This document shows positions 1 through 64,000 of a stretch of DNA of 64,000 nt, piece after piece. The position numbers and the translations under genes were made by a program. Position 1 is the first letter of the stretch. Each line of letters starts with the position of its first letter. A model generated the notes under the pieces. The model worked only from the letters and a program-made list of their open reading frames with translations, ran no database searches and had not been told where the DNA came from. The DNA is from a virus, in IMG/VR virus record IMGVR_UViG_3300030419_007196, positions 32,001 to 96,000 of that record; one strand, written 5' to 3'.

Positions 1-787
1 CTTTTAGAAAGTCTATTTTTCGTTTATCGCTGCCATCGACAGTGGCTGGGAGCACATCAAACGCGAGATAAGAATCATAAATGTCCGATTTTAAACTGTC
101 AACATAACCAGAAAAGGTCATTATCTTAGACTCATTAATGCAAAATCTAACAAACTCGTGTGCAAAATCATCAAAATTTTTAATTTTTTTAGAGAATCTA
201 AGTTGCTGACCGATCCCAGATTCAAACTCCTGATATACCTGCTCTATGTGCGCCTGATATTTTTCTTCTAAATTAATGGTTGATTCTAAACCATTCTGCG
301 CTTTTAGGTCTGCCAGAAACTGACTGCTGTTAGACAACTTTGTAGAAAAGTAGATACTTTTCATGTTTGCAAACGCATCCCCAACAAAATCAAAAACACA
401 AATTGGATTGTCGGGGTCGTCGCTTATGTTTGTAAAAATCCAATAATTATGATAGATTAAGTTGTTTTTATTGTCCACCCTTCCATACAAAGGTCTTTTA
501 TACCATGTATCTAAGGGGCTTAAAAACCCATTTTTGAATTTTCCTTCACCGTTGGGGAAGTACATTTCATTTACAAGCTCTTTATAATTTTTGCGACTCT
601 TAAATTTGTTTGAAGTTTTAGAACCGTTTGTGGCTCGCGGCAAGCTATTGCCATCTCTTAATAGTTTTTCCTTTGCTATGTGAGGCTCCACAGATTTTAA
701 GGTTTCAAATTTTTTTTCTGTTATTTTTTCATATGCTTCGATTTCGACCTCTAGTTCATCAATAGAGGAGAATTTTTTAAGTTTCAT
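1..787 (-). CDS. Hypothetical phage protein, 3' end truncated by the window edge (not in the ORF track)
   Basis: ATG at 787 overlaps the end of the 953-aa ORF. My translation (MKLKKFSSIDELEVEIEAYE...WYKRPLYGRVD...FVGDAF...) stays open to position 1. Confidence 0.8.
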   Translation of the reverse strand, partial: MKLKKFSSIDELEVEIEAYEKITEKKFETLKSVEPHIAKEKLLRDGNSLPRATNGSKTSNKFKSRKNYKELVNEMYFPNGEGKFKNGFLSPLDTWYKRPLYGRVDNKNNLIYHNYWIFTNISDDPDNPICVFDFVGDAFANMKSIYFSTKLSNSSQFLADLKAQNGLESTINLEEKYQAHIEQVYQEFESGIGQQLRFSKKIKNFDDFAHEFVRFCINESKIMTFSGYVDSLKSDIYDSYLAFDVLPATVDGSDKRKIDFLK

Positions 788-3638
788 TTTTCTTTTCCTC
801 TATTTTAATATCGAACCTCTCTCTCAAAGAAGCCACCTCGTTTAGTGTTTTTTGGATGTATTCTTTGATATCGTGTACAACGTGATTTGTGATATTCTCT
901 TCTTTTGGCTGGCCGGTGGTTGGTGGCGGGGTAGATATACTGTTTTTGGTCGGACATTTTTTCTTTTTAGCCTCTTCTTCAATTGGGGAGTACATGTTTT
1001 TAGCTGTTACTGTTGTGGTATACTCACCCATAGAAATTTTATCAACTGTTTTACTTATTTGATAATATCCACTAAGACCAAACACATCCCTATCCGGAGT
1101 GGCTGTTCGGACACCGATATTGAACTGGTTGACTGGAATGGCAAAATACGCAGTCCGCCCAAAATATAAATTATTTCCTACAAAATCAACATTCGCCCCA
1201 TAAGAATATCTTAGATATGGCGCCAAATGATTAGGGTTTCGCTTTGCTAATAGCGTGTTAAGATATGGATCGTTTACATAAGTAAAGTTTAATTTCTTAA
1301 CTATTCCATCAATTTGACCAGCGTAAACATGGTATATTCCGTCTGCATAGTCTGCAGCTTTGTTGAAAGTTCTTTCGCCAAATTTTTTCAAAAACGCGCT
1401 TTTGGCCTGCTTGGGGTTAGAGGGGTTGTTAAACGCTTCTTGATAATAATATACAAACGGTAGCTTAACCTCTGCTTTTTTTGACGGCTTTTTAACAGAC
1501 TTCGCCAAATCTAATATTGCTTTTTTTCTTTTACTACTATCCTCACTAGCTAAATTTTTACCATTTTCTTCGTTATTAAAAAAGTCTCCCGATATATCAA
1601 AAATTTGTCGTGTGATATATCCATGGTTTCCTTTAGAAAAGTGACCAGTACCAGCTTTAAGAACTGATGGTACCAAACTTTCAAAGATAGAGCCTATAAG
1701 ATCCTCCATGGTAGGGGAAAATTTTTCTGGGTCTATAAAGTTTTTATATAACCACTCTTTAAAAAAGCTGGTCTCAATTAAAATGTCTCCCATGTTGACA
1801 AAATATTTTTTTCCCATAGAATCGGTAAGGACGTTGCCTAGGCATATTGTTGGGAAATTCTTAGAATCCTGCTCCTCATCAAATGCAAAGTCCAATATAG
1901 CAGCAATCAAAGCTTTCAAAGGAAAGAAATTAAAATTACCATATGTAAAATTAAATTGCTGTTGATCTTGTCGAGTAATTGGAGCAATCTGTTCATCTGT
2001 TTCAGAGTCTAACCTCTCTGTGTGTACCATAAAATGCTGGGCACTCATTCTGGACAGGGTGAATGTTTGTAGTAGCTCATAAAAAGAATGCTTCTTATGC
2101 ACTTCTTCAGAACCATTTCCTAAATTAAGTCTATCTGAGAATCTTTCTTTTATGTCCGAACTTCGATCTGGCGATTTTTGCTTTACCTCACTAATAGATG
2201 TGGAAAACCTCAATTCAGGTTCTGAAAGGTCATCGATAATTTTTTGATAATCAAAAGAGGTAACTTTCGACAGCTTTTTATCTGCTTTGATTGGAGGTTG
2301 GACTCTAACAATATCTGTGGTAAGCTCTGTGGTTAGATCGCCGCCGGTGACAAGATCTGAGTTGGACTTTAAAACTCCTGATTCTAGTTCATATGGGGCA
2401 GGCCGAAATTTAATGTGATATAAGTGGCCCTTAGTCATAAAATATCTTGTGAAGAAATAATCAACGTAGGCTGACATCGCCCTTTTTATCGAATTGATTT
2501 TTTTTGTATTTTCCTCGATCATTTTATCTATAAGTTTGACATCTTTATTATCGCCCTCTGGACAATAATTACGAATTAGTGAGTCTCTCGTGGTGTTTAA
2601 CGCCTTTAAATCAACCATTTGGCCCTTAATCTTTTCTGCTATTTCAAGTTTGGCGATTTTGGTTTCTGATTTCTCATCAAAGATTTCCTCTAGCACACTT
2701 GCTTTTGAAATGCTAAACGGGTCATTTCTTTTTTCCTCGGACCTTGAGGCCATGGCAGCCTCGGGGGCGGCAACATAGGAGACGTTTAGGTTTACCTCTC
2801 CCTTTTCACTAAATTGAAAATCGTGCTTGTAGCATGTCAATCTAAGTTCTTTTTTCTCTTCTTCTTCAAACCATTTTTTCATTAATGGGTCAACCAATTC
2901 AGCGCTAATGTCATCGGGAAACTTATAACCATATTCTAAAGTTAGGTATTCTCTAACCGTAACGCCATCATTTGTTTTAAACGAACCTTTCTTAATTAAA
3001 CTAATGTAGTCTGAGCCTTGCGGAATACCAAACTTAGATAACATATAGGACATGCTTGGCACACCAGCATACTGTGATCCATTAGCAAACGTTGCAAAAC
3101 TGTCAAAAAAGTAGTCAATTTGAACACTAAACCTGTTTGTCGTTCCGTAATATTGAAAATCTCTAGCAACATTTAAACTCTTTACGCCGGCGTTGCTACC
3201 ACCCTTGTTCGCAACACCAAATATGACAGGGTTTTGATCTCGCAGTTTGTGGTCTTTAGAAAAAACAATTTCTCTTTTAGTTAACTCTTTGCCGTTAACA
3301 GTATATGTAACATACAGTCTTATATATGGCACCAAGGCTGCAATTTGGGCGGGCTTCATGTGTGTGAGAAAATCAACATATTTTCTCATTTTAACAGCGT
3401 CAAGGCGGGCATTACCCGTGGAAACCTTTGGCGTTGTCTGCAACACTCTTTTTTCAAATTCACTTTTAGAGAGGGCGTTCATACAAAAAAGCTTTCCCTC
3501 TGTCTGTTTAGACAAATCATCACCCTTCTGCATGAATTCGCGAACTTTCTTAAAGTCCGGTGAATACATTTGTGCAGTTAAGAAATCTGTAACAAAGCCC
3601 TGTGGGGATAAGTTTTCTGGAAAAAAGATGTTTGACAT
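777..3638 (-). CDS. Putative baseplate hub / tail-associated protein
   Basis: 953 aa, directly after the LysM/gp53-like gene. The C-terminal GLSGYYQISKTVDKISMGEYTTTVTA resembles hub (gp27/gpD-like) C-termini. Confidence 0.5.
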   Translation of the reverse strand: MSNIFFPENLSPQGFVTDFLTAQMYSPDFKKVREFMQKGDDLSKQTEGKLFCMNALSKSEFEKRVLQTTPKVSTGNARLDAVKMRKYVDFLTHMKPAQIAALVPYIRLYVTYTVNGKELTKREIVFSKDHKLRDQNPVIFGVANKGGSNAGVKSLNVARDFQYYGTTNRFSVQIDYFFDSFATFANGSQYAGVPSMSYMLSKFGIPQGSDYISLIKKGSFKTNDGVTVREYLTLEYGYKFPDDISAELVDPLMKKWFEEEEKKELRLTCYKHDFQFSEKGEVNLNVSYVAAPEAAMASRSEEKRNDPFSISKASVLEEIFDEKSETKIAKLEIAEKIKGQMVDLKALNTTRDSLIRNYCPEGDNKDVKLIDKMIEENTKKINSIKRAMSAYVDYFFTRYFMTKGHLYHIKFRPAPYELESGVLKSNSDLVTGGDLTTELTTDIVRVQPPIKADKKLSKVTSFDYQKIIDDLSEPELRFSTSISEVKQKSPDRSSDIKERFSDRLNLGNGSEEVHKKHSFYELLQTFTLSRMSAQHFMVHTERLDSETDEQIAPITRQDQQQFNFTYGNFNFFPLKALIAAILDFAFDEEQDSKNFPTICLGNVLTDSMGKKYFVNMGDILIETSFFKEWLYKNFIDPEKFSPTMEDLIGSIFESLVPSVLKAGTGHFSKGNHGYITRQIFDISGDFFNNEENGKNLASEDSSKRKKAILDLAKSVKKPSKKAEVKLPFVYYYQEAFNNPSNPKQAKSAFLKKFGERTFNKAADYADGIYHVYAGQIDGIVKKLNFTYVNDPYLNTLLAKRNPNHLAPYLRYSYGANVDFVGNNLYFGRTAYFAIPVNQFNIGVRTATPDRDVFGLSGYYQISKTVDKISMGEYTTTVTAKNMYSPIEEEAKKKKCPTKNSISTPPPTTGQPKEENITNHVVHDIKEYIQKTLNEVASLRERFDIKIEEKKNET

Positions 3639-3639
3639 T

Positions 3640-3987
3640 TCAATATCCCATATCCTCTAAAGCTGTTTCTAGAGGAACTGGGATTCTAACCACATCTCCA
3701 ACAGAGTAATCTGAATCTGTTGGCTTTTTGTTGTACCAAGCTATGACCCACCAATAGCGCGGGTCATTATAAAATTGTTCTGCTAGCTTGTGAAGGCGGC
3801 TGCCGACGCCCCAAACCTCAAATTTAAAAACAGTTTTATTAAACTCCTCTGGCTTGGGATATTTCAAGTTAGCCTTGCGCAATTGGGCAATTTTTTCACT
3901 CAAGCCAAAGCGACTTTTAAAAACTTTTTTATAGTCTAAATCGTCGTTATCTACTTCTTCTATGTTTGCGTATCTTGTAAGTGCCAT
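3640..3987 (-). CDS. LysM-like baseplate wedge protein (gp53/gpX-like)
   Basis: RLHKLAEQFYNDPRYWWVIAWYN...GDVVRIP is the typical LysM/gp53 pattern. Confidence 0.8.
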   Translation of the reverse strand: MALTRYANIEEVDNDDLDYKKVFKSRFGLSEKIAQLRKANLKYPKPEEFNKTVFKFEVWGVGSRLHKLAEQFYNDPRYWWVIAWYNKKPTDSDYSVGDVVRIPVPLETALEDMGY

Positions 3988-3989
3988 AA

Positions 3990-4844
3990 TTAATTACCAA
4001 ATATACTGTCTATGGCCCGCTGGCGATCAGGGACTGGGATAATCTTCTTTGCATCCTCACCGGGCAATTTCTTTGTTGAAAATGGGAAATTTGTTTTTCT
4101 TTCACCAAGCCAATTATTAGTTTCATCCCAGCCAATTTTATGTTCGTGCAGAGGGTTAAAACTAAAACTAAAATTTAATATTCTTGGAAAAATACAAGGC
4201 TTGTCACCAAAGCCAGATACGGCCGATGCCATAAAATATCCGTTATTGGGGTCCATCGTTACACTAAGGTTTGATATGTAGCCCAGCAACCCAGTAGAGG
4301 GGTTATCAGAATTACAGACAAGGTTTGCAAATTTTATTCTTGTTAGGGGTGCTCCAACGATAGCATAATTAGGCTCTAATCCTGTGGCTGCAGCCGCTAA
4401 TGTATCGAACACCCCACTAGATCCAAATGGTTTGTAAGAAGGATATAAGTTCTGAATGATCCTATTTAACTTTTTTAGATTTTCATTAGCATCAACAGCA
4501 TCGTGACTCGGAACTTTAAAAGACAAGCTTAAAGTTCTTGTTGTGTTTGAGTAAACTGGAATTGGATCATTCCGCCCATAAACAGTCTGTGCATTCCAAG
4601 AGGGACTAAAATTTTCACTATGGTTTTGTAGAAACGCGGGAAACACAACTCTGCCATTTTTTTCTGTTACCGGAAAGGTAAAAACTAAATCAGCGAAAGG
4701 CAGAGAAGTTCGAATTGATGCTATGTTTTTATCACTAGTTCCAATAGTCTTATCAGTATTTTCAGCAACACTATCAAACCTTTGCTGCCTTACGTTGCTT
4801 TCCACTTCCTGTATTTTGTTTGTTAATTCTTCAAATATAGACAT
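3990..4844 (-). CDS. Tail tube initiator-like baseplate protein
   Basis: SENFSPSWNAQTVYGRNDPIPVYSNTTRTLSLSF motif; lies between tape measure and LysM genes. Confidence 0.6.
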   Translation of the reverse strand: MSIFEELTNKIQEVESNVRQQRFDSVAENTDKTIGTSDKNIASIRTSLPFADLVFTFPVTEKNGRVVFPAFLQNHSENFSPSWNAQTVYGRNDPIPVYSNTTRTLSLSFKVPSHDAVDANENLKKLNRIIQNLYPSYKPFGSSGVFDTLAAAATGLEPNYAIVGAPLTRIKFANLVCNSDNPSTGLLGYISNLSVTMDPNNGYFMASAVSGFGDKPCIFPRILNFSFSFNPLHEHKIGWDETNNWLGERKTNFPFSTKKLPGEDAKKIIPVPDRQRAIDSIFGN

Positions 4845-4864
4845 AAAACGTTTCCCTGTTATAA

Positions 4865-4871
4865 TAATTAG
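4865..4871 (-). promoter_or_regulatory. Putative late promoter CTAATTA
   Basis: Copy of the recurring intergenic CTAWTTA motif upstream of 3990..4844. Confidence 0.5.
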
Positions 4872-4886
4872 GTTCTAGCTGGAATA

Positions 4887-6338
4887 TTAGGTTACTCCCA
4901 TGGCTGCTTTGATTGCCAACCCAACGCTGGTTGGAAGGCCGCTAATCGAAGCAAGAAGGTCTTTTTTCTGCTTGTCGGTAAGGCCCATCGTCTCAACAAC
5001 TTTCCCCAACTGAATAACTGCTTGTGACAAATTGGAGACCGCTATGTTATTGTTCTCTAATATGGCCTTTATTGCTTCTGGAATTTCGCCGGCGAGCAGT
5101 CTCCCTTGGGCGCGCATTTTGAGTTCGAACTCTTTTTCAACTGCGGTCATTATAAGGTTTGGAAAGTTATCAACCAAACTTGTCATGGACTTAAAAAATC
5201 TTGTTTGTCTTGCAAGAGTTTCTGTCATGATTTTAGTATTCGCCCTTTGAAGATTGACAATATTCTCTCTTCTTGCGATTAAAGCTTCTTCTCTTCTGCT
5301 AACTTCAGCAACTCGGCCGCCGCCACGTTCAAACGCCCCTGCTCTTCGGCCGCCTCCCTCTGCTGCAAAAGCCCTTAAATCCGCTACGGAACCAAAACCG
5401 CCGGCTTGTGTTAAAGCTTGTGTTATTAAACGACCTTCCATGCCGCCCATTCCCCTCGCTCTAGTTAAAGCTTCCCTAGTTTTTGTAGAGAGATACTCCA
5501 CTCTCTGCTTTGGATCCATTTCTTGTAAGGCAAGCGCATTAAACTCAATACCTAAAGAGGAAAATACCTGATTTAGTCTTGCGCCAATCTCTTGTGATTG
5601 CTCAATTGTATCAAATTTTGTAGCTATTCCGTAAAGTTTATTTGCCTCCATTCCCATGCGGCGTGACATAACCTGAAACTGCATAAAAGCCTGATTCATC
5701 TCTTTTGGATCTAGGAAGTCCATGAACGATTTAATATTGTTAGTATAGCTTTTTACGACCTCCTGTACTGATTGTCCAGTTTGGCGGGCAAAGCCGACTA
5801 GTGACCTTCTAGTAGAGTCGAGTTGATTGGCGTTCATGTCTAAATTAGAAGTTAACGTGCCAACCATTTCGTATGCATCTTTCGTATCAACGCCAAAAGC
5901 CTTTAAGCGGCTGGCAAAATCAACAAGACCAACGGTGTTTTTCTTATAAATATCTAAGAGTTTTACGTTCTGCTGTGTAAAATCTCTAGTTATTTTATAA
6001 TTGTCGTCAATTGAAACACCAAACTCTCTAGTTTCTTTAGATAAATCAAACAGAGAATCACGCAAAGCCTCTTTACTTAATTTTAGTTGATCAACGCCAG
6101 CCGAAGATTTATTAAGAGCTTCGTTTAAATCTATAAACCTGCTGGCCATGGTGCCGGTGGCTATGCCGGCAGCATCAAGGGCCTTCATGGCAACATTTGT
6201 TACTGATAATTTATTATTAAACAATTCTAAAAGAGAGGCAGAATCCGCAAGACCTTCTTTAATTTTGTTTTGAGTTTCTACTTGAGCTTTTAAAACAGCT
6301 ATTTGAGCTTGTAATTGTTTTATTGTCGGTTTGGCCAT
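4887..6338 (-). CDS. Tape measure-like protein
   Basis: Helical Ala/Leu/Gln/Lys-rich 483-aa protein directly downstream of the tail chaperone pair. Confidence 0.65.
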   Translation of the reverse strand: MAKPTIKQLQAQIAVLKAQVETQNKIKEGLADSASLLELFNNKLSVTNVAMKALDAAGIATGTMASRFIDLNEALNKSSAGVDQLKLSKEALRDSLFDLSKETREFGVSIDDNYKITRDFTQQNVKLLDIYKKNTVGLVDFASRLKAFGVDTKDAYEMVGTLTSNLDMNANQLDSTRRSLVGFARQTGQSVQEVVKSYTNNIKSFMDFLDPKEMNQAFMQFQVMSRRMGMEANKLYGIATKFDTIEQSQEIGARLNQVFSSLGIEFNALALQEMDPKQRVEYLSTKTREALTRARGMGGMEGRLITQALTQAGGFGSVADLRAFAAEGGGRRAGAFERGGGRVAEVSRREEALIARRENIVNLQRANTKIMTETLARQTRFFKSMTSLVDNFPNLIMTAVEKEFELKMRAQGRLLAGEIPEAIKAILENNNIAVSNLSQAVIQLGKVVETMGLTDKQKKDLLASISGLPTSVGLAIKAAMGVT

Positions 6339-6342
6339 ACTT

Positions 6343-6349
6343 TAAATAG
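6343..6349 (-). promoter_or_regulatory. Putative late promoter CTATTTA, near-leaderless
   Basis: Minus strand reads ACTATTTAaagtATG: 4 nt to the start codon and no SD. Confidence 0.55.
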
Positions 6350-6515
6350 TTATGATTGCTCAGTTTTTATCATCTCTAATGATTTATCAAAAATCCAGCG
6401 TCTTAAAGAGACTGGTAGGCAATATAGTTCTGTAAAAGACCAATTAAAGTTTTTCATCATAATGAGAAAGGTTTTATAAACAGCGGCGCTATACTCATTC
6501 GTTAGGGTAAAAAAA
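6350..6515 (-). CDS. Tail assembly chaperone C-terminal (GT-type) segment, probably reached by frameshift
   Basis: NWSFTELYCLPVSLRRW resembles chaperone GT-type extensions. It overlaps the upstream gene at a U7 run and has no convincing start of its own. Confidence 0.6.
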
Positions 6516-7325
6516 GCTAGCCCCGACTGGGACACCTCCTTTGTTCTCAGAGCCACACTTAATACAGGCGTGATCATAAGTGAAATCTACACCCGGAAGC
6601 ATTTTCATGTACTGCTTCATAAAGTATCTTGAATCTCTGATTGCCATGTTCTGAACAAAAGAGGCAATATACATGGGATCTTGGTTCCCATCAATCTCAG
6701 AAAATATTTGTTTATATCTTTCAATTATAAACTGTTCTGGTAAACCATGTTTCTTTTTTTGGTCTATTCTCGCTTGTATCGCTTTATCATCCTCACCAGT
6801 TAATATTTTTGCTTTAACTTTTTTCTTTGAAACTGGCAAGTCAATAAAAATTCCGCCGTCGCTTTTTATTTTATCAAAATCAACGTGATAGTGGTTAAGC
6901 TCATTTATATTAATTGAAAGCTCGTTCTTGGTACCACATGAATTACATACATATTCAAATTCATAATCTTCGCCGTATGCATTTGACCTACAGGCAATTT
7001 GAATTGCTGACTTATCTCCGCTAAGAAGCGTGTCGACTTTAATCGCCCTGTCTAAAATAACACTTTCCAACAGCTTTTCTAAAACCACGCCCTTCTCAAT
7101 ATATGAAGTGTTTAAAAGGATATCCTCCTCTTTTGTAGTCATATATTTTATTTCTATGGTCTCTTTATTGTATAGTGGGTGGCCTTCGGGGTAAAGCGAA
7201 CCCCTAGATGGCAAATCCACCAACATGGTTGGTACTGAATATAAATTATTGTTTTGTTGTCCCTGTGCCTGAGACATCATTTTAAGCAGATTCGCATCAA
7301 TCTGCGGTGCACCTTGTTGACTCAT
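6495..7325 (-). CDS. Baseplate hub assembly / tail assembly chaperone (T4 gp26-like)
   Basis: VDLPSRG, YMTTKEEDIL, two CxxC pairs (CNSC, CIKC), ends in SFF-YPNE. Confidence 0.8.
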   Translation of the reverse strand: MSQQGAPQIDANLLKMMSQAQGQQNNNLYSVPTMLVDLPSRGSLYPEGHPLYNKETIEIKYMTTKEEDILLNTSYIEKGVVLEKLLESVILDRAIKVDTLLSGDKSAIQIACRSNAYGEDYEFEYVCNSCGTKNELSININELNHYHVDFDKIKSDGGIFIDLPVSKKKVKAKILTGEDDKAIQARIDQKKKHGLPEQFIIERYKQIFSEIDGNQDPMYIASFVQNMAIRDSRYFMKQYMKMLPGVDFTYDHACIKCGSENKGGVPVGASFFYPNE

Positions 7326-7339
7326 TATAACCTCTTATT

Positions 7340-7990
7340 TTAGCCTACTAAATTTGTTCTTTCTAATGTTGAATAGTCTGATGTTGAACCAGCCACCTCT
7401 AACGTGGCGAAATCATATTTTACAGTAACAGATAAGTTTGTAAGACTATCTTGATCGTAACTTAATTGTGAAGGCTTAAGCGCTGTGATATAAGCACCAT
7501 GTAGTTCCCACAATTCAACAACGCCGCCATCAGCATTTAATGACTTTATTTTAACAGGTCCGAGAGCTTCTGTTAACTGTAATTTTCCTATATCTTTTAT
7601 AAACTCTGTATTAATGTCATTTGGTGGATCCCAAACCAAATCATTTAATTTGTTGTAAAAATATCCAAGAACCGTAGTAAAGTTGTACCCTTCATAAATT
7701 TCTTTAATGGTAAAAGTGACTGGTTCCCAAGTTATTGAAGTTGGAATTGAAAAATTCCAATTTAAAAGCCGACTTTCTTGTGTTTGTATCGAATAAGATG
7801 GCCTGTTAACATCCACTATATAAGCGACATCAATACCTCTTAGTTCTAGAAAGAATCTGTGAGTGGCTTGTAAAACACCTTGTTCATGTATTAAAGCTCT
7901 GGGCCGGCCACCATCAGATGGTAAAAGCTCCTCTTTAGAGCCTAGGAGCGCTCCGAACCTATTTAAACCTTTTCCACTTCCCCAAAACAT
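7340..7990 (-). CDS. Second tail tube-fold protein (gp19/gp54-like)
   Basis: Similar to the adjacent tube gene (LNADGGVVELWELHGAYI vs LNADGVIAETWTLNNAWI). Confidence 0.7.
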   Translation of the reverse strand: MFWGSGKGLNRFGALLGSKEELLPSDGGRPRALIHEQGVLQATHRFFLELRGIDVAYIVDVNRPSYSIQTQESRLLNWNFSIPTSITWEPVTFTIKEIYEGYNFTTVLGYFYNKLNDLVWDPPNDINTEFIKDIGKLQLTEALGPVKIKSLNADGGVVELWELHGAYITALKPSQLSYDQDSLTNLSVTVKYDFATLEVAGSTSDYSTLERTNLVG

Positions 7991-7996
7991 CTAAAG

Positions 7997-8003
7997 TAAT
8001 TAG
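7997..8003 (-). promoter_or_regulatory. Putative late promoter CTAATTA, near-leaderless
   Basis: CCTAATTActttagATG: 6 nt to the start codon and no SD. Confidence 0.5.
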
Positions 8004-8019
8004 GTGTTGTTTAAAAAAG

Positions 8020-8577
8020 TTAGCCAATAGTTATTAGATCTTGGTTAATCTCTAGATCAGCCCAATCATACACAATAGTAAGATTCATGCCGAGTAGGTC
8101 TTCTGAGGCGTAATCAAAATCATCGTGTGATACTTTACTAATCCAAGCGTTGTTCAAAGTCCAAGTTTCAGCGATGACGCCATCGGCATTAAGTGCTTGC
8201 ACTTGAATTGTACCTAAATTGCCTTGAACAAACTTCTTCTTGGAAATAGAGAAACGATGACCACTGTTATCGCCGGCCCATGTTGAGGGCGAGCGATAGC
8301 CAGCCTCTGTAATAATACTTAATAGTCTTCTCGATGCATCAAAATCAATAGGATCCACAAGTGTTACTTCGATATTGTCCCAAGTTACTCTACCGGGGAA
8401 TTTAAATTCGTGTCCCAAGAAGTTGTGCTTTCCCCCTTCTGTAACATTGATATTGGGTCTTCCAGCAGTTCTCACAACCCAAGCTGGGACATCCGCAAGG
8501 ATTAAGATATATTTAAATTTTCTTTTTGGCTCAATTCCTGCTGATTGCCATGGTGGTAAATTAGTCGCTTGTGGCAT
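8020..8577 (-). CDS. gp19: Tail tube protein
   Basis: EPKRKFKYIL...GRVTWDNIEVTLVDPI...LTIVYDWA; follows the sheath; strong SD AGGAG. Confidence 0.9.
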   Translation of the reverse strand: MPQATNLPPWQSAGIEPKRKFKYILILADVPAWVVRTAGRPNINVTEGGKHNFLGHEFKFPGRVTWDNIEVTLVDPIDFDASRRLLSIITEAGYRSPSTWAGDNSGHRFSISKKKFVQGNLGTIQVQALNADGVIAETWTLNNAWISKVSHDDFDYASEDLLGMNLTIVYDWADLEINQDLITIG

Positions 8578-8591
8578 TTATTAATCTCCTG

Positions 8592-11500
8592 TTAATCTTC
8601 AAAAGCTGCCCCTGTATTAGTAATTATGAAATCAACTGCGACAAATTCAATTGCCCGGGCTGGTTTCAAGAAAACCTTAGCATACAGAATATTTTGATCA
8701 ATTAGATCTGGTGTTGTAGTTGTTTTATCCAAAACCAATTTATAATCAGTTAAGCCAAATCTAGCCTTGACATCAGCCAAGAATGGATTCGCTCTTGAAA
8801 TAAATCTGTCCCAAGTCTCCTGAACGTTTGGCTCAAAGAGAAGTTCATTTGAAATTCTGGATATCCCCTTCTTCACAAAGAGCAACAATCTTCTGACATT
8901 AATTCTGTCCAAGGCGCTTCTCTTAAGTTGCAAAGTCTTTTGACCAAAGATCACGATACCTTCACTTGGGAAGCTGGCGATTGGGTTAATGTTGGCGTCA
9001 TACAAGTCATCGCGATCATCCGAGGTGAGCCTGTCTGTGACTCCAACAACTGGCAAGCCTGCAATACCGCTAGATAATCCACCACGGTTAAACCCTGCTG
9101 GAGCAAACCACGGAGCTTTAACTCTATCGGTGTACGACATGGCCCCTATTGCCAAGACGGAAGGTGGCATGTAAACTAAGTCGCCAGTCAGAGTATCCCT
9201 AACCTGCACATAGGGGTAATAAGCACATGCGTAGCTGCTATTGATCTGACGATTCTTCATATTAGTAATCGTAGTGGATACTGAGCCGTAATTAACAGTA
9301 CCCGCATTTGCATTCGCGCCTTCGTGACCGGGCTGGAAATCTCCCTCTAGGTCGATAACTGCCAAGGCATCTGCTCTATCCTCTGTCACGTCAATCAAGT
9401 GTCGCGTTAAGCTGTTGTTGGTGATACCGGGGATTGAAACTATATTATATTCAGCGAACTCTGGATCCTTTACGGAATCAATCGCTTGTTTAATTGTGTT
9501 GTAAGCGTAGTTGCTTGTTTCTGTGGTACCATCATGGAACGTATTTCTAATTGGATTTTTCTCTGTGATGTCAAAGCCATCGGTTCCACCATACAGTAAC
9601 GTCGTAAAGGCTGAAATTCCAGTATCCAACAAGCTGGTGTAGCCACCACTAAGAGCGGTGTACGAAGTGCCTGCGCGGCGAGAGCCTGAAACGTAACCGT
9701 ATCTTTTGTTATCATCTTGATATTTAATATCGTCAAGCGTGAAAACCCATTGGTGGGTCAACAAAGGCGCTGTCGACGAGGGATCATGGATCTCGGAAAT
9801 GTCAGACGACGGGGTTCGAACCAAGTCAATAACATCTCTGTTGAAGACAACACTAGAATCACTCTTGCCTGTCCAGACGCCAAAGTTGACCTGACTCAGA
9901 GATGATAGTCCATCTTGATCCGAATTCTGTCTTAGTCTTGCCTCTGGGAACACAAGCTTGTAGCAAAGATCTACATGGGATGATGTGATAAAGTTCGTGC
10001 CTCCGAACGACTCAAGGCCGATTCGGGTGGCTCCAACGTCACCGCCCAGAGCAAAAGCGTGGACACCAGACTCTTTCACCGGGTTGTCGGCTGAAGAAGT
10101 GTAGTGCTGTTTTAGCTGTTGGACGCCATGGAAGCCGGTGGCGGGGTTTCCTGCGGCGCGGGATCCGGAAACAAAAATATCTCTGTATTTAACCGGACCA
10201 TATACACCAAAAGGAGTAAACGATTCATTCGCCGTGCCACCCTCAACAGTTGGATCCAATTCAACGCGAATATATTTAGACCTGTTAGCAAAACTACCTT
10301 TTTCTATCAATCTTCTCTTTGTAGTATCAAATTCAAAAAACCGGGTACCAATCTTGGCTCCAATAAAGTCTGCTGAATTTGGATCTAAGTTACAGCCGCT
10401 GAACTTTTCAATTACCTGCTGGGCTTTATCATTATCCGCAATATTTCTAACAACAACGTCAAAGGTTGGGTATTTTACAAAATTGTTTGTTGGAGCTTTA
10501 ATGTTCTGAATACTAATCTTTATATTCTTTTGTGCCCATGAACCGTGACCCAAGGAGATTATCTTAAACAACTTCTGCATACTTCTCGGATTGTAGCTGC
10601 CAGTCAAAGACGACAAGTCTTGAGAAATAAACCAGCCTGTTCTTGGATCGGTGAATGACCTCTTTTGCCTTGCGTGGTGAACTTGCGTTTGAGTAGATCT
10701 GGCCTCAGTATCTGTCGCTAAGTGTAAAATAACACCCCAATATTTATTGCCGTTGGTGTTGGCGAGTGACGCAGTACAAGTTGTGGCAACATGATTTACA
10801 AATGTGTTTTCGTAACTCTCGCCAAGCCAATAATTCTTTTGTGAGTTAGAGGGAGTTAAGTAAGATGATGTATTAACCAGCGTTGGGTTAGTATTAAAAA
10901 CCTTTCTTATGAACCGGCCGCTGCTCTCGTCAAAGTTAAAGGTTATTTCTTCTAAGACATTCGTCCCTGAAATGACTGCTGTAAAGGCACCGGAGCTATC
11001 AGAGGCAATCGGCTCGGCTTGAGCAAACTCTTTTGGGTATGCAGATGAGAATGTCGAGTGGCCCTTTAAGCCAACAGACCCTTTGTTAACATACCAGACT
11101 GCAGCCAAAGAACCAGTAGTTTGCTTTAAAGCTTTGTTTTCGCCGCCAGAGCCAGTAATTTTACTATCAAAAACCCAAAGGCCGAACGCGCCGCCTTTCA
11201 TCTCAGACGGGCTTCCTACCGATGCGTTTAGCAAAGGTGAGCCTTCGACGCTCCAATCGGTTGATGCCTCGGCGGCGTCCATCAACTGATCTGTTTTCCA
11301 GCCGGCAAGAGCTTGGACATCACCTGTGTTGTTCAAATGTGCCGTACCACCTAATCTGAAATAAGTAAGCGTTGGCGAATTTTTTAACCATGCTTGTGCG
11401 GCATATGTGCCGTACATCGGAGTAATTTTATTACCATTACGCCAAACATCATCGCCGTTGCCACCAGCAACGGGGTTACCATAAATGTTTACAAATTCCT

Positions 11501-11657
11501 CAAACGAATCTACTGTAACGGGGCGATTGGCGGGTCCTCTAAAGGCCCGACCAATAATCATTGGACCTATTTCTCTTGGCTCTCTTGGCAAAATTGAATT
11601 ATCAATTTCGTTTAGAAAGACTCCGGGTGAAACAAATTTAAACTTCTTAGCACTCAT
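8592..11657 (-). CDS. gp18: Contractile tail sheath protein with large insertions
   Basis: FVSPGVFLNEID at the N-terminus; WFAPAGFNRG, INPIASFP, GQKTLQ, LDRINVRRLL and PARAIEFVAVDF. Confidence 0.97.
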   Translation of the reverse strand: MSAKKFKFVSPGVFLNEIDNSILPREPREIGPMIIGRAFRGPANRPVTVDSFEEFVNIYGNPVAGGNGDDVWRNGNKITPMYGTYAAQAWLKNSPTLTYFRLGGTAHLNNTGDVQALAGWKTDQLMDAAEASTDWSVEGSPLLNASVGSPSEMKGGAFGLWVFDSKITGSGGENKALKQTTGSLAAVWYVNKGSVGLKGHSTFSSAYPKEFAQAEPIASDSSGAFTAVISGTNVLEEITFNFDESSGRFIRKVFNTNPTLVNTSSYLTPSNSQKNYWLGESYENTFVNHVATTCTASLANTNGNKYWGVILHLATDTEARSTQTQVHHARQKRSFTDPRTGWFISQDLSSLTGSYNPRSMQKLFKIISLGHGSWAQKNIKISIQNIKAPTNNFVKYPTFDVVVRNIADNDKAQQVIEKFSGCNLDPNSADFIGAKIGTRFFEFDTTKRRLIEKGSFANRSKYIRVELDPTVEGGTANESFTPFGVYGPVKYRDIFVSGSRAAGNPATGFHGVQQLKQHYTSSADNPVKESGVHAFALGGDVGATRIGLESFGGTNFITSSHVDLCYKLVFPEARLRQNSDQDGLSSLSQVNFGVWTGKSDSSVVFNRDVIDLVRTPSSDISEIHDPSSTAPLLTHQWVFTLDDIKYQDDNKRYGYVSGSRRAGTSYTALSGGYTSLLDTGISAFTTLLYGGTDGFDITEKNPIRNTFHDGTTETSNYAYNTIKQAIDSVKDPEFAEYNIVSIPGITNNSLTRHLIDVTEDRADALAVIDLEGDFQPGHEGANANAGTVNYGSVSTTITNMKNRQINSSYACAYYPYVQVRDTLTGDLVYMPPSVLAIGAMSYTDRVKAPWFAPAGFNRGGLSSGIAGLPVVGVTDRLTSDDRDDLYDANINPIASFPSEGIVIFGQKTLQLKRSALDRINVRRLLLFVKKGISRISNELLFEPNVQETWDRFISRANPFLADVKARFGLTDYKLVLDKTTTTPDLIDQNILYAKVFLKPARAIEFVAVDFIITNTGAAFED

Positions 11658-11690
11658 TTAATCGGGTCTCCTAGTCATACTTTGCTATAG

Positions 11691-11697
11691 TAAATAG
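11691..11697 (-). promoter_or_regulatory. Putative late promoter CTATTTA upstream of sheath
   Basis: Intergenic motif followed by SD AGGAG. Confidence 0.55.
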
Positions 11698-11718
11698 TTA
11701 AAGAAAGGTCAAAAAGTA

Positions 11719-12732
11719 TTAGTCTTTAAAAAATCCATCGCCGGCTTCATTAAGATCTCCGACTATAACATGTTCTCTGGGAAATCTAATTTTCACCTGA
11801 TTTTCTACGACAGAATAATCACCTATATTGTCATTCACTCCACGGCCTGTAATATAGCCCAGCACTCTAAGCTTAACCGTGGCTTCATATCTTTTTTCCT
11901 CTTCAGCCAAATTGCTAATATTGTCGTCTAAAGTCATGCCATCCAAGAAAGCCTCATATCTATGATTTCTAGAATAAATCATAAAATTATTAATATTATT
12001 TGAATAAACTGCAAGATACTGGAGCATCTGGTTCAACTGGCTTTGATAATCAGACCTAATATTAATTGAATAATTAAAATTATAATAAATTGGAAGCGGA
12101 ACATAATATCTTTTATACACAACCCTCTGATTCTTTGGGGTCGGAAAATTTTCATCCTCATTATTTATTCTTAAATTTGTTGCCCTTGCAAAATTTCTTG
12201 TCTTTTCCTGAAGCACTTTTTTACCAATATAAAATTGGTTCATTTCGCGATCAACACCATTTTGTTTTTTTCTAAAAACATTTCCCGGTATGGGGCGGTT
12301 GCCGGCAACTGCTCGCTCCATCGTATCTCTCTTAATCGATATTAAAGGAAAAATTAAAGAATCTGAGTCTGATTGTCTTAGTTCTCTATTTGTTTTTATC
12401 TGGTGCGCTCTTTCTGAGGTAAGCCAAATTACTGGAACTTTTTTAAACCCTGAGTTGGTTTCTGTGTGTATGTTTAGAGTTTCATCAACCCACTGCAGCA
12501 CGGCATAATCAACCGTCTCTTGATTACTCTCTTTTAAAACTAACTGTTCTTGATTTGGAATCCCCAAAGTTTTTAAAAAAACTGCCCTGCTCTTGCAAGG
12601 ATAATGTACACCCTTTGTATTTGTGTGGTGTCCGGTACAACCAATTTGCTGCGCAGCCTTTTGTGCCTTCTTGCTGCTTTCAAATGCATATTTAACATCG
12701 GCAGCGTATGAACTCATTTGTTTACTTGGCAT
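11719..12732 (-). CDS. Tail terminator / sheath stabiliser (gp15-like) with an N-terminal Cys/His module
   Basis: KVPVIWLTSER, FPLISIKR and YYNFNYSINI core; lies between neck and sheath. Confidence 0.7.
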   Translation of the reverse strand: MPSKQMSSYAADVKYAFESSKKAQKAAQQIGCTGHHTNTKGVHYPCKSRAVFLKTLGIPNQEQLVLKESNQETVDYAVLQWVDETLNIHTETNSGFKKVPVIWLTSERAHQIKTNRELRQSDSDSLIFPLISIKRDTMERAVAGNRPIPGNVFRKKQNGVDREMNQFYIGKKVLQEKTRNFARATNLRINNEDENFPTPKNQRVVYKRYYVPLPIYYNFNYSINIRSDYQSQLNQMLQYLAVYSNNINNFMIYSRNHRYEAFLDGMTLDDNISNLAEEEKRYEATVKLRVLGYITGRGVNDNIGDYSVVENQVKIRFPREHVIVGDLNEAGDGFFKD

Positions 12733-13216
12733 TAAATTTACCCTCTCTGGCTCTTATACACTTGGCGACTATTTCAACCTTGGTGTCGGTCTGGCCAAAC
12801 AGTTGTTGAGGTTCGCTTAAGGACACTATCTCATAAAACAAATCGCCGTATTTAACAAAATCTCCTTCTCTAACATATAAGTTTTGATCCTCTGTAAGTC
12901 TACGTTTATGAAAATGAATTGTAATTGCTCGCCTTCTATCAACGCCAAACTTGCCCGTCTCTGTAATATATTCATTCCATTCAATAAGCGCATAGACTTT
13001 AATCGGTGGCAAGAAGGTTTTAGTTATTGCCTCGCCATATACCTCGTGAAATTCAGTATGTTCTACACTAATTGGATAATAAAAAACACCTTGCCCAATT
13101 ACTCGCTCTACTACTTCATCTGTAACTTGTTTAACAAAGTTTCTTTCTTTTTCGCCAGTAAATAGAGGGGGTGGCGGTGCTTCTGGTCTTGTCCATTTCT
13201 CGTTGTCGTTAGCCAT
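12722..13216 (-). CDS. Neck / head closure protein (gp14-like)
   Basis: GQGVFYYPI...YGEAITKTF...VREGDFV pattern and position. Confidence 0.75.
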   Translation of the reverse strand: MANDNEKWTRPEAPPPPLFTGEKERNFVKQVTDEVVERVIGQGVFYYPISVEHTEFHEVYGEAITKTFLPPIKVYALIEWNEYITETGKFGVDRRRAITIHFHKRRLTEDQNLYVREGDFVKYGDLFYEIVSLSEPQQLFGQTDTKVEIVAKCIRAREGKFNAK

Positions 13217-13219
13217 TCA

Positions 13220-14476
13220 TTATCCCATAAAAATTGGTAAGGGAATTTTTGTATGTAGCTTCTCAGCATTTTCTGCTAATTGTGCATCCCTCTCTGCCAA
13301 TTTAGCGTAAGTTAATTCATCCAACACCTTGTTAAGTTCCTCTTTAAGTGAAGCCTTCTCCTCCTTCGCCTGTGATAATAAATCAGAAGCATTAAGAGTG
13401 ACATTATTGCCGGGGATCGGGATTGTACTCAGCTTACCTCTAATCTGACCCAGCACTTCCTTACTTAAAGCTAACGCGTATCTTCTAATCCACTGTTTAC
13501 CAATTGAGTTTATATTTTCAAACGGAATATTTGCATAAGGTAATGTGTTTAGATTATTAACACCTTCAATTCCAGATCTTCTATCTGAATATTCATCTAA
13601 GGAACTCTTTTCAAGCCTAAATTTAAAATACATTTTTGATGGGTGAATTCCATCTGGGGCTGGATATATCCTCACCTTGTTGTTGTGAATCTCATATGAG
13701 TAATGTGAAATCCTTGTGTAGATTGAATCTTCATAAGCCATAGCCTGAGCTTTGTTCTGCCAAGTAGGCACTACTTCAAAAGTGGACTCGTCTGAATATT
13801 GACCATAACTAGATAGGTTGCCTACCACATTCATGCCACCGTAATAATTGAAGAACCTCCATTGTGCTCGGGGCGCAACATAGAAAACCTTAGTTACTGT
13901 AATTCTATTATTATTTAATGCATCGCCGGCGTCTAAGTCTAAGTTACCGGAGGCAATTGCGCCGGAAACCACATCCTGTAAATCATAGTCTTGTTTTTTA
14001 TTTGTTAATCTAAAAGAGGCTGTATATTCGGTTACATCGCCGTTTAAAGCAGCTTGGATAGCCAAGCCATCCCCAACACGCTGACTGGCTTCAAACGTGA
14101 ATCTGGGCATTTTTAAGGCTGCCCCGGTAGGCCCTTCTGTAATTTCACCATCCTCATTAAATGAAGCGGTGGCGTTTCCGAGTAAATCGCCAAGTGAATT
14201 TTTTGCCTGATGTAAGTTAACTATATAAGAATATTCTAAGACAGCTTCCTCATAAGAGGCATAAACATTACCTGTTTTTAATTCGATATCTAAGACATCG
14301 CCGCCGAGTTTCTTATAAGTATAGGCAACCTGATCTACTGCGCCTGCAAGAAAGGCTTCCGAATCACTATAAATTCCATATGGTAACAAACCCGCAACTT
14401 CTGCGAGCGAGCCAGTTGAAGTCAATATGGATTTGCTTGTCTGGCTTTCCGGTGTTAAAGTTGGCAATGCTGGCAT
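13220..14476 (-). CDS. Neck / head-tail adaptor (gp13-like)
   Basis: KLGGDVLDIEL; WIRRYALALSKEVLGQIRGK..IPIPG..VTLN. Confidence 0.85.
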   Translation of the reverse strand: MPALPTLTPESQTSKSILTSTGSLAEVAGLLPYGIYSDSEAFLAGAVDQVAYTYKKLGGDVLDIELKTGNVYASYEEAVLEYSYIVNLHQAKNSLGDLLGNATASFNEDGEITEGPTGAALKMPRFTFEASQRVGDGLAIQAALNGDVTEYTASFRLTNKKQDYDLQDVVSGAIASGNLDLDAGDALNNNRITVTKVFYVAPRAQWRFFNYYGGMNVVGNLSSYGQYSDESTFEVVPTWQNKAQAMAYEDSIYTRISHYSYEIHNNKVRIYPAPDGIHPSKMYFKFRLEKSSLDEYSDRRSGIEGVNNLNTLPYANIPFENINSIGKQWIRRYALALSKEVLGQIRGKLSTIPIPGNNVTLNASDLLSQAKEEKASLKEELNKVLDELTYAKLAERDAQLAENAEKLHTKIPLPIFMG

Positions 14477-14496
14477 TATTTAGTCTCCTGTCTTAA

Positions 14497-14503
14497 TAAA
14501 TAG
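14497..14503 (-). promoter_or_regulatory. Putative late promoter CTATTTA upstream of neck gene
   Basis: Intergenic AACTATTTATT followed by SD AGGAG. Confidence 0.55.
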
Positions 14504-14525
14504 TTATTAAGTTAAGACAAATAAG

Positions 14526-14837
14526 TCAATTAGATTTCTTTGTTGCTGTAGTTGCTTTTTTATTGCTATTTGTCCGACGCGTACTTTTCTTTTTGCGGGA
14601 AGTGACCTTTGGTGCCGGCGGCTTTTGTTTTGGTGTTGTTACAGTTGGAGCTTTTGTTTTATTTTCTTTTGCCTCGTTTGATACGGCCGGCTCTACTTCT
14701 TCCTTTATATATTTGACAACAACAGGAATCTCCGCTTCTTCAACTTTTTCCTTTATCTCTTTTAAAACTTCAAATTTTTGTTTTAATTTTTTACCAAACT
14801 TTTCTATGTTTAAAAGATATCTTTTCTTCTTTCCCAC
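14526..14837 (-). CDS. Small Lys-rich basic hypothetical protein
   Basis: GTG start with SD AGGAG; K/T/P-rich tail. Confidence 0.7.
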   Translation of the reverse strand: MGKKKRYLLNIEKFGKKLKQKFEVLKEIKEKVEEAEIPVVVKYIKEEVEPAVSNEAKENKTKAPTVTTPKQKPPAPKVTSRKKKSTRRTNSNKKATTATKKSN

Positions 14838-14850
14838 TTTAAACTCCTAT

Positions 14851-14885
14851 AAAAAACAAAAACCCCTCCTATAATTGAAGGGGTT
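14851..14885 (-). terminator. Rho-independent terminator
   Basis: Minus strand AACCCCTTC-loop-GGAGGGGTT followed by TTTGTTTTTT. Confidence 0.75.
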
Positions 14886-14906
14886 CATGTATAAAAAAAT
14901 GTTAAA

Positions 14907-15107
14907 TTAAAACCTGTCTTCGATTCTAGCCAATTCTCTGTTCGCCAAAGATCGCTCACGACCGGGGGCAGCGCGTTTTGCCTTAATATAAGCTGCCAAC
15001 CACTCTTCTACGGTAGGCTTTCTTGCCGGCTTGCTAGGAGCCTTTGGTGCTGGTCGAGCCTTTACTGATTCAACCTTTTTAGCTATAGTCTTTTTAATTG
15101 TTGCCAT
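14907..15107 (-). CDS. Small Lys/Ala/Pro-rich basic hypothetical protein
   Basis: 66 aa, SD GGAG. Confidence 0.7.
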   Translation of the reverse strand: MATIKKTIAKKVESVKARPAPKAPSKPARKPTVEEWLAAYIKAKRAAPGRERSLANRELARIEDRF

Positions 15108-15141
15108 TTTGTTTAATTCTCCATATTATAATAATGTTATG

Positions 15142-15690
15142 TTATACCTGACTAAATAACACAGCATCGCCCGTGATTGAACCAGATACAACCATTACAC
15201 CGTCCAACAACCAGCCACGGTCACCAGCTTTTGTTATGGTATAATGAGAGCCTTGAAACCCTATTGATTGTGGTACATTAATTCCAGCGACAGAAGCTGA
15301 TAACACAGTTACTGCAGTAGTCCCATATGCCGCTTGGAGATAGTGGCTATCGCTAGAGGAACCTTTACTTAACTCGCCATGCTCAATTAAGAACAGGCCG
15401 CCTTCAATAGTATCTCCTGAAAGATTACCTATCTCTAATGTTGATCCGGTGACAGCATGGTGAAAGTGATCTACATTCACAAAGCTAATATGCCAGCCGT
15501 CATGACAATCTGCACTAGCTGGAAGGTGCACCACTCCGCCGCCGGCGCCATAGCCAGAATCAGAGTAGTTACTACCAGTTGATAGTTCAAACACCGTTCC
15601 ACAGTCACGGACGTGAATCTCGTTTTCAAGAGTCATATCCAATTTTTGGACTCTAACTCTATCAGCATGTGAAAATCCGTGTTTAGCCAT
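15142..15690 (-). CDS. Capsid-associated paralog 4 (decoration/fibre-like); start revised to 15690
   Basis: SD GGAGG precedes MAKHGFSH, which matches the N-termini of the three upstream paralogs. Confidence 0.75.
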   Translation of the reverse strand: MAKHGFSHADRVRVQKLDMTLENEIHVRDCGTVFELSTGSNYSDSGYGAGGGVVHLPASADCHDGWHISFVNVDHFHHAVTGSTLEIGNLSGDTIEGGLFLIEHGELSKGSSSDSHYLQAAYGTTAVTVLSASVAGINVPQSIGFQGSHYTITKAGDRGWLLDGVMVVSGSITGDAVLFSQV

Positions 15691-15691
15691 T

Positions 15692-16285
15692 TTATACCTC
15701 CAACTCGTAAATTGAATTCGTTGATCCGGCGCTTGTGACAGAGCCTGAAATTGCACTAACGCCCGTGAGTATCCAGTCACTAGTGCCATTTAAGACCTCT
15801 ATTCTTGACCCCTTAAGACCAATTTGAGTAACTTCTTTTATTGTGTTAGTGGTAACAGAACCAGACATTAAAACTACTTTATTAAACCCTGTTGAAAGAG
15901 CAAATCGTGTATCAGAAGCTGCAGCCACACTAAGACCATCGTTTTCAACCATGGCAAGGCCACCGACGAACGTTGCATCCGCCGCGATATCGGCTGTGGC
16001 CATCCCAAGTGTAGCTCCCGTCACAGCAAAATGAAAAACATCCTTCGTTATAAAGCTGCAATTCCAGCCCGTTTCAATATCATCTCTTGCCGGCAAGATA
16101 ATTGCCGCGCCGCCAGCAGAGAAAGCAGAGTCGGAATAGCTTCCGGTTGATAAAATAAACGTTTTGCCACAGTCAGAGGCTAACAATTGCTTGGTTAGAG
16201 GGTCACCACCGGGAGTTTCCTGTTCGCCGAGATCTATATCCTCAACAATCCCCTTGTTTGTGAATGAAAAACCGTTTTTAGACAT
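15692..16285 (-). CDS. Capsid-associated paralog 3
   Basis: MSKNGFSF...DCGKTF...LP...GWN...FHFAVT; SD GGAG. Confidence 0.75.
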   Translation of the reverse strand: MSKNGFSFTNKGIVEDIDLGEQETPGGDPLTKQLLASDCGKTFILSTGSYSDSAFSAGGAAIILPARDDIETGWNCSFITKDVFHFAVTGATLGMATADIAADATFVGGLAMVENDGLSVAAASDTRFALSTGFNKVVLMSGSVTTNTIKEVTQIGLKGSRIEVLNGTSDWILTGVSAISGSVTSAGSTNSIYELEV

Positions 16286-16302
16286 TATTATTACTCTCCA
16301 TT

Positions 16303-16875
16303 CTATATGCTCACATCATAATAGCCGAATTCGTCAGCGTTAGTAGTTGGAACAGCACCGGAAATTGCAACAATACCAGATACTAACCAATAATCAGTAC
16401 CGGCAACGATTCGAACTTTTGAACCCGGGAGGCCGACACGCGTAAAGTTTGCATAAGACCCGGGTGATCCAGACACTAATGTGAGTGCGCCTGCAGCGTT
16501 ATCCGCTGGTAGTTGTGCGTAGTAAGTGTTGCTTAATGCCCCGACATTTGTAGCTTCATGTTCCATTAGAGTGACGCCGCCATACCATTTGTCAGCGGTG
16601 TTCTTATAAAGAACTGATGCAGTTACAGCATGGTGAAACGTATCAACTCCAATAATTGTTATATTCCAACCTTCGTCAACATCAACTAGGGCCGGCAAGT
16701 AACAGTCTCTGCCACCTGCTGTGTAGGGGGTGTCGGCATAATTACTACCAGTCGACATTTCAAATACTTTACCGCAATCATTCAATACGAAGTATTTGGC
16801 GCCGTCAGCGGTTGCTCCGAGGTCTAGACCCTCGACCCTCTTTTTGTCACTAAATGTAAAAGCAGATTTACTCAT
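16303..16875 (-). CDS. Capsid-associated paralog 2
   Basis: MSKSAFTF...DCGKVF...LP...GWN...FHHAVT. Confidence 0.75.
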   Translation of the reverse strand: MSKSAFTFSDKKRVEGLDLGATADGAKYFVLNDCGKVFEMSTGSNYADTPYTAGGRDCYLPALVDVDEGWNITIIGVDTFHHAVTASVLYKNTADKWYGGVTLMEHEATNVGALSNTYYAQLPADNAAGALTLVSGSPGSYANFTRVGLPGSKVRIVAGTDYWLVSGIVAISGAVPTTNADEFGYYDVSI

Positions 16876-16896
16876 TAATGGATTTTTTCCCTAAGA

Positions 16897-17505
16897 TTAA
16901 ATAAATGGTGTCGTTTGACTAGAACCCGAGATAGCGATTAATGATTCAACACCCCAGAAGCCATTCGAATTATCGACGCAGGTAATAGAGACGTAAGAAC
17001 CGTTATATCCTTTGCCGCTACCTGTGCCTCGGGGGGGCTGGCCTGCGATGAAAACATCGCCCTCACCTTGAGAACCACTCATCATTTGGAAAGCGCCGCT
17101 ATAGCCGCTGCCGCCGGTGCCCGTTGGGTCTGTGAAGAATTGGTCATAAGAGCCACTAAGGCCGCCGCCACCAAGGCCGGTAACTCCGGTGCCGCCGAGG
17201 TTTTGGAGAGAACTAGACATCTCTGCGAAGGAACAGCCACCATAAAGTTTTTCATTACTATTGGAACATGAAATCACAGTAGTTTTTCCGGTCGATGGCG
17301 GGTGAATCGATGTGACTTTTATATTCCAGCCATTCTCAACATCAGTAATTGATGGTAAGGTAATTGTAATATTATTGGTTGCGTCCGTAATGTAGTAGGT
17401 AGTACCGCTATCTTTTGAGCTTACTTCCTTCGTCAAGTCCGCTGCTGATGCATCGAGCGATTCTACCTTGACTTTGTTACTGAATGAATATCCGTTTTTA
17501 GACAT
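16897..17505 (-). CDS. Capsid-associated paralog 1; start revised to 17505
   Basis: SD AAGGAG precedes MSKNGYSF...DSGTTY...LP...GWN. Confidence 0.75.
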   Translation of the reverse strand: MSKNGYSFSNKVKVESLDASAADLTKEVSSKDSGTTYYITDATNNITITLPSITDVENGWNIKVTSIHPPSTGKTTVISCSNSNEKLYGGCSFAEMSSSLQNLGGTGVTGLGGGGLSGSYDQFFTDPTGTGGSGYSGAFQMMSGSQGEGDVFIAGQPPRGTGSGKGYNGSYVSITCVDNSNGFWGVESLIAISGSSQTTPFI

Positions 17506-17537
17506 GACTAATTCTCCTTCTGAATCTAGTATCATAA

Positions 17538-17544
17538 TAAATAG
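17538..17544 (-). promoter_or_regulatory. Putative late promoter CTATTTA for the paralog array
   Basis: Immediately after the capsid terminator. Confidence 0.55.
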
Positions 17545-17551
17545 TATCTTA

Positions 17552-17594
17552 TAAAAGAAGATTCCCCGCTGGTCATAAAAACCAGCGGGGAATC
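17552..17594 (-). terminator. Rho-independent terminator after major capsid gene
   Basis: Perfect 14-bp stem GATTCCCCGCTGGT/ACCAGCGGGGAATC, 7-nt loop, followed on the minus strand by TTCTTTT. Confidence 0.9.
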
Positions 17595-17620
17595 CCTCCG
17601 TTAGGTTAAGTTAATTAAGA

Positions 17621-19507
17621 TTAACCAACCAAGTCATGACAAATGACCAGACCGTACATGTCTGAACGCACCATTCTCTTGGCGTAGCGGGTCATGACAC
17701 CCTTACGAGGCACGAAGTCCTCTGGCCCAAAGATGGTAGGCGTAACCTGTAGCGGAACGTAAGGAGCATAAACATAGCCACTCTCTAAGAAGCTGCTACC
17801 CTTGCGACCAACGAGAATTACATTTCGCGGGAAGTAAGGATCGACATAAGCGTCGAACTTCTTGCTGATAGAGCCTACCTTGACAGCACCAACGGAACCA
17901 CGATCAGCGTCAGCGGTGACGCTAGCGCGGAAACCAGCAGTAAACTCAAGGATGTTAGCAACTTCTGGTGAGCAAACGATGAAGTTTGCACCGCCACGAA
18001 GCGTCTTACGGTGGATCTGAGCGCTTACGTCGTTAATGGTCTCAATAAGCGTCTCGTACCACTCGCTAACAGTACCGGTGAAGTCAGGAGCAGCCGTAGT
18101 TGCACCAACTTCTTTACCAGTTACACGGTTCAAGAACTTGCCAGCATGGCGTGACCAGTGAAGCGTACTAGCAGTAGCACCCTTAACCAAGTCTTCCAAG
18201 ATCTCGCGATCAATTTCTAGAGCAACATGCTCAGAAAGAATGCTGGTTAGCTCAACCTCTGCGTCAAGGTTGTGGTAAGCGTTGAGGTCTTGACCCAACT
18301 CTGGAGTCCACTTAGCCTTGAGCTTCTTGGTCTGCGCAGTAACGGCCAACGAATCAACCTTAATGTCAAGTTCACGAATAGTCGTGTTCTCGCCAGTTAC
18401 GGAGTTGATCTTATTCTCGCCGTCGCCTGCACCTTCAAGACCGATTAGATCAGCCTCAACGGAACCAACAGCATTACCCTGCGAGTAATCATCCTTACGA
18501 GCATACTGGAAGCCAAGACCGAAACCGGTGTCGGCGGTTGCGACCGAAACCATCGCTGCAGCGTTCGTAAACACGAAGTAAAGATCGTTAGTACCCTTTG
18601 GACGGGTCGTAAGTCTACGAACCTGTCGAGTATCAGCGGCGGTGCCACCGACCACACAAAGAGCGCCAACACCACCGGTTCTGGTGGCAGAACCAATTTC
18701 GCTGGTGTTGTCGGAGAGATTGCCACTAATCGCAATCAAGTTGTTGAAGTCGGCGTCGGTGAGACCACCAGAACCATCATTCTTGATACCATCAGCCAAC
18801 TTGAGAACCTTGATGAAATGACCCTCGTTTAGATCTGGATCATAAGCAATACGGTTAGCAACGTCACGCTCAACAACCGTTGAAAGCGAGCCGGCCTCTA
18901 ATAGAGAACGAAGCTGTGCAACGGTCTTTGCACCACGAAGAGAAGTCTCGGTGGTGTGGGCCAACTGAGTTGTTGAACCAGAGGCAGCAGAACCGGTTGG
19001 GCTTGAGTATGATTGGTTAAGAGCATAAAAGCTAGTTTCACCACTCAGAGTGCCGGCGTGGTAGGTGTCATCCAAATCAACACCACTCGTGGCGATCTCT
19101 GAACCGACTGCGTTACCACCGTAAACTGACTTGCCTGCAACTGCGCCGGCGTGCTTCATAGCACTATCGGCATAGGTGAAGTCCAAGAAGAAAATGAGGC
19201 CCGAGGGCAAGCTCATCGGCTGAACACTAACGAGATCGTTGGCAATCAAGCCACCGAAAACGCGTCGAACAATTGGGAACGCTACGGCTGCGAAGCCTTC
19301 AACGTCACCACCGCTCATTACGGAAGCTTCACGGAGAAGTTCCTTGGCTTGGTTTTCTAATAGCCTAGCCATGCTATTTTTATGAATATCGCTGTTGAGT
19401 CCCTCTAAAAGACCGGTTTTTTCCCACTTTGTGAGTAGGGCTGCACCTTCCTTCTGGAGATCACGCTCAACGATGTTTTCTGTCAATTTTTCTACAATAT
19501 TAGACAT
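17621..19507 (-). CDS. gp23: Major capsid protein (T4 gp23 family)
   Basis: FPIVRRVF..LIANDLVSVQPMSLPSGLIFFL, KLKAKWTPELGQDLNAYH, YAPYVPL, KGVMTRYA; SD GGAGG. Confidence 0.98.
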   Translation of the reverse strand: MSNIVEKLTENIVERDLQKEGAALLTKWEKTGLLEGLNSDIHKNSMARLLENQAKELLREASVMSGGDVEGFAAVAFPIVRRVFGGLIANDLVSVQPMSLPSGLIFFLDFTYADSAMKHAGAVAGKSVYGGNAVGSEIATSGVDLDDTYHAGTLSGETSFYALNQSYSSPTGSAASGSTTQLAHTTETSLRGAKTVAQLRSLLEAGSLSTVVERDVANRIAYDPDLNEGHFIKVLKLADGIKNDGSGGLTDADFNNLIAISGNLSDNTSEIGSATRTGGVGALCVVGGTAADTRQVRRLTTRPKGTNDLYFVFTNAAAMVSVATADTGFGLGFQYARKDDYSQGNAVGSVEADLIGLEGAGDGENKINSVTGENTTIRELDIKVDSLAVTAQTKKLKAKWTPELGQDLNAYHNLDAEVELTSILSEHVALEIDREILEDLVKGATASTLHWSRHAGKFLNRVTGKEVGATTAAPDFTGTVSEWYETLIETINDVSAQIHRKTLRGGANFIVCSPEVANILEFTAGFRASVTADADRGSVGAVKVGSISKKFDAYVDPYFPRNVILVGRKGSSFLESGYVYAPYVPLQVTPTIFGPEDFVPRKGVMTRYAKRMVRSDMYGLVICHDLVG

Positions 19508-19526
19508 CGTTAAATCCTCCCTTGAA

Positions 19527-20579
19527 TTATTTTTGAATGCCTGCCAAAGCTTTCATGCGATTGGCAAACGTTTCTTGTAGATTATTACTCTTTTGAGACT
19601 CTTGAGCCTTTAAGAGCATAGAAGTGTTTGTGCGACGACCTACTGCTTCGCTCAGAGATTTTGGACCAGTCTTTGGAGTCCCAACTGCGCTTTGAAGAGT
19701 TTCGTACACTACTTTTGCTTTTTCTACACTATCAGTACTCTGAATTGATTCGACAATTTCATTTTTTTGCCGCTCATTCAAGGAGCCATTAGACAGAACT
19801 TTATTAGTGTATAAAAGCTTTGCATTAATGAGATTCATCTCATCAAATTTGGTTTTAAGACTTTCAACCGCCTCGTATAAGGCTTCATTTTCGTTTGTAA
19901 GTCTTGCGTTCTCTTTTTGTTCTTTTTTAAGGGTGTTTTCAGCCTTTTGTAAATTGACCTCTAAAACTTTTTGAGTCTCTTTATGCTCTTTTGTCAACTC
20001 TAGCTCCATTTCAGCAATAGCACTTGCTAAAAGATCAAGAGCGGCCTCCTCATCTAACACCTTTGTTCCACGATTCATCCAACCGGCTGGCGTGGCTTCA
20101 AAATCTAATTTCATCTTTTCTTCAATAACTTCTTCTTCCACTTCTTTATTTTCTTCCTCGTTTAAAGAAGCTTGCTCGTTTTCTAATTCTTCTGATACGA
20201 GCTTGTCTATTTCCTCATCAGAAACAGCGACCTCATCAGAGACGTTTGATTCTGCAACAATTTTTTCTAAATCGATTTCAATAACTTGGTCTTCCTCTAG
20301 TTCAAAATTATTACTGTCAGACAAGTCGCCAAAGGCATAAGCTTTACCGTCATACTCATCTAATTGGGCCTCAACGATGGACTTGTCGTCTTTATCCTCT
20401 GGGGCTACAGTATCTTCACCGTAACTCTCACCTTTTACTTCATCTTGCTCTAAAAGCGTCTCAATTGTATCTTTAATTTGACCTGAATACTTGGCTAAAA
20501 CCGCCTGTTCGGCGCTTTGAATGGCCGCCTCTCTGAGGGCTTTTGCATCAACTATTGCTTGCTCTAACATCGCTGACAT
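19527..20579 (-). CDS. Prohead scaffolding/core protein (gp22-like)
   Basis: Acidic coiled coil directly upstream of the capsid gene; ends RMKALAGI. Confidence 0.8.
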   Translation of the reverse strand: MSAMLEQAIVDAKALREAAIQSAEQAVLAKYSGQIKDTIETLLEQDEVKGESYGEDTVAPEDKDDKSIVEAQLDEYDGKAYAFGDLSDSNNFELEEDQVIEIDLEKIVAESNVSDEVAVSDEEIDKLVSEELENEQASLNEEENKEVEEEVIEEKMKLDFEATPAGWMNRGTKVLDEEAALDLLASAIAEMELELTKEHKETQKVLEVNLQKAENTLKKEQKENARLTNENEALYEAVESLKTKFDEMNLINAKLLYTNKVLSNGSLNERQKNEIVESIQSTDSVEKAKVVYETLQSAVGTPKTGPKSLSEAVGRRTNTSMLLKAQESQKSNNLQETFANRMKALAGIQK

Positions 20580-20606
20580 AAGAATACTCCTTATTCTAAC
20601 TCATAA

Positions 20607-20613
20607 TAAATAG
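20607..20613 (-). promoter_or_regulatory. Putative late promoter CTATTTA for scaffold-capsid operon
   Basis: Intergenic ACTATTTATT followed by SD AAGGAG. Confidence 0.6.
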
Positions 20614-20636
20614 TAATTAAAATTTTAAAATGCTCA

Positions 20637-21455
20637 TTAAGAAGAAAGGGCTTGTGATAGACGGGAGGATTCGCTGTCAGTTAATTTTCTTGTAATGATA
20701 AAAAGGTCTGAAATATGCCCATTTAAAGGGAGTGAAGCACCGGTGCCTCTTGCTCCAATATAGGCTTGATCTGTTCTGTCAAAATCATAATCAGCATCAT
20801 TTGTTAAATCGCTGGCTCCAGCGGCAGTCAAGGATTCCCCATTTAAATGCTGGGTTAAAGCATCTGGAGTGGCTTCTGTATCGTGGGTAGTAACATAAAC
20901 ATATTCTGTATTAGAAGTAGTCGCTAAAGTGCTTAAGAAAAAGCTATCCTGTCCTCCACTTTTATCACCTATACCAGACCAAAATTTATCTCCACTGCTA
21001 TCAATTGTTCCGTGGACTGCTCCACCATTAACTTCAGCATATCCTGAATCACCCAATTCCCAAACAATATTAGCCGCACCAAAAACACCCGTAATACAAA
21101 AGCGACTAACAACTGTAATTTTATCTGTGTTGGCTGGTATTAGCTGAATAGCATAGATTAAGTTCTCATTTGATTGAAATGAGTAGGCAGTTGTATTTAA
21201 AACTGAACTAAGCTCTGTGCTTGGAGGGTTTGAGCCAATAGTTGGCGATGTTCCCTCTACAACATCAATTGTTGAATTGCTCAAGTTTGAGCCAATTGTA
21301 TTAGAAGTGCTCGTGGCATCAATCCAAGTAATAATATCACCACCACCAATAGCACGAATTAAAGAGCGTTTTGAACTGGCGCGATCAATGAGGCTTTGTT
21401 TACCAACAGAGCGACTTGATAAAGAGCCTTGTTTTCCACCAAAGCCGCTTCTCAT
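20637..21455 (-). CDS. LamG/concanavalin-like domain protein
   Basis: TWIDA...HLNG...YIGARG...LNGHISDLFIITRKLTDSE is a LamG C-terminal pattern. Confidence 0.7.
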   Translation of the reverse strand: MRSGFGGKQGSLSSRSVGKQSLIDRASSKRSLIRAIGGGDIITWIDATSTSNTIGSNLSNSTIDVVEGTSPTIGSNPPSTELSSVLNTTAYSFQSNENLIYAIQLIPANTDKITVVSRFCITGVFGAANIVWELGDSGYAEVNGGAVHGTIDSSGDKFWSGIGDKSGGQDSFFLSTLATTSNTEYVYVTTHDTEATPDALTQHLNGESLTAAGASDLTNDADYDFDRTDQAYIGARGTGASLPLNGHISDLFIITRKLTDSESSRLSQALSS

Positions 21456-21872
21456 TTAACCAACCCCAAGAGAACCAGACCAGTTGTTTTCCAAGCTGCC
21501 AGTAGCAATACCGGTAAGGCCGGCCGCGACAGAAGCAGAGGTCTCGGCGGATTCGCCCATTAGATAAATTCTTGCAACTCTCCACTCTCCTGTGTAGGAT
21601 TCGCCGTTATCCAAGGAGAAGTAGTTAGCGTTACCACCGGGCTTGGATCCGGTAATACCAAGCGATGAAAACCCAAACCTCAAGACAGAATTGGTGCCAG
21701 TATTTGTGTTAACAACAGTAAAAAACCTAGTAACAGTTGGAAAATCAAATTGAAGTGGGCCGCTGGCGCTGTGAGGCACCCTAAAAGAAGCAGTCACAAA
21801 AGGTATGCCGCTCATTTGGTATTGGCCAACCGAGCTTAACCCCGCCCTATAATTAAAAAAAGTATCACTCAT
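21456..21872 (-). CDS. Hypothetical virion protein
   Basis: 138-aa beta-rich protein; translationally coupled (ATGA overlap) to bS21. Confidence 0.7.
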   Translation of the reverse strand: MSDTFFNYRAGLSSVGQYQMSGIPFVTASFRVPHSASGPLQFDFPTVTRFFTVVNTNTGTNSVLRFGFSSLGITGSKPGGNANYFSLDNGESYTGEWRVARIYLMGESAETSASVAAGLTGIATGSLENNWSGSLGVG

Positions 21873-22081
21873 CGTTTATTCTGCTCCCGTTTTAATTTTT
21901 CTAAAACTTTTTCTCTTTTCATTTTCTCTTTTCTCTTCTTCACAGATGGTTTTATGTAATATCTTCTGTTCAGAACTTCTTTCACTATTCCTGCGTTTTT
22001 CACTTTTCTGTTAAATCTCTTTATAAGCGATTCGGCTGATTCGTTTCTGCGAGCTTTAACCTGTACATTACAACTATACAT
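21869..22081 (-). CDS. rpsU: Phage-encoded 30S ribosomal protein bS21
   Basis: VKARRNESAESLIKRFNRKVKNAGIVKEVLNRRYYIKPSVKKR matches the bS21 signature. Confidence 0.92.
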   Translation of the reverse strand: MYSCNVQVKARRNESAESLIKRFNRKVKNAGIVKEVLNRRYYIKPSVKKRKEKMKREKVLEKLKREQNKR

Positions 22082-22091
22082 ATTTTGCCTC

Positions 22092-22532
22092 TTATTTAAT
22101 TAGATGCTTCCAGCTATTCATGCCGGGAATAGAAGAAATATCTACACCGGGATCGTTTGGATTGACGCCGGTGAGCGTGCCCGCACCTTTTGTTTCTGAT
22201 TCAGGTGCAGGGGTTGTTCCCTCAAATAAGTCCACGCCCCCAAAATTGTTTTTAAGAATTTCAGTCATTTTTTTCTTATTTTCAGAAAAAGCCTTTCTTT
22301 CTTTAGGTTGTTTCTTTTGCTTAGATGCCCTTTCCATAACCCTTTCTGTCACAACATTATGTTTCGGCGTATTGGTTATAGTGGGCTGTTTTGCCTCTAG
22401 CAAATTAGCCTTTACAAAGCCGGCAGCTATTTCTGAAACTAAATTGCTAATTATGCCCTCTTCAAAGAGAACCTCTTTAACACACTCTTTTACGAGATTT
22501 TTTAGATCTTTTTTATTTGTTAACGATTTCAT
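22092..22532 (-). CDS. Hypothetical head-associated protein
   Basis: LKNLVKECVKEVLFEEG N-terminus; after the prohead protease. Confidence 0.7.
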   Translation of the reverse strand: MKSLTNKKDLKNLVKECVKEVLFEEGIISNLVSEIAAGFVKANLLEAKQPTITNTPKHNVVTERVMERASKQKKQPKERKAFSENKKKMTEILKNNFGGVDLFEGTTPAPESETKGAGTLTGVNPNDPGVDISSIPGMNSWKHLIK

Positions 22533-23118
22533 TAATCAACCTATTAATCCTATCTTTTTTAGTGAAAATTTTATTTTCGGGAATAGTATTTTCTGTTACT
22601 CTCATGAATGCGCCGGGAGTGGATGGGTCGCTGACTATATCAAAACAAATTAGTTGAAAGTCGTCTTGCACAATTGTCTCTCCAGATTGTTCCTTTACGG
22701 ACCCAAGGCCCCTTGAGGAAATTCCAAGTTGGGCGCCACCGTCCACCAAAGATCTAAGTATGTTACCAGATGGAGTGTCCAAGACTTTTAATTTGCCCAT
22801 TACAGTTTTTCCATCCATCCAAACATCTATAATCATGTGAGACACATTATTTAAATTAATAATTGAAGACTCTGGATGGTCCAACTCACCAAGCGCTCTA
22901 TTATCTTTTACTATGGTTTTATAATTTTCGACTTCTCTCTTTAAAATTTTAGTTGGATAAACTCTAAAGTTGCCATTTTTACGATCTCCCTCTTGAATTT
23001 TTCCAGTTAAGATCATGCCACCTTCTTTGACAAACTTTTTTTCTTCCTCGGTTAACAAATCTTGGCAGACCCCGCCCTCACAGAGTTCATAATATTCTCT
23101 AAGAAGATTCTTATTCAT
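22513..23118 (-). CDS. gp21: Prohead core protease (gp21 family)
   Basis: NFRVYP, ALGELDHP, VSH, LGISSRGLGS, FDIVSDPSTPGAF. Confidence 0.95.
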   Translation of the reverse strand: MNKNLLREYYELCEGGVCQDLLTEEEKKFVKEGGMILTGKIQEGDRKNGNFRVYPTKILKREVENYKTIVKDNRALGELDHPESSIINLNNVSHMIIDVWMDGKTVMGKLKVLDTPSGNILRSLVDGGAQLGISSRGLGSVKEQSGETIVQDDFQLICFDIVSDPSTPGAFMRVTENTIPENKIFTKKDRINRLINEIVNK

Positions 23119-23366
23119 TATTGTGTTACCTCTGTAGTGTCAAGCGGCGCAGTAGTCTTAGCTTCTACGTCTTTCGCCACCACTTGCAAAGCAGCCATGG
23201 CGACTTCCTCATCCAAACCCAAACCCACTAAAGCCTCTAACGTATTTTTTAAGTTTTCTACTTCAACACCAAGTTGTGCGAGTGGCTGCTCTTTTAAAAG
23301 TGTTTGAACAGCCTCAACGATGGCTACGCGCTCGATCTCTTTATATCTTTTTACTTTAATCTTCAT
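23118..23366 (-). CDS. Hypothetical protein
   Basis: 82 aa in the head operon, SD AGGA. Confidence 0.65.
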   Translation of the reverse strand: MKIKVKRYKEIERVAIVEAVQTLLKEQPLAQLGVEVENLKNTLEALVGLGLDEEVAMAALQVVAKDVEAKTTAPLDTTEVTQ

Positions 23367-23385
23367 TTTTCTATTCCTAAAGTAG

Positions 23386-23451
23386 CTAAGAGCCTTTGCA
23401 GCAATTAGTTGGTGGTCTAAGCATCCAGTGAGTTTCAGTCCAGATATTCAT
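23386..23451 (-). CDS. Uncalled 21-aa micro-ORF MNIWTETHWMLRPPTNCCKGS
   Basis: ATG overlaps the TGA of the upstream gene (ATGA coupling) and fills most of the intergenic gap. Confidence 0.55.
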   Translation of the reverse strand: MNIWTETHWMLRPPTNCCKGS

Positions 23452-23750
23452 TTCTTGTCTCCCGATAATTTAATGCCAGAGTCATCGACCACCATATCTA
23501 AAAAGTAGCTAGTTCCAGCACTAAGCCAACCAAGCAATAAGCAATTAGCCAAGTTGAACTCATATGTAATTAGTTGCGAATATTGAGAAATGAACAGAAC
23601 AATTATACCAACCCAAAAACCTGTGCACAAAGGACATTTAAATAACTCACCCAACTTGCCGGCTTTTGGCCTTATAGAGTTGAAAATTGAACCATATAAT
23701 AGAATAAGTGTTAATCCATAACAGATTAATACATATATAATTAATTGCAT
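23448..23750 (-). CDS. Membrane protein, DUF1360-like
   Basis: Three hydrophobic segments and GELFKCPLCTGFWVG. Confidence 0.65.
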   Translation of the reverse strand: MQLIIYVLICYGLTLILLYGSIFNSIRPKAGKLGELFKCPLCTGFWVGIIVLFISQYSQLITYEFNLANCLLLGWLSAGTSYFLDMVVDDSGIKLSGDKK

Positions 23751-23751
23751 T

Positions 23752-24312
23752 TTACAGCCTATAAACTAAACCATATGGCAAAGAGTTCGGATCTATACTG
23801 CCCTTGGTATCTTCCTGTGGCACTTCTCCCAACTCAGTACTATCTTCCGGGGTTGGCTCTACCATGTGTTGTTCGTATTCCTCTTCGTAATCGTCAATTG
23901 CCTTAAAGAACTCAAGCTCGTCTTTCAAAAAGTTGTATATTGCCAAAAGCAAAGCTTGAATTGTATCTACTCTATCGTTTATAGGATAGACGGCCTCAAG
24001 TGAACCGTATACATTACCACCCTGAATAGAATCCTGCACTATCATGCCCAATCGCGACAAGTAATCAAAAAATTTATCTTGAGAAGGATATGGATCAGTC
24101 TTATGCTCTCGCTTTCTAAAAGTCACAACTTTATTTTTCTTTGGCATAACAACAATATCAAAAAGAGGGTGATCGTATATAAGATAATCCCCGTTCAAAG
24201 CTCTCCGGAGGTTTAGTTCTATAGTCGTTGGGAACTTTACATCAACCTTTACTGATTTTGTGACTGCTGTGGCGACATCCGAATCAATACTAATTTTAAT
24301 TTTTTCAGCCAT
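23752..24312 (-). CDS. Hypothetical protein in head module
   Basis: 186-aa ORF in the operon. Confidence 0.7.
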   Translation of the reverse strand: MAEKIKISIDSDVATAVTKSVKVDVKFPTTIELNLRRALNGDYLIYDHPLFDIVVMPKKNKVVTFRKREHKTDPYPSQDKFFDYLSRLGMIVQDSIQGGNVYGSLEAVYPINDRVDTIQALLLAIYNFLKDELEFFKAIDDYEEEYEQHMVEPTPEDSTELGEVPQEDTKGSIDPNSLPYGLVYRL

Positions 24313-25120
24313 TTTTAATTTCCTCTTTTAAGGATTGCATACTCAAAAGTTTCTTTAAAATTTCTTCACTAATATATTGCCCCTTAAAAGAAGCTATCTC
24401 TTTCTTTACTTCTTCTAAAGCGTTTCTCATACCTTCGGCATCCGCCTCAGCAATATAGCTATTGATTGTTTCTTTTACCTCATTCAATTCTTCGTTTATA
24501 TAACTCTTAAGCTCAAGGCCGCCGTCTCTAACTGATTCGATATATAATTTTAAAAGAGTTTTTTGCCCTTCGTTTAAATTAGTATATTTTTTATTGAACT
24601 TGTTAGTGAAAATTTTATAAACTGCCTTGCTAACTTTCTCCATGTTCTCTGTTACGGCTGGTTTACTATCATTAACAATTGATTGTATTAAATTGTTCTC
24701 AAGAATAACCCTAGATTTTATTGGCGTTTTTTCATTAAAAATTTGGTAAATTGTAGCTAAATTTTTATAATTTGGCACAAAATTTTCAAATGAATGTTTT
24801 CCAATTAGTTTATTGATTGCTCCAATTAGTTTTGTTTGTTCGTTAAAAATATCTTTATTATTTAATTTTTCTCTGGTTTTTAACGCCTCGGAAATAATTT
24901 TTGAAATTATTTCTTTATTATATCCCTGAAGGTTTTCGAATTCTTTGTACAACTTAAGCTCTTCTGCTAGAATTTTTCCTTTTGAAAAATATTCTTTCAA
25001 AACCTTTACAATTGTTTCTTGTAATTCCTGCCTATTGTTCAACGAACTCTTTGTAAGCTCTGATATTAATACTTCGTAAAGAAAAGCGGTATTTCTTTTC
25101 TTATTATGATTTAGTTTCAT
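24305..25120 (-). CDS. Conserved phage protein downstream of portal (putative prohead core)
   Basis: HNKKRNTAFLYEVL N-terminus and YKNLATIYQIF; position. Confidence 0.6.
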   Translation of the reverse strand: MKLNHNKKRNTAFLYEVLISELTKSSLNNRQELQETIVKVLKEYFSKGKILAEELKLYKEFENLQGYNKEIISKIISEALKTREKLNNKDIFNEQTKLIGAINKLIGKHSFENFVPNYKNLATIYQIFNEKTPIKSRVILENNLIQSIVNDSKPAVTENMEKVSKAVYKIFTNKFNKKYTNLNEGQKTLLKLYIESVRDGGLELKSYINEELNEVKETINSYIAEADAEGMRNALEEVKKEIASFKGQYISEEILKKLLSMQSLKEEIKNG

Positions 25121-27092
25121 CTTTTTTCTTCTCCAGTGAGTTAATAAGGTTGTCGATATCTTGTGAAGCTAACAACACCTTTCTTTCTATTTCGTCATTA
25201 TAATTAGACTCGTTTACTACGCCTTTCGCTAATTTGTTTAATTCGTGGTATCCTTTGTGAGATTTGCGAGTGCCGCCCTGTTCCACGCCGGATAAAGACA
25301 GGTAATTTTTCTTTCTAGCTCCCATGTCGCGCTTATCTGTTGTAACTGGCATATACCACTTATCTTTTGATTTGTTTGTGGTGGTTTTGCCGTCAGATGT
25401 TTTTGTTACTTTATACCACTCATCATCTCTTTTTCCTGCGCCCGGTTCAGCGCCGGGGGTAACTAATAGCCCGCCCTCCTCTTCTGGGGCAGCAGGTGGT
25501 GTGGCAGGTTCAGCCTCTGCTGGTGCTGGGGTTTCTGCGGCTGGTTCGCCTATGGCTTCGGCTTCGGCCCCTGTCTCTGTTGGGCCTCCCAGACCAAAGC
25601 CGCCACCGAAAGCGCCGCCGGCGTCTTCGACAGTTGCTTGAGCGATTTTACCCATGGCAGCTTCTAATTTTTTATCATAGAACTTTTCTCTCTGGTTTCT
25701 AATAAATTCTTCTTCGCTAATACCAAAAATGTTTTCAGATATCCAGCGAGCGCTGAAAACACTTTGTGTTGCTTGGTTTGCAATTTCAAACTTTACTCTC
25801 ATATTTTCCATCTCTTGCAATTGCGCAATTTTGGAAGGGTTTGTTAGACCAAGGGTAAAGGAGAGCAGGTCTTCACCTCTATATCCAAGCGTATAGAGAT
25901 GGACAATACCAATTTTTTCTAGCTCGCTGACTATAGATCTTTGAATTCTTTGAATTGTTCTAGCAAAACGAATGTCTTTTTGTGCCAGAGTGGTTTTGTC
26001 CTCTGTTGCTCCAGCGGCCGAGTCTCTAATAACGTAAGACGGCGGCACTTTAATCGCGGACAACATTTTATCTCTGAGATATTTTACGTCTTCGATGTCA
26101 TTAGTTCTTGCCTGACCGCCTACGTTTTCAATTTTTGTTCCAGAAGCACCACCACGAACCGGAATATAGTAATCCTCTTCGATGGAAGCTGGATTGTAGC
26201 GCAAGTCAACGCGGCCGGAATTAGAATCCACTACTTGATGGCGCTTCATTTGTGTCATAACCTTTTGCATGAACTGTTCGACATCTTCTGGTGGCACACC
26301 ACCGACATCGACATAAAAGGCCCTTCGATCAGGTGCTCGGACAATACGATATGCCATCATGGCATCTTCCATCATGGTAAGCTGACGCCAGATGCGGCGG
26401 GCAGAATCTAATACTGAGGTCCCATATGGTGCAAATTTATCATTTCCCAAAATACGAAAGTGGCCGACTTGCCAGTTTTCAAACGTCATGCCGGCAGAAT
26501 TCCATTGATATTGAATATAGTTTGGATTTGTTTTATCTTCACCCTCCAATCTCTCAATTTCTTGAGGTGGTAAGCCAATAACAGATTTAACACCTAATTC
26601 ATCGTCGATATCCAAATAAACAAAGTAGTCACCATACTTGCACATACTTCTTGCGTAACCATATAAATTGAACTCAAGATTTAAAACCTCAAAATAGAGG
26701 GTGTTTAGTATTTCTTTAATCTCTTGATTGTTACATCTAATTTTTAATGGTTTTTCAAATCCATCGTGATAGGTAATCTCATCGGCATAAATATCAAGAG
26801 ACGAGGCCAGTTCTGGAGTGTATTCCATCTGATCGAAATCCGCGTATCTCTCTGATCTACTAATATTTTTAACCACATCAGACATCATTGTGTCGTATGG
26901 ATTGTAAGATTTTTTCTTAAAATCTTGCCCACTTGCAGTTCTAAAAGTACTTGCGTATTTGTCTAAACGCTTTCTTCGATCTTTTCGTACATTTTGTTTT
27001 CTGTAGTTTATGATAGGTCCGGAAAACAGACGCGTTAGCCTCTTAAAAAGTTCCGAACTGTTATTTTTTGGATTTCTTGAATTATCAGCCAT
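25104..27092 (-). CDS. gp20: Portal protein (gp20 family)
   Basis: MEDAMMAYRIVRAPDRRAFYVDVG, EEDYYIPVRG, DIEDVKYL, DIRFARTIQRIQ. Confidence 0.96.
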   Translation of the reverse strand: MADNSRNPKNNSSELFKRLTRLFSGPIINYRKQNVRKDRRKRLDKYASTFRTASGQDFKKKSYNPYDTMMSDVVKNISRSERYADFDQMEYTPELASSLDIYADEITYHDGFEKPLKIRCNNQEIKEILNTLYFEVLNLEFNLYGYARSMCKYGDYFVYLDIDDELGVKSVIGLPPQEIERLEGEDKTNPNYIQYQWNSAGMTFENWQVGHFRILGNDKFAPYGTSVLDSARRIWRQLTMMEDAMMAYRIVRAPDRRAFYVDVGGVPPEDVEQFMQKVMTQMKRHQVVDSNSGRVDLRYNPASIEEDYYIPVRGGASGTKIENVGGQARTNDIEDVKYLRDKMLSAIKVPPSYVIRDSAAGATEDKTTLAQKDIRFARTIQRIQRSIVSELEKIGIVHLYTLGYRGEDLLSFTLGLTNPSKIAQLQEMENMRVKFEIANQATQSVFSARWISENIFGISEEEFIRNQREKFYDKKLEAAMGKIAQATVEDAGGAFGGGFGLGGPTETGAEAEAIGEPAAETPAPAEAEPATPPAAPEEEGGLLVTPGAEPGAGKRDDEWYKVTKTSDGKTTTNKSKDKWYMPVTTDKRDMGARKKNYLSLSGVEQGGTRKSHKGYHELNKLAKGVVNESNYNDEIERKVLLASQDIDNLINSLEKKKDETKS

Positions 27093-27095
27093 CTT

Positions 27096-28670
27096 TTATC
27101 CTATGAAAAACGGTAAATTTATTACTTTTTCGTTGTTATTTTTAGTAATTACTTTCTGCTCGTGTTTTTTCATCCCCCTAACTGAAGTGTCCAACACAGA
27201 TCTCTTTGTCGAGAAAGAAGCTAACATCGCTTGACTATAATTAGCTTCTCTCGTATTTGCTACCAACGCGGTGTCTCTGATCCAACAAGAAATAGCAGCA
27301 GACATAACTAGATCGTCGTTATAACTTCTCATCGCCTGAGCCTTACCATTATGCCAAACAAATGTTTTTAATTCGTTGGCCAATCTAATTGAATTAATTT
27401 TAATAACCTTGTTACGAATAAACTCTTCCAATTTTGCGACAACTAAAGGTCTTGTCTTCATAGTTGTTGAAAAGCCACAAACAACTCCAGCCTGTTCCTC
27501 TGCCATAAACCTATCAACCTGCTCGTGACTAGATTTTCTACTCCAATAAAGGTTTGGGTGCTTCATCTCTTGAAGTTTAGAAATGACCGACATGCCAATA
27601 GAATTATTCTCAACTACAGTTAGACACATACCATACTGTTTTGAGACATCAAAAATTAAATTAGCAAAAGTATCTAATGGCATTTTACCACGATATTCAG
27701 CGACCTGCTCAACTGTCTTTGTGCTAAAGACCTGAATTGCTGAATGGTCTGCACCGTCGCCTCGGGCCGGGTCGGCCACCAAAAAATACGAACCGTCATT
27801 TTGAAACGACTCCCAGATCCAAAGATTCCTATCATAGCCAGTCTTATATTTTGGCTCCCTACAGTTTTCAAAAACTCTTTCTAAGTCTTCCCCCTCAATA
27901 AGGGTCGCACCGGACATATTAAAATTGCAAAGTAACTCCTGAGCAATCTCAGTCTTTTTCATGTTTTTGGTTTCTTTTTCAAACCAAACATTATCTCTAT
28001 CTGGGTGGACATCCCACGGGAGTCTCATGGGAACAAAGTCATTTAATTCTTGTTCTGCCTCTGTATACAACTTGTGAAACATGTTTCCCACGCCTCTTGG
28101 TGTTGAAAGAATAATACAATTACCGCCAGTAGAAAGTGTTGGGTACAAACCGGCCCACAAATCGTCCAAGCCCTCAATAATTGCAGCCTCATCAATAACC
28201 AAAAGAGACAAAGCCTCGGAACGGCCAGCGTCACCGGACGTAGAAATTGCCTTAACTTGCGATCCATTATCTAACTGGAAAGAGTTCCTGTTGTTAATAA
28301 CAATTTTAGATATCATCATCCATTCCGGTAGGGACTTCATGGCTAATTTTACTTTCTTAACTAAGTTACCGGCGGTATCCAGCTTAGTTGCCATGACAAC
28401 CACATTTTTGTTTCTGTGAAACAAAAGAAGCCATGTGATATACGCGGCACTAGTAGTAGAGAGACCAAGTTGCCTCGCCTTTAAAATAATATTAAAACGA
28501 TTCGAACTAAAAGATTCCACACAGTCCTTCTGGAAGGGATACAGACTAAAAGGAATTAATCCCTTGAGCGGATGTGCAACTTTTACATAATTGTTAATAA
28601 AATAAACAGGATCTCTGCCACATTTAAGCAGTTCTTTCTTTAACTGAGATTTTGTAAGTTTGTAACCCAT
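27096..28670 (-). CDS. terL: Terminase large subunit (gp17 family)
   Basis: Walker A ILKARQLGLST, Walker B LLVIDEAA, STPRG, nuclease ADPARGDGAD and NDDLVM. Confidence 0.97.
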   Translation of the reverse strand: MGYKLTKSQLKKELLKCGRDPVYFINNYVKVAHPLKGLIPFSLYPFQKDCVESFSSNRFNIILKARQLGLSTTSAAYITWLLLFHRNKNVVVMATKLDTAGNLVKKVKLAMKSLPEWMMISKIVINNRNSFQLDNGSQVKAISTSGDAGRSEALSLLVIDEAAIIEGLDDLWAGLYPTLSTGGNCIILSTPRGVGNMFHKLYTEAEQELNDFVPMRLPWDVHPDRDNVWFEKETKNMKKTEIAQELLCNFNMSGATLIEGEDLERVFENCREPKYKTGYDRNLWIWESFQNDGSYFLVADPARGDGADHSAIQVFSTKTVEQVAEYRGKMPLDTFANLIFDVSKQYGMCLTVVENNSIGMSVISKLQEMKHPNLYWSRKSSHEQVDRFMAEEQAGVVCGFSTTMKTRPLVVAKLEEFIRNKVIKINSIRLANELKTFVWHNGKAQAMRSYNDDLVMSAAISCWIRDTALVANTREANYSQAMLASFSTKRSVLDTSVRGMKKHEQKVITKNNNEKVINLPFFIG

Positions 28671-29206
28671 TAAACATTTCTTATCTTATTTAACCGGTTG
28701 TGAATATTAAAAGCTGATGTTTCTTTAATAAAGTTCTTGATTGTATCTAATTTATGAGCCTTCTGCTCAAGACCCTGCACTTCTTCCGCGCCGGCGCCAC
28801 CAACCTTGTATACTTTTTTAGCAACACAGTTATATCTTTTGCGGTTAAGGTATTGAATTAAAATATCCTCTTCGCCAACCTGACTTAAATTAAGTCTTCC
28901 AACACCCATAGCAGCACATTCCTTTTTTAGAAAGTTTTCAATATTGGTAAAAGTATCCAAAATATCCTGCTTAATATTTTCTGCTGACTTGCCATGAAAA
29001 TCTCTAGGTGACATCATGGCATGGTAATTGATAATTAAATGATTTCCATGGAATCTGGCGCTGAAGCCATCCATGACCCTGCTATCAGTAATTGGGTTGC
29101 CAGCTTCTCGCTTTAAGCCAATTGCGACACTTGGATCGCCGCTGTCATATCCCTTTTGAGACATGATGTTTGCAACTGCAGTTGCTAAGTCGTTAATGTT
29201 TGCCAT
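28670..29206 (-). CDS. Hypothetical protein upstream of terminase
   Basis: 178-aa ORF coupled to terL. Confidence 0.7.
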   Translation of the reverse strand: MANINDLATAVANIMSQKGYDSGDPSVAIGLKREAGNPITDSRVMDGFSARFHGNHLIINYHAMMSPRDFHGKSAENIKQDILDTFTNIENFLKKECAAMGVGRLNLSQVGEEDILIQYLNRKRYNCVAKKVYKVGGAGAEEVQGLEQKAHKLDTIKNFIKETSAFNIHNRLNKIRNV

Positions 29207-29208
29207 GA

Positions 29209-29547
29209 TTATTCCCTCTTTCGGCCCTCATAATAAATTATATAGCACTTTTCGCAGGCGCCATATTTATGATAAAAGACTTTATCGTTTAAAGATGTAA
29301 TTTTTACATCACACTTTTGACAAGTCTTAACCTTTCTCCTATTAATTAGTTTTTCGTCCAATAAAAACCCTGCCTCTTGTTCGATCTTATTTGACGTTAC
29401 CTGTTGAGCGGCGCTCTTTAGTTGTTCTAAATATTTTTTTTCTTTCTCTGGAGTCCAATATTTAGCCGGGTTTTCAATTGCTTCTTCGCCATATTTTTCT
29501 GATATGGCTTTCTCTAAGCCTGCGATATAATTTTGGTCTTTTTTCAT
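29209..29547 (-). CDS. Hypothetical protein with two CxxC pairs
   Basis: CQKC and CEKC. Confidence 0.7.
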   Translation of the reverse strand: MKKDQNYIAGLEKAISEKYGEEAIENPAKYWTPEKEKKYLEQLKSAAQQVTSNKIEQEAGFLLDEKLINRRKVKTCQKCDVKITSLNDKVFYHKYGACEKCYIIYYEGRKRE

Positions 29548-29981
29548 TTACTCGCCTGTGCGGCGGCATAAAAGATTCCGATGGACATTCCAACACCGGC
29601 TATAAAGCCACCAACAAACCATAACTTAGTATAGTCTGGTTTTTGTGAATTTTTAAGGGCGGTGTGTAATCTTTTAACCTCGCCATCTTTTATTCTCATA
29701 AGCTCATTAAACTTTTTCTTGTTTGTGTCGCGATCGATGACAATAAGTCTTTTTTCAAAATTACATTCGGCTTTAATCTTTTTAACTGAATAGTCCATAT
29801 TCAACTCGCAGATTTTAACAGCACTTTCTCTTTTTGCTGCAATAGTCGCCTCTGCCTTCTTGTCTAACAGGATGCCATCAAAGGGTGCCTTTTGACCCTT
29901 TTTTATTGCCGCTATTTTACCATTAGCAAAACAAAAAACTGGCATAAAAGTTATTAGTAAGATAATTGCTGTGGTTTTCAT
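29544..29981 (-). CDS. Exported protein with signal peptide and C-terminal TM (spanin-like?)
   Basis: MKTTAIILLITFMPVFCFA signal, coiled coil, C-terminal WFVGGFIAGVGMSIGIFYAA. Confidence 0.45.
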   Translation of the reverse strand: MKTTAIILLITFMPVFCFANGKIAAIKKGQKAPFDGILLDKKAEATIAAKRESAVKICELNMDYSVKKIKAECNFEKRLIVIDRDTNKKKFNELMRIKDGEVKRLHTALKNSQKPDYTKLWFVGGFIAGVGMSIGIFYAAAQASK

Positions 29982-30385
29982 TCTTCAACCTCAACGATCT
30001 CCAAACCAAACTCATCAGCTAAAACGTGCAAGCGCAAGTCTTCAGGCATCTCGATAATTTCTTTGATGCGCTTCTTTTCTTCCCGTTTAATTTTTTTGCC
30101 TTGCGCTTTACGCTCTTCCTCTACCGCAGTAACAACTACACTAAAGTCCTCTTGAGCTTTTTTGATCTTCTTAACTTCTTCTTCATGGGCGTTATTTACA
30201 ATTTTAAGCTCTTCTTTGCCTTGCTTTATCTTATCGTGAAACATCTCTTGATAAAGATATTTTGCTCTCTTCTTAGCAAATCTAGTAAGAATAAAGCCCA
30301 CGACTAAAATCACACCAGCCCACCAGTGTGTTTTAGTCCAAATCCAAATTTTGTTTAAAATATGTTTAGCTGTTAGCCAAGTCAT
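29978..30385 (-). CDS. N-terminal TM plus coiled-coil protein (i-spanin-like?)
   Basis: WWAGVILVVGFIL TM followed by a charged coiled coil. Confidence 0.45.
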   Translation of the reverse strand: MTWLTAKHILNKIWIWTKTHWWAGVILVVGFILTRFAKKRAKYLYQEMFHDKIKQGKEELKIVNNAHEEEVKKIKKAQEDFSVVVTAVEEERKAQGKKIKREEKKRIKEIIEMPEDLRLHVLADEFGLEIVEVEE

Positions 30386-30579
30386 TATTTTCCTTTGAAG
30401 CGAGCTACCACGTCAACGAAACCTTGCGTTCCGACGTATGCTGTAGCGATGATGATCCATTGTTCTGAATCAACTTTCTCCGCTAAGAGAAGCCCTGTTG
30501 TTGTTAGCCATACCAAAAGTTTCTTTGATACAAATCTTTCTAAGTGCCTATCGGCAAATGCTTTTACTGCTGCCACCAT
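30385..30579 (-). CDS. Putative holin
   Basis: 64 aa, SKKLLVW start, two short hydrophobic segments. Confidence 0.5.
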   Translation of the reverse strand: MVAAVKAFADRHLERFVSKKLLVWLTTTGLLLAEKVDSEQWIIIATAYVGTQGFVDVVARFKGK

Positions 30580-30600
30580 TTTACCCTCTCTGGTTAGTTA

Positions 30601-30663
30601 TTAACCGCAGCAGCAATCGCAGCCGCAGTCCTTTTCACATTTACAATTATCACATCCACACAT
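30601..30663 (-). CDS. Uncalled 20-aa Cys-rich metallothionein-like peptide MCGCDNCKCEKDCGCDCCCG
   Basis: SD AAGGA 7 nt before ATG; 9 Cys of 20 residues in CxC/CCC arrangement; fills the gap between Mre11-Rad50 and the holin-like gene. Confidence 0.75.
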   Translation of the reverse strand: MCGCDNCKCEKDCGCDCCCG

Positions 30664-30673
30664 TTTTTATTCC

Positions 30674-33600
30674 TTATTGATTAACAAATGCATATCCGTC
30701 ATCTGTTTTAGAGATTTCAATAGTCATATCGACAATATCTTTTAAACTCTCTATGTGAGTAATTAGTAAAGTAACATCAAAATATCCCTTTACAAGATCC
30801 AAGATTCGAACAAAACCTTCCATATTTTCAGCGTCTAAAGCAGTCCCCGGCTCATCAAGAATAAACAGGTTGCTCTTGGGCATATTACTTACATTCAACA
30901 GCGCAATTCTAATAGCTATAGCAGCTAAAGTTTTCTCTGCCCCAGATCCATTTTCCAAAGGTCGGGGGTCATGTTTAGGATGCTTAATCTGAATGTCAAG
31001 CTTATTATCGTTGTTTTCAAAAAATACTTGAAAGTCCACCACATTAGAAAGAACTTTTGCGATTTCATCGTTAATCAGCGGCAGCGCCCTTTTAATGACA
31101 TCGAAAGCAATTCCGTTGCTATGCATACACGTCAGAAATAAATGATGTGCTGAATACTCAGCGCTCAACCTATCTCGCTCCTTCCTCAAGTGCTCTAAAT
31201 TTTCTAGTTTTTGTTCTAGAGCGCCATGTGTTCCAATCAAAGAATACAAACACTCGTTGCATTCACCAATTTTCTTTTGCCTCTCTTCAACTTCAGCTTT
31301 TTTAGACTCTAATTCTGAATAAAGCTTTTCTGTATTCTCTAAAAGCTCTTTGTTTTCTTCATAGTAACGAATCTTTTCCGTCAACTCTTGTATTAGTGAA
31401 GTACTCTTTACTAAGCTACCCGACATTCTCTCATGTTGAAATTTTAAACTCATCAAGAGAGATTTTTCATCCCTCCCCTTGCTTGAAAGTTTATTATAGT
31501 TTTCTATTCTAGATCTAATCTTTCTAACATCAAACCCGCCTAATTCACGATTTTTAAAGCCTAGTTGGTCTTCTAAAGTTTTTATTAATTCTGTTTGTTT
31601 GCTGATTTCTTTTTCAGCCTTCAGAGCGCCGTCCATGTATTTGTGTATTGGACAGTGTTCGCTACACGGAACATCGTGTAAGACGCGAGTTTGTTTATTA
31701 TAGTTATCAAGATCCTTTTCAGCATGACCTTTTTGCTGTGTTAGTTTAGCAATCTCTTTCTCAATCTCACCAACTCGGCTAAGTTCACTATCAAGAGTGT
31801 CGATGTCGATCATCGCTAAAAGTTTTTCGCTCTTTTTAAGAAAGTTTTCCTTTTCACCAATTTGTTGTAGAAGGTCCTCTATTTTTTTAATAAGCTTATC
31901 TTCATGGGCCTCTTGTTCAAGTAATTGCTGTCTAATATCATTAATGTCGATTCTTTCATCTGGAAGTTCGGATAAATTTGCCTCCAAGTCAGTTATTTCT
32001 TTCTGAAGTGTGCCTAGCTCTTCTTTCAAATCAGCACATTCATTTTTCTTCTTCGCAACATCAGCGCCGGCTTCAAAAATTTCTTTTTTAACCCTCTTAA
32101 TGTCCTCATCATAATCTATGTCCTTGACCCGCTTTAGAACACCTCTTAATTCTGATACCTCTTCTTTTGCTAATTTAAATTTTCTCTCAAAGAATTCAAG
32201 ATCTAAGAATTTAGCCAAAATTTCTTTGCGCCTAGTTGAACCTTCGTTAATAAAGTTCATAGCGCCCATTTGCGAGGCCATAGAGGTGGTTAGGAAGTCC
32301 TCTAAGCTTCCAAAGACATTCCGTATCGCCTTGTCGGTTCCGCCGCGCTCAGTCTGGTTTAAAGAGCCTTTCTCGTCAGACACCTGATCTACAAAATCGA
32401 AGTCCGCTTGAGTTCTCGCCTCATTCGTAGTCTTACCCTTAAGTTTCTTAACATACTTCTCCGATTTCCTAGAAATCGTGTAAGTCTTATTATTTGCCTC
32501 AATCTCCACCACGCCAGAGCCTTGGTCCTTATTTTGGTTGATAATGTTGTAAGTCTTTCGAATATTTTTAGAAGTATTATTATAGATTGTGTAGAGCAGT
32601 GAATCAATGATGCTAGATTTACCACTAAAGTTTTTTCCAAAGATTCCCACAGTTCCAGCAAGTTTAGTAAAATCGACAGAATTGCCTTCTCCGTAGTTGA
32701 ATAGATTGTCCCAGCCGAACTTCTTAATTTTCCAATGAACGTTCCTAGAAACGTCTTCACTTTCTTCGACAACCTTATTATATCTTGAATTAAGAGCGTA
32801 GACTTCATCCAAAGTTTCCTCAGATGGATTAAAGTCCATCAAGTACTCCTTAATTAGCTCTTGTTGAGTCTTTTCGTCTCTCAGATTTTCAAACAATTCT
32901 GCGTCAATTTTACCTTCAACAGATAGGTCGTTTGCACCATGTCGACTCAAGAAAGTAATTGATTCTGGCTTAAACCTATGCTTCGCGATCTTTACTGCTC
33001 TTCGAAGTTTTTCTAGTGGAATGTTAGAATTTGAAACAAGTCTCAACCTTGCCCCATGCTGACATTCGAATTTGTTGGGAATCCTGCCCGTTTTTGTAAG
33101 GTTGATTGTGACAAATGGCTTTGGGTTATTAAAATTTATCTTCCTTCTTTCGAAATCTGTCTTACTTTTAATGTCCCAAATGTATATCCCCTTGTCGTTG
33201 GTTTCGCCAAAGTTTTGTTGTATTGTTGAGCCTGCATAGGCGATGGTGCCTTCCTTGTTGAGATCTTGTGTCTTGTGGATGTCTCCTAAAAAAGCATAAT
33301 CAAAATCATCAAAAATTGAAATGTCGTGCTCGCCATGTTCCATAACAAAACCGATATCTGTTCTAGAATATTTAACTGCGCCATGATAAAGGCCAATATT
33401 AATCTTTTCTGGCTTTGTTGGCTGAACCCAATTGTCCTCGTCAAAGACAGACAGAACATTAAGACAAAAATCTTTATCTAGATGGGTTTCGCCTGCATTT
33501 TTTAACAAATAAAGACTTGGATGATCCAAGGCTTCTACAATAGGAGTAATAGCATCTTGGCGATAAGAGTTGCGCAGGTTACCATCATGATTACCCAGAA

Positions 33601-33826
33601 TGACGTAAGTTGGAGCAATGTTTGCCAAGTTCTTCAAAAAATCTGAACACAGTTCAACGAACTCCGGGGAGATCTGTGTTTTAGTATGTGCGATATCTCC
33701 ACAATGGATAATACAGTCTACCTTTTCTTCTTTAAGCGTTTTGTAAAGCTGTCCAAAAACTTCCCGATATTCCTTGTGGAATTTTAGGTTTTTGATGTGG
33801 GTGTCTGCGATGTGCGCGAATTTCAT
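30674..33826 (-). CDS. Fused Mre11/SbcD nuclease-Rad50/SbcC ATPase (gp47-gp46 fusion)
   Basis: HIADTH, CGDIAH, GNHD, LGDIH phosphoesterase motifs, then Walker A GKNFSGKSS, coiled coil, SGAE, FILDEP and ITH. Confidence 0.93.
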   Translation of the reverse strand: MKFAHIADTHIKNLKFHKEYREVFGQLYKTLKEEKVDCIIHCGDIAHTKTQISPEFVELCSDFLKNLANIAPTYVILGNHDGNLRNSYRQDAITPIVEALDHPSLYLLKNAGETHLDKDFCLNVLSVFDEDNWVQPTKPEKINIGLYHGAVKYSRTDIGFVMEHGEHDISIFDDFDYAFLGDIHKTQDLNKEGTIAYAGSTIQQNFGETNDKGIYIWDIKSKTDFERRKINFNNPKPFVTINLTKTGRIPNKFECQHGARLRLVSNSNIPLEKLRRAVKIAKHRFKPESITFLSRHGANDLSVEGKIDAELFENLRDEKTQQELIKEYLMDFNPSEETLDEVYALNSRYNKVVEESEDVSRNVHWKIKKFGWDNLFNYGEGNSVDFTKLAGTVGIFGKNFSGKSSIIDSLLYTIYNNTSKNIRKTYNIINQNKDQGSGVVEIEANNKTYTISRKSEKYVKKLKGKTTNEARTQADFDFVDQVSDEKGSLNQTERGGTDKAIRNVFGSLEDFLTTSMASQMGAMNFINEGSTRRKEILAKFLDLEFFERKFKLAKEEVSELRGVLKRVKDIDYDEDIKRVKKEIFEAGADVAKKKNECADLKEELGTLQKEITDLEANLSELPDERIDINDIRQQLLEQEAHEDKLIKKIEDLLQQIGEKENFLKKSEKLLAMIDIDTLDSELSRVGEIEKEIAKLTQQKGHAEKDLDNYNKQTRVLHDVPCSEHCPIHKYMDGALKAEKEISKQTELIKTLEDQLGFKNRELGGFDVRKIRSRIENYNKLSSKGRDEKSLLMSLKFQHERMSGSLVKSTSLIQELTEKIRYYEENKELLENTEKLYSELESKKAEVEERQKKIGECNECLYSLIGTHGALEQKLENLEHLRKERDRLSAEYSAHHLFLTCMHSNGIAFDVIKRALPLINDEIAKVLSNVVDFQVFFENNDNKLDIQIKHPKHDPRPLENGSGAEKTLAAIAIRIALLNVSNMPKSNLFILDEPGTALDAENMEGFVRILDLVKGYFDVTLLITHIESLKDIVDMTIEISKTDDGYAFVNQ

Positions 33827-34775
33827 ATATGTTACCTTTTAGTTTCTCATTAATAAGAAAGAAATCAGAATTAACCTCTGTGGCGTTATTTTTTCGGTCC
33901 TCAAAAACGCTTTTTGGCATTTCAGCGATGTCCTCATATCCCTTGGTATCAATAACAAAAATTTTAATGTTGTCTTTTAATAAATTTTTAATAATTTGAT
34001 TCTGCTTTTTAACTGCGTCGGCATCCAAAGCAAGATAAACAACTGTATTGTTTTCGACAACCCTCTTTCTCAGCAGAGATTTTTTGCTCAAAGTAGAGCC
34101 TAATAATGGTATTGCATTATTGCCAGCCCTAATAGCATCAAATACGCCTTCAACTATTATAACAGGTTTTTCAAAGTTAATCAACAATTCGTTAAAAACC
34201 ATTTTGCTTTTAGCAATCGGAGGATTCTTATACTTATAAGAATCATCATAGTAAGTCCTAGCAATAAAAAAATTACAATCCCCTTGTTCATCAAAAGAGG
34301 GTATTATAATTCTATTTTCATATTCTCCATAGGGACAAAATCCTATTTTATATTTAAGTATCTCTTGTGGGCCGATGCCCCGCCTTTTTAAATAATTGAT
34401 CGCCGCATAAGAGTTTGACAGATCCTTTCTTCCTAGAAACAAATAATCGTTTGGAAGTTCCAAAGCAACTTTCTTCTCTCCCTTGTTTGAAAACATTTCC
34501 AAAATTCTTTGATCGAAATTGTCAATTTTTATAGTTTTGTCTAACTTCAACCATTCAGAGATATCTTTTTGATCTCCAAATCGACGGATTAGAGAAAAAA
34601 TCTTCTTGCCAGATGTGTCACACACCCAGCACTTCCAAGCGTTTTTACTTAAATTAATTGAAAGTTTCTTTTTATGATGATTACAAAAAGGACAGTGAAA
34701 GAGGGTCTCACTTGAGGATTGAGAATAATCGCCCAAAATACCTTTTAAGATGAATTTTTTCTTTCTTTCTGACAT
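33732..34775 (-). CDS. DNA primase (DnaG/gp61-like)
   Basis: Zinc finger CPFC...WKCWVC, RIIIP, KYKNP, TOPRIM EGVFDA and LDAD. Confidence 0.9.
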   Translation of the reverse strand: MSERKKKFILKGILGDYSQSSSETLFHCPFCNHHKKKLSINLSKNAWKCWVCDTSGKKIFSLIRRFGDQKDISEWLKLDKTIKIDNFDQRILEMFSNKGEKKVALELPNDYLFLGRKDLSNSYAAINYLKRRGIGPQEILKYKIGFCPYGEYENRIIIPSFDEQGDCNFFIARTYYDDSYKYKNPPIAKSKMVFNELLINFEKPVIIVEGVFDAIRAGNNAIPLLGSTLSKKSLLRKRVVENNTVVYLALDADAVKKQNQIIKNLLKDNIKIFVIDTKGYEDIAEMPKSVFEDRKNNATEVNSDFFLINEKLKGNIYEIRAHRRHPHQKPKIPQGISGSFWTALQNA

Positions 34776-35278
34776 TCTAAGTAACCAGCTTGGGCGATAA
34801 TATAACTGTCTGCCCGATCATAACTTCCCGGCTTGGGATTATTGTTTCTGGTATATTCTACCTCAAAACCGCCTACGTTGTCAAGGACAAATTTTAACAC
34901 GACCGCTTTGGCTTTTTGGCCGCGCTGGATCTTAACACCGCTAGCTTTTCTAGCCGACGAGGCAGAAACATACTCTGGCTCTCTGGCGAAAACATTATAA
35001 CACAACCAACTAACAACCCCGTTAAATTTTGAAAGGAGTGTAAGAGTTTTTGCTGACGAAAAGCCCGCCCTGAACATTTGCAAAGATTGCTCAATCACAA
35101 TTTTTGTGATTGGAAATTCTATCCTTATATCCATTAATTTATTATTAATAAATGAGGCTTTGTCAAAAAAGTTTTTTATTTTACGAGCATCCCAAGCTTC
35201 ACAATAAACTACGTTGCCGCTGAGATCTATTACTGTCGCACCAGTAATACTAGTGGACACATCTAATCCTAATATCAT
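34745..35278 (-). CDS. RuvC-like Holliday junction resolvase
   Basis: MILGLDVSTSITG, IVIEQ, YDRADSYIIA catalytic pattern. Confidence 0.85.
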   Translation of the reverse strand: MILGLDVSTSITGATVIDLSGNVVYCEAWDARKIKNFFDKASFINNKLMDIRIEFPITKIVIEQSLQMFRAGFSSAKTLTLLSKFNGVVSWLCYNVFAREPEYVSASSARKASGVKIQRGQKAKAVVLKFVLDNVGGFEVEYTRNNNPKPGSYDRADSYIIAQAGYLECQKERKNSS

Positions 35279-36564
35279 AAATCTAATTTTAACTTAAAAG
35301 TGTAATCTTGTTCAGTTGTTTTTTTAATTGGAGTCGCTAAATTTGCAACCGCAATTAAATCACCGTCTTCATCATAAATCCCTATCTTAGAAATGTGAGT
35401 GGTTGGTGAAAACGATTCAGAGTAGTTGCTAAAAGAGCTAGATACAACATTTTTAATAGTAACTAGAGTGTTCTCTTCATAGTGTTTAGAACCAGAGGAA
35501 ACAACGTATATTTGATCGTATGTTTTGGCGTCGTGGGTCTGTTTTCTCTCTATGAAGGTTGGATTGTTGCTCCAAACTAAGTCATTCTTGTTCGCATGGG
35601 CCATCATAGTATAGGTTGGCACTAGTGTTTCCCCTTCAAACTCTATTGTGTATGAGGAGCTAGCCGGGGCGTATCTAACCATTTCTGACTCTTTGCCAAT
35701 AAAAGCCTTATAAGACATGAAGTGTGCCCATCTTGGATTGTCAACCCAGCCAGTACTAACAGACTGTGAATTTACCGGGCTTAAGTACCCGTCATATTTA
35801 TCGTCATTTAAAGAATAGCTGGCCGTTATTACAATCAGGCCCTCTGGGTATAAGACAGTACCAATTGGTTCGCCGGGTTTGGCACCGGTTGTCTCATATA
35901 AAACGCCATTTTTATACAAATCTTGAGCCTCAGCAACCAAAGATCCAGTATAATAGAAAGAAAGTTTTAAACTACCCTCTTTTATTTTGTTACCACGATA
36001 TAGCCTCGGCACCTCTATTAGAGAAACATAAGCAGATAAGGGCTGGGCATAAGTTTTACCACCCGCAGGCAAGCCTTTGTTGGCTGCAACATACTTTTCA
36101 AAATCAAAATATGGACTTAAATATTTATAATAGTTGTAGACGTTGTAAAGGCTTCCAAGCTTGTGCAGGGATGATTCAAAAGAAACACCATCAAGCAACG
36201 TTGCCTCTCCGGAACCGCCCTGTACAATATAGTGTTTTTGTAAGCTAGAAGTTATATCTGTATAACTGGAGGTGTAAGTTGCGCCCACATCAAGAGCTTC
36301 CCACCCAGCATTCTTTTTTAATTGATCATTAAAGAAGCGTATTGGGTTATTCAATCTCTTTTCTAATTCAGGCTTTATAGTAAAACCGGTATGGGAATAA
36401 TCATAAACAGAAATAACATCTGTAGTATATTGGTCATGGACATCCAGACCAGAATTGATTTTTGCCTGATTAAGATAGAAATGAATTTTAAATTTTGGAT
36501 TAGCTTGAAGATAGCTTAAAAAGACATCATCTTTCTTAAATTTAAAACTTGCTTTATTAAACAT
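35275..36564 (-). CDS. Baseplate/tail structural protein with C-terminal collar-like motif
   Basis: ISKIGIYDEDGDLIAVANLATPIKK...FKLKLDL. Confidence 0.65.
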   Translation of the reverse strand: MFNKASFKFKKDDVFLSYLQANPKFKIHFYLNQAKINSGLDVHDQYTTDVISVYDYSHTGFTIKPELEKRLNNPIRFFNDQLKKNAGWEALDVGATYTSSYTDITSSLQKHYIVQGGSGEATLLDGVSFESSLHKLGSLYNVYNYYKYLSPYFDFEKYVAANKGLPAGGKTYAQPLSAYVSLIEVPRLYRGNKIKEGSLKLSFYYTGSLVAEAQDLYKNGVLYETTGAKPGEPIGTVLYPEGLIVITASYSLNDDKYDGYLSPVNSQSVSTGWVDNPRWAHFMSYKAFIGKESEMVRYAPASSSYTIEFEGETLVPTYTMMAHANKNDLVWSNNPTFIERKQTHDAKTYDQIYVVSSGSKHYEENTLVTIKNVVSSSFSNYSESFSPTTHISKIGIYDEDGDLIAVANLATPIKKTTEQDYTFKLKLDL

Positions 36565-36572
36565 ATCATTTT

Positions 36573-37724
36573 TTAGTGTGTCAGCTTCACCGAAATTAGT
36601 TGTGACTTCGAAGCGTCCTTTTTAATTGGTTTCGAAAATTTACCTACTGCCATCAATTCTCCATCAGAGGCGTACAAACCAACGCCAGTTATATACGCAT
36701 ACGCAGGGTTGTTTTTATTAACGCTGCCGTCGCTGTCAAGCCTAACTTGAATTTGACTTGATGTATTGACGTAAGATGGGTTGCTGCTATAATTAAAATC
36801 GTTTGCGCCTGCTGTACAAAGATAGTTTGCAACATTTAATTGTGTGGCGTTTTTAATAGAAATATTTTGAATTCTATGCCTCATCCCCGTAGCACATTCT
36901 AGAATAGTACCAGAAATCATCGCGTGGCCAAAAGTGTATTGTTTTGCTTGGGATTGACTAACGAAAAGTATGGGAAGGTGGCCGACTGTATCGCCGTTGG
37001 CACCAAAAATACTATTTGCGCCGAGGTTCGAACTTGATAGTTGAATCGCGGCGATGCCCCTAAATCTGTCCAAGATACCGACGTTGCCATTATTTGTGGT
37101 TTCTTTAAGTATTCTTAACCCGTTTTCCAAATCAACAGACCCTGAATCGGTTATGATGCGAGTCCCAACAGCACTACCCGTGCCGCTAGCATTAAAGGGG
37201 CGCCCATGTGAGCCGGTACCGATCGTTAATTCGAAAGAACCTTTTCTAATCTCATCCTTCATCATGAGTCTAGAAAAGTTAATAAAAATGGGCGTGCGCA
37301 TGACGGTGGCAGTATTTTGAGTATTAAAATTGCCAGAAACATCAAAAACTCTTAAAGAGCCAGTTTGATTGTAACCAAGCATGACCGCTGCCATTTGCTT
37401 ATAGATATTTTGTTTTGCTAAAATATCTGTTGACGTGCCTGAAACCGGGGCGGTGGAGCCGACCAACAACTCATTTAAATCAACTGGTGACGAATTTGGC
37501 AAGTATCCGACCGTGATATCAAACAAGGGATTGGCACTCTGACTTAAATGAGGATAGTCGTGACATGTTTGATACATACCCTGATCGTGGTTTTTAATAT
37601 TAGAAAGAGTGCTGGCCTGATCTGGGTAAGTTCCTGATAAGACAGAGCCGGTTACGGCAATTGTTTCCTTTACAAAATCCTTTGTGGTTGTTATTTGTAT
37701 GTTTGTTGAATATTTGCTAGCCAT
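36573..37724 (-). CDS. Baseplate/tail structural protein, paralog of 35275..36564
   Basis: FNYSSNPSY, ITGVGLYASDGELMAVGKFSKPIKK. Confidence 0.65.
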   Translation of the reverse strand: MASKYSTNIQITTTKDFVKETIAVTGSVLSGTYPDQASTLSNIKNHDQGMYQTCHDYPHLSQSANPLFDITVGYLPNSSPVDLNELLVGSTAPVSGTSTDILAKQNIYKQMAAVMLGYNQTGSLRVFDVSGNFNTQNTATVMRTPIFINFSRLMMKDEIRKGSFELTIGTGSHGRPFNASGTGSAVGTRIITDSGSVDLENGLRILKETTNNGNVGILDRFRGIAAIQLSSSNLGANSIFGANGDTVGHLPILFVSQSQAKQYTFGHAMISGTILECATGMRHRIQNISIKNATQLNVANYLCTAGANDFNYSSNPSYVNTSSQIQVRLDSDGSVNKNNPAYAYITGVGLYASDGELMAVGKFSKPIKKDASKSQLISVKLTH

Positions 37725-37753
37725 TTATATCTCCGTTATTCCTTGTTAGCTCT

Positions 37754-38671
37754 CTATACCTTAATAAATTTCAACGGTACGCTTATGTTTAGGTTTGTTG
37801 TAAGCCCCTCAACAATCATTACGTTAGTAATGTTCTTTGCTGTGGATCCATCAGTAAAGCTGGTTGTATCCGTTGAACCCAGAGCAGTCCAAATCGCGTC
37901 ACTTGCAACATTAATGTTTGGGGCTGCAGCAACAGGAATTCTTAATCTGGGACCTCTAGCGCCCTTAATTGGCGAGGCTGCTTCGTTTTGCTGCAAGTCT
38001 TGCCAATAAGGACTTCCATCCTGCGACTCTCTGGTGATTAAATATGTTGCAATAAAATCATCATCAACTGAAATTGGATGTAATTCTTGGCCCGGGTCGG
38101 TATTCGGTACAAGGACACGGCCCAATCTATAATCCAATTTAACTAAAACTTGGGTCTCTTCAAGATCTGCCGGCAGAAGTTGCAGAAAATTATATGGACT
38201 ATTGGCGCCGTCATCATTAACTCCATGATCTATGTAAATCCAACTATTTGAATTTTTTGATATTAAAGTTTTATCGTAGCCTTTTAAATATCCGGCCGGC
38301 AAATTAGCTGCAGCAAATTTTGAATCGTAAGTTGTCTTGGTGGCAATTATAATGTAGTCATCTGTACTAGATTTTGCGGTACCGCCCTGTGAGGTGTCAG
38401 TAACAAGAAGAGTGCTGTTTAAGTGAGATGAGTCCAGCCTGCTTGACATTAATAGATACTTCAAAGCTTTTGAGTTCTCTGAGATAGCTTCAAAGATGGG
38501 GGTGTTAGCAAATTTGCTGTTAGGTTGTGACTCTAGCGCCTTGTCATAGACAATTTCATCGTCACTCAAAGAAAATTTTCTTATATCAAAATTGCCTGCT
38601 GCCATACGGCGGCGACCTTCGTCGGTTAGAATAGCGTCTAACACTAATACAGAATCAGTTAAAAATGACAT
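37754..38671 (-). CDS. Baseplate/tail structural protein with N-terminal collar-like motif
   Basis: LDAILTDEGRRRMAAGNFDIRKFSLSDDEIVYD. Confidence 0.65.
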   Translation of the reverse strand: MSFLTDSVLVLDAILTDEGRRRMAAGNFDIRKFSLSDDEIVYDKALESQPNSKFANTPIFEAISENSKALKYLLMSSRLDSSHLNSTLLVTDTSQGGTAKSSTDDYIIIATKTTYDSKFAAANLPAGYLKGYDKTLISKNSNSWIYIDHGVNDDGANSPYNFLQLLPADLEETQVLVKLDYRLGRVLVPNTDPGQELHPISVDDDFIATYLITRESQDGSPYWQDLQQNEAASPIKGARGPRLRIPVAAAPNINVASDAIWTALGSTDTTSFTDGSTAKNITNVMIVEGLTTNLNISVPLKFIKV

Positions 38672-38695
38672 TTATTTGCTCCTCTCTTATATAAT

Positions 38696-38715
38696 TAATT
38701 AGCTCTTATAAATAG
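38696..38715 (-). promoter_or_regulatory. Tandem putative late promoters (CTATTTA, CTAATTA)
   Basis: Two motif copies in the 74-bp gap, followed by SD GAGGAG. Confidence 0.55.
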
Positions 38716-38745
38716 TTTATAAAAAATTGTTTTTATTTATGTTGT

Positions 38746-41700
38746 CTAGTAAAACTTTCCTTCTATGTCGATTATCAATTCTTGAACATTTTTGTCTTTT
38801 GAAGATAAGTCTGTTTGATCCTCTCCAACTTCTATGTTTCCTTCGTCTTCCTGAGTGTCCGAATCACCTATTGCAAATGGGACATTTCTTTTTAAAATCC
38901 TCTCGCACGTTCCGGTTTTTAAGCCAGTATCCTTACATTTATAGCCCTTTGAACAGCCTCCGGGCTGACCCGACTCAATACCGGGCTTACAATATCTAAT
39001 CGCATCACCGGATAATTGTTCTGGAGTTGCAACTGGTTTTTCAAAAGTTTGAGTTTTTTCAAATTCTTCTAAAAATTCCTCTTCTTCTTTGGTTAGGCCC
39101 GGGCCAATCATCTGTATTGGGGTTGGCTCATATTCAAAAACTAACTCTGCATCTTCAGGCACAGGTTCATCTTGTTTCATTTTCCTATAACTAAAAATTA
39201 CGTTTAAATCAAATCTTCTGCGGGTCTTTTTAGATGTTATTCTTAGTTTATGTGACGGTAGATATGGTTGCCCCGCCGGATCATTATCTTTAAAGACTAC
39301 CTCAGAGTCTTGAAAAAGTCTATTTCTATAACTCTTTGATGTTCCATCAAAATCTTCCTTAACATAGAAGCCCGGGATAAAAATTTCAGGTTTTAAAGCC
39401 GATTGTAGAAACGTTGGTGAAACATTTAATATTTTTCTAAAAAGCTTCTCTTTTATTTTTTCCTCATCTTGTTTGAAAAAATAGACCTCCAACAGCCCAA
39501 AAACATGGCTTTGCTCATTAACAATTCTTAACTTTAAGACTTTTGTTGGATCAGACATCACACCATCAGAACCAACAGCCACACCATAATAATAATAGTC
39601 TACGTTTGGAAGAACATCATCAGTAAAGTTGGAGTATCGGGTGCCTAATATTTTATGTGGTTTTTTACCAAATGACTCATAATTGTCTGGCTTGGTTGAG
39701 GTTCTATAAATACGATATTCTTTTAAAGGAATGGCAAAAGTGGTGGCGAAGTCTCCAAGCTTGATAACATTTTCTTGCTCTTGAATGTCGGTGCCGGCCG
39801 TAGAAGCTTCGGCGCCAACGATAGTGTTGACAAGAACTAGCGCCTTATTTGTTACACCTTTTTGAGTATAAATCTGAATGTCGGGAGGGGCCGGCTTAGT
39901 TATAACAGTTTCGGTTTCTAGTTTAAGGTCTGGTGAGTTTAACTTGTCTGGCGATGCAACAGGTGTGTGGACGACTATATCATATTTTGAGTAGTCTATT
40001 TTTACATCTACCGAGATTTGTTTGTTGTTGTATATTGGAAGTATCTCATTTTCATCGCTTGAAACTAAATTATTTGGAACAGAGGGGAGATTATATATCT
40101 CTCCATAATTTTTACCATATTTGCTATTAAGGTCAAACACATCTTGAGAAAACAGTTCTTTTTGATTTGGGTCCGGTAGTTGTTTTGGCGAACTATACAC
40201 CAACTTTGTTCCATACACAAAATTTATTTGCTCAATATTGTAATAGTAAGTCTTTTTCTCCTTAATTTGAGAGTCGAAATACTTTAGATAACCAGCAAAC
40301 CCGGGCTGATCATTCATAACATAAATTCTTTTTATTATAGAGTCATCATAATTGGCGGTTCCCTTCTTCTGAGTTGATTTTGTTATTATATAACCCAGCA
40401 CTTCAAATGGAGACAGGGTGCCAGCTTTTATCTTTTCAAAGTCTTTTATTCTTGATTTACTATCAACAGTAGATCCGGTCCATTTTCCGGCTGGAAATTT
40501 GTCGTCATATGAAACATTTGGTAAGTTATCACCATCGCTGAAATTTAAATTAGTGCCGGCGTTAGCATACAAGTCGACAAAATTTTCTCCCTGATTAAAC
40601 AATACTGCTTGTAGATTGGTTGGAATGCTTTTTTGGTTATCAATATATTTTTTTAAATACCCGTACTTTTTAACACCCAAAGAACTTATTTCATTTACCT
40701 TGTTAGAGGAATTATTAGATTTAAAATTAGCATAAAACTCTAAAGATGAGTAGGGTTTGACAAATTCAACATACTGATTTGATTTTTCAATCAGGGTTGA
40801 GGCAGCCAAGACTTCTGTTTCAAAATTGGCAAATGGCTCGCCTTGATAAATAAAAGTTTTCTCATCAAACTTGTTTGGATGACCTAGAGACTGATAATAA
40901 AAACTAAAAACGTCGTTTTCATTCGCTTCATCAGGCACGCGTGGCTCATTTTTTGTTTCATAAAACGTTTTGAAAAATGTCTGAGGTGCAACTATATTCA
41001 AGGAAGGTTTTTGGTTGTTTGAATTCAATTCAAAATTATAAAAATCAAAAAATATGTTACTGGCCGGCTTTAATAGCAGGGATAAAAATGAAGCCGGGGA
41101 AAATGAATTAATACCAGAAACTGACTTGATTGGGTAAAAAGATTCAAACGGCAAGGGGGTTTTAGGGGCACCGGGCATTTTAGAAGCCGCCAATTCTGCG
41201 GCGGATATAAACTTTCTTCCGAATAATTTAAAATCTTTTGATTTTGTATTGTACAAATAATCCATCGCAGCAAAGACTTTTGGATTTATAGTGAGGCGAT
41301 AAAAATCAGGCTTGTTAGGAATTGGTAAAAAAGTGTTTGATGGCACCAATAAGATATTTCCAAAACCTAGGTCGACCGCTGTGCTTGTTTTAAGTAGTGT
41401 GTAAAGCTCTATATCCTTGTCTGATTTTGCCGTTATGTCATCTGCAACAGCGTTTTGGTACTTTAACAACTGATTGCCCTTATCAGGCGCAATATTTAAA
41501 TCTTCCGGTATTTTTGCCGTGTCCGGAATTAAAAGACTAAAAGAGTTATTATAGTAATTGTCGGCGGTATTATCCTCTTTAACAATATTATTGCTAATAC
41601 TAAATTTTTGTGGAAACACCTTCTGTAGCTTGCCGCCGGCCTGAGTTGTTAAAACTTGTGCCTCTATTTCATTTAAATTGACTAGTTTATAATTTTCTAA

Positions 41701-41883
41701 AACAATACTTCCTAAAAGCTCTTGTGCGCTGGTTAATAAATAAACAGAATCAGACAACAGCATCGGCACATTTACATAGTCCGAATCAGGGCCAGACTGT
41801 TTTACCTTGAAAGTAATAGAGCCGCCCTGTTTATAAATAACGTTATTAAAAATTACAGCAGATTGTGGTTTTTGTAATGGCAT
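38746..41883 (-). CDS. Large hypothetical structural protein with FN3-like segments
   Basis: EYRIYR...FTDDVLPNVDYYYYGVAV is FN3-like; small Cys module near the C-terminus. Confidence 0.6.
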   Translation of the reverse strand: MPLQKPQSAVIFNNVIYKQGGSITFKVKQSGPDSDYVNVPMLLSDSVYLLTSAQELLGSIVLENYKLVNLNEIEAQVLTTQAGGKLQKVFPQKFSISNNIVKEDNTADNYYNNSFSLLIPDTAKIPEDLNIAPDKGNQLLKYQNAVADDITAKSDKDIELYTLLKTSTAVDLGFGNILLVPSNTFLPIPNKPDFYRLTINPKVFAAMDYLYNTKSKDFKLFGRKFISAAELAASKMPGAPKTPLPFESFYPIKSVSGINSFSPASFLSLLLKPASNIFFDFYNFELNSNNQKPSLNIVAPQTFFKTFYETKNEPRVPDEANENDVFSFYYQSLGHPNKFDEKTFIYQGEPFANFETEVLAASTLIEKSNQYVEFVKPYSSLEFYANFKSNNSSNKVNEISSLGVKKYGYLKKYIDNQKSIPTNLQAVLFNQGENFVDLYANAGTNLNFSDGDNLPNVSYDDKFPAGKWTGSTVDSKSRIKDFEKIKAGTLSPFEVLGYIITKSTQKKGTANYDDSIIKRIYVMNDQPGFAGYLKYFDSQIKEKKTYYYNIEQINFVYGTKLVYSSPKQLPDPNQKELFSQDVFDLNSKYGKNYGEIYNLPSVPNNLVSSDENEILPIYNNKQISVDVKIDYSKYDIVVHTPVASPDKLNSPDLKLETETVITKPAPPDIQIYTQKGVTNKALVLVNTIVGAEASTAGTDIQEQENVIKLGDFATTFAIPLKEYRIYRTSTKPDNYESFGKKPHKILGTRYSNFTDDVLPNVDYYYYGVAVGSDGVMSDPTKVLKLRIVNEQSHVFGLLEVYFFKQDEEKIKEKLFRKILNVSPTFLQSALKPEIFIPGFYVKEDFDGTSKSYRNRLFQDSEVVFKDNDPAGQPYLPSHKLRITSKKTRRRFDLNVIFSYRKMKQDEPVPEDAELVFEYEPTPIQMIGPGLTKEEEEFLEEFEKTQTFEKPVATPEQLSGDAIRYCKPGIESGQPGGCSKGYKCKDTGLKTGTCERILKRNVPFAIGDSDTQEDEGNIEVGEDQTDLSSKDKNVQELIIDIEGKFY

Positions 41884-41884
41884 T

Positions 41885-43084
41885 TTAAGTCTCTAGGATA
41901 AAATATTGATTTTCACCATCTATAAAATTAGTTTTGCACAAATAATTAGAATTCGTTGTCAAAACTGTTCTAAAATCTGAAAGCAAAACAAAGTTTGGAG
42001 ATGAAACGGAAGCATATGAATGAGAAAGCAGAATATATATTTCATCCATATCTACGGATTTAACGCACCTTATGTTAGACCTAGTAGTATTTTCACTTTT
42101 AGAATCAACCAACTCTAAACAGGCAAAATCTATGTTTAGACTGGGCGCTTTAACTTTTAATGTGGAATCTTCTTTATATTTGTTTATTCTTTTAAAGTTG
42201 TTTTCAAGACTTGGTAGTGATTTAATGACTACTGTCGGAATATTTAATGACTTCGTGTAAGTTACACTCGTCCTCTCCTCGCGGTTAACAACTAGGCCGT
42301 TTTCGATGTTAAGATCACTAGTCATGTTTTCATGCAACAACGGCTCAACAACTATTTTAAAACTATGACTGATTTGTCTAACGGGCGCAGCCCGTTTGGA
42401 TACGGACATTCCAACAGCGGAGCCGTAATTTCTAGTTTTTATTTTAATTTTTTGATCGATAAAAGATATATCCTGCAACATCTCTCGCTTTAATAAATAA
42501 TAGGTCCTATCAGTAACCAAAAAATTGTTTTTTGAAGCGCGATTATATATTTCTTTGTTCTGGCCTGTGATATCCTGAAGGTTATAGCACAAACTGGTCA
42601 AATCTGGCAAATCTTGTGACACAATATCTAATTTGGACATCGAATCTACAGTATTAATAAAATTAATTGCCCTTTCTCGCAAATTAAGCGCCTTATTAAC
42701 TGATATATCAAGCAAAACCATATTAAAATCGTATTTTCTCTTTCGATGTGGACCAAAAAGCTGGCTAAAAGCAAAATAAGTAAAATTGCCCTCAACTCCT
42801 AAAATGGATAAAAGTTCTGGCTCTATGTGCCTGTCCTCTTCGCGGTATTTTAAGTTTGAATTAAAATAAGTTGTTAGAAGGCCGCCGTGAGGATCGTTCA
42901 TATAAGGGACTATTCTAATTGATTGTATATAATCTAACAAATCATTTTTTCTATATAGCGTTGGAAATTTTAAATTCTCCTGCATTAGGGAAAATATATC
43001 CACTCCAAAGTATGCGCGGAGGAGGTGACCTTCATTTGTTTTTTCAAAACTAGTATAGAGATTGCTGAAGTTCGATATTTTCAT
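41885..43084 (-). CDS. Hypothetical protein
   Basis: 399-aa ORF in the baseplate block. Confidence 0.7.
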   Translation of the reverse strand: MKISNFSNLYTSFEKTNEGHLLRAYFGVDIFSLMQENLKFPTLYRKNDLLDYIQSIRIVPYMNDPHGGLLTTYFNSNLKYREEDRHIEPELLSILGVEGNFTYFAFSQLFGPHRKRKYDFNMVLLDISVNKALNLRERAINFINTVDSMSKLDIVSQDLPDLTSLCYNLQDITGQNKEIYNRASKNNFLVTDRTYYLLKREMLQDISFIDQKIKIKTRNYGSAVGMSVSKRAAPVRQISHSFKIVVEPLLHENMTSDLNIENGLVVNREERTSVTYTKSLNIPTVVIKSLPSLENNFKRINKYKEDSTLKVKAPSLNIDFACLELVDSKSENTTRSNIRCVKSVDMDEIYILLSHSYASVSSPNFVLLSDFRTVLTTNSNYLCKTNFIDGENQYFILET

Positions 43085-44159
43085 TTGTACTAGCCCTCCT
43101 CATGTTAGAATTTGCAGCATTAATTGCGGAAGAGTCAACATCTATATTATGTACATGCGGCGGTACCCCAGAAACATCATACAGGTCAACACACTTGGGA
43201 TAACAATCACTTTGTGCCGGCTGTACAACAAAATTTATTACACGATGCATGTGATTGACTTTTGAATTTTGTGGGTTTACAGCCAATATTGCGTATCCGT
43301 TACCGTTAGTGTCTAAAACATATTTATGATTGTGGCCGGCATTATAAGATGTTTCCCCCTGTATATTTTTTAGTGGCGACGGTTTTACTAATTTGGTTTT
43401 TTTGCCTGACTCGGACTTTAAATCTTCAAATGGAAATAATATTTCGTCATTCTCCACCACAATAGTTGATTGAATTGAATAATCTGCGTTGTTTGACAGC
43501 CCAATAAGTATCGGGGCGTTATTTTGTTCTATAAAATCGATCTCAAATTCTTGAGCGGTTGCAATATTGCGAACAACTTGACAATTGAACATGCTTGATC
43601 TCAAGTCAGTTATGGTGTTTCTAACCATGGCGATAAATCCGCTAGAGTCGCCATAAGAGGCGGGATCTTCAGATGGTGGCACCTGTATAAACGAGATTGT
43701 CAAAACACTAGCGGGATCGGCAAAAGTAATGTTTAGTTTTGCTTTATTGTTGTCCAACAAGACTATCTTGTTTATCTGATAGTTAAAATCAACCAATCTT
43801 GAGTTGCTAGAAAAAAGGGCATCAGAAGATGCAGATAACGTGGCCGTGTCAATATTTGTCTCTAACACATTTTTTAAATCATCAATACTTACAATATCAA
43901 AGTCGTCAACAACGTTTAAAACTTCAATATTTGAAGATGTTTTAAAATAAGAAAAGATAGAAGAAAATATTTTTGATTTTAATTCTTGTTCATCCAAAGA
44001 AAGTTGGCCACTAGTTCTATTTGTAGCGGTTGTGATATAAAAGCTGACTCCTAAAATAGTCTTATATAAGATCGATCTATCATTAATAACGCTTGTTGAT
44101 ATGCGGATTGGAGTCCCATCAATAAAAATCTTACTATCTAATTGTTTAAACATGCTCAT
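43050..44159 (-). CDS. Hypothetical protein with C-terminal HxH-rich module
   Basis: GHNH, HMH, HVH and CYPKC. Confidence 0.7.
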   Translation of the reverse strand: MSMFKQLDSKIFIDGTPIRISTSVINDRSILYKTILGVSFYITTATNRTSGQLSLDEQELKSKIFSSIFSYFKTSSNIEVLNVVDDFDIVSIDDLKNVLETNIDTATLSASSDALFSSNSRLVDFNYQINKIVLLDNNKAKLNITFADPASVLTISFIQVPPSEDPASYGDSSGFIAMVRNTITDLRSSMFNCQVVRNIATAQEFEIDFIEQNNAPILIGLSNNADYSIQSTIVVENDEILFPFEDLKSESGKKTKLVKPSPLKNIQGETSYNAGHNHKYVLDTNGNGYAILAVNPQNSKVNHMHRVINFVVQPAQSDCYPKCVDLYDVSGVPPHVHNIDVDSSAINAANSNMRRASTNENIELQQSLY

Positions 44160-44929
44160 TCTTTACATTCATCCTTTGGAACTTCAATTTCTAACTTCTT
44201 CAATTCATCACTATAATTTATATCCAAAACTTCATCCGTGTCAACCGATATATTAAAAAAGTACTCTACATGTTCTGAGGACAAAGGCTCATCTTCATCT
44301 ACAAACTCAAGCTTTTTTAAGCTCTGCATGTCTCCTGAAAATTGAAAAACCTCTAAAATAAAATTTTCTTTATCGTCAAAAGCATTTTCTTCCAGTACTG
44401 ACAGTTTCAGATCATCAGAGGTCCTTTTAATGTAGACTCTGCTTTTCTTTCCGTCCTCTTCAATATAAATTTTATATTCACAAAAAATATTTAATTGAGG
44501 AATCTTATCATGAATATAGTCGTCTAAAGTTGCCACCTTGCCGGCCTTCTCCAATTCTATTGGGAATTGTTTAATTGAGCCGGTAAACTCACCCTCTTGT
44601 GAATATATTCTCCAAGCCGGCTTGTTTTGTTGTGTATAATCATAGCCCCCCAACTCAAAATATTTTGGATATTCTAAATCGCCTTTTTTCTGTGGGAAGG
44701 CTACAGAACTATCCCACGTCACTTGCTCTTGAGTTATCGGAACATTTTTAATCCGCTTTTGTGCGTTGTTTTGGGATTCAGTAATGTACGCGTGCTTGCT
44801 GTCGTAAATTACCTCGTTATCATAAAAGGAATATGAATGAGGCTTAAACTTGCCCTTGGAGAGCTTTTCTCTCCCCTTTTCGGTCATAACCAAATCAAAC
44901 GTTTCTTCTTTTTTATTAATAAACGTCAT
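44156..44929 (-). CDS. Structural protein sharing its N-terminal motif with 37754..38671
   Basis: DLVMTEKGREKLSKGKFKPHSYSFYDNEVIYD. Confidence 0.65.
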   Translation of the reverse strand: MTFINKKEETFDLVMTEKGREKLSKGKFKPHSYSFYDNEVIYDSKHAYITESQNNAQKRIKNVPITQEQVTWDSSVAFPQKKGDLEYPKYFELGGYDYTQQNKPAWRIYSQEGEFTGSIKQFPIELEKAGKVATLDDYIHDKIPQLNIFCEYKIYIEEDGKKSRVYIKRTSDDLKLSVLEENAFDDKENFILEVFQFSGDMQSLKKLEFVDEDEPLSSEHVEYFFNISVDTDEVLDINYSDELKKLEIEVPKDECKE

Positions 44930-46944
44930 TATTCATCTTCCCTGCAATACACTTTGGCCGATATCTGGCTTAAAGGTAAAATTGTACACTGGTCATATGG
45001 CCAGTTGTAAGACCAATCATAATCTAAATTTTTGTCATATTCTTGCCCAGTTTTCTTTTTAGTGTACACATCATAATTAGTTTCAGCCCTATACTTCGCT
45101 TTAAATGTTTGTGCACGAATTGTCTTACCTTCAAATTTAAAATCTGATCCTAAAACCTGTTCGATTGGCACCGAAATGGTCTGAATTTGTGGCACCGATG
45201 TTGTCAGGCTCCCAGTTAAATTACCCTGCCAAAGTGCCAGCCTTTGATCTCGATTTAAGTTCAAAGAAAATTGGAATACTGCTGCGAAGTACGGAGCGAT
45301 AGATTTTCTATTTAAAGATATTTGTCCGCTAGCAATTGTCAACTCGCCGGCCCGGGCCGACTCTCTAATCGACATAAGCCAGTCTAATTCTGGTGGAAAC
45401 ACATATTTTTCCATGGCTAATATTATATCATCAATAAAATCTGCCCCTTCGAATGTAGAATTTTCTCTATTAAGAGTTATTGAGTCTAGTTGTGTGTCGG
45501 TAAAGTATCTGAATCTTAGTTGGTTGGTTTTTTCTAAAAAGAAAAGACGGTTTAAGACACGGGCTTCATCAAGCATTATTGGTTCAGCTTTGCAATCTTT
45601 GTCATTTATGTATGGTATAACAACTACTGACTCTTCTAGGGGCTTGGTTTCTACGATATCACCAATTTTTTGTTTGCCTTCAAAACCAAATAATTTCGCA
45701 GCCGAAATGTTTCCATCATTAAAACTTACCCTGTCTGTAATGTTTGGATTACCGAGAGGATCGTCCTCCGTTAAAATTCTAAGGTATATACCCTTGTTAC
45801 TTTCATATTTTGGAACGTAAGAAGAGACCGTTGCAACGCTTGGCACATCACTTGAATAAGTGCCGGATAAAGCGGTAATAGTATAAGAAGATGAGGCGGC
45901 GTCCAGCAAGGCTGTTACGTTTTCTCCGTTTGTTGAAACAAACGGGTTTCCGTCCTTAGTTGATCCAAAGATTAAATTATGCCTCATATCCATCGGAGTT
46001 ACATTAGTAAATTCAGCGCCGGTGTCGGCACCATATGTACCGACGCCTTTGTTGTGCATAGAATAGCTAGCGCTTGCTAGATACTCTTCAAAGCTCAATT
46101 CTTCTAGGGCGTCTGACGCCGGCTGGTATTCTATTTTTAACAATCTTCTATCTGGTACATTTAATTTTGATCTTAGCATAGGGTTAGATGAAGTTACCTC
46201 AAAGCCCTTGAAGTCTGTTGAACCTTGGTTAAAAACATCCACGGTGTGTTTGCCTAGGCCGCCATAAGGTAGTTGTGGATACCATGGCCACGCTCCTATA
46301 AAATCAAAATTAGTGGTTGGCATGTAATCATTATCTATAGCAACCCACATAACAACATTACGAATTTTGTTATTGCTTCCCAGAACACGCTCACTAATTT
46401 TAAATTTACCTGTTACTGGGTCTGGCTTTTTAGTAGACTTAATTATACTTCTTTTAACTCCGTAAAAGTTTTCTATTTCACAAAAATAATTTTGCATAGC
46501 TAAAGAAGAAGCTGGCGAGTAGCCCTTTGTTTTTATTTCTGTATAAGACGCCGTTGTGTTTGTTGCATAAATTGTATCGAACTCATATACAAAATTCGGC
46601 AGCTTGCTAGAGTCCCAAAGAGCATTAACCGGTACATAATCAGACGAAACAAAGTTTCCTGATACTGTAGGGACATTCGAAGCGCTATATGCGTTTGGAT
46701 AACTTCTAGTTGGGTTTGTTCTTACCGCGTAACTTGTGTTTAAGCCAAGCAGGTGTGAGTTATACATTAAACGACTGCCAAGGGCCGGCACCGATTGTGA
46801 ATTCTGAAAATTGGTGTAAATTACAGAGCCGCTTATATCTTCATACCATTTCTTCAAAACAGTAGTTGATCTTGTTTGCCAATAAAAATCTTTGTACGGC
46901 AAAAATTGTAACGCAGAATGACACTCAAATTCTAATTTCTTCAC
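44929..46944 (-). CDS. Hypothetical baseplate-associated protein
   Basis: GTG start, 671 aa, ends WSYNWPYD. Confidence 0.65.
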   Translation of the reverse strand: MKKLEFECHSALQFLPYKDFYWQTRSTTVLKKWYEDISGSVIYTNFQNSQSVPALGSRLMYNSHLLGLNTSYAVRTNPTRSYPNAYSASNVPTVSGNFVSSDYVPVNALWDSSKLPNFVYEFDTIYATNTTASYTEIKTKGYSPASSLAMQNYFCEIENFYGVKRSIIKSTKKPDPVTGKFKISERVLGSNNKIRNVVMWVAIDNDYMPTTNFDFIGAWPWYPQLPYGGLGKHTVDVFNQGSTDFKGFEVTSSNPMLRSKLNVPDRRLLKIEYQPASDALEELSFEEYLASASYSMHNKGVGTYGADTGAEFTNVTPMDMRHNLIFGSTKDGNPFVSTNGENVTALLDAASSSYTITALSGTYSSDVPSVATVSSYVPKYESNKGIYLRILTEDDPLGNPNITDRVSFNDGNISAAKLFGFEGKQKIGDIVETKPLEESVVVIPYINDKDCKAEPIMLDEARVLNRLFFLEKTNQLRFRYFTDTQLDSITLNRENSTFEGADFIDDIILAMEKYVFPPELDWLMSIRESARAGELTIASGQISLNRKSIAPYFAAVFQFSLNLNRDQRLALWQGNLTGSLTTSVPQIQTISVPIEQVLGSDFKFEGKTIRAQTFKAKYRAETNYDVYTKKKTGQEYDKNLDYDWSYNWPYDQCTILPLSQISAKVYCREDE

Positions 46945-46957
46945 TTATACACCTACC

Positions 46958-49900
46958 TCAAAACTTATCAATCTGTCTATGAATATCTTTCAATTCAAAA
47001 ATTTCTTCTGTATAGCACGCCTCGCCCAACAAGCTCTTTCCCGAAGAGGGGTGGCCAAACAAGGTGAAGGAGCTTTCTACGTCTTCACCCTTTAAATAAT
47101 TATCAACTGTATTCTCTCTTCTGTACTCTACAATCGCGCCCTTTGAAGGATTGTCTATTGCATTAATTGTAACAGTTTCATCAAAATATCTAAATGGTTT
47201 TCTATCATTAACAAAATCTGGACTAACTGAATCTGGCCGATTTGCAAAATTAATCTTATAGCCTAAAGACAGTTGAGCGAAAGTAGCGATCTCAAACGGC
47301 CCAGTTGAAATGTTTGCAAAGTGTTTAAACGCCTCATTATGGTTGATTGCCATCAATTCGCCATCATGGGTTGTTATTGTCACCCCAAAGTTTTTCTCAA
47401 TTTCGAAAGTTTCAACTGGCCATGAGGAGAATAAACAATTTAAATATTCGCCACTTATACCTTCATAAGGCTGGCCTAGCGAATTGTTGACCAAGGCGAT
47501 TTTTCTAACAGCGGTTCTCTGATCAAAGCCAACCTCTCGATCGTATTGCGTTAGTGTTTGTAATATTTTTTGGCGCCTCGGATAAATATACTCACCAAAA
47601 TCAAAGTACTTTAGTTCAAAATTGCTTCTTTCTCTAACATTTTCGTCAAAAATGCAAATGTATCTATGGTTAGAACTTATATCTAAAATTTTCGTTTTAT
47701 ATTCATTAGGTAGTGCTCTAAAATTAGTCGAACCACTAGTAAAATACTCTGACAATCTTGGATATGAAATCTCATAATTTGTAGCATGAAGTGTATCGTC
47801 GCTCAAATTTTTGACTATAGCCGTATTTAACAAGCCCTTAGAAAATATTGGCGCTGTTTCGATTCTTACTGTCCCTTCGTCTTCTCTAGTCTCCGATATT
47901 TCTACAGGGATAGAATTTCTATATGTGCTGTTTTTAAGGACTGGCTGGACATGTCGCAATCTAGCTGCGCCTAGTGAGTGTTTATATGGCCCACTAGAGT
48001 TTAAGAAATACATATGAAGTTTTTTGCCTTCGGCTATACCTGCTGTAATATTGGGGTTTGTTGCCGACCCACTTGTCATGCCATCAATTTCATAACCAGA
48101 CGCGCCAACGGTAACATCCCTGCCCACAACAATATTTGTGCCATGAAAATCTATGCGTTGAGAGCCAAACGGAGTTGCTGTGACAACCTCTTCGCTATTT
48201 GGAATTGTAATGCTGGCCTCTTCATCATAATAAGAAGCAGTTAAAGGCGCGTAATCTAGAATATCAGTCGCTATGGATGAAAAGTGAGAATTCACATATG
48301 GTGCATTATTATAGTCGCCTAGGCGAATAATGTTTGTTGCCCTGAACCATCTTTGATCGTAATTATTTTGTGAGTTCCTTGTTATGTATGCACTATCGTA
48401 TTCAACAACATATGACTGTAATTCATCTGTTGTGCGGCGGCGGTCAGCGACCTCCAGCCTCAAGTGAGGATTTGGATTTCCAGAGTATATTGCGGTGCCA
48501 GCCCCTTGACCGATAGAACGATAACTATGTCCATCATTAGCCAGCGGCGTTGAATAAGCTTTTCTTAAAGCCCTTTTGATATTTAAATTTTTATAATTTA
48601 AATTCTGTTGTGGCGAAGCTTGCTCGTTCTCAAGATCATACCTATCTCTAAAAATAGCGCGGTCGACTGCACGAATCTCTGAGGTACTCGACGTGTTTTC
48701 AACCCTACTAATTGCCTTTCTATCATATGCTGCCAAGCCAGATATTTCTTCAACCATTACAGTCTTGGCTGCAGAGTAAGAAAAAATATTGCCGCTGACA
48801 GCAAGTGTTGATATGTCACGATCACTTGGAGTAATTCCAAATATTTCACCGGATGTTCCATCCCAGTTAAAGCCAGATTTATATTTTGTAATATAGCTTC
48901 TCTTAACTTCGTGCACTAAGTTCGTTGGTATGCTAGAGTTTACCTTGAAGGAGCCTGCATTATCTGATTTTATCTGCGGGCTTTGAATGCGGATATCCGG
49001 ATTTGCGCCGGCCGAGCCAACCATAATGTTTACAGAATATTTTTCTTTCCTATCAGCTTCATCTTTTAAAAGTTGAGAATCAAGAGTTTTTATACCGACA
49101 GAAGACACAACTGACGGCTTTTGCTGGTATACCTCAAAGCCGATCCCAGAATTAAATGGCCTGTTTGAAGAAGATAAAATCTGAATTCCCATAGGACCCA
49201 AAAGCGTATCAGCCGTATATTCTCCATAGGCTTCAGAGCTAGAATCTCCTACACTTGCTAATGCGCGGTGAAATCTTTTGCCGTATAGGGCAGTATCCGC
49301 GTGATCCTCAATCAAAGGGGCGGAAGAGCTTTGTATGGTTACCAAAATCCCATCTGCACTTGTATCTTGAAATCTTCTTGTTTGTAGGAAAATATCATCA
49401 CTATTAGAAGTGTTTGTACTGAGCGTTTCACCTTTTATGGCGCGAGCCTGACCACGAACAGCATATGGCGTCGATGCGGCCATGGCATTTCTAGTTTTAA
49501 TTATTATATCAAGCTGAGTACGCAACGTATCGACATCTTTGGTGCCAACAATAATAGGGCTGCCGTTTCTGTCTTTTTCAGCCCGGTCTTTCATATAAAC
49601 ATATCTTTTAACAAAATTGCCATCTGAATTTGGTAGTCTTGTTACCTCTTTTGACCTCTCAAGTGATCGATTTGCCTCGTCAAAACCCTCTTCATCCACA
49701 TAGTTGCCGCCACCCTTATAGCTTAATGTTGGGTCGCCCTTTGTTGTTAAGGTTGTTGCTGATTTGATGGCCGCTTTAGGATAGTCTGTTGAAACTGTAA
49801 ATTCAGAATCATCTTGAGTTGCACCAATAGTTAAATCTGGACGGTTATTAACGTTTGTTAGTGTGATCCCAGTCAAGTCAACGTTGTCTGTGTTTAATTT

Positions 49901-52900
49901 CTCAGTCTTTGGAACATGTTTCCCTTCGTTTCCGGGTGGCCCCTCTGTGTTTTTATAATCATTATCAAAACTTTGTAACAACAACTCGTAGTGTCTTTTT
50001 ACTTTGTGCCGATCTAGCACATGATCCTCTACTACAGTCCTAATTTTTTCCGACGTTGCGGCTGAAGCTGGTACTAGATTTGGAATTACAGAGTCTAAAG
50101 CACTATCCAAAAATTTATAAAGATTAACAAATTTGTCCAAATCTTCGACTTTATTAACTCTTGAAAAATAAAAATGCTTAAAGTGTTCAAGCTGCTTATA
50201 GTTGTCTCTGTACGAGTGAACTACTTCACCATACATGTTGTTAAAAGATATGACATCGGCAAAAAAGTTTAATATGTCTCTTGACAAGACTTCATTCTGG
50301 CTAGCTTCAAACGCAAAGAAGTATTTAACAGGCTTCTTGTTCATTTGATGTGCATCGAAATCATTATTTAATAGCCTAATCATATTTTTGCCATATAATG
50401 AATCTGGCCTATGAATAATTGATCCCTGCATAAAATCTAATTTTGTAAAATCCCCAGATGTGGAGCCGCTAGCCCATCTAGCAGTAAAATCTCTGCTGTT
50501 GTGTTTGCCGAAGCCGCTCATCGGGTATTGTTCGACTAGTTTTAAGGACCCGCTAGCACTATCCAAAATTTCATCACTAGACGAAACAATAGTATCAAAT
50601 TCCCAATTTAACGCAAGAGTATCTGCCTTCAATATAAAACTTGCAGATGCCTCAGCCGATTCATAAGTGAAAGCTCTTTCCTGTGGGTTTGAAAGACCAT
50701 AGTTTTTTGGATTTCTGGAATGTTTTGTTATCTCATCATTTGTTAGAAAAGAATTCCAAACCATAAATCTAGAAAATTTAACGTCACTCCTGTTAAGCAA
50801 AGCACCAGTAATGTTAGTTCGGTGGGCACCCAAGAAAAACCTCTTATTAGAGCCAGTTAAAAACTGACTAGCTGAAACATGAGAGATGGATGCGCTGGTT
50901 TCAAATTGTGCTAATTTTTCACCTAAGTGTGTCTTTACACCATAAAAATTTAATGTAAAAGTTGTCGAATCCTTCACATAGCTAGAGAATGGATATTCTT
51001 GAGGATAAAGCCTGACTGCCAATTGCCATGGAATGCCATCATATACTAACTTATCTTCATCAGCAAAGAAGCTAGAGGTCAACATCGGTATAAACCCAGT
51101 TGATGATGTTAGTACAAACTGTGCGTGGCCAGAACTGTTCCTTCTGGTTTGCACCTGAAAGTCAATATCACCATGGTCGGTGGTGGTGGGTATATGTGTT
51201 TGATTGTGAAAAATACTGGCGCTGTGCACACCAAACAAACTAGCTGTAGTCAGATCCTGCAGGCCCTGTAGTGATGCAATATCTGGCTTTTTTGGGAAAA
51301 GTATTTGAGCCTCTATGGTCATCGGTATATTTTCATTTGAAGAAGAAGGGAAATAACCATATGAATCCATTTGCTCATCAGAGCCTGAATGGTATTGGAA
51401 AATAACACCTTCTCTATCATCAGAATCCTCAAACCCTGAAAAGTCAACTAGCCTCTTTTTTACTATTGAATCATAAACTTTATCATCTATTTGGTATTCA
51501 ACACCATCCGCATAAAGATTAATCTTAAATAATTCATCATCTGTTCCGTAACACCTAAACAGGTTTCTAAATGCCTTTTCAGTTCCTTTTGATTTTAATA
51601 TCGATGTTAGGTTTGCGTATATATTCTTGTAAACTTTGTTTTTAAGATTGTATAATTTGTCTTCAAAAGTTCTTTTTTCATCCTGATCAAAAATAGTTGC
51701 CAAAACATCCGGGTCGACAAACATCTCAGGAACATTAAAGCCTGACGCTTGTAATAATCTAGCCGCATAATCAGTAGTTTTGTTACTTGATGAAATATAT
51801 TGAGCTTCTTTAAAGTTCTTAACATGCTCAATTTGCGCGTGCATGGTATCAAAATAGGAGCCAACAACTTGAAACAACTTCTTTATTTCTTGGCCTTTGA
51901 AGTTGTCCAAATCCCTCATCCATTGTGGTATGTTGCTGTAAAGCGCCGTACCATTAGAGACATCATAATTGCTTCCAGATGTCAAAAGTGGAGTGAGTGT
52001 GTTGTTATAATTTGGGTTATCTTCGAACAACAGCGGGTCTTTTGTTTCTGATTGGGCATAGCCCCCGGCGACCATAGCCGATTCTTCGCTTCTCATGGAT
52101 AAAGTCGAATCATACCCAATGAATGTTCCGTTGTTTATTCTTCCAGAATAGTCTACAATTAAGTTGTCGCCAATTGATGTAGAGGACGTGACCTCGTTAC
52201 CATCAACATATAGGCCAGATCCAGAAACAGAACTAACGCCCTCATTAAATTTAAAATAAACGCCTAAATCAACTTTGTTAAAATGGGCACTAGAAGTATA
52301 AAAATATTTTGATGTGTCTGTGTTCGTGCCACCATCAACACCTCTAAACCAATTTAAGCCGACTTGCTTCCCGGTTCTTGCCGTCTTCCAAATTCTAAAA
52401 TCGTCAAAAGACGCAGATATCGGCTTGCCAAAGCCGGCTTCAGACTCAATCGCAGATGTATCTGGAGCGGCGGCGCTATGTTTGCCGCCAACACCACCGA
52501 TGGTTCCCACAACGGAGCCAGTTATCGTATAAATTGGAGAGCCTACACCATGAACATACTCTTTTGTGTTAGCCATTTTACCGTTAACATAAGCTATGGA
52601 TTGAATGCTATCCGACTCTTGCTTTTTGAACGTAAACGCAAGGTGCCTCCATGTGTTATCAGCCACGGTTGTGACAACACTACTTAAATCAAAAGAGCCT
52701 GTATTTAGAGTCTGCCAAGACGAACCATCATAAAATTCTTGATGAAAAGAAACTGCCGATGCTTCGCTGCCACTCAAGAACAAAGTAAATCTTTGTGTGT
52801 CTGTTTCGTTTCTTAAATTAAGTAACGCCTCGTACTCTGTTTGAGTAACCTTATTTGGTGAGCCATTCTTCTTAAGCCAGAATTCAACTGTAAGTCCGTC

Positions 52901-53404
52901 ATTTAGATTAACGTGTAAATTGTTTTCTTGTCCGACATCAGAATCTATGACGTTATCTTGATGTGGGCCACCATAAAATCTAACATACTGTGGCTTTGTC
53001 GTTGTGCCAAAGCCAGATGGTAACTCCTCACCATAAGTGCTTCCAAGTCCAAGAGTGATGTGACCGTTGTATTTCGGATATTTTTCATCATAAACATATC
53101 TTTCAAACGGAGTTAAATTGTTGTAAAACGATAATTTTTCAGCAGCAGAGCCATCATATGGGTATTGAGTGCGAATTCTTTTAAATGCATTATTGTAATA
53201 CTCATGCGCCAAACCATACCTAACATAGTTTGATAATTTAGAATAATCTATATCTGGTAGTAGATAATTTTTCTCCTCAAAATATTCTTCAGCGTGAAAA
53301 GGAGATTCAATATCTGCCAAAGACGCTGTTAAGTTTCCTTTTACTGCGCCTTTTTTATTGGCTGGCAAGCCTGTCTGATTTTTAAAAAAACTTTTTGTAC
53401 CCAT
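46958..53404 (-). CDS. Very large baseplate wedge / adsorption protein with LamG domains (gp7-like?)
   Basis: TVEFWLK, WRHLAFT, DDFRIWKTART and YFKFNEG LamG motifs; ILKSKGTEKAFRNLFRCYG resembles the P2 gpI/gp7 wedge motif. Confidence 0.7.
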   Translation of the reverse strand: MGTKSFFKNQTGLPANKKGAVKGNLTASLADIESPFHAEEYFEEKNYLLPDIDYSKLSNYVRYGLAHEYYNNAFKRIRTQYPYDGSAAEKLSFYNNLTPFERYVYDEKYPKYNGHITLGLGSTYGEELPSGFGTTTKPQYVRFYGGPHQDNVIDSDVGQENNLHVNLNDGLTVEFWLKKNGSPNKVTQTEYEALLNLRNETDTQRFTLFLSGSEASAVSFHQEFYDGSSWQTLNTGSFDLSSVVTTVADNTWRHLAFTFKKQESDSIQSIAYVNGKMANTKEYVHGVGSPIYTITGSVVGTIGGVGGKHSAAAPDTSAIESEAGFGKPISASFDDFRIWKTARTGKQVGLNWFRGVDGGTNTDTSKYFYTSSAHFNKVDLGVYFKFNEGVSSVSGSGLYVDGNEVTSSTSIGDNLIVDYSGRINNGTFIGYDSTLSMRSEESAMVAGGYAQSETKDPLLFEDNPNYNNTLTPLLTSGSNYDVSNGTALYSNIPQWMRDLDNFKGQEIKKLFQVVGSYFDTMHAQIEHVKNFKEAQYISSSNKTTDYAARLLQASGFNVPEMFVDPDVLATIFDQDEKRTFEDKLYNLKNKVYKNIYANLTSILKSKGTEKAFRNLFRCYGTDDELFKINLYADGVEYQIDDKVYDSIVKKRLVDFSGFEDSDDREGVIFQYHSGSDEQMDSYGYFPSSSNENIPMTIEAQILFPKKPDIASLQGLQDLTTASLFGVHSASIFHNQTHIPTTTDHGDIDFQVQTRRNSSGHAQFVLTSSTGFIPMLTSSFFADEDKLVYDGIPWQLAVRLYPQEYPFSSYVKDSTTFTLNFYGVKTHLGEKLAQFETSASISHVSASQFLTGSNKRFFLGAHRTNITGALLNRSDVKFSRFMVWNSFLTNDEITKHSRNPKNYGLSNPQERAFTYESAEASASFILKADTLALNWEFDTIVSSSDEILDSASGSLKLVEQYPMSGFGKHNSRDFTARWASGSTSGDFTKLDFMQGSIIHRPDSLYGKNMIRLLNNDFDAHQMNKKPVKYFFAFEASQNEVLSRDILNFFADVISFNNMYGEVVHSYRDNYKQLEHFKHFYFSRVNKVEDLDKFVNLYKFLDSALDSVIPNLVPASAATSEKIRTVVEDHVLDRHKVKRHYELLLQSFDNDYKNTEGPPGNEGKHVPKTEKLNTDNVDLTGITLTNVNNRPDLTIGATQDDSEFTVSTDYPKAAIKSATTLTTKGDPTLSYKGGGNYVDEEGFDEANRSLERSKEVTRLPNSDGNFVKRYVYMKDRAEKDRNGSPIIVGTKDVDTLRTQLDIIIKTRNAMAASTPYAVRGQARAIKGETLSTNTSNSDDIFLQTRRFQDTSADGILVTIQSSSAPLIEDHADTALYGKRFHRALASVGDSSSEAYGEYTADTLLGPMGIQILSSSNRPFNSGIGFEVYQQKPSVVSSVGIKTLDSQLLKDEADRKEKYSVNIMVGSAGANPDIRIQSPQIKSDNAGSFKVNSSIPTNLVHEVKRSYITKYKSGFNWDGTSGEIFGITPSDRDISTLAVSGNIFSYSAAKTVMVEEISGLAAYDRKAISRVENTSSTSEIRAVDRAIFRDRYDLENEQASPQQNLNYKNLNIKRALRKAYSTPLANDGHSYRSIGQGAGTAIYSGNPNPHLRLEVADRRRTTDELQSYVVEYDSAYITRNSQNNYDQRWFRATNIIRLGDYNNAPYVNSHFSSIATDILDYAPLTASYYDEEASITIPNSEEVVTATPFGSQRIDFHGTNIVVGRDVTVGASGYEIDGMTSGSATNPNITAGIAEGKKLHMYFLNSSGPYKHSLGAARLRHVQPVLKNSTYRNSIPVEISETREDEGTVRIETAPIFSKGLLNTAIVKNLSDDTLHATNYEISYPRLSEYFTSGSTNFRALPNEYKTKILDISSNHRYICIFDENVRERSNFELKYFDFGEYIYPRRQKILQTLTQYDREVGFDQRTAVRKIALVNNSLGQPYEGISGEYLNCLFSSWPVETFEIEKNFGVTITTHDGELMAINHNEAFKHFANISTGPFEIATFAQLSLGYKINFANRPDSVSPDFVNDRKPFRYFDETVTINAIDNPSKGAIVEYRRENTVDNYLKGEDVESSFTLFGHPSSGKSLLGEACYTEEIFELKDIHRQIDKF

Positions 53405-53417
53405 TACTAGTAACTAT

Positions 53418-54851
53418 TTAACTATTAGATTCTTCAACTCTAAACCTGAATGTATTTTTAATAAGCTTTTTATTTCCGTTCTCTTCTGCTAGAAAGCTTA
53501 TTATATACGAATATCCACTCTCCAATAATTTCATATCTAGATCAAAATAATTTCCAGACACATCATAACTGGTAGCTGTATATTTAATAGAGCCAGTTCC
53601 ATAATCTATAACAGTTAAATCATCAGCCTCCCTAGTTATTTTGTAGTAAAGATCGTCGATTGGCGTGGTCTCAATATCGCTTGAAGCAACACTATAAATG
53701 TTCGGATTCCAATTTTTGTTTCTAGCGTAAACGCGGAACCTTGTCTCTTCATCTCTATCATAAGATTTTTTAAGATTTGTGATATTGATAATATAAGAAT
53801 CTGAAGGGTTCATAATCCCCGCTACATGAGTTTCTGGGTCAATTGAACCTGTGCGGAATTGTGTTGCTCTGGCAAGGTCGCCTGACACATAACTGCCCGT
53901 GCTCCAAACATCATAAACGACAGAGGCTGTTGTATTTAAATGAACCGAGGCTGAATATATACCAGTCTCCACCTTACTTGCTGTATAAGAAGTTGGCGCC
54001 GTGTCGGTTAAAGAATCTCTATAGAGCGAGACAATTAGCTTATCGCCGGTTAAATTTGGTATGTCAGTATATGCGCCCTTATGAACGTTATACAAATACA
54101 GTTTATTCAAATTGGCTGCAGCGGGCAACAAAGAACTGGATACTGTAAAGTTTCCTCTATTGTCCTTTTTAGAACTGTCCCATCTTGCTTCAAGCACCGG
54201 ACGTTTAAAGAAAAACTCACTAGTTCTGCCAAAAAATTTCTTGGTGTAGTAGGATTTTGTATTTTCCCCTTGGCTAGATGTTATAAACACTCCAAAACCA
54301 TAGTTGCCAGTATTCTCGTTAATCCATTCCTCGACCTGACGTGTAACCTTGATCTCGATGTTTTCTAGGCCAGTAGAAAGTGTCTGAGAATAAAAATTGG
54401 CCAGCGAGCCGGTTGCAAAATCGCCGCCAGATCCAGACCATTCATTACCAGCACTACGAAAGATCCAATTTGATGCGTCATCCTCAGTATACTCATCCAT
54501 ATCTAATCCAACACCCTCATCCCAAGAAGATGTGATTGGGGCGACAACTACCGTAAGATCACTAGGAACTGTATGTTGGTGAGGGCAGTTAAACATTCGT
54601 AAATAAAAATCAACACTACCAGAGGCCGGAATGTCGCCCTCAGATCGTGATGATGAAATACCACTTGTATCAAACTGTATTAAAATTCTTGCTAATTCAT
54701 TTGAAGAAGTGTAAGCTTGCCCATATATGCTAAAAATCTCCAAAATATCTGAAGCACCCATGTTAGAGCCAGTTGCTCTTGTTGTAAGATTTGGCTTATA
54801 GGCGTTTGTTATTGTATTGTCTTTGGTGGCATAAAACCTCTTAATGCTCAT
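53418..54851 (-). CDS. Baseplate-associated structural protein
   Basis: KDNTI, RILIQFD, SWDEGVG, RPVLEARWD; follows gp6. Confidence 0.6.
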   Translation of the reverse strand: MSIKRFYATKDNTITNAYKPNLTTRATGSNMGASDILEIFSIYGQAYTSSNELARILIQFDTSGISSSRSEGDIPASGSVDFYLRMFNCPHQHTVPSDLTVVVAPITSSWDEGVGLDMDEYTEDDASNWIFRSAGNEWSGSGGDFATGSLANFYSQTLSTGLENIEIKVTRQVEEWINENTGNYGFGVFITSSQGENTKSYYTKKFFGRTSEFFFKRPVLEARWDSSKKDNRGNFTVSSSLLPAAANLNKLYLYNVHKGAYTDIPNLTGDKLIVSLYRDSLTDTAPTSYTASKVETGIYSASVHLNTTASVVYDVWSTGSYVSGDLARATQFRTGSIDPETHVAGIMNPSDSYIINITNLKKSYDRDEETRFRVYARNKNWNPNIYSVASSDIETTPIDDLYYKITREADDLTVIDYGTGSIKYTATSYDVSGNYFDLDMKLLESGYSYIISFLAEENGNKKLIKNTFRFRVEESNS

Positions 54852-56647
54852 TAAATTACTACCCCCACAATATCTACATCCGGATATCTAAGTTCCAACA
54901 CCGTGTTCTCTGGTACAAAAACAAATCGACCGTCAGCGCTTATGTTTGACTCAATATCATATGAAGTGTCGCTATAAGCGGTGCCAAACTTGTTAACAAT
55001 TTTCACAGTTTTTGTATCGACAACCTCAGTTATATCGTTTAAAAGTTTATAAATCTCAGAAATATAAAATGGTGTACCCATTAAAAGTTTATTCTCAAAG
55101 CGTTTTTTAATAGCTAGAATAGCCTTGTTTAGAACATCAGTAGTATTTGCCTCTGTTTTTGAAATTAAACTAAACTCTATGCCAATATTCACCACCTTGC
55201 CGTCTATGATATCTATGGTATCATTCATAACTCTGTAGTGGTTTAACCAAGTCTTTAAATTTTCTTTTACAGTCGAAGGAGTTGATACTAAAAATCCATT
55301 TTTATCCTCAGATACGGCAAATATATTTAGATTTCTTTTAAAAGAATCATTATCCCTAACAACATTTGCTCTTTTTACGGCACCAAATTTTGATGGCATT
55401 CTATAGATTAAAGAAATATAATCGTCTTTGGTTACCGCTCTATTTTGACTTGCAAACGCAGCGAGTCCTCTAACTCTCAATTCTTCCGCTAGAACAGGCT
55501 TGACCTGACCCGTAATTTGTTCCTCGTTCTCCACCTCTAAGGTTGATACCACCTTGTCTTTAATGTTTGCGGATACATCGGAATTCTTATAAGCTATAAT
55601 GGGGCTTGAAACCTTTGAAACAGACCCAACTGGGACATTTACATTATCGGCGGTATTTTTTCTGTATTTAATCGTTATATCGCCAACGGGTGGTAAAACA
55701 CCCAGCTTGTCCGAATCTAAAATTTTATTTGGATCAAATGTGTCGTCTGTATAATATTCCTTTGCTTTCTTTTCTATTATGACGCTAGCTGGGTCTGGAA
55801 ACTCGTTATTGCTTATCGATGTCTCTGACCCTGAGCCAAACTTAATCTTGGTCCCACCATCGAAAGTGTGTTCTACAACAAACCTCCTAGCAGCTAATTT
55901 GGGCTTAATAATGTAGGGAGCTTCCTCCACACTATTCTGATCGAAGTTTCTTAATGTTTCAAAAACTATATTTTGTGATAAATATTGAACTTCAAAATAT
56001 TCGTTGCCGTCTTTATCTATAACTGAAATGATCTCTGTCACATTCGTATCGTCAATTTCAATTTCTAAAAATTTAGAAAGAGATGTTATTGTTGATGTTT
56101 GGGTTTCGATAAGCCCAGAGACAACATCTCCATAAGCCTTATATGCGTATGTTACTGGCTTTTTGCCGTCATCTTCGCCAACGACTATCTGAGTATCTTC
56201 TCTTGAAAAATCAACATCCTCGACCAGAGTAAAGGCTGCGCCACCGTCTGAAGTTACAATAGTGTTCTTCTTCAGCATGGGTAAATTAGATGCGATAGGC
56301 TGTGAGCCGGCCTCGTCTGATTGTGCTGGCACTTCGACATAAAAAGCACACTTGCCGGTCGAAGTTGAGGCACCGGGATACTTATAGCCAAGTTGCTTGG
56401 CCAGTTTGGCAATATTTTCTGCTTCGATGGCGCTATCGATCAACATTTCGTTTGTTTGGTAGTCCACATAAAAAGAAAGCATGTCTCCAACATATGATAC
56501 CATGTCAAATACCATAGCACCAAAACTTGACTGATTAAAATCTTGATATGTTTCCGGGTAATATACCTTTGCATAGTTAACAAGATCTTGCTTAATAGAT
56601 TCAAAATCTCTACTGGTTAAATTTATCGGTGGTCGTTTATTAGTCAT
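54851..56647 (-). CDS. gp6: Baseplate wedge subunit (gp6/gpJ-like)
   Basis: RDFESIKQDLVNY, SYVGDMLSFYVD, IKFGSG, QNRAVTKDDY. Confidence 0.92.
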   Translation of the reverse strand: MTNKRPPINLTSRDFESIKQDLVNYAKVYYPETYQDFNQSSFGAMVFDMVSYVGDMLSFYVDYQTNEMLIDSAIEAENIAKLAKQLGYKYPGASTSTGKCAFYVEVPAQSDEAGSQPIASNLPMLKKNTIVTSDGGAAFTLVEDVDFSREDTQIVVGEDDGKKPVTYAYKAYGDVVSGLIETQTSTITSLSKFLEIEIDDTNVTEIISVIDKDGNEYFEVQYLSQNIVFETLRNFDQNSVEEAPYIIKPKLAARRFVVEHTFDGGTKIKFGSGSETSISNNEFPDPASVIIEKKAKEYYTDDTFDPNKILDSDKLGVLPPVGDITIKYRKNTADNVNVPVGSVSKVSSPIIAYKNSDVSANIKDKVVSTLEVENEEQITGQVKPVLAEELRVRGLAAFASQNRAVTKDDYISLIYRMPSKFGAVKRANVVRDNDSFKRNLNIFAVSEDKNGFLVSTPSTVKENLKTWLNHYRVMNDTIDIIDGKVVNIGIEFSLISKTEANTTDVLNKAILAIKKRFENKLLMGTPFYISEIYKLLNDITEVVDTKTVKIVNKFGTAYSDTSYDIESNISADGRFVFVPENTVLELRYPDVDIVGVVI

Positions 56648-56648
56648 T

Positions 56649-57059
56649 TTATAAGCTCGCTAATGTATTGTCTATATTTAGGTCCACTAAATCGTTGATC
56701 CCCAAAGCTGGTATAAAGTATTCGACTCTAACATATAATTGATTTTTTGCCTCATCAAACGCACAATCAGCAGAAATTATACTTACTGCAGGTAAATACT
56801 TTGCTGCTTGACTATAGATCCTTTCTGATATTTCCTCTTTTGTTTGCGTCGTAAAATTTTCGAACAAATATCTGCTTAGTCCAACGCCAAAATCCGAGTT
56901 CATGACTCTCTCGCCGGGATTAGTAAGCATTAAATTTTTAAAATTTTGTTTTATTTCTTCTGTTGGGTCTACAATTAAAGCATAAGGGCCGTTGACTTTA
57001 TCATAAGCCAGCGGTAATCTTGGTCCAATACCTATATAATCTTGTTTTATAATAGCCAT
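56649..57059 (-). CDS. gp25: Baseplate wedge / sheath initiator (gp25-like)
   Basis: IKQNFKNLMLTNPGERVMNSDFGVGL..YLFE. Confidence 0.92.
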   Translation of the reverse strand: MAIIKQDYIGIGPRLPLAYDKVNGPYALIVDPTEEIKQNFKNLMLTNPGERVMNSDFGVGLSRYLFENFTTQTKEEISERIYSQAAKYLPAVSIISADCAFDEAKNQLYVRVEYFIPALGINDLVDLNIDNTLASL

Positions 57060-57060
57060 A

Positions 57061-57630
57061 TTATAGTAAATAGCTCTTAATTGTTTCTGCTAGTATTATA
57101 TCGCAAAGATTTTTAAAAGCATCCGTTTTTGTTGATAGTGACGGCATCGTCTGTGCCTGTGTTACTTGGTCTCCGCTTAGGCCCAAGAAAATAGTAGCAA
57201 ATCCCCCATATTTTGCCTGAGCATAATTGTCTATCACCTTTATATCTTTAAGGCTTATATCTTTAGTAAAGACTGGGCCGTTGACTATCTTTAAACTTTC
57301 ATCAATCGCGATGACGCCGATAAATTCTCCGCTGACGCCGCCTTTTAACACGGCGGTTGCTGAATTTGGTAGATTTTTCAAGTCAAACTGCCCACTTAAA
57401 TCCCAAATTCCATACAATTTTGCACTAGAATTGTTGTATTTGTAAAATGTTGCACCCTCTAGACCCGGGGCTTTGCCATCAATTTTCCAAGATAGTGGCC
57501 CGCTAACTTCGCCCTTTGGCTGTTTTTCTGTTTTAACCCACGATATTTTATTTAAAAAAGATAAGTCAACCGAATTGTTAATCTGTTGGTCCGCTACACT
57601 ACCATTTAAAATATATGTCTTTATAGCCAT
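57061..57630 (-). CDS. Hypothetical protein
   Basis: 189-aa coupled ORF. Confidence 0.65.
   Translation of the reverse strand: MAIKTYILNGSVADQQINNSVDLSFLNKISWVKTEKQPKGEVSGPLSWKIDGKAPGLEGATFYKYNNSSAKLYGIWDLSGQFDLKNLPNSATAVLKGGVSGEFIGVIAIDESLKIVNGPVFTKDISLKDIKVIDNYAQAKYGGFATIFLGLSGDQVTQAQTMPSLSTKTDAFKNLCDIILAETIKSYLL
57067..57073 (-). promoter_or_regulatory. Putative late promoter CTATTTA, near-leaderless
   Basis: GCTATTTActataatATG: 7 nt before the gp25 start, inside the 3' end of the upstream gene. Confidence 0.45.
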
Positions 57631-58079
57631 TATAGACCCCTCTCAATTAGTTCGGCCATAGCTTCTACAAAAATTTGTTGCAGGTAATAGTCGCCAATTT
57701 CGCTGGTACTATAACCCAAAGATACACCGCCAATAGAATAGGAGGCGCCCTTTTTTGCCTCCGCTATGGACTTAAGTTCGCTGTCTATTTTTCTAGCTAT
57801 GAACTTATCGTCCTTAATTGTTTTAGATAGGAATGCGCCAAGTCTGTAGAGTTTTCTAAAATTAACATCAATTTCTTTGACAAACTCTTCGTACCAGTTA
57901 GTATTCTTCAAATATGCGACTGCCCTTGCTTCATAGTTGGATTGTGGTCCGGGCGCTTTAGCAATATTATTTAAGATATTTGGAAAATCACCCAGCACTT
58001 TATCAACAATAAAAATTTTTGCCCTCTCGTGGCAAACAGAACCTAAAACAAATTTTACATATTCAGCTTTACCTAACAT
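57630..58079 (-). CDS. Hypothetical protein
   Basis: 149-aa ORF, SD AAGGA. Confidence 0.65.
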   Translation of the reverse strand: MLGKAEYVKFVLGSVCHERAKIFIVDKVLGDFPNILNNIAKAPGPQSNYEARAVAYLKNTNWYEEFVKEIDVNFRKLYRLGAFLSKTIKDDKFIARKIDSELKSIAEAKKGASYSIGGVSLGYSTSEIGDYYLQQIFVEAMAELIERGL

Positions 58080-58090
58080 TCTCTAATCCT

Positions 58091-60556
58091 TTATTTTTTT
58101 GACAACAATTTTTTTACAAAAGCTTTTCTAACAAGCCCTTTTGCATAAAGATCTTTGAGCGATTTTTCGCCGGCCTCATCTTTCTTGGAATCTAAAGTTA
58201 CAACAAATCCCGGCTCATATACAAAACAATTCTCTTTATTATAAACTCCAAATATGACACGAATTGGCTTGTCTGGAATTGTATTATAAAAATCAACGTC
58301 GAACTTTTCTTTTTTACCCGGCTTACATAAGGAGCCGCCGGCACCCTTTATTATATTTTCTACTTCGCTTTTGGTATAGTACCCTTTCAAATATGCATCC
58401 CGAAGAGTAAGCTCCTTCCCGCTTTTAAACTCCTCAGAATCTTCAGGCGGTATAACAACATAATACAGCGATATCTGCTGTGCAAATTCTTGATCGGTGG
58501 GCGCAGGCGCTTGGTCATCTCTAGCGGCAAAAATTTCTTTTATACTAGCTTCGAAAGATTTTTCATATGCGCCCTTTTTCTTCTCTGTCTCTGCAGCAAT
58601 TTTGGCCATGTTAATATCAAATATATCTAAAACTGCATGGCTATATGTAGTTTCAAAAAGCTCTGCTTCTCCGCAAATATCTGCCAAAGTTGAATTTTCC
58701 AGATTCTTTGAAATATCAGAGTTATCGTAAACCCATTTGAGCGGTGGGCCACCATTCATCAGATAATCTGTGAAAAACTTAGTTGATGAGGTTCCATTTA
58801 TTGTTTTATTCCACACGTCATAATCTGTGTTCGCGCCCGTTTCATTAGGTAAAACTGGATTTATATCTTGTATTTCTGGGTAGTTTTGCAAAGAAGGAAA
58901 ACCTAGATAAATTTGATATTCGTTTTTTAATTGATCAAATTGAGCTTTAACACCTTGATTAAACAAGTTGTTCAAGCCAAGAGTGTTCAGAACATTATTG
59001 ATAGGAATTGCAGGCACCCTGTTGTTTATATTTAAAATCTGGCATATTTCTGCCAAATAAGCCTGCGCATCTTCCTTCATTTTGCTATCTACTTTTTGAC
59101 ATGGTTCCGCTGGGCAATCTTTTGGACTTGCGTCCTCAACAAGCTGAAAAACGTTGACATTCTCTCTTAAGAATTTAAAAAATTTCAAAATCCTTTTTTC
59201 TGTATCTAACTTTAGCACTATAAACTGTTTTCTATTGCCAATTTCTATCATGTCCGCTATAGTAAAGCAATTATACTCACCCAACATGAGATAAACTAGT
59301 TCTTTTGTGCCCAATTCCCTTGTTGCATCGACCATTTCATACTTTTTTGTTGCAACATTAAACTGCTTTCTCTTATAAACTTCACTTTTAAAGTCGTAAA
59401 TAGCAGTAAAATATTTTCGAATAACAACAATTAGGCTGGCAATCGCCATAGAATTTTCCTCTTTAGAGGGGGTTTTCCATAATCCAAGTTTATTTTTAGT
59501 GGTTCCCTCTGGGGGTGGTCCAATTGAGGCTTTTTGAGCCTCTAATAGGCCATGTACTCTTGCTTCTTTTATACCCTCTGTAAGCACAGAATCAGAAATA
59601 CTTTCATTAAGATTGAGCTTTTCTAGCGAATTATCTATAAATTCTGACAGGCTACCTATTGATTCGTCCTCAAACGATTCAACCAATCCGTCTGTGAGAC
59701 GAAGCATGATCTTTGACAGTTTTCTGATTAAAGGTGTGAGTGCAACACATGTAGCGTAACAAAGAGCCTCTATCAATAATTTTCTTAAGATTAAATGAAT
59801 ATTCACATTTGGAATTAAAGGTACTGGTGGCAGTTTAAACAAAGGTAAAACGTCTGGAAATTCTGGCAGATCTTTTCTTATAATTGTTGTAAGTTCTGCG
59901 CCGCATGGCTCGATTTCTCTGGTAATTTGCTCTATTTCTTCCTGCGATAGAGCGCCGACAATCTTCTTCAAAAGTTCTCTTATATAAAATGACATCAAAA
60001 ACTGAAGGGGTATTGCATTAAAAAACTGTTCAAAGTATGGATTGACACATGCGGTGGGGTCTGTTGGCCTAGTTAATTGATCTAGTACAGAAAGTAAATT
60101 TGTAATAGTGTCAAACCCCAAGCCATCTTCTGCTATATCCTTTACAAACTCTTCCGATTCTGCATACAAGGGAGATTTTAGTAAACACCCATATGCCGTT
60201 TCTCCAAGCGCCTCTTTACTAAAAGGGTCTGTTTCTTCTTGAGGTTCTTGAAAAGCTACATTCAAAATATCATCAGGTGCGCTTTTACCATTTAATTTTT
60301 TCCCCTTACAAAAAGAAGTTGATTGATTGGCAGACTGATTTAATTCAACGAGCAAATCATTAAGTTTTTCTATATTAGTAAAAGAAGATCCATACGCGAG
60401 CGCGGCGTTAAATAACGGGCCGGCGGATACATCAAAAAAGGCACTATATAAGCCGTCTTCCAGCCCGCCCGGGTTTACACCGGAATCTTCCGATTGATTT
60501 TCGATCCTTTTTTTATCTAAAGTATCGTTTTTAATTTGTTGTTTTTTCTCAGTCAT
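58091..60556 (-). CDS. Large helical hypothetical protein
   Basis: 821 aa with scattered Cys and a Pro-rich LPEFPDVLPLFKLPPVP segment. Confidence 0.7.
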   Translation of the reverse strand: MTEKKQQIKNDTLDKKRIENQSEDSGVNPGGLEDGLYSAFFDVSAGPLFNAALAYGSSFTNIEKLNDLLVELNQSANQSTSFCKGKKLNGKSAPDDILNVAFQEPQEETDPFSKEALGETAYGCLLKSPLYAESEEFVKDIAEDGLGFDTITNLLSVLDQLTRPTDPTACVNPYFEQFFNAIPLQFLMSFYIRELLKKIVGALSQEEIEQITREIEPCGAELTTIIRKDLPEFPDVLPLFKLPPVPLIPNVNIHLILRKLLIEALCYATCVALTPLIRKLSKIMLRLTDGLVESFEDESIGSLSEFIDNSLEKLNLNESISDSVLTEGIKEARVHGLLEAQKASIGPPPEGTTKNKLGLWKTPSKEENSMAIASLIVVIRKYFTAIYDFKSEVYKRKQFNVATKKYEMVDATRELGTKELVYLMLGEYNCFTIADMIEIGNRKQFIVLKLDTEKRILKFFKFLRENVNVFQLVEDASPKDCPAEPCQKVDSKMKEDAQAYLAEICQILNINNRVPAIPINNVLNTLGLNNLFNQGVKAQFDQLKNEYQIYLGFPSLQNYPEIQDINPVLPNETGANTDYDVWNKTINGTSSTKFFTDYLMNGGPPLKWVYDNSDISKNLENSTLADICGEAELFETTYSHAVLDIFDINMAKIAAETEKKKGAYEKSFEASIKEIFAARDDQAPAPTDQEFAQQISLYYVVIPPEDSEEFKSGKELTLRDAYLKGYYTKSEVENIIKGAGGSLCKPGKKEKFDVDFYNTIPDKPIRVIFGVYNKENCFVYEPGFVVTLDSKKDEAGEKSLKDLYAKGLVRKAFVKKLLSKK

Positions 60557-60557
60557 T

Positions 60558-61373
60558 TTAATTCAATTTGTGATGGTCACTAAGATAATTACCTTCGACT
60601 GCTGGACTTTGGTTCCAAGCGTTTAATATCGAGTTTAATTCAGTAATAACGTTGTCAACCTGACCTTTAATTTCTGAAGGGGTAACTAAAACACCGTGAA
60701 CGATGGCAGCAATTGATGGCGCTGATGGTAAAACGCCGGCTGGTACCTGTGGCACAAAATGGAAATGGCCGGCGAATATTTTGGTCAAAGCTATCATGCG
60801 GAAAGCCAAATCAAATTGATTGTTATTAATATTACTTATAACCGTTTCTAGGTTGTGTATTGTCTTTCTAAGGCTTTTTCCCTTCACCATGGGTTCTAAC
60901 GTGTCGGCGCTTTTTCCGTGGATTAGAGACACCCCAGCGCCCGTATTAAGCGACTTTTTATCCCTTACCAAACCCGTGTGCATATTGATGCCGCCCTTGC
61001 CGAACGCAACGTATCGATGATCATCTGCAAAAATTGTCACGTTAGAGAGTCCTTTTTCTGTTTCTGTGGTCGCTTGATTTTTCACCGGCTGAGGCAGTAC
61101 AATACCATTAGGATTTCTATCTGGATTGAGAACATAACTTGTAGAGGCGGCTTGGTTAATGAATATTCCTGCTGCGCTCAACGATGCCTTAACCTCAGAA
61201 ACTAATTTATCAGAATCGTCATTATTTATTGTGTTTGCGCCGGCCACTAATATTACTCGATCTGGCGCACGAATATTTTCTACTTTTCCATGCCTGTCTA
61301 ATTGATAATTTTCATCAATAATGATCGCAGCGGATCCGTTTGACTCAACAATTTTTGCCTCTTTATTGTTCAT
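60558..61373 (-). CDS. Putative baseplate central spike C-terminal-like protein
   Basis: LEPMVKGKSL followed by GHFH (HxH); position upstream of gp25. Confidence 0.4.
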   Translation of the reverse strand: MNNKEAKIVESNGSAAIIIDENYQLDRHGKVENIRAPDRVILVAGANTINNDDSDKLVSEVKASLSAAGIFINQAASTSYVLNPDRNPNGIVLPQPVKNQATTETEKGLSNVTIFADDHRYVAFGKGGINMHTGLVRDKKSLNTGAGVSLIHGKSADTLEPMVKGKSLRKTIHNLETVISNINNNQFDLAFRMIALTKIFAGHFHFVPQVPAGVLPSAPSIAAIVHGVLVTPSEIKGQVDNVITELNSILNAWNQSPAVEGNYLSDHHKLN

Positions 61374-62023
61374 TAGCTTCTCTTCTCTTTTGTTCCTGCC
61401 TGTGATGTTCTTGGTATGTGTTTAACCAATTCAGGCTCTCTAAGATTATCTCTATCATTAAATTTAAATATAAATTTTTGTTTTTTGTTACTGTTAATGC
61501 CACCATACTGGCTCTTATCAAAATTAACCCTCAGAAGAAAACTGGCTATGATTTCCTCTTCCAAAATTTGTATTTCTGCTATGTCCTTAACTATCTTTTT
61601 TCTAGGGAATAATACATGATAGAGTCCCTCTGAATAAAGAAAAAGAGAGACTCTATCTTGAATTTGAGAATAATCTAGTTTGCCACGGCCGCTGACTCGG
61701 TTTTCATCTATGTTTCTGTCATAGAAGGGGTCTGCGACAATATAATTTATATCTAAGCCCGGGCGGAAAGCGTTTTTAACTCTGCCAACTTTAGAAGTGG
61801 CAGATGGGTCGGCAGTTTCTAGGGCCTCTTTGGTGGTAACAGTTGTTGTGGTTCCAACAACGCGATATTCGATCACGCCGACATATTCGTTTTGTCTTTT
61901 TCCTTCAGAAGTTGGTTCTTCTTTTTCAATTGCCCTTTCAAGAAGTTTTATAAAGTTTGTATCCGGATTTAAAAAATTTAAAGATGGATCTCTCTTAACA
62001 GATGGTCTAGCAGGCTTTGTCAT
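61373..62023 (-). CDS. Hypothetical protein
   Basis: 216-aa coupled ORF. Confidence 0.65.
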   Translation of the reverse strand: MTKPARPSVKRDPSLNFLNPDTNFIKLLERAIEKEEPTSEGKRQNEYVGVIEYRVVGTTTTVTTKEALETADPSATSKVGRVKNAFRPGLDINYIVADPFYDRNIDENRVSGRGKLDYSQIQDRVSLFLYSEGLYHVLFPRKKIVKDIAEIQILEEEIIASFLLRVNFDKSQYGGINSNKKQKFIFKFNDRDNLREPELVKHIPRTSQAGTKEKRS

Positions 62024-62328
62024 TTTTCAGCCGCCTTGTTACCTTCACCCTGTATCACTTCAAAAATATTGTTTGTCTCTTCATCAGTTAAAGTTAAGTC
62101 CTCTTCAACCTGTTGCTGTTTTGCCAACATGTTTGCAAGTTTAACCAATTGTTCGTTAGATCTTTGAAGCGTCTCAACGTATTTGGCAGCTATTACACCA
62201 GACCTGCTATGGTTTGTTTCACCACTCTGTATTTCACCGCGCAACTCATTAAGCAGATCAACGGTAAGTTTTCTATCATCTTGTATGTTTTGTATACTAT
62301 CTTGAATTAATTTTTTTGCATCAGCCAT
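62020..62328 (-). CDS. Helical hypothetical protein (possible terminase small subunit)
   Basis: AKYVETLQRSNEQLVKLA loosely resembles the gp16 helical core; the function call is weak. Confidence 0.35.
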   Translation of the reverse strand: MADAKKLIQDSIQNIQDDRKLTVDLLNELRGEIQSGETNHSRSGVIAAKYVETLQRSNEQLVKLANMLAKQQQVEEDLTLTDEETNNIFEVIQGEGNKAAEK

Positions 62329-62332
62329 ACAA

Positions 62333-62339
62333 TAAATAT
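62333..62339 (-). promoter_or_regulatory. Putative late promoter variant ATATTTA, near-leaderless
   Basis: AATATTTAttgtATG: 4 nt to start, directly after the sigma gene. Confidence 0.45.
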
Positions 62340-62347
62340 TATTAACG

Positions 62348-63046
62348 TTAAAATTCTGCCTTATTCCACTGATGTTTAAAAGTCCTGTATCTCTCTCTGT
62401 ATTTTTTCAAACTAGTGGCGATTTGTTTTGTATTGAGACCAGTTAATTCTCTTAAATAAAGAAAAATAGCTTTTTTATTTAAAATTTCAACATCATCCGG
62501 ATTTTCAAGTATTGTTTTAATAGCGTGCAATACCCTTGCGTCATTTGTTATATGCTCTGTTTTTTGTTCCGCAGAGAGCCACCCATCTATATTTATTAAA
62601 AGATGTTGCCAAAACTCTGCAGCCTCTCTTTGTTCATTTAAACGATTTATTGTGACGAGCTTTTCCTCTTCCATGTTACCATGAACGTCATTAATGTCAA
62701 TCTCGCGGCTAGCCCTCTTAGCATTTTTTTTCGCCTGTTGGATAAACCAATTTTTTGTTACAACTGAAAAATAAGAAAATGCCTTGTGGCCACGCGATGC
62801 GTCATATTTTTCCAAAATTGTGACGAGCCAAAGCTTGCAATCATCCCTTAAATAATCTGAGTTGGGTAACGAGGTAAACTTATAAGTGTAGCAAATCTTA
62901 TCAACCATTTCATTAAACGCGGGCTGAATCCATTTTTCGTACAATTTTTCTTTTTTATATCTATCTTTAGTTGTTGCGTATTCTACTATTGCCAGTTCGT
63001 GTTCTTTTGTAAAATAGTGATTTTTTTTCCTCTTTCTTCTAGCCAT
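62348..63046 (-). CDS. Late transcription sigma factor (gp55/sigma70 region 2-like)
   Basis: NHYFT N-terminus; LEKYDASRGHKAFSYFSVVTKNW resembles sigma region 2; HTH-like C-terminus. Confidence 0.75.
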   Translation of the reverse strand: MARRKRKKNHYFTKEHELAIVEYATTKDRYKKEKLYEKWIQPAFNEMVDKICYTYKFTSLPNSDYLRDDCKLWLVTILEKYDASRGHKAFSYFSVVTKNWFIQQAKKNAKRASREIDINDVHGNMEEEKLVTINRLNEQREAAEFWQHLLINIDGWLSAEQKTEHITNDARVLHAIKTILENPDDVEILNKKAIFLYLRELTGLNTKQIATSLKKYRERYRTFKHQWNKAEF

Positions 63047-63312
63047 TATTGTTCCTCATCAGAAAACCCAGCTAAAAAAGATTCAATATCATCTATAACA
63101 TCTTTGCTGTGTAGAATTAGTTTCTCTATCGTGGGTTCACCAACATAAATTTCTGAATTGTTTAGTTGATTTAAATGTTCCCTAAAGACTTCTATTGATG
63201 ACATTACGTTATCATAGTTGTCGTTAACAAACATCAACCTGTTAAACAGTTTATAGTTTACCCACAAAGATACAACTGTAACTACCAACACCATTATTTC
63301 AAAAACGATCAT
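63046..63312 (-). CDS. Small membrane-anchored hypothetical protein
   Basis: N-terminal TM; YVGEPTIEKLILHSK. Confidence 0.65.
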   Translation of the reverse strand: MIVFEIMVLVVTVVSLWVNYKLFNRLMFVNDNYDNVMSSIEVFREHLNQLNNSEIYVGEPTIEKLILHSKDVIDDIESFLAGFSDEEQ

Positions 63313-63565
63313 CGTCTTTCTCCTTGTAATCTTCTATGTGTTTTTTTAAATCTTGTTTTGCGCGCACAATTGCATCTTCGACAACCTCTCCGACCTCTTT
63401 ATCATTTTTAAGATCGTTTTTTTTATATGTCAAAAAACTTGGAGGGATTTTATATGGTGCACCCTCAAGACAATGTGGGCAAATGTCCGGAGTGGGAGCA
63501 GAAATAGACGCCCACTCTGACCATTCCTTATCGCAGCCGTCGCACCTATACAGGTACTTAGGCAT
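63299..63565 (-). CDS. FmdB-family zinc ribbon protein
   Basis: MPKYLYRCDGC...ICPHC. Confidence 0.8.
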   Translation of the reverse strand: MPKYLYRCDGCDKEWSEWASISAPTPDICPHCLEGAPYKIPPSFLTYKKNDLKNDKEVGEVVEDAIVRAKQDLKKHIEDYKEKDDDRF

Positions 63566-63740
63566 TTGCTTCCGACTTAAGTTCGAATGTTGGTGGGTTT
63601 AACACAACCAACTCGTCAGGCGCTGTATCTTCAGCGATAAAGTCCATTCCCTTTAGAACTGGAACAATATCCGACTCTTCCAGTAGTGATTTTTGCAGGG
63701 CCATCATAATAGCCCCAAGTGCTTGATCTGATAATTTCAT
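63558..63740 (-). CDS. Small hypothetical protein
   Basis: 60 aa, SD GGAG. Confidence 0.7.
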   Translation of the reverse strand: MKLSDQALGAIMMALQKSLLEESDIVPVLKGMDFIAEDTAPDELVVLNPPTFELKSEANA

Positions 63741-63752
63741 TTAAATTCTCCA

Positions 63753-64000
63753 TTAAATATAAGCAGCATTCCTTAATAAGGATCTGCCTTGTCCATTCTT
63801 AAATTTTTTTAAATTCATAAAGCAACTATTAATCCCCTCTTGTATGGAGATAGATGCCTTCCAACCAATTTGTTCTAATCCTGTTATATCTGCCTTTGTT
63901 AGAAGCACATCGCCCTTTCTTGGTGGCCGTGATTCAAACTCAATATTTGGAAAATGTTGCCTAATGATCTGTATTACTTCGTTTAATGATATGTTACTGC
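63753..64000 (-). CDS. NAD-dependent nucleotide-sugar epimerase/dehydratase, C-terminal part (5' truncated; not in the ORF track)
   Basis: My translation ISLNEVIQII...PPRKGDVLLTKADITGLEQIGWKASISIQEGI matches the extended-SDR C-terminal R-x-GD...AD...GW...EG pattern. Confidence 0.8.
   Translation of the reverse strand, partial: SNISLNEVIQIIRQHFPNIEFESRPPRKGDVLLTKADITGLEQIGWKASISIQEGINSCFMNLKKFKNGQGRSLLRNAAYI

Follow-up and report, generated by a model that had tools for sequence, protein, structure and literature searches.

The stretch of DNA analysed here (the window) is 64,000 nucleotides long and covers bases 32001-96000 of a virus record of 124,864 bases. Downstream of a fused Mre11-Rad50 gene it carries a micro-gene of 20 codons whose product is a peptide with nine cysteines. 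The first-pass annotation had picked out this ORF, and the observation was right; the micro-ORF is almost certainly a real gene. Comparison of the copies in related phages shows that the micro-gene and its cysteine skeleton have, on the sequence evidence, been kept under purifying selection. In the reading that we favour, to which we assign a probability of about one half, the product would be a free-standing metal-thiolate cluster module of the metallothionein type which is co-expressed with a small membrane protein. We infer metal binding by the peptide from its composition and from the behaviour of the module as a domain.

The micro-gene and its locus

The micro-ORF is found on the minus strand, which is the coding strand for 56 of the 64 ORFs called in the window. 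Positions 30663 to 30604 translate to MCGCDNCKCEKDCGCDCCCG and are followed by a TAA stop (30603-30601) and by a second TAA (30600-30598). The AAGGA sequence in front of the micro-ORF shares bases with the TAA that ends the 1050-aa Mre11-Rad50 fusion (Table 1). The ORF, its Shine-Dalgarno (SD) sequence, ATG and double TAA were thus confirmed as first described, with the minus strand, which had been left unstated, now added. The count of nine cysteines, the absence of aromatic residues and histidine and the mixed use of TGT and TGC were likewise verified from the sequence. Cysteine forms 45% of the 20 residues and is arranged in the skeleton CxCxxCxCxxxCxCxCCC, which contains four CxC motifs and a CCC at codons 17-19, while the spacer residues are acidic, amide or glycine. 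The micro-ORF is not a simple repeat because its cysteine codons are four TGT followed by five TGC. The description of the region as locally GC-rich holds for the 60-nt windows across the gap (GC of 0.43-0.47 vs about 0.30-0.40 nearby) and for the second 30 nt of the micro-ORF (63%), but not for its first 30 nt (30%). Consensus scans for promoters and terminators at the micro-ORF found none.

Table 1. Positions and contexts of the micro-gene, of its neighbours and of related or analogous micro-ORFs
Feature	Location	Strand	Evidence or context
20-codon micro-gene MCGCDNCKCEKDCGCDCCCG with TAA stop	30601..30663	minus	ORF reading and conserved copies
Shine-Dalgarno AAGGA	30671..30675	minus	7 nt 5' of the micro-ORF ATG
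Predicted RNA hairpin	30554..30626	minus	Folding and pairing in syntenic sequences
Fused Mre11-Rad50 (SbcCD-like), 1050 aa	30674..33826	minus	Metallophos 4.6e-13, SMC_N 4.8e-9; phrog_77, phrog_100
64-aa small protein, probably membrane-bound	30385..30579	minus	Synteny; AlphaFold2 model
Two small membrane-type genes of a conserved block	29544..30385	minus	Same order in relatives
Micro-ORF MCGCENCKCEKLCGCSCCCGDK	L189, L193, L156		Before 64-aa gene
Micro-ORF MCGCENCNCQELCSCSCCCGTK	L209		Before 64-aa gene
Micro-ORF MCGCKECGCTENCGCGCCCG	L094, L142		Other neighbours; after unrelated genes
Micro-ORF MLNVDDCGCDQCGCEKQCGCDCCCN	L072, L081		Terminator-like hairpin follows (predicted for L072)
Micro-ORF MCGCDVC[VA]CTQDCNCGCCCWEE	L198, L204		Directly before thioredoxin gene
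Micro-ORF MKECECEACVCTQDCNCGCCCWEE	L195, L196		Directly before the same thioredoxin gene as in L198/L204
Related micro-ORF form	L207		Contig end cuts
Hotspot family, 22 aa with CCGDCCPCCTCPTC, M..H.CCGDCCPCCTCPTCE.	L025 (1657-1725), L026, L029		
Hotspot family, 33-39 aa, MKAFLH.LANLFNSAHCCCCCGCCACVSC...	L022 (1843-1944), L023, L030, variant L024 (4112-4231)		

The record, which is rated 44% complete, belongs to a T4-like myovirus, as the head, portal, sheath and terminase proteins that it encodes show. No cultured phage has a terminase more than 42% identical to the one found here, and Flavobacterium phage vB_FspM_immuto and Microcystis phage Mel-JY01 come closest by this protein. Thioredoxin, chaperonin, Hsp20, Pol III alpha and a class II ribonucleotide reductase are encoded in the record, and a sugar cluster with a B12-radical SAM enzyme is located about 40 kb from the micro-ORF. 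We also noticed a Pol III alpha-type polymerase, a family A polymerase fragment, a GroEL-type chaperonin and Hsp20 outside the window (L212:8104-11553, L212:3145-4710, L213:10622-11809), and a 70-aa homolog of ribosomal protein S21 (phrog_21469, E 1.4e-8) amid the head genes at 21872-22081 on the minus strand.

A total of 36 viral loci were gathered with the last 300 residues of Rad50. A search for Cys-rich micro-ORFs near Mre11-Rad50 in relatives, which had been proposed as a check, returned syntenic copies in the same place in eight of these loci (L004, L008, where the contig end cuts, L009, L010, L011, L012, L014 and L015). The Rad50 proteins of these eight are only 66-86% identical to that of the window, and D5N, K11N and D12N are the only changes observed among the peptides. 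The gap in L001, L005-L007 and L034 is about 14 nt long and holds no ORF. No decayed copies were seen in the gaps of the 36 loci and the micro-ORF is therefore all-or-none. A GIY-YIG endonuclease-like gene was found after Rad50 in L003, L013 and L036. In L036 (176-2751), the Rad50 frame ends early and is followed by a 241-aa GIY-YIG endonuclease-like gene and then by a 48-aa ORF for the Rad50 C-terminus; the Rad50 gene of this locus appears to be split by the inserted endonuclease gene.

An extra gene is located between Rad50 and the micro-ORF in L189, L193 and L227, with the 64-aa gene still directly 3' of the micro-ORF. Because this adjacency survives the separation from Rad50, the micro-ORF belongs with the 64-aa gene and not with Rad50. 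Mre11-Rad50 is a neighbour of the micro-ORF and not its partner, and the tie between the two that had been drawn earlier falls away, the more so as the micro-ORF elsewhere precedes thioredoxin or other genes. In the window, the ATG of the 64-aa gene lies 21 nt past the first micro-ORF stop. L227, one of 17 loci that were fetched via a 63-65% identical 64-aa homolog and without a Cys filter, carries MCGCEQCDCEYNCDCTCCC... with the same nine-Cys skeleton directly 5' of the 64-aa gene homolog, and here the micro-ORF stop is found 1 nt before the next ATG. Many relatives have the 64-aa gene without any micro-ORF.

The AlphaFold2 model of the 64-aa protein (pLDDT 79.5) consists of an amphipathic helix and two hydrophobic helices. 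The protein has 85 homologs which are labelled only as 'hypothetical protein' or as gene calls, and no Pfam or NCBIfam family was found for it; the single precomputed Pfam match among the homologs (PF00231, P0030) falls on a foreign N-terminal extension. Two or three cysteines are present in an N-terminal extension in 3 of 23 aligned homologs (L019, L020 and L031). A fused nine-Cys module was found in none of the 85 near-length homologs, the richest being P0036 with four cysteines in a C-terminal extension. Of the two membrane-type genes in the conserved block, the 135-aa gene encodes an N-terminal hydrophobic helix and a charged helical stretch and the 145-aa gene a signal-like N-terminus and a hydrophobic C-terminus; Pfam, PHROG and NCBIfam gave no family for either. 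A holin/spanin-like lysis cassette formed by the 64-, 135- and 145-aa genes was considered and set aside, as no endolysin lies beside them and no family match was found; it remains an idea.

The micro-gene had been described as hidden, and so it proved to be, as it is conserved, has an SD sequence and is missing from the protein collection. Nine forms of the micro-ORF were looked up among 15 billion proteins and none was present. Standard gene callers do not see genes as short as 20 codons. Searches with Pfam (0 families at E<=1), NCBIfam (0 models at E<=10) and PDB chains (0 chains at E<=10) gave no match to the micro-ORF, although such searches serve short and biased sequences of this kind poorly. 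No match was obtained by blastn with the region or with L198 against 50,697 phage records, nor by tblastn with the 20-aa peptide against the same records, in the latter case probably owing to the low-complexity filter. In several public gene calls the 64-aa protein is lengthened by reading through the micro-ORF in the wrong frame. Such false N-terminal extensions were observed in P0001, P0026-P0028, P0032, P0035, P0049, P0050 and P0066-P0068; since they represent the Cys micro-ORF in another frame, they hint at more unseen copies in metagenomes.

The cysteine skeleton in free and fused form

The skeleton CxCxxCxCxxxCxCxCCC was found as a free ORF of 20-30 codons in at least about 25 phage or metagenome contigs, where it occurs in four genomic contexts, namely before the 64-aa membrane-protein gene, before thioredoxin and in two others. 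The thioredoxin domain was identified by Pfam scan in L198 (5e-28) and L195 (1.4e-27), and the assignment in L196 and L204 follows from the presence of the same ORF as in L195 and L198. In all 12 relatives checked (the window excluded), a purine-rich stretch of the GGA/GAGG type can be read in the 16 nt before the ATG.

Our alignments show that the cysteines are fixed while both their codons and the intervening residues vary. The 22 micro-ORF sequences comprise 19 distinct core DNAs in which TGT/TGC polymorphism occurs at eight of the nine Cys codons and a non-Cys state at none, and each of the nine non-Cys core positions was observed with 2-7 residues. All nine Cys columns are invariant in the 12 free-standing copies that were aligned (alignment A2). 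When the window was compared with eight other types, the Cys codons were found to have 1-5 synonymous and no non-synonymous differences, whereas the other nine codons have 5-13 non-synonymous differences. Most of the distant members were found by a pattern demanding nine cysteines and their Cys conservation is therefore partly by construction, but the syntenic copies and L227 were not found in this way. Most matches listed from the pattern scan of metagenome contigs are poly-Cys/Gly low-complexity DNA, with L049, L072, L081, L094, L142 and L156 as the only true relatives among those listed. The same pattern gave 20 matches in 185,579 species genomes, all of low complexity, and no cellular homolog was found by this pattern. 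Some relatives do have aromatic residues or histidine inside the module or beside it: L195, L198, L204 and L207 have W in a C-terminal tail, L227 has Y and L203 has H.

In L203 and L208 the skeleton is located within a 220-aa protein, where an Asp/His-rich stretch precedes it and CxxC pairs follow. When the L203 protein was searched with phmmer against 1.84 billion representatives, 165 matches at E<=0.001 were obtained, mostly via its N-terminal, middle or C-terminal parts, i.e. its other domains. Among the 150 representatives listed of these 165, seven carry the exact nine-Cys skeleton, and in seven more the Cys-rich stretch is of another kind, with 6 or more Cys in 20 residues. In the aligned fused proteins, the Cys stretch is found at the same site, after an acidic or His-rich linker, and in P0103 the nine-Cys skeleton has a single Cys to Ser change. 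The presence of the skeleton inside larger proteins shows that it is a protein-level module that is independent of a role as an upstream ORF. AlphaFold2 predicted a three-helix domain with a pLDDT of 86-89 in a fused relative and gave 39-46 for the Cys module, values so low that they speak neither for nor against a fold of the module. Foldseek returned nothing at E<=0.001 for the fused-protein model; the weak matches to its three-helix domain are nearly all helix-turn-helix DNA-binding domains, the best with an E of 0.16. The best ESM Atlas score for the fused 220-aa protein was 0.76, with no family. The proteins related to L203:1054-1716 (P0094-P0166) form a modular phage family that has no name and no Pfam family. 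Its layout comprises a basic N-terminal domain, a helix-turn-helix-like three-helix domain, an acidic linker and a swappable Cys-rich module, and it often ends in a C-terminal CxxC...CxxC domain.

In addition, two unrelated families of Cys-rich micro-ORFs (the hotspot families in Table 1) were observed after the 64-aa gene homolog in 7 of the 36 loci, in which Rad50 is 42-51% identical. Pattern scans for the 22-aa and the 33-39-aa family found 3 and 4 loci respectively. The latter family combines a helical N-terminus with a poly-Cys tail, and both have many synonymous changes and an invariant core, in which every change is synonymous. The hotspot micro-ORFs start 4-6 nt after the stop of the 64-aa homolog in six of the seven loci, and in L029 a 78-aa gene lies in between. 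A Cys-rich micro-ORF is thus found in this spot in 15 of the 36 loci in all, the only other Cys-rich match in these loci being a 13-aa alternative frame inside Rad50 (L034). Many distinct small genes of the hotspot were also noticed to share a near-identical N-terminus, MKITK.QLKQIIKEEL..., with the remainder being different. These genes lie downstream of the 64-aa homolog in L004, L011, L018-L021, L024-L030, L045 and L209.

A predicted hairpin and the alternative readings

A hairpin was predicted in the RNA of the window in which the core of the Cys tract, UUGCUGCUGC (30616-30607), pairs with GCAGCAGUAA (30573-30564), corresponding to codons 3-6 of the 64-aa gene. The micro-ORF stop and the SD and AUG of the 64-aa gene are found in the predicted loop. 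The hairpin has an MFE of -32.7 kcal/mol with a z of -2.55, and 2 of 200 shuffles were as good. At each of the ten core pairs, 12 or 13 of the 13 syntenic sequences have standard pairing, and the sole change of a Cys codon in the stem (TGC to TGT in L193) leaves a G-U pair, while a double (compensatory) change was seen in only 1 of 20 pairs. Pairing was also predicted in L209 and, deeper into the next ORF, in L094. It was looked for in the folds of L189, L142, L072, L198, L204 and L195 and was not predicted, and so the hairpin cannot be the common function of the family.

Among the ten copies of the window type, 5 of 60 nt vary in the micro-ORF and 14 sites vary in the next 90 nt, with 8-14 variable sites in most 30-nt bins of the Rad50 3' end. 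Across these copies the third position of every one of the nine Cys codons is fixed, although pS reaches about 0.47 in the 64-aa gene when the window is compared with L004. The micro-ORF, the spacer and the first ~65 nt of the 64-aa gene (30430-30663, minus) were observed to be the least variable DNA within 350 nt on either side, and this low variability among 10 related contigs extends to synonymous sites. The frozen Cys third positions together with the low variability point to a constraint at the nucleotide level (RNA or DNA) in the window lineage, which fits translational coupling or an attenuator of the polycysteine type and for which a model based on the peptide alone does not account.

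Contigs from three RNA libraries of three studies span the micro-ORF into the 64-aa gene, with X19 covering 30496-30670 and X18 covering 30431-30642 and 30569-30667. The X19 contig represents a relative with K11N, D12N and D16E and one synonymous Gly change, and its skeleton is intact. These contigs may stem from DNA carry-over and carry no strand, ends or level, so that they are not proof of transcription; most of the 1.5-kb stretch has no such contig over it, and these gaps are not evidence of absence.

One alternative would be a functionless chance ORF in an intergenic spacer. The ORF is indeed very short, and it has neither proteomic support nor a database family match. However, this explanation is extremely improbable and is already contradicted by the conservation, in which the Cys codons change only synonymously across lineages, by the SD before every copy checked, by a gap that is all-or-none for the ORF, and by shuffling. 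The 124,864-base genome was shuffled 40 times with a first-order Markov model, and ORFs of at least 15 aa then reached 31.6% Cys at most, so that the 45% observed here exceeds 40 of 40 shuffles. Some ORF with at least 5 Cys and at least 25% Cys was seen in 7 of the 40 shuffles, and in the six frames of the window the micro-ORF is the only ORF of at least 10 aa with such a content. A short Cys-rich peptide might also be a RiPP precursor whose cysteines are cross-linked by a maturase; family C in the relatives, with a 16-residue helical N-terminus and a Cys-rich tail, has the look of a leader plus core, and the genome encodes one B12-binding radical SAM protein. This we regard as very unlikely because family A is without a leader and has cysteine from residue 2, no maturase adjoins the micro-ORF in any of the four contexts, the radical SAM gene is about 40 kb off inside the sugar-biosynthesis cluster, and no NCBIfam RiPP model was matched. 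An unlikely alternative is that the cysteine cluster would serve as a switch or adaptor and not as a buffer, using metal, Fe-S or disulfides as a structural or sensing device and docking on a partner. The adjacent membrane protein, thioredoxin and, in the fused forms, the DNA-binding domain are the candidate partners. The fusion to the confidently modelled three-helix domain, the constant adjacency to the 64-aa gene in the window lineage and to thioredoxin in another, and the cysteines in the extended 64-aa homologs of L019, L020 and L031 are consistent with such a role, but the Foldseek matches to helix-turn-helix proteins are not significant and no fusion to the nine-Cys module was seen among the 85 near-length homologs of the membrane protein.

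The nucleotide-level constraint bears on a further alternative, in which the micro-ORF would be a regulatory upstream ORF and its peptide irrelevant. Ribosomes that translate the terminal Cys codons, or stall there, would open a hairpin that hinders initiation of the 64-aa gene, giving translational coupling or cysteine-responsive attenuation. A precedent is known from mycobacteria, where polycysteine leaderless short ORFs are described as cysteine-responsive attenuators in the available excerpt of bioRxiv 10.1101/834739. Because the DNA is unusually invariant and the predicted stem joins the Cys tract to the next gene, this is a live rival or an added layer, and the position of the L227 stop, immediately before the next ATG, agrees with it. 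As the sole function of the micro-ORF it is nevertheless unlikely, as the skeleton also serves as an internal module of larger proteins and the micro-ORF is found before unrelated genes or a terminator-like hairpin without the predicted pairing. Furthermore, the exact Cys spacing is maintained despite nucleotide differences, the SD and AUG of the next gene lie outside the stem, compensatory change is nearly absent from the pairs, many relatives do without the micro-ORF in front of the 64-aa gene, and the downstream gene is outside cysteine metabolism.

Proposed metal binding and comparison with known systems

In the metallothionein-type reading, the micro-ORF would be a translated accessory gene of a marine T4-like myovirus and its product a 20-residue module with nine cysteines. 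Nine thiols on a backbone of this length would fold only around metal ions, and the peptide would form a metallothionein-like metal-thiolate cluster with Zn(II), Cd(II) or Cu(I). Its task in the infected cell would be to buffer, store or pass on a thiophilic metal; alternatively, it would couple the metal or thiol-redox state to a partner, which might be the neighbouring membrane protein or, in another lineage, thioredoxin. Translation of the micro-ORF probably also opens the hairpin between the Cys tract and the 5' end of the 64-aa gene, in which case the two genes would be expressed together.

The composition of the peptide bears out the first-pass annotation in that it fits the operational definition of a metallothionein. 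The peptide is small (well under 10 kDa), it has a high content of cysteine in CxC and CC motifs, and the window copy is free of aromatic residues and histidine. The argument from nearby zinc proteins was found to be weak. A CxxC...CxxC motif can be read in the primase and in a 112-aa ORF; the chaperonin is located outside the window, and we know of no link between it and zinc. No metal-homeostasis gene or metal regulator was found nearby or in the 124.9-kb record (88 further proteins). A locus of the SmtA type has a divergent, metal-responsive repressor of the SmtB kind or another metal gene beside it, and the neighbours observed here are Mre11-Rad50 and small membrane proteins.

More tentatively, it is possible that ocean phages carry interchangeable cysteine-cluster cassettes. 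Among these, the nine-Cys peptide, with its 20 residues, would be the smallest known unit of metallothionein type that stands free. Such a unit would either be used free, with a membrane protein or thioredoxin as its neighbour, or be built into proteins of a helix-turn-helix-like kind. Phages would in this way gain control of the zinc, copper, cadmium or thiol economy of the host, and the Cys codons may double as a sensor of the cysteine supply for the next gene. If the peptide binds metal, it would be a phage-encoded protein of the metallothionein type, and marine phages would act on trace-metal or thiol homeostasis in waters that are poor in Zn, Cd and Cu or in which these are toxic. In the excerpts of the full-text literature that were available, no phage- or virus-encoded metallothionein was found in print, and in PMC10694778 the word 'metallothionein' occurs solely in the references. 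The module, being free and fused and swapped for unrelated Cys-rich micro-ORFs, offers a natural series for minimal metal-thiolate clusters, and with the frozen codons and the hairpin it can be tested whether a coding sequence also regulates its neighbour.

Among known metallothioneins, the vertebrate proteins come closest in Cys count, with a beta domain of nine Cys and three metals, and short fungal Cu-thioneins, at about 25 residues, come closest in size. To our knowledge, no metallothionein is as short or as Cys-rich as 20 residues with 45% Cys. Like metallothioneins, the micro-peptide is very small and Cys-rich, with CxC and CC motifs and Gly, Asp, Asn and Lys spacers, and it shares with the known clusters the count of nine cysteines and, in the window copy, the lack of aromatic residues. 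Bacterial SmtA and the Pseudomonas metallothioneins form Zn3/Cd4-Cys9-His clusters, as given in the available excerpt of PMC7387436, and unlike these types the micro-peptide is without a His ligand. It also differs from known metallothioneins in that it is encoded by a phage, matches no family model and has no metal-responsive regulator alongside.

As far as the excerpt of bioRxiv 10.1101/834739 describes them, the mycobacterial polycysteine short ORFs resemble the micro-ORF in being unannotated and short, with consecutive Cys codons directly 5' of another gene, and they may also have in common an RNA duplex, predicted here, between the Cys tract and the region where translation of that gene initiates. 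The mycobacterial ORFs of this source are leaderless whereas the micro-ORF has an SD, and the gene downstream of the micro-ORF encodes a small membrane protein and not an enzyme of cysteine metabolism. Again in comparison with the ORFs of that excerpt, the duplex of the micro-ORF excludes the SD and its peptide skeleton is conserved elsewhere as a protein module.
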